A stretch of 34,074 nucleotides of DNA from Octopus bimaculoides. Its lineage: Eukaryota. The position numbers and the translations under genes were made by a program. This document shows positions 1 to 34,074 of this stretch, piece by piece. The stretch covers positions 89,093,659 to 89,127,732 of the forward strand of contig NC_068983.1 of NCBI RefSeq assembly GCF_001194135.2, given 5' to 3'. Every line of letters starts with the position of its first letter. Position 1 is the first letter of the stretch. The notes below the pieces were generated by a model, which made no database searches, was not told the DNA's origin, and saw nothing but the letters and a program-made list of their open reading frames with translations.

Positions 1-55
<55 letters not shown>
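1..55. repeat. (TA)n microsatellite
   Basis: Pure TA dinucleotide run. Confidence 0.98.
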
Positions 56-59
<4 letters not shown>

Positions 60-279
60 CAAAAGCATATACATATATATATATTAATTCTAGATATCAC
101 TCGATTTTTAACACATGCTGACTAGGTTTTTCCAATACCAGCAACATCTCACAAATTATACATTCACATAATAACCATATTCTAAGAGGTTTCAGTCTCT
201 CTTCTAATAATACTAGTAATCATATTAACACTAACAATAACATTAATAATTTCTTCTTAAATGGTAACAACTATACATC

Positions 280-570
280 CAGCATGCGTCCTAAATGGAA
301 ATGCCGTTAACCAATGCAAAGTTACTTCTGGTAACAAAGAATTTTTTTATATTAGATTATCCTTAACATTTTTGAAATACTGTCTGGCTAATCACTTCTC
401 TACTTTTAAATACAATCATAAGTGAAACTCTACGGGACTCAGTAAACTAATCTGGAACCTCAAGGACTCTAACAAATTTTTTTCCTTAGAATGGAAAATT
501 CTTTCTAGATCTTTTCCTTATGATAAAGGAAAATCTTTTTGTCCTTTATGCACAGAAGAGCAGTATTTTA
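280..570 (+). mobile_element. Penelope-like element GIY-YIG endonuclease fragment (degenerate)
   Basis: Manual translation with a stop and frameshifts gives CVLNG...FYIRLS...LANHFSTFKYNHK*NSTGLSKLIWNLKDSNKFFSLEWKILSRSFPYDKGKSFCPLCTEE. This matches the PLE endonuclease C-terminal pattern (LSK.IW.LK...W.I...Y....C.LC) and is homologous to the ORF at 6585-6995. Confidence 0.8.
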
Positions 571-1377
571 CAGAGAGAGTTTACAAATGTATTCATTGGA
601 GAAAATACTCTTTTAGTTCTTTCAAATAATATCTACCCGTAACATAATAGTATTTTCTGCAAATTTTCTTTTCTTTATTCTTCCATCTTACTTCCCATAA
701 CCTTTACTGACCCTTCTTTCCATTTCATTCATGCATTTTCATGTATACAATTCGCCTGTTTCTCTTTACTCTCCTTTTTTACTTTGTTTTTTCCTTCCTC
801 TCTCCCCTCTCTCTCTTTTTTTACTTTGTTTTATCCTTCGTTTCTTTCCCCCTCCCTCTCTTTCTATACATCTCCTCTCACAAAATCTAGTTTGTTTCAA
901 TAATGTTATTTTAAATTCCTAGCATTCCCTGTTTGTATGTAAATATTTTATGAATGAACAACAATGTATATGTGCTTAAGTAAGCAGATTTATGTATATA
1001 CAATCATGTGTTTGAGTCTATTGATGTTTTGGGATGTGTATGCTCTGGTGTATGTATATGATCATTTGTTTATGAGTATAAGTATGTGATTGTAAATGTA
1101 TATTTTAGCATGTTTCTATGTCGCTGCTGCAAGAATATGTACGAGTATATGTGTAGATATACAGGCATATGTGTGTGAGTATATTTCTGCTTATGTATGT
1201 ATGTATTTGGAAATATATGTACGTGTTTGTGTGTATGTACAAGTATATATTTATGTATATTTTAATATTTTAAAAATATGTATATGTATTTGTGTATATC
1301 TAGTTGGATATACACACACTGTCGCTTGATCATATGCATATTTAATCCTAACACTTTCAAATTTTACAATTGGAAAT

Positions 1378-1437
1378 GCTACACTGAAGAGAGAAGTAAG
1401 TAATTAAAACACTTTAACCCTGAAACGCGTCTGTGGC
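1378..1437 (+). ncRNA. Minimal type I hammerhead ribozyme motif, family A copy 1
   Basis: Stem I GCUACA(1378-83)/UGUGGC(1432-37); core CUGAAGA(1384-90); GAAAC-GC-GUC(1422-31) with palindromic ACGCGU stem III. The stem II 3' strand is mutated (CCCU instead of UCUC). Confidence 0.75.
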
Positions 1438-1929
1438 GAATCAGAGTCATGTTAATTCATTGGTTTTCTCTTTGCCTATGTAAAAAAGTGTGTTACTCTC
1501 GTGGAGATTCTTACAGTAGTAGAAAAGGAATTTTTAACTCTTATTTCTAAATTCGGTATGTGGTGAAGCAATTAGCTGACCACTAATTATAATTATGTTT
1601 ATAATTATAGAATATTTGTATAATTTAACCTATAAATTTTATTTTAACGTACCGATCTACTTGGTAAAATTATTAATTAATTGATTAATTATTTTAATTA
1701 ATTAATTTTACCCTTTTATTATTAATTTGAAATTATAATTTACTCCATGATACAATACTGCAGTTTTCTGCAGTACTGCTCGTAACATACACGTGGGTAC
1801 AAGGGATGAATAGTGTATTCACATTCAGCTGTGTAAATTTTGGAAGTGTTAGTTGGATATCTGTTGCACAATTTTGCTCGATCGTGTGCATATTTAATCC
1901 TAACACTTTCAAATTTTATAATTGGAAAT

Positions 1930-1989
1930 GCTACACTGAAGCGAGAAGTAAGTAATTAAAACACTTTAATCTCGAAACGCATCTGTGGC
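1930..1989 (+). ncRNA. Minimal type I hammerhead ribozyme motif, family A copy 2
   Basis: Same stem I; perfect stem II GAGA/UCUC; core CUGAAGC (A9 to C) and triplet AUC instead of GUC. Confidence 0.7.
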
Positions 1990-2326
1990 TAATCATATAT
2001 TCGGAGTCATGTTGATTCATTGTTTTTCTTTTTGCCTACGTACAAAAAAGTGTTACTATTGTGGAGATTCTTACAGTAGTAGAAAAGGAATTTTTAACTC
2101 CTATTTCTAAATTTGGTATGTGGTCAAGCAATTAGCTGACTCCTAATTATAATTATGTTTATAATTATAAAATATTTGTATAATTTTACCTATAAATGAT
2201 ATTTTAATGTACCGATCTACTTGGTAAAATTATTAATTAATCGATTAATTAATTATCTTAACTAATTTTACCTTTTTATTATTAATTTGAAATTATATAT
2301 ACATATATGTGTATATACACATGCAT

Positions 2327-2368
<42 letters not shown>

Positions 2369-2523
2369 TTATTTATATATGTATTAATATTATCTTAGTT
2401 GAAAAACTTTGATAAGGTAAATATGTTAATAGTTACCAGGGTAGCAAAATTCACAAAGAAACTGGGATATCATACTTAGTTAAGAGGTAGAAATTCCATG
2501 TTAAAGTGATGTATTTTGAGTTG

Positions 2524-2733
2524 ATATAATAAAGAATAAATGGAGCAAAACGCATATAATAAATAAGTTCCTTTACTTCTGACACATGTTTTGAAAATTA
2601 CATGCACTCTATTCCAAAGGAATAAAAGATGTTTTTATAAATGTAATTTTCTCCTCAGGGAACCATCCTTTGAATGGAAGACCTATATCGAATGGGAAAG
2701 TTACGTATTGGGAAGAATGCTACATAGCTAAGT
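2524..2733 (+). mobile_element. PLE fragment (N-terminal part of GIY-YIG region), inverted homolog of 6860-7062
   Basis: Sequence ggagcaaaac.catataataaataagttcctttacttctgacacatgttttgaaaattacatg... is the reverse complement of 6860-7062 with scattered mismatches. Confidence 0.8.
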
Positions 2734-3784
2734 TTTAAAAAACCATTAGATGTTAAAACGCTGGATTACAGACCGTAGTATTAGGAGGAAAGTGATGAAT
2801 GCTACAATTGGAGTTTAAATTAGATAGAAGCTATAATAAACCCCGAAAAAAATTCCTAAATAATAAATTAAGCGTTTGATAAATCACGTATGTAAGTGGA
2901 AAGAAAAAGGGAAATAATCCAGTGAATTTGCATTTAGACTGTATGTTTATGTTTGTAAATCCTCGTAAATAATGTGTAGCAATAAAGTTGTTTATAATGT
3001 GAATTGTTAATATGAGTAACTTTTAATAGTGTATCAAAGTAATTACAGTAATTAATCTAAGTAAATGGCAATACATGTTATAAAGTAATAAAAGATTAAA
3101 TTATGTGAAGAAATGGATTTGCAATAAATACATATATAAATGCATATTTAAACTAAATCAGAATTATCCGTCAGAAATAACGTGCGTCCTTGTATATTAC
3201 TTTATGACATAAAGGTATATTAATAAAAGCAGAACTCAGTATTAGACACAATATAGAAGTTAAGTACGAGTAGGAAGAGAATATCTTGAAATATAAGTCT
3301 AGATAAAGAATAGAATAATTTAAAACTGGATTTGAGAGAGATGTATGAAGGGAAGGAAGCATTCATGTATTTTATTTTATTATATTACTTATGAAAACCA
3401 GATCATTAATATATACGTAAATTATTTGAATATGAAACTATTTTACAAAGAGGAAAAAAGGTAAGAAAAATAACGAGTGTTGGTAAAGGAGATTTCGCAT
3501 GCTATTAAAATAAATTATAGTAAAGGATCCATATTTAAGTTAGAACAAGATGTAAGTTAATGAATAGAATGGAGAAGGATTAATTAATTTGCTTGTTAAT
3601 GTTAGGTCTATATAAGTGATCAAAAAACTTAATCCACTTACATGTTTCATAATTCCTAAAGTATTACTGTTCTTGGAGTAGAACAATCTGTACTAACTTG
3701 AGAAGAATAGTGTGTAGGACCAGCTAGTATTGGAAATAGTTATAATTATTATTACTATCATTGTTATTATTATTTTTATAATAA

Positions 3785-6003
3785 CACTGGTCAACAGCCA
3801 ATTTTCATCAGGGATATTATATGATGTTTTATATGTAGTTTTGTCTGCAGATTTCAAAAGTGTAATCAGTTTCCTTCTATCAGACACAGTTTTTCTGTAA
3901 TTTTATGTTTTCATAATCTTTTCTTTTCATAAATTTTACTTTCTGTTTAAGGTGCCAAGTCATCATCAACTTCTACTCAGGATGTCAAGGCATTGCAAGA
4001 ACAGTCCTGATATATTTTGTCATGTCTGTGGTTCATTTACCACCAAAGCTCAGCAACGTGTCATCACAAGTGAAATCAAGGTCTACCAGTTATACTTTGG
4101 CTGCTCTCTTGGGGATCAAAATAAGAGTTGGGCGCCGCACATCATCTGCTCAGCTTGTTCAAATGGACTAAGAGATTGGCTAAATAAGAAGAAGAGAGCA
4201 ATGTCGTTTGCAATACCTATGATATGGAGAGAGCCAAGGGATCATTTCATGGGCTGTTATTTCTGCAGTGTTAATGTATGTGGGTTTACTGTAAAGACCA
4301 AGCATAAGATTGTGTATCCCAACTTGGAATCAGCAAGAAGACCAGTACTACACAACAATGATGATCTTCCTATTCCAATACCACCAGAAAATGGCCTTCA
4401 GATGTCTGACAAAGATGTATTTCCTGAAGAAAATACTACTGCTGTGGAAGACACTGAAGTGGATGCAGATTTCACGATTGAAAATGAAGATGTACCACAG
4501 AAATTTTCTCAAGGAGAGTTAAATGATTTAGTCAGAGACTTGTCATTGTCGAAGGATAAAGCTGAACTATTAGCATCTCGCCTACAAGAAAAGTGTCTGC
4601 TTAAGAAAGATGTTTGTATTACTCATTTCAGGAAGAGAAATAGGGATCTGACTTCATGCTTCTCTGTTGATGGACCACTTTGTTTCAGTANNNNNNNNNN
4701 NNNNNNNNNNNNNNNNNNNNNNNNNNNNNNNNNNNNNNNNNNNNNNNNNNNNNNNNNNNNNNNNNNNNNNNNNNNNNNNNNNNNNNNNNNNNNNNNNNNN
4801 NNNNNNNNNNNNNNNNNNNNNNNNNNNNNNNNNNNNNNNNNNNNNNNNNNNNNNNNNNNNNNNNNNNNNNNNNNNNNNNNNNNNNNNNNNNNNNNNNNNN
4901 NNNNNNNNNNNNNNNNNNNNNNNNNNNNNNNNNNNNNNNNNNNNNNNNNNNNNNNNNNNNNNNNNNNNNNNNNNNNNNNNNNNNNNNNNNNNNNNNNNNN
5001 NNNNNNNNNNNNNNNNNNNNNNNNNNNNNNNNNNNNNNNNNNNNNNNNNNNNNNNNNNNNNNNNNNNNNNNNNNNNNNNNNNNNNNNNNNNNNNNNNNNN
5101 NNNNNNNNNNNNNNNNNNNNNNNNNNNNNNNNNNNNNNNNNNNNNNNNNNNNNNNNNNNNNNNNNNNNNNNNNNNNNNNNNNNNNNNNNNNNNNNNNNNN
5201 NNNNNNNNNNNNNNNNNNNNNNNNNNNNNNNNNNNNNNNNNNNNNNNNNNNNNNNNNNNNNNNNNNNNNNNNNNNNNNNNNNNNNNNNNNNNNNNNNNNN
5301 NNNNNNNNNNNNNNNNNNNNNNNNNNNNNNNNNNNNNNNNNNNNNNNNNNNNNNNNNNNNNNNNNNNNNNNNNNNNNNNNNNNNNNNNNNNNNNNNNNNN
5401 NNNNNNNNNNNNNNNNNNNNNNNNNNNNNNNNNNNNNNNNNNNNNNNNNNNNNNNNNNNNNNNNNNNNNNNNNNNNNNNNNNNNNNNNNNNNNNNNNNNN
5501 NNNNNNNNNNNNNNNNNNNNNNNNNNNNNNNNNNNNNNNNNNNNNNNNNNNNNNNNNNNNNNNNNNNNNNNNNNNNNNNNNNNNNNNNNNNNNNNNNNNN
5601 NNNNNNNNNNNNNACGATATCAAGGATTTTGGAATGCAGGAATGTTAGCTGACTACTGTTGGATGTTATACAGGGATGAACCTGAGACAAAACACCATAG
5701 AAAGTCCAAATCCCAAAGATTTTAAGTTGTTATACATTCGAGTGTATTCTAACTTATTTGTACACAATAATTTTAATTTTGTACAATAAACAGCCATGAA
5801 ATTATCGTATCTTGTATTCATTATACTTTATATAGACATGCTTTACGTATCCTATAAGTTAAAACAGCAGATATCATTAACATGAAAATGTGACCTGATA
5901 GAGAAAATCGGACTTCGGATTCGTAATCAGCATCAAAAATTAACCCAGAAAAGTCAATCAGCAACTCTGATGATTAAAAAGAGTTTCATTTTGTTGACCA
6001 GTG
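3785..6003 (+). mobile_element. Chapaev3-like (CMC superfamily) DNA transposon, apparently full length
   Basis: Perfect 12-bp TIRs CACTGGTCAACA (3785-3796) / TGTTGACCAGTG (5992-6003); TAA target duplication at 3782-84 and 6004-06; internal transposase ORF. CAC termini and a 3-bp TWA TSD are the established Chapaev3 hallmarks. Confidence 0.85.
3982..5725 (+). CDS. Chapaev3-type transposase (middle hidden by N gap 4691-5613)
   Basis: Open from ATG 3982 to the gap, with a Chapa-type zinc finger pattern CHVCG...D...PHIICSAC...WREPRDH...CYFC. After the gap: RYQGFWNAGMLADYCW...KHHRKSK* ending at TAA 5723-5725. The frame offset across the gap is attributable to the estimated gap length. Confidence 0.85.
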
Positions 6004-6010
6004 TAATTAA

Positions 6011-6047
<37 letters not shown>

Positions 6048-6584
6048 TACGAGTTGGATATATGTGATAATAATATATAATAAAAGGAACCCTATGTGAA
6101 TAGATAATGAGAACAGGTTTGCTAGACAAACTAAAAGTAGTATTAATGTTAAATTGATATTAAAGTTATGGTCATGTCTATACAATGCAGAAGTGCTGCA
6201 TTAACATATATGGATACTAAGGTGGGAAATGAACTGAAAATATATAAAGTTATAATTAACTTGAATATATTTGAGTATGATTATAAATCCAAAGGATAAA
6301 AAATAATAAACAATAATAAAAATTAAAAAATGTGATAAGAATAAAAGCCTTATCTAGCAACAATGATAAGTTGGAGAATAATCCAAAGGGGTTAATTGCA
6401 AGTAATTAGAAAAATTGTATTACCTAAATTAAATTAAATTTAAAGTAGAGAAAGTGTACATAACACATATGATGTGATGGTTAACTAGTGTGAATAGTGG
6501 TAGTTAAATTAAAAAATAACTAAATGCATTAAATAGGATGAATCAATGAAATGAGCGGAATGTATGTTTCCTCCAATGTTGGCA

Positions 6585-7054
6585 TCAATATGCTCTCTGG
6601 GTAATCTGGTTCACTAAATTATCATCATCATTTAATGTCCGCTTTCTGGAGAACGAAATGAGGAACAGATCCAAGTTACAAAGAGGACAAAAATCCTTAC
6701 CTTTATCATAGGGTATTGAGGTAGCTTGTATTGACCATTCTAAACAGAATTGCTTATTGCGGTCCTTAAATTTCCAAATTAACTTGCTAAGTCCTGTGCT
6801 ATTATGTTTATTCTTATCCCTAAATGTTGAGTAATGATTTGAAATTCTCTTACTTAGCTGTGATGAAGAACAACCTATATAATTTTCACATTCGGTATAG
6901 GTCTTGCATTTAAAGGATGGTTCCCTGAAGACTTTTCTGTTACATTTATAAAAACATCTTTTATTCCTTTGGAATAGAGTACATGTAATTTTCAAAACAT
7001 GTGTCAGAAGTAAAGGAACTTATTTATTATATGTGTTTTGCTCCATATATTCTT

Positions 7055-7062
<8 letters not shown>
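6585..7062 (-). mobile_element. Penelope-like element GIY-YIG endonuclease fragment
   Basis: ORF 6585-6995: CFYKC...ENYIGCSSSQLSKRISNHYSTF...STGLSKLIWKFKD...LEWSI...YDKGKDFCPLC. It has the YIG, R...H and C.LC motifs of PLE endonucleases. Confidence 0.85.
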
Positions 7063-7109
<47 letters not shown>

Positions 7110-7144
7110 TCAATGCATATACATATATATGTATATATACATAA

Positions 7145-7231
<87 letters not shown>

Positions 7232-7232
7232 T
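7057..7232. repeat. (TA)n/(CA)n compound microsatellite
   Basis: Directly visible. Similar tracts occur at 2296-2385, 9040-9118, 9510-9721, 11331-11650 and 14520-14575. Confidence 0.95.
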
Positions 7233-7500
7233 AGAAATATATTTCTAACTCTTTCTAAAGGAGACTACAACATAAGACGAAAGCTGCTGCTGATTAGCTC
7301 CAAGAAGCCATCGCCTCTAGCTAGGTATGTGATATACAAACCTGTGTCTATTACAACCTTCAAACAGGGGAGGTCAGCAGCTTCCCCTTCCTAGTTCAAA
7401 ATCTACAGACTAGTTTTGGATTATACACCTCTTCTCAATGTGGAGTAGCTGAACCCAATAGGCGTCACTGCTGACAGTCTGTTCGAAGATTATTTATATA

Positions 7501-9004
7501 CTAGCTGAGATACTCGGCATTGCCTGTGTTACATGCAATGGAAGAATTGGACTTTTCTGATATATTTTCTCTAATGAACTGGAATACCTATGATTCGAAT
7601 TGCAGATAAAGGTTCTTTCCCTCTTTACACACCCCGCAAAAATTCTAATCATGATACATGTATCCCATACTACTGATCTTTATGTGCAGATTCCAAAATT
7701 CCAGTCTTATGGAACCTGTTAAAAGGATTTTGCTCCTGAAAAATGGAGGTCATGGAGCTCTAAAATATGGCAGTTAAGGCCTCTATTGGGGGTGGGTGTC
7801 TTAATGTCAACCAGAGAAGTTGAATTGCTGAGAATCTTTTTAACTTGGGTGTTATATCTATTGTTTGAATTTCTTTGAAATAGGAATATGTATGTTCACT
7901 GGGTTTGTAAAAGAGAGCAAAGCTACAGAAAACCAGAAGACGAATGATCACAATAAGCAGTCGGCTACCCTAACCTAGTCGTTACTACTCCCCAATGTAG
8001 AATTCTTCACCATACAGGTGACTAGCACAGCCGTAAGATGCATTACGGATCTATAGCAATTGGAAGAGCGTGACCCAACTGAAATAAACATTAACAACTG
8101 TGTGACATGAGAGCTAAGTAGAAATGAAAGTGTCACCTCTGGAGTTTGCAACTGACCACTATACCAATAGGTAACTGGACAGAATAAATTTACAATTAAT
8201 AAATGTCTCTGAATAACCAGTCACTCATCTTGGAAGGCCTTGAAGTCAATGTTACCCTCTGGGGATTATGTGTAACCCAGTGATAATAAAAAGATTCAAA
8301 GGAGGTCTGCAACGAAATAAATTTACTCAATACTTTGCAACTGAATCAGTGGAGGCAAAGATGCCTCTCATTTACTTCACAATTTATGCACCACATTGCA
8401 GAAATCACAATGTAAGTATATCTCAAAGCAATCTCTTACACTGTTGTACCATTGAATTACAAATAACACTCATCTTTTGTGCTCGGGTGACCCTACAGCT
8501 TCCAAGAGTACAACTGGATTCATCTTTGCTTAGACAAAAAGACTAAATTGTGGGTGTTAAGTCCCCATAAAAAGATCTTTCTAACTTCTAAGATGAATTT
8601 TTAGAAATATTTCTTTATTTGTGTCTAATATCTATGGTTAAAATTTCATCAACAGCAAAAATGTATGAATTTTCATGGGGGTTATGGCCGTTATATGTAG
8701 AATATAATTCCAAATTTCATAAAGATCCATTCAGTACTTTTGACCTAGTTTTGGATCATAAAAAATGACTAAAATTTGGGAGTTAAGACCCCCATTAGGG
8801 GGTCTCAGAATCCTCATGAGAAGTGGAAACTTTGAGAATACATTCAGTAATTTTGGTCCATGAAATTATATGAAACACACAGCATTACCCATCTCCCTAT
8901 GTTTGGATTTTGTGCTTCAAATTCCATTAGGATCAGTGCAGTAGTTTTGGAATGTATAAGTAACACACGAACACACATACAGACATTGACTTTTATATAA
9001 TAGA
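7501..9004 (-). mobile_element. Non-autonomous Helitron with decayed Rep remnant
   Basis: On the minus strand: 5' end TCTATTATATAAAAG (9004 down), 3' end ...CAGGCAATGCCGAGTATCTCAGCTAG (7501) with a degenerate subterminal hairpin, inserted between A (9005) and T (7500). Internal minus-strand remnants YWY..QLQ..RG..HFHFYL (~8115-8169) and AIRIIGIPVH (~7574-7603) resemble Helitron Rep motifs. Confidence 0.8.
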
Positions 9005-9056
9005 TATGAATATGCACATATACATACACGTATATGTGTGTATTATATATATATAT

Positions 9057-9101
<45 letters not shown>

Positions 9102-9189
9102 TATATACACACATACACAAAAGGATTGATTGATAGATACAACTGAGTGGGCAAAGAAAAATAGACACTGCCTAGTGCTTTTCTTTATT

Positions 9190-9511
9190 TTGATAAGCCT
9201 GATACTTATTCTATCAGTTTCTTCTTATCAAACCAGTAAGTTATGGGGATGTAAATAAACGAACAGCAGTTGTGAAGTAGTGATGAGGGAGAAACAGCGA
9301 GACAAAAACACACACATACATTTACATATATACATACATATATATACAATTGATTTCTTTCAATTTCTGTCTACAAATTCCACTCACAAGGCTTTGGTTG
9401 GTCTGTGAGGCTATAGCAGAAGACACATGCCAAGTCAACACAGTAGTGGGACTGAACTCAGGACCATATGTTTTGGAACCAAGTTTCTTACCACACAGCC
9501 ACACCTGCACC
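9190..9511 (-). mobile_element. tRNA-derived SINE (cephalopod type)
   Basis: Minus-strand head with A-box GTGGCTGTGTGGTAAG (9502-9487) and B-box-like GAGTTCAGTCCC (9459-9448). Its 3' half is homologous to the copy at 33210-33425. Confidence 0.75.
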
Positions 9512-10519
9512 AATGTATGTGTGTGTGTGTGTATGAGTGTATATATGTATGCATGTATATATATGTGTACATATTATATGTACATCTATATATATACCTC
9601 TATACATATACATGTATATATCAATAGATATATACATCTATATATATACATTTGTGCAGATGTATACATATATATATATGTGTATATACATAATATATAT
9701 ATATATTATATATATATATAANNNNNNNNNNNNNNNNNNNNNNNNNNNNNNNNNNNNNNNNNNNNNNNNNNNNNNNNNNNNNNNNNNNNNNNNNNNNNNN
9801 NNNNNNNNNNNNNNNNNNNNNNNNNNNNNNNNNNNNNNNNNNNNNNNNNNNNNNNNNNNNNNNNNNNNNNNNNNNNNNNNNNNNNNNNNNNNNNNNNNNN
9901 NNNNNNNNNNNNNNNNNNNNNNNNNNNNNNNNNNNNNNNNNNNNNNNNNNNNNNNNNNNNNNNNNNNNNNNNNNNNNNNNNNNNNNNNNNNNNNNNNNNN
10001 NNNNNNNNNNNNNNNNNNNNNNNNNNNNNNNNNNNNNNNNNNNNNNNNNNNNNNNNNNNNNNNNNNNNNNNNNNNNNNNNNNNNNNNNNNNNNNNNNNNN
10101 NNNNNNNNNNNNNNNNNNNNNNNNNNNNNNNNNNNNNNNNNNNNNNNNNNNNNNNNNNNNNNNNNNNNNNNNNNNNNNNNNNNNNNNNNNNNNNNNNNNN
10201 NNNNNNNNNNNNNNNNNNNNNNNNNNNNNNNNNNNNNNNNNNNNNNNNNNNNNNNNNNNNNNNNNNNNNNNNNNNNNNNNNNNNNNNNNNNNNNNNNNNN
10301 NNNNNNNNNNNNNNNNNNNNNNNNNNNNNNNNNNNNNNNNNNNNNNNNNCGATCTTATATATATACACTCCAAGAGAGTTAGGGGTTGAGGAGCCAACCC
10401 ACTAAAGGATAATATCTATCCAATATACTGCTGGGAGGGTACCCAATTATTGTTACACTAGTGTTATACCAAGCGCAATAAGTGGGTGTGGGTAAAAGAG
10501 GTTTTTTTTACCTTAAATT

Positions 10520-11331
10520 TATATAGCAATAAGAAAATAGAGGGGGAATATGAGGTACTCATCAACTTGCAGACACTGTATTCTGTTGATTAATGTTTAT
10601 TTTATAACCAAAATGACAATAAAGACAATATACAGACACTTATGACATACCATGTCATATCCAGAATTAAGATTTCAAATTTAAAGGACATCTAGTAATT
10701 GGAGAAGGGACAAAATCTTACAGCTGTTTCGGCCTAGCATTGACATGCCCGATTCTATCTATATAGCTCCAGTACGCTTGAGTAATTAGTAGATGAAAAT
10801 GATGTAATGGCGGTACATGCATGATTCACTAGCCCTCGGTAATGTATACATGCAAATGCATGTATATATGAGTTTTTATGACTCTTTATATGGTTTTTTA
10901 TATACTTTTTGTATGCTTTTTGATATGCCTTATATTTTTATATATATATTTTTTTTTAATTTTATATTTGTATTTGAATTTTGCAAAATTCATGAATTGA
11001 ATTTTGTAAATCTCTGAAGAGGGCTAGTGAATCATGCATGTACTCCCATTACATCATTTTCATCTACTAATTACTCCAGCGTACTGGAGCTATATAGATA
11101 GAATGGGGCATGCCAACGCTAGGCCAAAACAGCTGTAACATTTTGTCCCTTCTCCAATTGCTAGATGTCCTTTAAATTTGGAATCTCAATTGTTGATATG
11201 ACATGGTATGTCATAAGCGTCTGTATATTGTCTTTTTTGTCATTTTGGTTATAAAATAAACAGATTAATCAACAGAATACAGTGTCTGCAAGTTGATGAG
11301 TACCTCATATTCCCTTCCATTTTCTTATTGC

Positions 11332-11337
<6 letters not shown>
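10520..11337. repeat. Inverted repeat, ~320-bp arms (10520-10837 / 11019-11337) with ~180-bp spacer; PLE-type pseudo-LTR with hammerhead motif
   Basis: The arms are reverse complements over their full length (e.g. ttacagctgtttcggcctagc vs gctaggccaaaacagctgtaa). Confidence 0.9.
11008..11143 (+). ncRNA. Type I hammerhead ribozyme motif, family B, with ~90-nt insertion in loop II
   Basis: Stem I AAAUCU(11008-13)/ACAUUU (AGAUUU in the inverted copy); CUGAAGA 11014-20; stem II GGGCUAG/CUAGGCC; AAAAC (GAAAC in the inverted copy at 10730-10726); AGCU palindrome; triplet GUA 11135-37. Confidence 0.7.
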
Positions 11338-11368
<31 letters not shown>

Positions 11369-11408
11369 AAATATATATATATATATACATATATATTTAC
11401 ATGTATAC

Positions 11409-11453
<45 letters not shown>

Positions 11454-11482
11454 AATATATATACATATATATACATGTATAC

Positions 11483-11513
<31 letters not shown>

Positions 11514-11734
11514 TAAATATACATATATATATATACACATGCATATATATATACACATGCATATATATATACACACACACACACATATATATATATACAC
11601 ACATATACATATATATATATAGATATATATATAAAGAGAGAGAGAGAGAGAATAGTAAAAGGATATGGAGTGCACTTTTTAATGCTTCTTTGAGTACTTC
11701 TTCAGTCATTACATTTGGTTGTGGAGATTTCTCT

Positions 11735-11757
11735 TCAAAGATGAGTGGCCAGTCTTT
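11735..11757 (-). CDS. Candidate last or internal exon of host gene (frame ambiguous)
   Basis: Acceptor ctacttatag at 11758. In the phase carried from the 12069 donor it reads ERLATHL*; another frame reads [27 protein letters not shown]. Confidence 0.3.
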
Positions 11758-12068
11758 CTATAAGTAGATTTACAGAAACCAATGTTTATTTATAAAATCA
11801 AAATTTCTTTAGTTGCATGGATATATCTGAAATGATAATATATTACTATTTCTGGGACTTTTTGGTCATACCTTGCTATTTGTTCATGGCATATCACTGA
11901 AAAAAATGTCACTGAATGAATGACACAATACTGGAATCCATCCAGTTACAAATGAAATCATTGCAGGGTTAAAAGAAAACAAGTGTTCAATCCATTATTA
12001 ATGGTCCATCAATATCAGTTGACCTTATATTAAATGTGTTCCAATAGCAATCATCACATCTTTTATAC

Positions 12069-12169
12069 CCTTTGTTTCTTCCAGGCAGTATGTATCTATA
12101 ACATTATTGAATGTGTCCATTCTTGAAGAGTTGTAGGATTTGAGTTGAAGGTGGATGAACAGTAGGCTG
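12069..12169 (-). CDS. Candidate host-gene exon
   Basis: NAGNAG acceptor aaatagcag, donor aagg|gtataa, 101 bp (phase 2 to phase 1). Reads (N)SLLFIHLQLKSYNSSRMDTFNNVIDTYCLEETK, in phase with the exon ending at 15059. Confidence 0.45.
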
Positions 12170-12280
12170 CTATTTATAAGTGATCAACTATATAGATGCT
12201 CCATAACTATTTTATTTTGTCTGTAGTCATCATAATAATCATTTCAATGTTAGTATATATTGGACAAATCTACAGTCCAA

Positions 12281-13700
12281 TGTCATCATCATCATTTAAT
12301 GTTAGTTTTCTATGCTGGCATGGGTTTGACAGTCCATACATACTTCTCTCCCACATTTTGATCCTCTCTAACACACTATCTGGTAATCTGGAACACCTCA
12401 AGTTGCTGATCTTCAGGTCGTAAGACATTGGCAAACCTCTTCCTTTCTGTTTCCACCCTAGTTAGATAAAACTAATGCCTAGCTTCTCTTTTAGCTATCT
12501 GATATGGTTCTGTGTTACCCACATGCATCCACCCTTTCCAAGCCAATTTCTTCTGTTTTATAGCCCTGTCAACCTCTCTATTCTACTACTATGTCATCCT
12601 TGGTCTGGCAGATGCTTTGCTCCAACCACAGATTTGGTCTGTTGCCCTCAGTAGATTGTTCCATAAGAACTTCTAGTTGTCCTCTATATTGTATGTCTCC
12701 ATCTCTCCCTCTTCCTCATCAACAGCTTCATTAAGAATATCTCTTGCCCATATGAAGAATCCTTGAGTTTCTATAACCTCTTTTTCCGCGTTGGTTTGTG
12801 TCTCAGGATCCTTCTAGCCTGAAGTCCAAAGTCATTAACCACTAACCTATGTTGAGATGTACATTCTTCACCTGGGAAAGTTTGCATTCACAAGTGTATG
12901 CCTATTCCTATTTCCGGTGAGGATGTAGTTAATTTGGCTAGTGATCAGATGGCTGGCAGGTTTCCTGAGGTTGGTGTTGCAAACCATTAAGTTATTTGCA
13001 TCACAGAACTTCAGCAGCCTCCTCATTTCTCGAACCAAATCCATAGCCTCCATGAAAACCACCAGAGTGCTTTCCAACACAGCCATTGAAGTCCCCTGCA
13101 CAATGAGAATGTCATTGTCTTTTGTCATCGAGGTAGTCTGCAGAAAGGAATCATAGAAACAGTCCATTTGAATATCTGCAAGTCTGATATGTGGAGTATA
13201 TGCAAAGGTGACACTTTTACATTAAACAGGACTAATCTTAAGAATCCTATCACACACCCTGACTACCTCAATCACCTTATCCTCCCATTTCTCTGCCAAA
13301 AGAATACCTATGCCCTAACTAACCCATCACTGCTTTCCACTCAGAAGAATTTGGATCTATGTATTGCTTGCCAGTGAGGAGTCTTTCTGAGGTTCCCCTC
13401 CATCATACTTCTTGCACCACAGCACATGTCTACATGCCTCCACTCAAGCATTTCAACAATCTCACCAGACCTATCTTTCATTGTGCCAATGTTGATTGTA
13501 GTAGCTTTGAGCTTGTGAACTTGAGAGGGAAGTTGTAGGGGATGTTTTCAGCATTTGGAAAGATCTTTGCATTCACTTGCCTGAAGGTAGTCAGTTTAGT
13601 GTAAGCAGATGCAGGTACAGGTTGCAGCATGGATTACAATTACAATGGATTTCCTTCAGCCCTGCAAAGTCTTCATGGGTACACAGCTGCTATGGGGAGG
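12281..13700 (-). mobile_element. RTE-clade LINE derivative: APE domain and linker joined directly to 3' tail, RT absent
   Basis: Degenerate minus-strand translation: LKATTINIGTMKDRSGEIVEML...RLLKFCDANNLMVCNTN.RKPASHLIT..QINYILT...QHRLVV...ERKRFANVLRPEDQQLEVF. It then switches at ~12330 to the tail CCCATGCCAGCATAGAAAACTAACATTAAATGATGATGATG. Confidence 0.85.
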
Positions 13701-14159
13701 TGGGGAGCAGATAAATTAGAAGTTCCAATATTATTATTATTATTATTGTTATTATTATTAAGGTAGCAACTAATCTTTGGCTATGTAGAAGTGGCCATGC
13801 ACACCATCATCACCATTTAACATCTGCCTTCTATGCTGGCATGGATGGGACTATGATAATATATATTTCAAAATCATCATCAATATTACATATACATTAA
13901 TATACATGCATATAAATAAGCACATGCACGATCAATTCATTACATGCATGTTGGGCACACAGGCTACTAATATGCATTACATGTACAAATATACTATGCA
14001 CCTGTAAAAACAGTTCACAAGGTGTAAAATCATCAAGTGTAATATCTGTCTACCGATATATATATATATATATATATANNNNNNNNNNNNNNNNNNNNNN
14101 NNNNNNNNNNNNNNNNNNNNNNNNNNNNNNNNNNNNNNNNNNNNNNNNNNNNNNNNNNN

Positions 14160-14517
14160 TAAAGTCAAAACTACCATAATAGACAAATTGTACCGAATGC
14201 GAGGGAATGCAATTCTCAAAGCGAGCCTTTTAAAAACAGATTCAGCTGCAGATCATATGATTTCATAATTAATGCAAAAATGCACTTTTTAATCATCAGT
14301 GCATTTAATCAAGATTGTCTTGATTATGCATGCACTGATGATTAAAGAGTGCATTTTTGGCACTAATTATGAAATCATATGATCTGCAGCTGAATCTGTT
14401 TTTAAAAGGCTCGCTTTGAGAATTGCATTCCCTCGCGTTCGGTACAATGTCTTTATTATAGTAGTTTTGACTTTAAGAGTCCCTCCTAGCGTGAGGCATT
14501 TATGAATAGTAATGCCC

Positions 14518-14521
<4 letters not shown>
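14160..14521. mobile_element. Palindromic MITE/foldback element (left end in gap)
   Basis: 14160-14314 and 14318-14475 are near-perfect reverse complements around a 3-nt loop (ttg 14315-17). The right end is ...ATGCCC-TTAA followed by (TA)n. Confidence 0.8.
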
Positions 14522-14557
<36 letters not shown>

Positions 14558-15058
14558 CATACACATACATACATTTAATTATGTGCATAAGTACATGGAC
14601 ATATTCTTCAATGAACATGTGCAGATAAACAAACATAGACAAGCATCAATATGTGCACATATACTCAGATCCCCTTCAAGAAGGTAGTAGTGAGGGGCAG
14701 GTGGGAGGGAAAATGAAATTCAATTTAGTTCACATGAATAGACGGTCCTCCATGAAGATTTCTTTGAAAAATTGAACAGGAATTTTCAACTGAAGTTAAA
14801 AGTACTTGTAGGAATGAATAGAAAGAGAGAAATATTGGATGGGGGTGAAATCAAAAATTATGATAGAAATTGGAAGTTGTATCTGTAAGAGATTATTAGA
14901 TGGGAGAGAGGGAGAGAGAATTCAAGATGGAGAAATTGGGTGAGAGTGGGGGGAGATTGCAAAATTTCAACTAAATTATATCATCATCATAAATATAAGG
15001 AAGCAGCAACAATTAGGAAGATTGAAGAATAGGAATAAAATAAAATAAGCCAGTTTAC

Positions 15059-15140
15059 TTAGCTATCTTAGTTTTGATGTGGCATGTAAACTTCCAGAAG
15101 TGAAAATAAACACCATGCGCCAATTTTCTACCATAATATC
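15059..15140 (-). CDS. Candidate host-gene exon
   Basis: Acceptor ggttctag, donor gctaa|gtaaac, 82 bp (phase 1 to phase 2). Reads (R)YYGRKLAHGVYFHFWKFTCHIKTKIA; 120-bp intron to the previous exon. Confidence 0.55.
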
Positions 15141-15260
15141 CTAGAACCAATGAGAATTCACAGGAATGTTGGGAGGAACTATCCACCATTGCAATCATGT
15201 TTTATCAGTGAGGTCCAATTTTCTGAGATCTAACTTCATCATTCCTCCTTTTTATCTTAC

Positions 15261-15352
15261 TCTGCCAACAAGCATCATCTACTTGCATCAGCAGTGTATA
15301 AACATGAATCCCCAATGGAAAGAATTCACATGACAAAACATTCTCTTGTATT
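15261..15352 (-). CDS. Candidate host-gene exon
   Basis: Strong acceptor tttcttcccctcctctag, strong donor caga|gtaaga, 92 bp (phase 2 to phase 1). Reads (L)IQENVLSCEFFPLGIHVYTLLMQVDDACWQ. Confidence 0.6.
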
Positions 15353-16017
15353 CTAGAGGAGGGGAAGAAATAAACAAGATAAAAAAGATACAAGATGGGG
15401 GCAGGGAACATAATTAAAGAAAAAGACTGAAACAAAAGAAAACAAAATACAAAATTAAAAAAAAACAACAGAAGAAAATACAATTGATGACCTTCACTAT
15501 CTCACATCTAAAAGTATGTGTCATGGCTCTGACACCACAATGTTCATGTTTCCTGTCAAAGAAATACTTCAATGTTATTCTCATCCCTAGCAAGTTGGTT
15601 GTTTTTTTTTGTTTTCCTAATTACCCCTTCTAACCTGTTGATTAACTCTCCCCACTACTTTATTTTTCTCTATTGCAAATTTTTGGCTTAACCATATCGA
15701 TTCTATGTTACTAGCTCTCTTCAGTATGACCTACAAGTTGTTGCTAACTCATCCAGTTGCTGTAGGTTTTCCATGCTTGAAGTGACATTTTCATCTTTCA
15801 GTACATGAATCTTCACCTATGCACCTTATCTAACCTGAAACTCTAAACACCATTTTTATACTAATGAAAATTCTAATGACCTACTGTGGTCTATCCAAAT
15901 CCACATTAACACATTCAGGAAATTCAGTTGGTACCTGTTGAAGAGTTCAAAATATCTGACAGGTACCAACTCTGTGTGTGCATATGTGAATGTCTGTGTA
16001 CATACGTATATACATAC

Positions 16018-16149
16018 AAATATTTTTGTTTCTTGGCTTCCTCCATTACTTCTGGGATCACAGCTAATGTGACCTTCTTTACCCTCTTTCTAGTTGAACC
16101 TTTTGGCCTCTCTGAGGATTTTTTTTTTTTGCAATTCAGTTCAGGGCAG
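16018..16149 (-). CDS. Candidate host-gene exon
   Basis: Acceptor ctcttttgctaaag, donor tattt|gtatgt, 132 bp (phase 2 to phase 2). Reads CPELNCKKKKSSERPKGSTRKRVKKVTLAVIPEVMEEAKKQKY; in phase with the 15352 exon. Confidence 0.5.
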
Positions 16150-16404
16150 CTTTAGCAAAAGAGCCAGTTTTTGTTGTTATTTTACTGTAGCTGCTAATGT
16201 TACTGTTGTTGTTATTAATGGTGAAGTGGTTGTAGTGGCTATGATAGAAAAGTGTTGCTTTTGGTGGTAGTAGTGGTGCTGCTGCTGCTTCTGTTGCTGG
16301 TTGACAGAGTAGTAGTATTAGCCAGTGGCATAATGGTGTCATTGTCAGCTTCCACTATCTCTGCTACTTTGCATGAATCACTGGTAAAGGTGGAGTGGTG
16401 CAAT

Positions 16405-16467
16405 CATTGTTGTTGTTGTTGTCGGGGAGGAGGAGGAAGAGAAGAAGAAGAAGAAGAAGAAGAAGAA

Positions 16468-16509
<42 letters not shown>
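16405..16509. repeat. Compound trinucleotide microsatellite (TTG)(GGA)(GAA)(GAT)
   Basis: Directly visible. Confidence 0.95.
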
Positions 16510-16510
<1 letters not shown>

Positions 16511-17681
16511 GTGAGGAAAGCAAAAGCTGGGTATGTATTCAAAAGCCACCAGCAAAACGTCAGCCATTTGTTATTCAAGGATGACCTCAAACTTTATGGT
16601 AAAAATGAAGCCCAAGTCAGTTCCCTCGTTGATGTGGTGTATGCCTTCAGTGCTGATATCAGAATGGAGTTCGGACTGAGAAAGTGTGGTGTGTTAATCT
16701 TGAAGAGAGGCAAAATCAAATGTATGGATGGGCTAACGATACTGTTGGGGGAGGTTATGAAGCAGATACAAGAGACAGGCTATAAGTATTTCGGGATTGT
16801 GAAAATGGACAAATTGATGGAGAATGAAATGACAGAAAAATTTAAGGTCTACTTGCGCAGACTGAGACTGATCCTTAAGTCGAAATTAAATGGACGGAAT
16901 AAGATTGAAGCTATCAACACCTGGGTGGTTTCACTCCTTAGATATGGAGCAGGAGTAATCACATGGACAGTAGATGAACTAAACAGCTTAGACAGAAAGA
17001 CAAGGAAGTTGCTAACTAGATATGGGTCATTCCACCCAAAAAGTGACACAGACAGACTGTATGTACCAAGAAAAAGAGGAGAAGAGGACTTATTGGATGC
17101 AAACACAGCATTAGAGCAGAAGAAAATAACATAGCATGGTATGTAAAAAAAATGCCATAGAACTGCTTTTATTAGAAGTAAGAAGGTCAGGCTTGTATAG
17201 GATGAAAGGTTGCAAAGATAAAGCACTATACAAGAAATTGAAAACGAATGAAATAGAAAATAGGTGGGTNNNNNNNNNNTGACAATATAGCCAGGCTTGT
17301 CCATTGGACACTCAGCAATAAGTATGGACTTGACAGAGCAAAAAATTGGTATGGCCACAAACCTGAAGGCATCGTCGAAAATAGAAATGCAAAGATCCTA
17401 TGGGATTTTATGATTCAGTGTGACCATGAGATAGAGAATAGGAAGCCAGACATAGTCTTAATTGAGAAAGAAAACAAACTATGCTGGATCATAGATATAG
17501 CATACCCAGCTGACAACAAGGTATGCAATAAGGAAGAAAGAAAAGTCGAGGGATATGAGAGGTTAGCTTGGGAAGTTAAGCAGTTATGGTCAATGAAAAA
17601 GGCAGCAGTAGTACCAATAATTGTCAGAGCCTTGGGGACAGTGAGCAAAATGTCAAGAAGTACGTGGAACAAATAGGGGCT
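16510..17681 (+). mobile_element. R4/Dong-like non-LTR retrotransposon fragment (RT C-terminal half plus restriction-like endonuclease), degenerate
   Basis: SHLLFKDDLKLYG, MEFGLRKC, GYKYFG, KSKLNGRNKIEAINTW, HPKSDTDRLYVPRKRG; then LWDFMIQCDHEIENRKPDIVLIEKENKLCWIIDIAYPADNKV..KE...YERLAWEVKQLW..VVPII..ALG (PD-(D/E)xK-type RLE). Contains frameshifts and a 10-N gap. Confidence 0.85.
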
Positions 17682-17804
17682 GAAGAAGAAGAAGAAGAAG
17701 AAGGAGGAGGAGGAGGAGGAGGAGGAGGAGGAGGAGGAGGAGGAGAAGAAGAAGAAGAAGAAGAAGAAGAAGAAGAAGAAGAAGAAGAAGAAGAAGAAGA
17801 AGAA

Positions 17805-17862
<58 letters not shown>
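17682..17862. repeat. Compound microsatellite (GAA)(GGA)(GAA)(GAT)
   Basis: Directly visible. Confidence 0.95.
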
Positions 17863-17865
<3 letters not shown>

Positions 17866-17874
17866 ATCCTTCTT

Positions 17875-18081
17875 ACTATAGGCACAAGGTTTGAAATTTT
17901 ATGGGAAGAGGCTAGTCAATTACACCACCTTTGGTATTCGATTGGTATTTATTTCATTGACTCCAAAAGGATGAAAGGCAAAGTTGACAACAGAAGTATT
18001 TCAACCCAAAATGCAAAGACAGAGAGAATGCTGTTAAGCATTTCATCTGGTGTGCGAATGATTCTGCCAGCTTTCCACCTC

Positions 18082-18119
<38 letters not shown>

Positions 18120-18290
18120 TAATAATTTCAAATTTTGTCACAAGCCCAGCAACTACAGGGGCTGGAGCTATGTCAATTAAATCGACCCCAGGGCTCAACT
18201 GGTACTCATATTATTGAGCCTGAAAGAACAAAAGGCAAAATCAACCCCGGAAGCATTTCAACCCAGAACATAAAGATGGATGAAATGCTG
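17875..18290 (-). mobile_element. Two SINE fragments separated by (AAT)n (18081-18125)
   Basis: Both contain the shared core ...tcgacccc...actggtact..tattga.cc.gaaaggatgaaaggcaaagt.gac... also seen at 19384-19870; the reverse complement occurs at 31370-31520. Confidence 0.7.
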
Positions 18291-18319
18291 CCAGCTCACC
18301 ACCTTAAGAAGAAGATGAG

Positions 18320-18830
18320 GAGGAGGAGGGATGGGATATGCTCCCATATATGTAGCAGCTGGGTCATCTTCCTTGGATGCTCAATTTTAAGGTCTTCCTC
18401 TCAACACATTCTACAATATTGCTCTGGTATTGCAAAGTCACAAGAACTGATATGTCCATGGGATCATACCTGACCACATATTACCAAAAGTTAAATCTGC
18501 ACTGACCATCTGCCCATATTGTGCCATTAAGATAACTATTAGCTAGGAGTCAACATTGTCACTGATGTCTTTCACAGTAACATCCATGTTTCTCCTTCCC
18601 AAAATATTATGGAATCAACCAGTGGATAGATGTGTCATGTACAATTTGGGCTTGTACTTTCATCCTTTTCTCTTTTTCGAACATGACACATATAATGTCC
18701 CATATAATGTCATATGCCTTCCCACACATAATTAAGGAGATCTTATCTAGAATACCAACAGGGGTTGCCTCCAAACATAGGTAAGTTAATTTCTTCCTCT
18801 TGTGTGCCTCAGTGATAAACTGTATTAGCC
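18320..18830 (-). mobile_element. Highly degenerate RTE-like LINE RT C-terminal fragment
   Basis: Minus-strand remnants SIIFWEGETWML (cf. SILLYGCETW.L), RFNF..YVVRYD and LRGRP. Confidence 0.5.
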
Positions 18831-19383
18831 TATACTATGTATGAAATGCTTCCAAACTTATGCTCTTTCATCAAAATGCTTAATATAAAAAGGTTTCTTT
18901 TTCTTTTTGTTTGAAAGATTGTTTGTGAAGGATAGTGTACCATCCTTCATATTCACATTTGCCATAGTGTCTGCATATGTACCATTGTTGTTGTTGACAT
19001 TTCCATTCAGTATATTAAAATGTTTGTTTCCTTTTTGTTCATGATCACTATTAATATTTTGTGCGGCAATTAAGAAAGATCCTTTTTCTTTTGTTTTCTG
19101 TGTGTGAAACATGCTATTTTATATATTTTCAATTTTCTTTTTGTGGGCATGGCATGAAATATTTGAAACCATTTTTTGTATGCCTGTGATGTGAGGGAAA
19201 AAAATAAAATACAAATCTTGTCTTTTATCAACTATAGAAGAGAGCCTCCAAATTTTAGGAAGTTGTCTAAGTATTTTTGGTAAAAATCTATCTTATCTAT
19301 TAAAATCTTTTTCTTTGGAGAGTGAGTTGTAAAGAACATTACTTTGTTCAAAGTAAATTATTATAACAACAATTGTATCTAAT

Positions 19384-19870
19384 TTAAGCACAAGGACTGA
19401 AATTTGTGGGAAGGGAAATAGTCAGTTAAATCAACTCCAGTATTTGACTAGTATTTTATCAATCTCCAAAAAGATAAAAAGCAAAGTTGAACTCAGAAAG
19501 TAAAGAGCTGGAAGAAATACCACACAATATTTTTCTTGATACTCTAGTAATATTGCTAATCCACCATCTGATTAATATAATATCTGTAATAATAATGATG
19601 ATTTCCAATTTAGGCACAAGGCCAACAATTCTGAAGGGAAGGGTTTAGTTAACTATATTGACCCCAATACTTGACTGGTACTTTAGTTTATTGACCTTGG
19701 GGGAATAAGAGGCAAAGTTGTCCTCAGTAGGATTTAAACTCAGAATGCAAAGTGCCATAACTAAATACCAGTAAGTGGGTAGTTAATCAAACCAGTTGCA
19801 GTACTTGATAGGTACTTTATTTTATTGATCCCCAAAGAGGCAAAGTTGATCTCAGGGGTAGTTGAAACAA
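19384..19870 (-). mobile_element. Cluster of three SINE fragments (same family as 17875-18290)
   Basis: Repeated gcacaagg...ggaagg...tcaac/gacccca.tacttgactggtact...gcaaagttg motif at ~19384, ~19605 and ~19765. Confidence 0.7.
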
Positions 19871-20032
19871 TGTTTAGAGACCTAACAAATTGCTGCATAG
19901 TATTTTTTATCTGTATTCTACCAACTTTGTCAATCTCACAGCAGTAGCAGCAGCAGCAGCAGCAGTAGCAGTAGTAGTAAGAACAACAAGAAAAGAAAGT
20001 AAGGAAAAATGTAAAGTTGCAAGATACATTAC

Positions 20033-20227
20033 TGTACCAAACCAATTCAAAAAGTCATCAACATTATGCACATTCCGGACTCGGAGACTAACAACCCTCT
20101 GACAAAGTCTCATTTCCTTTTCCTTCTTCTTCGTTATAACTTTGCGGATATCTTCAAGACATTTCAATTGTGCTTCTAGAGTGTCTATAATCTCAATAAA
20201 CTTTGTGTTGGAGTCTTTCATTGTGGT
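20033..20227 (-). CDS. Candidate host-gene exon (coiled-coil-like)
   Basis: Strong acceptor ttttcctcttgttctttatccag; open frame TTMKDSNTKFIEIIDTLEAQLKCLEDIRKVITKKKEKEMRLCQRVVSLRVRNVHNVDDFLNWFGT; donor gtaatg at 20032 or gtacag at 20037. No TE motif recognised. Confidence 0.5.
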
Positions 20228-20399
20228 CTGGATAAAGAACAAGAGGAAAATGTTTATTTATAGTGATCAACATATATTTAAAGCTGTTCATACATACTTT
20301 ATATGAATACACAACATAGAGTTCATTCTCTAACAGCTACGGACCTTATATCAAAGAGGACATAACTTGCTGGTCTTCTCCGGTTTTAAGTCAATATGT

Positions 20400-21480
20400 T
20401 AATGCTGATATACTGAACTTCAAAGTCCAATAATCACTGGTTTAATGTCTCTCAAAATCTCAGAGGAAGCACCTGCTTTTGTTAGACAATCTGAAATCTG
20501 TTGATGATAGCTGATCCATTCTACGCCTGTGAGGAGTTTTCAGTTTTGCAGAGCACTTCTGATAATCTGGGTAGCTGAAAAATCTCTTGAATCATAACAG
20601 CTACTAAGATACCAGCATCAGCTGCTTCTCTGGGTATAGGAGTCCATGAAACTTGTGGGCTTTTCATTACACAATCCATTTGTATTATGACCAACAAATT
20701 GGAACCATCTTGTTCATTTTATTTTCAACAAATTTGATAAAACCATCTTCCAAACTGGCATAGTTAGCATCAGAATAGCAGATCAGATTTTGATCTGAAG
20801 GTTTTCCCAAAGCTGGAAAAGATATAAAACTTACCTTAGATTTCAACCTTGATAAGGCTGTATTAACTTCAAACAGCATCCTTACTTTGGGAAGTTTTCC
20901 GGTGTTGCTCAAACATCAAACAATACATCCGGACAAATTTGTGTAGCTAATCACATCATCTAACCTGTAAGTCTTTTTAATTCAAGTTTCCCTTCTTCAC
21001 TTAAACTCCTCATTTTTCTTTAGTTACCTTCCTTTCTATTGGAGATATGGATGTGTATAAATCTTGATCTATAGTAATTTTTTTCTGGCATGGATAAACA
21101 TTCAATCTTAAATAATTGAATATGCCTTTTTCCTGAAATTCCTAGATCACAGAAGTGAAAGCACTACTGTGCTCATATCCTTCTCAAACAATTCATTATA
21201 AAGTCATTTACATACATCACCAGCAGTTTCCTATTTGCATCATGCCAGAGAAATAAAACAATGTCATAAACACTCACAACTAGATCAGCACTTGAGTGAT
21301 CATCCTATACCATGACAGAGGTGTATCTTTCAACCCATAGATGCATCTCTTCAGTTTCCACACTTGAGATTTTGGACATATACTTGAAGATAGCTTCAAG
21401 AACATTTCTCTCTTCAAAATATCACCCTGCAGGTAATTTTAGCCAATCAGATCCACCCATTTTCTACAATGTTGTCAGTG
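20400..21480 (-). mobile_element. Ty1/copia pol relic (RT plus RNase H)
   Basis: Minus strand with stops and frameshifts: WKLKRCIYGLKD, MYVNDF, ITIDQDLY, LKRLTG..WLATQICPDVLFD, CYSDANYASL, PICWS, QQISDCLTKAGAS. Confidence 0.85.
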
Positions 21481-21791
21481 TTATGGAAGATACAATGTTT
21501 TATATTTTTGTTACACATATAAGAAAAATCACAACTTGTTATTTGTTGAGAAAGTAATAAAAAGAATGGTACTCATCAGAAACTGAAAAAAAGAAAACAA
21601 ATTAGTGGGCTTACAGATTTTGTTCTGTTTGAAAATGTAGAAAATTGTTTTATGAATTTTCTACATTGATGTAGTTTTGCATGCTAATTACAAAAATCAC
21701 ATTCATTTCTTTGCTGGGGTAGAGATTAATGATAAATAAAAAGTTACAAGCCTTTGAAGATTAAAATTATTGGAAATTTTTATCATCATCA

Positions 21792-22200
21792 CTGGTCGAT
21801 GCCAGTGCCACCTAACTGGCTCCTGTGCTGGTGGCACATAAAAAGCACCATTCAATCGTGGCCAATGCCAGTGCTGCCTGACTGGATCCTGTGCTGGTGT
21901 CATGTAAAAAGCACCATTCAAGCACGACCAATGCCAGTGCCACCTAATTGGCACATAAAAAGCACAATTTGAGTGTGGTCAATGCCAGTGCCTCCCGACT
22001 GGCTCCCATGCTGGTGGCACATAAAAAGCACCCACTACACTCTGGGAGTGGTTGGCATTAGGAAGAGCATCCAGCTGTAAAAACCCTGCCAGATCAGATT
22101 GGAGCCTGGTGTAGCCTCCTGGCTTGCCAGTCCTCAGTCAAACCATCCAATCCATGCCAGCATGGAAAGTGAGCATTAAACGATGATGATGATGATGATG
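21792..22200 (+). mobile_element. SINE with internal ~60-bp tandem repeats and RTE-type tail
   Basis: About four GCCAGTGCC...GGCACATAAAAAGCACCA units, then aggaagagcatccagctgta...CCATGCCAGCATGGAAAG..TTAAAC(GAT)n. Confidence 0.85.
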
Positions 22201-22289
22201 AACATAAACAAATTAAAACGCCATGTGCTGACAATTTTATGGGGTGCATCATGCTTTTAATGTTTTTGTTTCATCAGAACTCCAAACAT

Positions 22290-23091
22290 CTCACACATCT
22301 GTTTTTGGACACCTGTAAAAAATTGGAAAAGTCAAGAAAATAGATAGGTTTGTTCCACATCAACTGAACGAAACTAAGAAAAAAACAGACGCCTCAAAGT
22401 GTGTTCCTTATTGCTTTCTCAATTGGAAAAAGACCATTTTTGCATCAAATCATTACTTGTAATGAGAAATGGATACTCTTTGACAACAGCAAGAGAAAAG
22501 GACAGTGATTAGATGCATGAGAGTCACCTAAACACTACCCAAACCCACCACTGCACCCAAAAAAGTTAGTGGTCACTGTATGGTGGTCTGCAAAGGCAGT
22601 TATTCATTATTCATTTTTGCAACAAGGAAAAACCATAACAGCAATATCGTATTGCCAGGAAATTGATTGTATGCATGAGAATTTGAAAAAGAAGCAACCC
22701 AAACTAGTAAATAGAGATGGCTCAATTTTGCTCTATGGCAATGCATGTCCTCACACTCCAAAAGTTGTAAAACCTGAATTATGAGATTTTGCAACATCCT
22801 CCCTATTCCCCTGATATTTCTCCAACTGATTATCACTTGTTTAAGCATTTTGAGCTTTTCATAAGCAATGAAACATTCTTAAATAGAGAAGAGGCAATTG
22901 AAGCATTCAGACAGTTTATCAAAGCAAAAGACGAATTTTTGTTTTAAAGATGGAATATATGACAGAGAGAAACATTGGGTAAATGTCATAAATGAATATG
23001 GATCATACTTTGATTAAATAAATCAGGTCTCTAATACTTCTGAAACATTTTATTATTACCTTTCAAATACATTTCATGTGAAACAACCTAA
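22290..23091 (+). mobile_element. mariner (Tc1/mariner) transposon relic, 5' part missing
   Basis: FVPHQL, FLHQIITCNEKW, VTVWWSAKAVIHY, LLYGNACPH, HPPYSPDISPTDYHLF, ending GSYFD* at 23015-17. Right TIR-like ...aacaacctaa followed by TA (23092-93). Confidence 0.9.
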
Positions 23092-23439
23092 TAATTAGAA
23101 TCAGGGTTAGGGTTTGTAGTACATTGCAAAACTTCACTGCAAGCATTATTTCTTTTGTTACAGTTTATTTCATTAAATATTTTCAGTTTTATTATTGATT
23201 TCCTAAAATATAACAAGTTGTGCTTTTCTTTATGCACATATCAAAAGAAAAACAAGAAAAATGGCTCCTTCAAGATAGCCTTGAAGAGAATGAATGAATC
23301 TGATTGGCTAAAATTTCTAAATTTTTTTATTATTAGTTTTTCAATAGAAAAAAAATGTGATTTTTCATAATGCAAAACAACATGTGTAGAAAATTGAGAA
23401 AGAAAGTTCAGCCTCTAGGTCAAACAGAAAAGACACTTG

Positions 23440-24118
23440 AAAAATCATTATCTCAGTTCAAACATAAACCTGAAAAACTTTTCAAGAGTTGAATTCCAAA
23501 AATTAAAAATGGAAGATAAGAATGAAAAACAACACACCATACACAAAGTTTTTGACACACAGGATAATTTCCAACTCCAGCCAACAAGAATGCCACATAA
23601 AAGAAGCAGCAAAATATCTCATTTCGCATGTCCACGACTTTTCATCACCTTTGTATGGTACCACTGTAATTTCCAAGATAGGCTTAGTTCAAAAATTATA
23701 ACCAAATATTTGTTGAACCTAGTGATAGTCATAAGATAGCTATCACTGTCTTTTGGATTATTTGAAATTTTGAGAATGCCTTTCAGTCATCAAAATTCAT
23801 TTAATTCTCTTTAAAGATTCATTAACAAAATTACTTATGGTTTAGACTTTGCTTTTGTTTATACTGGTGATTTATTAATAGCCAGTTCTTCCAAAACAGA
23901 ATATGACCACTTTCAACAGCTTTTTACCAGGTTATCATACTATGGTATAGTACTTTAAATGTCTTTTCAGTATTTCATCCCTAATATTCTTAGGTCATAT
24001 TATTGATAAAGATAGAATCTGACCAACAAAGGGAAAAGTGGAAGCTATTTTAATTTCCAGTACCTACATCTCTACAGAAATTGTGAAACTTTCTAGGTTT
24101 AGTAAATTTATACAGAAC
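23440..24118 (+). mobile_element. Ty3/gypsy RT relic
   Basis: HDFSSPLYG.TVISKI.LV, EPSDSHKIAIT..FGLFEILRMPF, GLDFAFVY.GDLLIASS, FLGHIIDKD, NFLGLVNLYR across frameshifts. Confidence 0.85.
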
Positions 24119-24122
24119 CAGT

Positions 24123-24466
24123 AAGCACCATTCATGCATGGGTTGTTTCCAGTGCCACCTGACTGGTTCCCCGTGCTGGTGGCATGTAAAAAGTACCATC
24201 CAAATGTGGTCGATGCCAGCCCCCCTCGCTCCGACTGGCTCCTGTGCCGGTAGCATGTAAAAAGTACCATCCAAACATGGCCAATGCCAGTGGCACATAA
24301 AAAGCACCCACTATACTCTCGGAGTGGTTGGCGTTAAGAAGGGCATCCAGCTGTAGAAACATTGCCAGATCAGATTAGAGATTGGTGCAGTCTCCTGGCT
24401 TGCCAGTTCCAAGTCAAACTGTCAAACCCATGCCAGCATAGAAAATGGACGTTAAACAATGGATGA
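24123..24466 (+). mobile_element. SINE, same family as 21792-22200
   Basis: Same tandem units and tail CCATGCCAGCATAGAAAATGGACGTTAAAC; it interrupts the gypsy relic. Confidence 0.85.
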
Positions 24467-24802
24467 TAATTTCATATTGCACTGTAGAGAAATAACTAAT
24501 CCTTTTACAGAACAATTATACAACAGAAGGTAGAAAATTTTTAAAAATGCAAAAATTATACTAACAGCAAATAAACTACAGGGAGAAAAACAACTAGCTT
24601 TAGATCTCTGAATGAGATCTATGTAGTAACAGTACAGTATAGTAAAGTTTATTTGCCAACATAACATGGCAGTCCTGTTACTATGATACTACTTTTTAAT
24701 CCCAAGGAAACATCTTTTCCAGCTGGTTATCGACATATGATCTGTGTCCGAGACACACTGTAAGTAAGAGAGCTTACTGCTCCCTTCTAACCATTAGCAG
24801 TA

Positions 24803-24848
24803 CCAGCAAACCAATGGCTTCTGGGTAATTTCCTGTCTTCAGTGCTGG
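24803..24848 (-). ncRNA. Minimal type I hammerhead motif, family C copy 1
   Basis: CCAGCA CUGAAGA CAGGAAAUUACCCA GAAG C CAUUG GUU UGCUGG: perfect 6-bp stem I, GAAA mutated to GAAG. Confidence 0.65.
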
Positions 24849-25160
24849 ACAACTACCTGGCTAGAGATAGTAGCTACCTGACCTTGCTCATAGTATATAC
24901 TTATCGAAGTGACTGACAGTCACTGATCTCGTAAAAAGAAAAACAACTAGTCTTAAATCTCTGAATGAGATTTATGTAGTAACAGTAGCGTGTAGTATGG
25001 TTTATTTGCCAACATAACATGGCAGTCCTCCACAGGACTATGTTACTACTTTTTAACCCCAAGGAAAACATCTTTTCCAGCTGATTATCGACATATGATC
25101 TGTGTCCGAGACACACTGTAAGTAAGGGGGCTTACTGCTCCCTTCTAGCCATTAGCAGTA

Positions 25161-25206
25161 CCTGCAGATCAATGGTTTCTGGATAATTTCTTGTCTTCAG
25201 TTCTGG
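25161..25206 (-). ncRNA. Minimal type I hammerhead motif, family C copy 2
   Basis: CCAGAA CUGAAGA CAAGAAAUUAUCCA GAAAC CAUUG AUC UGCAGG: core intact, stems decayed. Confidence 0.6.
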
Positions 25207-25576
25207 ACAACCACCTGGCTAGAGACAGCAGCTACCTGACCTTATTCACAGTATATACTTATCAAAGTGACTGACAGTCACTGATCTCGTAAGGAGAAAA
25301 ACAACTAACGCTCCCTTACTTACAGTATGACTCGAACACCAACTGAAAAAGATGTTTTCCTAGGGTTAAAAAGTAGTAACATAGTCCTATGCAGGACTGC
25401 CACATTATGTTGGCAAATAAACCTTATTACACGGTACTATTACTACATAGATCTCATTCAGAGATTTAAAACTAGTTGTTTTTCTCCTTACAAGATCAGT
25501 GACTGTCAGTCACTTCAATAAGTATATATTGTGAGTAAGGTTGGGTGGCTGCTGTCTCAAGCCAGGTGGTTGTCCA

Positions 25577-26994
25577 TAGTCTGTAGGTTTGCGGCTCGGC
25601 ACCTGGAGCAGCAAGCCGATAACGTCCAGTGTTGTTGGACACTGGACGGATGGCCCTGTTAAGTTGCTCGGAGTTTGGTTTGGTCCGGACTCCCAGACGG
25701 AGAAAAATTGGAGCGAGGTGACGAACAGGGTAGAAGCGCTATCCCGGACTTGGTCTGGAAGGGCGCTGTCCCTGAAAGGAAGGGCGGAGGTGGTGCAGAC
25801 GTTTATTGCGTCAGTTATCACCTACCGCCTCACCGTCGTCCCCTGCCCTGATTTGTGGCTAAACAAGCTGGTTCGGATTCTCTTCCGCTTTTTGTGGAGG
25901 GGAAAGCCGCTTGTGAGGCNNNNNNNNNNNNNNNNNNNNNNNNNNNNNNNNNNNNNNNNNNNNNNNNNNNNNNNNNNNNNNNNNNNNNNNNNNNNNNNNN
26001 NNNNNNNNNNNNNNNNNNNNNNNNNNNNNNNNNNNNNNNNNNNNNNNNNNNNNNNNNNNNNNNNNNNNNNNNNNNNNNNNNNNNNNNNNNNNNNNNNNNN
26101 NNNNNNNNNNNNNNNNNNNNNNNNNNNNNNNNNNNNNNNNNNNNNNNNNNNNNNNNNNNNNNNNNNNNNNNNNNNNNNNNNNNNNNNNNNNNNNNNNNNN
26201 NNNNNNNNNNNNNNNNNNNNNNNNNNNNNNNNNNNNNNNNNNNNNNNNNNNNNNNNNNNNNNNNNNNNNNNNNNNNNNNNNNNNNNNNNNNNNNNNNNNN
26301 NNNNNNNNNNNNNNNNNNNNNNNNNNNNNNNNNNNNNNNNNNNNNNNNNNNNNNNNNNNNNNNNNNNNNNNNNNNNNNNNNNNNNNNNNNNNNNNNNNNN
26401 NNNNNNNNNNNNNNNNNNNNNNNNNNNNNNNNNNNNNNNNNNNNNNNNNNNNNNNNNNNNNNNNNNNNNNNNNNNNNNNNNNNNNNNNNNNNNNNNNNNN
26501 NNNNNNNNNNNNNNNNNNNNNNNNNNNNNNNNNNNNNNNNNNNNNNNNNNNNNNNNNNNNNNNNNNNNNNNNNNNNNNNNNNNNNNNNNNNNNNNNNNNN
26601 NNNNNNNNNNNNNNNNNNNNNNNNNNNNNNNNNNNNNNNNNNNNNNNNNNNNNNNNNNNNNNNNNNNNNNNNNNNNNNNNNNNNNNNNNNNNNNNNNNNN
26701 NNNNNNNNNNNNNNNNNNNNNNNNNNNNNNNNNNNNNNNNNNNNNNNNNNNNNNNNNNNNNNNNNNNNNNNNNNNNNNNNNNNNNNNNGTAGACTGGTGT
26801 ACCCTGGAATTAGGTGTAAACCATTGGTAATATTACAAGTTTTGTAGAAAAATTTTTAAATATATATATTTTTAAACGTATATTTAAAAAAAAAAAAAAA
26901 GCTAAAAAGACTCACTAAATGACAATTCTTAAATGTTTGTAGTGTCCTGTATTGTCCAATCTATGTAAGATATTATTATCGTAATAAAGAGAAC
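25577..26994 (+). mobile_element. 5'-truncated Tx1/L1-clade LINE with 16-bp TSD (spans N gap)
   Basis: GC-rich open frame ...PVKLLGVWFG...NWSEV..RVEALSRTWSGRALSLKGRAEVVQTFIASVITYRLTVVPCP...LFRFLWRGKPLVR (post-RT region of L1/Tx1 ORF2). GCCAGGTGGTTGTCCA is duplicated at 25561-25576 and 26995-27010, with the host repeat resuming in register. Confidence 0.8.
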
Positions 26995-27007
26995 GCCAGG
27001 TGGTTGT

Positions 27008-27053
27008 CCAGCACTGAAGACAAGAAATTGCCCTGAAACTATTGGTCTACTGG
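27008..27053 (+). ncRNA. Minimal type I hammerhead motif, family C copy 3 (best conserved)
   Basis: CCAGCA(27008-13) CUGAAGA(27014-20) CAAGAAAUUGCCCU GAAAC(27035-39) UAUUG GUC(27045-47) UACUGG(27048-53). Confidence 0.72.
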
Positions 27054-27610
27054 TACTGCTAACGGGTAGGAGGGAGTAGTAAGCCCCCTTACTTACAGTA
27101 TGTTTCAGACACAGATCAGGTGTTAATAACCAGCTGGAAAAGATGTTTTCCTGGAGTTAAAAAGTAGTAACATATTCCTATGCAGGACTGCCATGTTATG
27201 TTGGCAAATAAACTTTACTAAATAAACTACAATTATTTATGAATATTAAAGAAAAATTATCTTAATTTACTTTATTGATTCATCCACTAGCAGAGCACAT
27301 TTCTTTTTTTATCCACACCAAGCGACTACATGTGTATGTATAAGAAAAAAGATATTTACTGACGGAAAAGTAAGCTGCTCAAATAAATTACTTTTTACAT
27401 ATCTTTTTCTAAATCATTGTGGATAGATCCCAGCAATGTGCGGAATAAAATGTTTTGTAAGCAATTTGTAACCCACATTAACATTTGTTTTTTAATGAGG
27501 GTGATAGGAATGCAGAAACACCAGGATTGGTCGTGTGGAACCAGAGACATAGCCAGCAAGATTTGGTGAGAAAAAAAAATATTTATGATTGGAAAAGATC
27601 ATAGAAATAC

Positions 27611-28375
27611 ATTTAAATGGAAAAAATTTTCTGTTTTACAGAAAAAAACGTTCAACAAAATGTTCAAACTTTAAATTTTTCTGAAAAAATTCTTGTTTTA
27701 CAGAAAAGGTTTAATAAAATGTTGAGCCTTCAAAAGTTAGAAACTAGAATCGAAAAAATAAAAAAAATTCTAATTGGCATTTTGTTGCACTTCTTGAAAA
27801 AATAATAGTTTTAATAATAAACTCTTCTCTTCCTCCTTTCTTTTCTTTTTCTGTCCTCCATTCCATTTTTCAATCTTCTCTCTTTATCCTTCTTCCCAGA
27901 CCTATCTCTTTTTTTCTTTTCCTTTATTCCATCATTCACCTCTTCGAAGAGCTCATTATCCGTCTTCTTAGAACTACCTTTGTTTCATGTTTCTCCTCTC
28001 CTCCTCCACTCCTTTTTCTTTTCTCCTCCATTCCTTATTTATCTCCTTCCATCCTTAATCCCCATCAAATGCATCTACTTGTGCTTCTAAAAGAAATAAT
28101 ATAATTAATCTTCATTTGTTAATGAAAGGGGATTGAAGTGGTGGTATTCCCCATCCCCTTTAAAAATAAGATTTGTCTGCTAATGAGATGAACATTTCAA
28201 AAAGTACAACAAAATGCCAATTAAATTTTAAAACTTTTTTTCAGTTATAGTGCCTAACTTTTGAAGGCTCAACATTTTATCAAACCTTTTTCTGTAAAAC
28301 AATTAAAAAAAAAAAAAGTTTGAACATTTTGTTGAACCTTTTTTCTGTAAAACAGGAAATTTTTTCCATCTAAAT
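27611..28375. mobile_element. MITE-like element with ~185-bp imperfect terminal inverted repeats
   Basis: 27611-27800 and 28195-28375 are reverse complements, each with two ctgttttacagaaaa subrepeats. Pyrimidine-rich non-coding interior; TSD not resolved. Confidence 0.7.
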
Positions 28376-28539
28376 TTCTTGTTAAGATTATAATATATCA
28401 TTTATTATGTAGATTATCATTCAAGTACCATTGCCATTGTTAGCCTAATTTCTAGTTCACCCCCATAACACGTTGAGGTGATTGTTGGTTTCTATGGGGG
28501 AAAGGCCCCTACTGATTATTAATTTCTATTTTATAATGT

Positions 28540-28760
28540 ACATAAAACATATCTGATTATTTACCCCCAGACCACTCCTGAGCTAGCAGACCTACGATCA
28601 AAGAGGTTTCTGCTTAACCAATCATCCTGCATTTCTGATATAGTACGTCTAGAAATACATCATCAAAAGTGTCTTTTGTAAGAGAGAGTAGGAAGTGATT
28701 TGAGGGCAATTTGGCTGCTATTTCTAACAGGTAAAGTGACCTATACCAGCCTCTGTTTAT
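28540..28760 (+). repeat. Interspersed repeat fragment (cephalopod SINE-like)
   Basis: Contains gcagacctacgatcaaag...gatttgagggcaatttggctgctatttctaacagg, recalled as a common octopus repeat; no second copy in this window. Confidence 0.4.
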
Positions 28761-29019
28761 GCTATCCTAGCTACGGCTTGAGTCCAGGGAAAAGGAATTA
28801 ATGAGAATTCGGACGTAGTGTTGATTAAATCTGCCCTGGCAATGATCACCGGAAAGAAGAAACAAGACATAACGGGAAAGAAAACAGGACCCAGTGGGCA
28901 GTTTAACTTCTCTAGCATTGTGAGAAAGAGAGGAATAGGTAGACAGGAAAGAAAGGATAGTGAAACATGTTCGGGAGATAGAGGAAGTGTAAGAGAGAAA
29001 AAGTGGAAATCACAGCAGT

Positions 29020-29610
29020 AGGAGGAAGAAGAGTGTAAGAGGGAAATGCAAATAAAAAGACAGAGAGAAAGGGAGAGATAGAGACAGACAGAAAGATACA
29101 TAGAAATGGGACTGCTCATAGATAGACAGGAGGACTGAATTAACAGAAGAGGAAGGAGAATAAGTTGAAAAGATCCGAAAAGAGAGTAAACAAACACAGA
29201 AAGAGAAAGAGTGGGAGAGAGAAAAGCAAACAGAAGAGAGAGAAACAGATAGAAATATAAAGAGGTAATGACTGATAGAAAGGGGAGGAGGATAAGTACA
29301 AGAGAGAGTAAACAAGCATAGAAAGAAGAGTGGGAGAGGATACCAAAGAGTAAAATAGAGACAAACAGAAAGATATATATATAGAGAGAGGGGAGAACTC
29401 ATAGATACACAGGAGGATTGATAGAGAACTGACAGAAAGGGAAGGAGAATAAGTTGAAAAGAGAGTAAAGAAACATAGAAAGAATGAGAGAGAGAAAAGA
29501 CAGAGAGAGACATAGAAAGATAAATATATAAAGAGGGGATGACTGCGAAGGGGAGGAGAATAAGTAGGAGAGAGTAATCAAACATACAAAGGGGGAGAGG
29601 ATACGTAAAA
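29020..29610. repeat. Purine-rich degenerate tandem repeat (~140/290-bp periodicity)
   Basis: Recurrent ggagaataagttgaaaag, agagagtaaacaa.cata and ctcatagata.acaggagga motifs. Confidence 0.7.
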
Positions 29611-29644
29611 GTAAAAAAAAAAAAATGCAATGTGAATATGAAGA

Positions 29645-30690
29645 GGCACCAATTGTTACTTCCCCCTTAGTGAAGGCGAATGTATTGTTTCAGTCGTGTT
29701 TGTTTGTTTGTGGACAAGATACCTCAAGAACCGCCGGAAGATTCGGATGAAATTTTCAGGGATGTTTGGCCTCGTGACTGGCACAAACTGATTAGATTTT
29801 GGGATCGGTCGGTATTGAACAAGGATCCTGGATAATTTGTTATATTTACTTCACTTTACATTAAGTATTACGATCTTACGTTGACTTTCAAGTCTTTCTC
29901 TGATTATCTCCCTTGAAAGCACACTCATGCTTTCCACATTAAGTTATGGCAGCATTTTTCGTTTCTCTATTTTTAATTTTACTCGCGTCTCTATCTTAAT
30001 AGAAACTGATAGATAAAGAAATCAAACTACATAAACAAACGGCAGCAAAACCGTTCACAAATTAAATAACACTAACATATTCAGTAACGATAATAAATTT
30101 CATTTATCCTCAACAATTTTTAGTTTTACCAATTTTGAATATATCGCTCCTGTTTAAAACCTGTTACCTACTTGACAATTGTATTTCTAGCTCTGCCTTG
30201 AAGGAAGCTTCACTTCTTGGATTCAAGTTTTTGTGCACAACGATGTTGTCAAACTCCTGTTAACAGCACCGTATGCAAGTCCTTTCCATTTTCTTTCATG
30301 CATGGATAAATTTTTCACTAGAGACCGTAATGGTCATAAAGACTATATCAGTGGATAGACTAAAAAAGGCCCTCATAGTGAAAACTGTCCCTGTTCCCAC
30401 TGCAGACGACACACACACAGCATCACAAACACAGTCCATACACCCAGCTTCACATTCCATGACTACCATTGGGATCGATCAGGTACCGGACAAGGATTCT
30501 GGATTATTTTTTTAATTTTTTTTTTTTTATTAATTTTTGAGAGTGGTCGGGTTCATTTTTAGTATTCTCGTTTGTGAAATCAGTCGAGTTTATTTAGGAT
30601 ATTCTCATGTTAAAAATCATTTCCGACTAATCGTTGAGAGGACATGGGTGTTGCTTTGGCAGAGGTTTGAGCTGAGTGCTCGTTATAATT
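29645..30690 (+). mobile_element. Helentron/DINE-like non-autonomous element(s)
   Basis: 5' ttacttcccc...(GTTT)n...caagatacctcaagaa...cggatgaaattttcagg and 3' ttggcagaggtttgagctgagtgct resemble the HINE/DINE subterminal repeat pattern (ttacctccgcc / ggcggaggt). Confidence 0.55.
30145..30400 (+). mobile_element. Gypsy integrase C-terminal fragment
   Basis: Translates IQVFVHNDVVKLLLTAPYASPF...KFFTRDRNGHKDYISVDRLKKALI (cf. PL..PY.GP....ISVDRLK.A). Confidence 0.7.
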
Positions 30691-31369
30691 ATGATGCTAT
30701 AAAACTTATATGAAAATAAAGGTTATAATACAATGAATATTTTAACATAAAGTATATGCAATTTTAACAAAGTTTAAGAAAGTTAATGGAAATTTTGAAA
30801 TCGGTATTTCAAATGTGCAGTGAGGTTTCGGAATTATAGTCAAGACACGTTTGAGCTGGACTCAACATTTTGTTGGGTTAAGTAGTGCTTAACCAATATG
30901 TATAAATAACTGACTAAACTCCTACCTTCCCTTCCTAAAATTGCTGGCCTTGTGCAACAATTTGAAACTTTGTTTTAAGTAAGGCAGTGGGGGTGTCAAA
31001 ATCATCAAATGTCAGGAAATGCCTAGCAGTGTTCATTCTGTTTCTTAAAATAAAGTCCCAGTCAATTTGATGAAATAAAAAAAAAAAGCAATAAGGATCT
31101 TGGTTGAAATTACCGAAATACAACTTTAACACGAAGTAACTTCAAAAATGAAGAATTTTCTTAAAAACGCCAAGAGTAAATGATGTTTTAAATGATACAT
31201 TCTACCAGTATACGAAATTTGAAAGTGTTTAGTTGCAAAAAATTATTTTTTCTATGTGCCGGCCAAAAGAAAAAGATTCAGCAATGAAATAGCAGGGACC
31301 AATTTCATCACCTAATCTCCTACCTCTACTATAACTGAGTTTTATGCCTAAATTAGAAAGCACTTATTA

Positions 31370-31520
31370 CGGCGGGGGATTGGTAGAATCGTGTCTCGGA
31401 CAAAATACATTGCGGATCTTTACAATCCAAGTTTAAATCCTGTTGAGTCAACTTTACCTTTCATCTATTCGGGGTCAGTGGAATAATGTAGTAGGGTCGA
31501 TGTAACTAACAAGCCTCCTC
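31370..31520 (+). mobile_element. tRNA-derived SINE fragment
   Basis: Head ggattggtagaatcg...agtttaaatcc and core gtcaactttacctttcatc..ttcggggtc; reverse complement of the 17875-19870 family. Confidence 0.6.
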
Positions 31521-32702
31521 CTTTTAATATAACAGGTCTTAGAAACAGTTAATAGTTTAGTGATGTGAAATCAGTTTTGGGCAAATGGTTAAAAAGCTCG
31601 CTCTGTGTTCAGTCCTAGTGTGTGCGTCACATTTGGTATTTTCTATTGTGGCCACTGGTCAACTCAAATATCATTGAATGGACTATGGAAGTCCATCTGA
31701 TGGTCTTTATTGGGTAGCAGAATTATCATGTGGCCGCTGGCTGGACAATGGATAGTTTCATTAGTGTCCTCTCTGTTGCATGTGATGGGACATGGAGTCA
31801 GGTCAAAGGAGAATAATATTGTCTTCTTTCGTCTCCTTCACTCCTCGCGTAACCTTGTAAAAAGGCCATGGGCCCAACCTGTCTTCCTCTGATAAAGCAC
31901 CCACCCCCATTTAAAAATGAAAAAAAGAAAGATGTTTAAATTCATTCTCTATGAGTAAAAACAAATGTGCGATCAAGTTTCGAGGTTAATGTTTACAATG
32001 TTAACTTGGAAACGAAAACGAAACAAAAAAAAAACAGCGCAACAGGTGTAAAAAAATGTGTATGAAATGAATATGAAAACAAAAATGCATGCAAAGCAAT
32101 GGTGGGGGGACGTTCGGAAAATTCACAGGATCCGAGTTTTTCCCTCATAACTTTTAGGAAAATGGGTCTTTTTTATTTTTTACTGAAATCTTATATAAAT
32201 ACCTTTCAAACGGCATACCTTTCTATTCTCACTCAAAATACTAAGCGTTTATGGGGAAGCCTGAAAAAGCATATTGTTCAACCAGGAATGAGATCTAGCT
32301 ACTTAAAACATGTCGCGTGGTTACTTTTCATACACGCCATCTCACTGCCAACCTAGCAATTTCATGTTTCATTTGGAGGCTGTATGTTCCGGGTGACACG
32401 GAAGAATGTATACCCTATAGGTACATTGGCGCATTTTTTATACTGTAAAACATTCTTCTTACCCCCAAAGAGGCTTATACATTAAAACATTCAATACAGA
32501 TCTTCCTACACCCATTAGGCTTGTTAACTTGCTTATTGGTGATTGAGAGAACTTGTAGTAATTAACCGAAAATATTAAACAAATAAGAAAGGTATCAGAC
32601 TGTCGTGAGATACGCTAAAAACAACAGCTAAATTGCCCTTAACTTTTTTTTCGGTCAAACTAAAGCATTTGATCCGATGACAAAAATAAAAACAAATTAA
32701 TC

Positions 32703-33150
32703 TAATAGGTGTAAAACAACTTGCTGGGAACGAATATGAAGAAAAAAATGCGCGCTCGCGAATGGGGGGGGGGGCGTCTCGTGAATGTTCCGAGACGCCT
32801 CACGGAGCCAAGAAACAAAAGGAAAATAGTGTAATAGATGTAAAACGACTTGCTCTGAACGAATATGAAAAGAAGAAAATGCGCTTTCACGAAAGGCGGG
32901 ATGGGGAGAGGACTCGGAACATTCACATCGTCAGTCCATGGCCTCTAAACTATAGTGATTGACCCGGTGACAAAATATTTTTAAAATTAGTGTAATAGGT
33001 GTAAAACAACTGGCTGGGAACGAATATGAAGAAAAAAATGCGCGCTCGCCGGAGACACTTCACTGGAGCCAAGAAATAAAAGAAAAATAGTGTAATAGAT
33101 ATAAAACGACTTGCTCTGAACGAATATGAGAAAAAAAAATGCGCGCTCGA
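32703..33150. repeat. Four copies of a ~55-bp motif inside an unclassified repeat
   Basis: taata(g)gtgtaaaac(a/g)acttgct..gaacgaatatgaa.aaaaaaatgcgc at ~32703, ~32833, ~32993 and ~33093, plus a decayed copy at ~32043. Confidence 0.8.
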
Positions 33151-33209
33151 ATTGTTGATGGCATGAATATATCTCAGTTTCGAAAGACTTACAACTGGGC
33201 TACATATCT

Positions 33210-33425
33210 CTCTCTTTTTACTCTTTTACTTGTTTCAGTCATTTGACAGCAGCCATGCTGGAGCACCACCTTTAGTCAGCAATTCGACCCCAGGACTTAT
33301 TCTTTGTAAGCCTAGTACTTATTCTATCGGTCTCTTTTGCCGAACCGCTAAGTTACGGGGACGTAAACACACCAGCATCGGTTGTCAAGCAATGCTAGGT
33401 GGACAAACACAGGCACACAAACATT
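33210..33425 (-). mobile_element. SINE 3' portion (family of 9190-9511)
   Basis: ttactcttttacttgtttcagtcatttgac...aagcctagtacttattctatcggtctcttttgccgaaccgctaagttacggggacgtaaacac; homologous to 9190-9310. Confidence 0.8.
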
Positions 33426-33559
33426 GTTGAACTTGCTTCCTCATTTTTAATGAGAGCCATTTCTAGTTTTTCTACCTTCCTATTTGAAACAAGTTGCAAG
33501 TAACCTTTTTTATTGGGTATTGTCAAATCGAATAACCTGAAACTTTTCACAATTCTACC

Positions 33560-33857
33560 TGTGGTGTGTGCGTACGAGTAGATGTAATCGCCTTACCTCG
33601 GTTTTCCTTTCCTCGACTGCGAGTCCGTCTTGCGGTATCCGATCCTCGAAGCTTGCCCCGACCCAAAGTACACCAGGAATAGCAGCTGCTTCTCCTAAAC
33701 CTTCCCAAACCTAGACCGTCGCTTAACACGTCTTGTCCTGCCCGCAGCCCCGTTCGAAAAGGGCACGAATGCCGATCGAGGCTCTCTCTGCCCTTTTCCT
33801 CCTTCCGGTCGACTCGCCCTTCCGGTCAGCCTCTCCAGACACTGACATCATACCACA
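33560..33857 (-). repeat. 298-bp 3' LTR of a gypsy element
   Basis: TGTGGT...ACCACA inverted termini, immediately preceded on the minus strand by PPT-like AAGATCAGGGTGGCG (33872-33858). Confidence 0.85.
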
Positions 33858-33889
33858 CGCCACCCTGATCTTAAAGATCACGTTCACCC

Positions 33890-34074
33890 CTACTCCAATT
33901 CGAAGTCCGCCATCCAACCGGGCGGGCGCCCTACACGTCGAGATCTTCTCAAGCTAGGTGGCTCGTTTCCATCGCACTCTTCATCCGACGAAGTGGCTAT
34001 CCTGCGCAGATCCAGCACGTGACGCGGCATTCCATCCACAGAGACATTGTTTCTGGAATTGACCGCTGTCACTG
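33890..34074 (-). CDS. C-terminus of gypsy pol/integrase (runs off window)
   Basis: VTAVNSRNNVSVDGMPRHVLDLRR...LRRSRRVGRPPGWMADFELE*; the LRRS.R..PP.W..D motif followed by PPT and LTR. Confidence 0.8.
   Translation of the reverse strand, partial: VTAVNSRNNVSVDGMPRHVLDLRRIATSSDEECDGNEPPSLRRSRRVGRPPGWMADFELE

Follow-up and report, generated by a model that had tools for sequence, protein, structure and literature searches.

A tandem repeat whose units carry a hammerhead-like motif occupies positions 24581-27219 of the 34,074-nt stretch of DNA analysed here (the window), and it raises the question of what kind of element this is and how it came to be inserted. Retrozymes are proposed to spread via circular RNAs that are copied by Penelope-like elements (PLEs), and the evidence for this link has so far consisted of co-occurrence and of sequence kinship with the pseudo-LTRs of PLEs. 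We therefore examined the layout of the block, the anatomy of its motif and the structure of its termini.

Two arms of a non-coding 358-bp repeat lie head to head within one target-site duplication

The repeat unit is 358 bp long (one copy spans 24809-25166 on the minus strand), with 41% GC and a CpG observed/expected ratio of 0.33. TRF, blastn and monomer alignment define a left arm of 2.04 tandem units at 24581-25309, with the RNA sense on the minus strand; TRF reports a period of 358, 2.0 copies and 89% matches at 24582-25309, and blastn and repeat finding agree, confirming the two head-to-tail units described in a first-pass annotation of this DNA. The orientation of the repeat, as determined by blastn and repeat finding, flips between 25309 and 25310, where the same annotation had placed an inversion (~25310). 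The right arm is inverted relative to the left arm, with its RNA sense on the plus strand, and amounts to ~1.35 units. This is close to the ~1.4 further units claimed previously, but the arm is not contiguous, being split at 25576/27011 by a LINE that the first-pass annotation overlooked. Part 1 of the right arm (25310-25576, plus strand) starts at unit position ~36 and carries an 18-nt internal deletion; part 2 (27011-27219, plus strand) includes one copy of the motif and has its RNA 3' end at unit position ~172.

This head-to-head composite is flanked by exact copies of the 12-bp sequence AAATAAACTACA, at 24569-24580 on the left and at 27220-27231 on the right, in agreement with the target-site duplication reported earlier. 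These are the only exact copies of AAATAAACTACA in the window, one at each edge of the block; both sit within 1-2 nt, at most, of the point where homology between units ends, and the chance of 12/12 identity at two fixed places is ~2e-7. We observed no second duplication at the central junction (25309/25310). When all pairs of unit segments were compared, they were 87-90% identical with no pair standing out, an evenness that fits units that were identical at the time of insertion. The presence of one duplication pair around the whole composite, with none at the junction, supports a single insertion event, and together with the even identity of the units it bears out the single retrotransposition event proposed previously. 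An origin in two events was rejected on the basis of the termini and duplications. The sequence expected at the empty, pre-insertion site is TTATACTAACAGCAAATAAACTACAATTATTTATG.

Inverted arms of tandem units between direct repeats would also be produced by a foldback-type DNA transposon, with long inverted terminal repeats made of tandem subrepeats and a target duplication. However, the block does not end in inverted copies of one sequence (GGGAGAAAAACAAC... at one terminus, AGTAAAGTTTATTTGCC... at the other): the outer 30 nt of its termini are unrelated, their positions within the unit are 59 nt distant from one another, the arms are unequal in length and there is no transposase. We consider a foldback element highly improbable.

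The unit has no open reading frame longer than 71 aa and no protein relatives, consistent with the earlier statement that it lacks a protein-like ORF. A profile of its longest open frame had no match among 5.8 billion proteins, and an exact look-up of the 64-aa and 71-aa unit ORFs, together with one neighbouring ORF, found none of them on record. The unit RNA is moderately structured, with folding z-scores of -2.3 for the sense and -3.4 for the antisense strand. No second locus of the 358-bp unit was found within the 34-kb window.

A later LINE insertion and an assembly gap interrupt the right arm

The sequence that splits the right arm, at 25577-26994 on the plus strand, is a nested, 5'-truncated, APE-type LINE of ~1.4 kb, recognised from the domains of its relatives and from its own target-site duplication. 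The two copies of this 16-bp duplication, GCCAGGTGGTTGTCCA, lie at 25561-25576 and 26995-27010 and match at 100%; the right copy doubles as unit sequence and directly precedes the motif on its 5' side. The LINE comprises the C-terminal part of a reverse transcriptase, an N gap and then a non-coding A/T-rich 3' end. Its coding homology spans 25571/25580-25918 (tblastn), and the corresponding 110-aa fragment has 2426 relatives, the long ones carrying Exo_endo_phos, RVT_1 and zf-RVT domains; the class assignment was made from the domains of these full-length relatives. Pfam gave no match to the LINE fragment or to four other ORFs of the window, and tblastn found no protein homology to the right of the gap. 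The closest database relative of the LINE is only 66% identical, suggesting that ORFs of the host genome are absent from that protein collection.

The assembly gap (25920-26788; 869 N, a length that is itself an estimate) falls wholly within the LINE. Full-length relatives extend 271-321 aa (813-963 nt) past the aligned part, a size compatible with the 1076 nt between 25919 and the end of the LINE; from its duplication, strand and size, we infer that the LINE is continuous across the gap. After removal of the LINE and one copy of its duplication, 25310-25576 and 27011-27219 together align unbroken, through the unit junction, to units 2 and 1 (455 nt, 86%), indicating that the gap leaves the repeat units unaffected. 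The LINE is a later insertion that is unrelated to the repeat element.

The unit motif retains a hammerhead-like core but only a vestigial helix II

The block contains three copies of the motif. Copy u1 (24803-24848, minus strand) reads CCAGCA CUGAAGA CAGGAAAUUACCCA GAAG CCAUUGG UU UGCUGG; copy u2 (25161-25206, minus strand) reads CCAGAA CUGAAGA CAAGAAAUUAUCCA GAAA CCAUUGA UC UGCAGG; and the plus-strand copy (27008-27053) reads CCAGCA CUGAAGA CAAGAAAUUGCCCU GAAA CUAUUGG UC UACUGG. Comparison with the conserved hammerhead core (CUGANGA...GAAA...U-H) shows CUGAAGA in all three copies, GAAA in two of the three, and UC, UC or UU at the last position in all three; the core is intact in u2 and in the plus copy, and u1 combines an intact CUGAAGA with a GAAA mutated to GAAG. 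All six pairs of helix I (CCAGCA/UGCUGG) can form in u1 and in the consensus sequence; the plus copy retains five of them and u2 four. Helix III, as in the metazoan type, is a short near-palindrome (ACC-AUU-GGU); it contains a C.A mismatch in u2 and consists of two base pairs plus a U.G in the plus copy. Between two copies, ACCAUUGGU could pair at 8/9 positions. The hammerhead claim is supported only in part: CUGAAGA, helix I at varying completeness and the short helix III are present, whereas GAAA in u1 and a closable helix II are not.

A helix II closing on the core, typically of at least 4 bp and with a 10.1-11.1 pair, is present in no copy. At most two G-C pairs can form in u1, away from the core; u2 has no helix II and the plus copy no stable one. 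For the helix II segment we computed folding energies of -0.3, 0 and 0 kcal/mol for the individual copies; the majority consensus, CAAG...CCCA, is unpaired and likewise scores 0. The first-pass annotation had given a stem II of CAGG...CCU, within a by-eye consensus that occurs in none of the copies; u1 supplied its G and the plus copy its U, and this chimera gives 3 bp and -0.7 kcal/mol. At this locus, then, neither any copy nor the majority consensus closes stem II, a lack that the first-pass annotation had itself named, for the genome-wide consensus, as grounds for refutation. Minimum-energy folds of the motifs were no better than those of shuffled sequences, and helix II never formed in them.

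Parsimony over the three copies favours the unpaired CAAG...CCCA as the sequence that was inserted. It is possible that this segment arose by CpG decay from a paired CGGG...CCCG (-4.7 kcal/mol), a path that needs the same change in all three copies. With helix II vestigial in every copy, the present copies are, judging from their sequence, probably poor or dead ribozymes. The C that follows CUGAAGA could be an unpaired base on the 5' side of helix II, by analogy with the hammerheads of PLEs. A dimeric helix II formed via an AAUU palindrome was rejected by eye, since three positions beside each core stay unpaired.

The Rfam hammerhead models, a search that the first-pass annotation had suggested, returned no match, whether on the whole window at gathering score or on 3 kb and even 96 nt at E<=10. 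We regard this silence as weak evidence because the models also miss a second hammerhead-bearing family in the window (641 nt, E<=10; see below). A metagenome scan with the hammerhead-like motif gave 0 matches, and one with an invariant 18-mer returned 47 contigs, none of which resembled the unit beyond the seed and a few bases to either side.

We considered the possibility that the resemblance to a hammerhead is fortuitous, and that the block arose by insertion or rearrangement of an ordinary short satellite or an unclassified repeat. A missing helix II, the lack of an Rfam match and folds no better than shuffles are what this explanation would lead one to expect. Moreover, a descriptor that does not require helix II, which only the plus copy passes, matches random sequence 0.18 times per window, so that scanning many windows would yield such motifs. 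By contrast, the chance of a match in this particular 358-bp unit (both strands) is ~0.002. In the consensus, all 6 bp of helix I pair and are positioned precisely to flank the core, and helix III has the near-palindromic form seen in known metazoan hammerheads (PMC4209133). The motif is moreover found in a tandem repeat whose layout is of the PLE type, and another tandem repeat of the window likewise carries such a motif. A fortuitous resemblance therefore seems improbable to us, and we favour reading the unit motif as a derived type I hammerhead, which would combine a complete core and a helix I of 6 bp with a short, near-palindromic helix III through which two copies could pair.

Both RNA 3' ends face the duplicated target, as predicted by priming from both strands

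The plus strand beside the left duplication is unit antisense, beginning from the RNA 3' side, and the plus strand beside the right duplication is unit sense, finishing at the RNA 3' side. In the left arm, the RNA 3' end abuts the left duplication and the RNA 5' end lies at the central junction; in part 2 of the right arm, the RNA 3' end adjoins the right duplication. This arrangement, with both RNA 3' ends facing the duplicated target, is what one predicts if a staggered cut is made and each of its 3' overhangs serves as a primer. Within the unit, the positions of the two outward RNA 3' ends are 59-60 nt apart.

A purified PLE protein was able to cut both strands of its target and extend each of them, with a preference for AT-rich ATT sites; it began copying the RNA internally, at two places that lack homology to the target, and hammerhead cleavage is not required for PLE insertion in vitro (PMC11167929). 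A PLE insertion typically combines a partial tandem with a neighbouring 5'-truncated copy in inverse orientation, an extension on one side and a target duplication that varies in length (PMC8557442). The present locus shows the tandem-plus-inverted layout of this signature, with 2.04 units and ~1.35 inverted units inside one 12-bp duplication. We propose that a staggered break at the AT-rich sequence ...CAGC[AAATAAACTACA]ATTATT... would have left two 12-nt 3' overhangs, and that both 3'-OH ends could have primed reverse transcription of a multimeric or circular unit RNA, with initiation at two internal unit positions ~172 and ~232 nt past the predicted cleavage site. One cDNA would have reached 2.04 units and the other ~1.35; their far ends would have been joined head to head at 25309/25310, and fill-in would have produced the 12-bp duplication. 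Each unit copy would then have decayed by roughly 6%, and the 5'-truncated APE-type LINE, with its own 16-bp duplication, would have entered the right arm later. The first-pass annotation had placed the insertion end at 24581 ~230 nt from the cleavage site, and we measured 227 nt from the predicted site. This distance had been presented as expected for a circular template, but it is not diagnostic: the same is expected of multimers that remain uncleaved and are reverse transcribed from internal starts, which a PLE has been shown to use in vitro.

We found no reading frame combining a reverse transcriptase with GIY-YIG in the block or in the window, the only reverse transcriptase in the block being that of the APE-type LINE; the repeat element would thus be non-autonomous. 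Overall, the evidence leans towards a single, old retrotransposition event by which a non-autonomous tandem-repeat element, non-coding and with a unit of 358 bp, was inserted; its type would be that of metazoan non-LTR retrozymes or, equivalently, of PLE-dependent repeats. The more specific reading, in which the locus is a fossil of a retrozyme-type tandem RNA that was integrated by the double-strand, internally initiated priming specific to PLEs, is one that we put forward tentatively, as a possibility that we doubt more than we believe.

PLEs themselves share several features with this locus (PMC4209133, PMC8557442, PMC11167929): a partial tandem array next to a truncated copy in the opposite orientation, a single target duplication whose length varies and whose site is AT-rich, reverse transcription from two alternative internal positions, as proposed here, a helix III whose palindromic sequence points to hammerheads acting as dimers, and possibly an unpaired base 5' of helix II. 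The offset of 59-60 nt between the ends is a feature of the same kind as the one-sided PLE tail, which results from two alternative starts of reverse transcription, but it departs from the 30-40 bp of that tail and to this extent counts against a PLE origin. By contrast, the locus has no RT/GIY-YIG reading frame, and almost nothing remains of a helix II that measures 6-8 bp in the minimal hammerheads of PLEs. In a rival reading, the unit would be the pseudo-LTR of an autonomous PLE, and the locus a heavily 5'-truncated copy of that PLE rather than a member of a separate, non-autonomous retrozyme family. Pseudo-LTRs of PLEs contain hammerheads (PMC4209133) and are homologous to retrozymes in Xenopus; many PLE insertions have lost much of their 5' part and are arranged in tandem and inverted (PMC8557442); and there are ~30 Penelope families in octopus genomes. 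However, a template of the form pLTR-ORF-pLTR would place the 3' sequence of the ORF after one pseudo-LTR, whereas moving 5'-ward from either outer end we encountered up to 2.04 successive units and no coding sequence. The sole coding DNA in the block is the APE-type LINE, which has a duplication of its own. We therefore judge a truncated PLE to be unlikely, if still worth keeping in mind.

A LINE could also have mobilised the element, with the inversion arising by twin priming as in L1 and the hammerhead-like motif being irrelevant to mobility. Twin-priming inversions of L1, in which both 3' ends of the break act as primers, likewise give head-to-head arms within one duplication pair; LINEs are abundant, with one nested in the block and others in the window; and LINEs are named among possible mobilisers by the authors of the NAR 2020 study. 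Unlike L1 inversions, the block has neither poly(A) nor a LINE-like tail, and its template is a tandem repeat: neither 3' end carries poly(A), a microsatellite tail or any likeness to the 3' end of the nested LINE. Two non-homologous internal starts combined with extension of both strands have been documented for PLEs but not for LINEs. Mobilisation by a LINE is thus improbable in our view.

The element resembles metazoan non-LTR retrozymes and differs from them in helix II and in its inverted arm

Metazoan non-LTR retrozymes are non-coding tandem repeats of 150-450 bp with a GC content below 50% (Cervera & de la Pena 2020, PMC7229834; Li, Clavereau & Pollet 2026, preprint, 10.64898/2026.07.22.740005), features that are shared by the repeat retained here as a retrozyme-like element. 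Its 358-bp unit is close to those of mussel retrozymes (350-390 bp), and its 12-bp duplication agrees with the target duplications of more than 4 bp described for retrozymes (PMC7229834). Metazoan retrozymes have a type I hammerhead-like motif in each unit; here, too, each unit has its motif, though one that lacks helix II. The hammerheads reported for invertebrate retrozymes contain a helix II of 4 bp and show efficient cleavage, in contrast to the vestigial helix II of this locus, and an inverted arm such as the one seen here is not described for retrozymes in PMC7229834 or 10.64898/2026.07.22.740005. The newt satellite 2 and axolotl hammerhead repeats (~330-350 bp) are similar in unit length and share a type I motif that has a weak, palindromic helix III and requires two copies for folding. 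They differ in their intact helix II with loop-loop contacts and in forming very long arrays, as opposed to a short composite with defined edges. By analogy with these systems, the unit may belong to a repeat family, depend on an autonomous partner and be expressed. No cephalopod retrozyme family was found in the literature searched.

The observation made in the first-pass annotation is confirmed in part and its interpretation is supported in part, and our preferred reading of the locus is a decayed retrozyme-like repeat with a Penelope-style insertion. A retrozyme-like insertion with clean edges here shows the hallmarks of PLEs: its arms are tandem and inverted, an RNA 3' end lies against the duplicated target on each side, and there are two start sites. 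Were the pattern to hold genome-wide, it would provide a countable footprint for testing the link between PLEs and retrozymes. The element was inserted although its hammerhead probably had no working helix II, which agrees with the cleavage-independent insertion of PLEs in vitro. If PLE-specific priming did produce this locus, it would constitute direct structural evidence for mobilisation of retrozymes by PLEs, of a kind absent from the retrozyme literature searched, and cephalopods would have at least two such families, one with a helix II so reduced that its hammerhead would act only with the help of protein or never. Retrozyme spread would then be independent of self-cleavage.

A second hammerhead-bearing tandem repeat lies elsewhere in the window

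A further tandem repeat with a hammerhead-like motif is located at 1301-2299; its unit measures 552 bp (1301-1852) and is unrelated to the 358-bp unit, with no likeness between the two hammerhead-bearing families outside the core. For annotation, both are hammerhead-associated repeat families of a cephalopod-type genome that had gone unreported and that Rfam-based scans would miss. The occurrence of a second motif-bearing tandem repeat in the same window suggests that such elements recur in this genome.

A 358-bp repeat in two opposed arms bounded by a single target duplication

We read the sequence from 24300 to 27500 and applied three independent repeat analyses, all of which gave the same layout for the block at 24581–27219. 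The left arm (24581/24582–25309) contains 2.04 head-to-tail copies of a 358-bp unit at 89–90% identity (TRF, repeat finding and blastn agree), unit orientation reverses between 25309 and 25310, and the right arm carries the unit in the opposite sense over 25310–25576 and 27011–27219. The two tandem units and the inversion at ~25310 had been proposed in a first-pass annotation made from the sequence alone; the ~1.4 further inverted units that it described are confirmed as an opposite-sense unit but are split by a nested LINE. That observation is genuine, but its reading is incomplete. No further copies of the unit were found by blastn elsewhere in the 34-kb window.

The block is flanked by exact copies of the 12-mer AAATAAACTACA (24569–24580 and 27220–27231), as the first-pass annotation had also claimed. 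These are the only exact occurrences in the window, they lie 1–2 nt or less from where unit-to-unit homology stops, and the probability of a 12/12 match at two fixed places by chance is ~2e-7. The reconstructed pre-insertion site, ...TTATACTAACAGCAAATAAACTACA|ATTATTTATG..., is AT-rich. We rejected a foldback DNA transposon because the outer termini of the block are unrelated to each other, and two successive insertions because the sole duplication pair flanks the whole composite.

The unit has a GC content of 41%, and unit follows directly upon unit with no coding sequence between, in agreement with the earlier statement that it holds no protein-like ORF. This arrangement disfavors, at this locus, the reading of the unit as an ordinary pseudo-LTR of an autonomous Penelope-like element (PLE), a reading that may still hold for the family as a whole. 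The copy at 24809–25166 is CpG-depleted (5 observed, 15 expected) and has several perfect local palindromes, e.g. GTGTCTCGGACAC and AGTGACTGTCAGTCACT; both of its strands fold better than shuffled sequences (z = -2.3 and -3.4).

All pairs of unit segments are 87–90% identical, with no outlier pair, consistent with units that started out identical and have each decayed by ~6% since insertion. On an octopus calibration (Jukes-Cantor distances of 0.065 at 18 My and 0.09 at 25 My; PMC13282606), the insertion would be roughly 15–20 My old. Separately, 38 nt of the last unit of the left arm (24640–24677) are 100% complementary to the outer end of the right arm (27183–27220), in arms that are otherwise 86–90% alike (~1% chance at 88% identity); this stretch could reflect chance, local gene conversion, or constraint near a reverse-transcription start site.

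A later LINE insertion splits the right arm

The sequence at 25577–26994 is not unit sequence. Positions 25580–25918 code on the plus strand, by homology, for the reverse-transcriptase part just past the YxDD box; one relative, P0002, has YVDDV. An exhaustive HMMER search returned 2426 relatives, and the closest database relative is only 66% identical. Full-length relatives carry an AP-type endonuclease (Exo_endo_phos in domain terms), RVT_1 and zf-RVT, and the nested element is therefore an APE-type LINE and not a PLE. A perfect 16-bp direct repeat, GCCAGGTGGTTGTCCA (25561–25576 and 26995–27010), brackets the fragment; once the LINE and one 16-bp copy are taken out, the right arm aligns across the junction with units 2 and 1 and shows no break (blastn, 455 nt, 86%). 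The LINE at 25577–26994, truncated at its 5' end, inserted later and made a target duplication of its own.

An assembly gap (25920–26788) lies wholly inside the LINE, and the repeat units are therefore untouched by it. We infer continuity of the LINE across the gap from the duplication-bounded span, the sizes and the right side: relatives extend 271–321 residues (813–963 nt) beyond the aligned portion, the room left before the LINE ends is 1076 nt, and the 206 nt right of the gap, in which protein comparison found no coding homology, look like 3' UTR.

The unit carries a hammerhead-like motif with no helix II

Written in RNA sense, the motif copies read CCAGCA CUGAAGA CAGGAAAUUACCCA GAAG CCAUUGG UU UGCUGG (u1, left arm, 24803–24848, minus strand), CCAGAA CUGAAGA CAAGAAAUUAUCCA GAAA CCAUUGA UC UGCAGG (u2, left arm, 25161–25206, minus strand) and CCAGCA CUGAAGA CAAGAAAUUGCCCU GAAA CUAUUGG UC UACUGG (right arm, 27008–27053, plus strand). 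The core elements are in the correct hammerhead order, helix I has 6 bp in both u1 and the consensus, and helix III (ACC-AUU-GGU) is short and near-palindromic, a form described for dimer-acting type I hammerheads of metazoans (PMC4209133). A descriptor with the core, at least 5 of 6 helix I pairs and a minimal helix III, helix II not being required, matched random sequence of the same composition 0.18 times per window, or ~0.002 times per 358-bp unit. Thus, resemblance by chance is unlikely in this unit; chance matches are expected in a multi-window scan.

By contrast, a closable helix II is absent from all three copies and the majority consensus: folding energies of the 14-nt segment are -0.3, 0 and 0 kcal/mol in the copies and 0 in the consensus. 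The CAGG...CCU proposed in the first-pass annotation proved to be a chimera that combines a u1 base with a base of the plus-strand copy; it forms three pairs only (-0.7 kcal/mol), and the C that follows CUGAAGA stays unpaired. Three-copy parsimony favors an unpaired CAAG...CCCA as the inserted sequence. PLE hammerheads usually have an unpaired base on the 5' side of helix II (PMC4209133), so the unpaired C is not itself a defect, but their helices are 6–8 bp long. The suggested search with the Rfam hammerhead models gave no match at the gathering score in the window, at E<=10 on 3 kb, or on 96 nt. This silence is weak evidence because Rfam also missed a second motif family in the window, at 1301–2299. 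These three copies would be degenerate hammerheads at best.

Non-LTR retrozymes of metazoans consist of non-coding tandem repeats 150–450 bp long (350–390 bp in mussels) with GC <50%, type I hammerheads and duplications >4 bp, and PLEs have been proposed as their mobilizers (PMC7229834); kinship of retrozymes with pseudo-LTRs was shown in Xenopus (2026 preprint, 10.64898/2026.07.22.740005). Our unit (358 bp, 41% GC) agrees with this type in all but its helix II.

Arm geometry points to PLE-type integration

To place the arm ends within the unit, we divided both arms at the predicted cleavage site and aligned the resulting segments. From unit position ~216, the left arm passes two predicted cleavage sites and ends at ~232; the right arm starts at ~36, passes one such site and ends at ~172, with an 18-nt internal deletion. 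The RNA 3' end of each arm adjoins one of the two target-duplication copies, while the RNA 5' ends join centrally, which is the geometry expected of a break with both 3'-OH ends extended. A staggered break would have left 12-nt 3' overhangs, reverse transcription would have been primed from both 3'-OH ends, and the two cDNAs would then have been joined. Twin priming by a LINE predicts the same layout; however, the block ends have no poly(A) and no LINE-like tail.

Published work suggests a PLE as the integrating enzyme. Purified PLE protein cleaved and extended both strands, started reverse transcription at two internal, target-nonhomologous RNA positions, preferred AT-rich ATT sites, and did not depend on hammerhead cleavage (PMC11167929). 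PLE insertions typically consist of a partial tandem and an adjoining inverted 5'-truncated copy, with one-sided extension and variable-length duplications (PMC8557442). The two 3' ends here are 59–60 nt apart in the unit, whereas the reported PLE offset is 30–40 nt. None of the three junctions falls at the predicted cleavage site, which excludes a self-cleaved linear monomer as the template. Both a circle and an uncleaved multimer would fit; the position of the insertion end, previously described as expected for a circular template, is not diagnostic. Overall, the retrotransposed, PLE-style, retrozyme-like nature of the block is well supported by its structure.

Neither retrozyme paper (PMC7229834; 10.64898/2026.07.22.740005) describes inverted arms or end offsets, and the literature searched yielded no report on cephalopod retrozymes or hammerhead repeats. 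The main value of the locus is a clean structural footprint tying retrozyme-like repeats to PLE-type integration.

Other repeats in the window

The second motif family is a tandem repeat (1301–2299, plus strand; ~552-bp unit, 1.8 copies, 90% identity) unrelated to the 358-bp unit and embedded in a (TA)n/(TG)n microsatellite, with hammerhead-like motifs at 1378–1437 and 1930–1989 (plus strand) that Rfam did not detect. Copy 1 reads GCUACA CUGAAGA [31 nt] GAAA CGCG UC UGUGGC, in which the core is intact, helix I pairs at 6/6 positions and the CGCG loop is palindromic. In copy 2 the core reads CUGAAGC, but a 4+4-bp helix II can close (GAGA/UCUC, AAGU/ACUU; -3.2 kcal/mol). Of the two repeats, this second one seems the better hammerhead candidate.

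Three open frames look like pieces of transposons: 3952–4689 (plus strand; a Cys/His-rich N-terminus that ends at a gap), 16508–17134 (plus strand; an RT-like stretch preceded by long GAA/GAT microsatellites) and 12868–13167 (minus strand; an endonuclease-like piece). None matched Pfam at E<=0.01. The window, which has five assembly gaps, appears repeat-rich and gene-poor as a whole, and its octopus-type SINE remnants would give it a cephalopod character. These SINE-like remnants at 24170–24470 and 21799–21951 carry 66–71-bp tandem subrepeats (CCYGTGCYGGTRGCAYRTAAAAAG...) followed by GGCATCCAGCTGTAGAAAC...CCATGCCAGCATAGAAAATGGACGTTAAAC, and presumably resemble abundant octopus SINEs.
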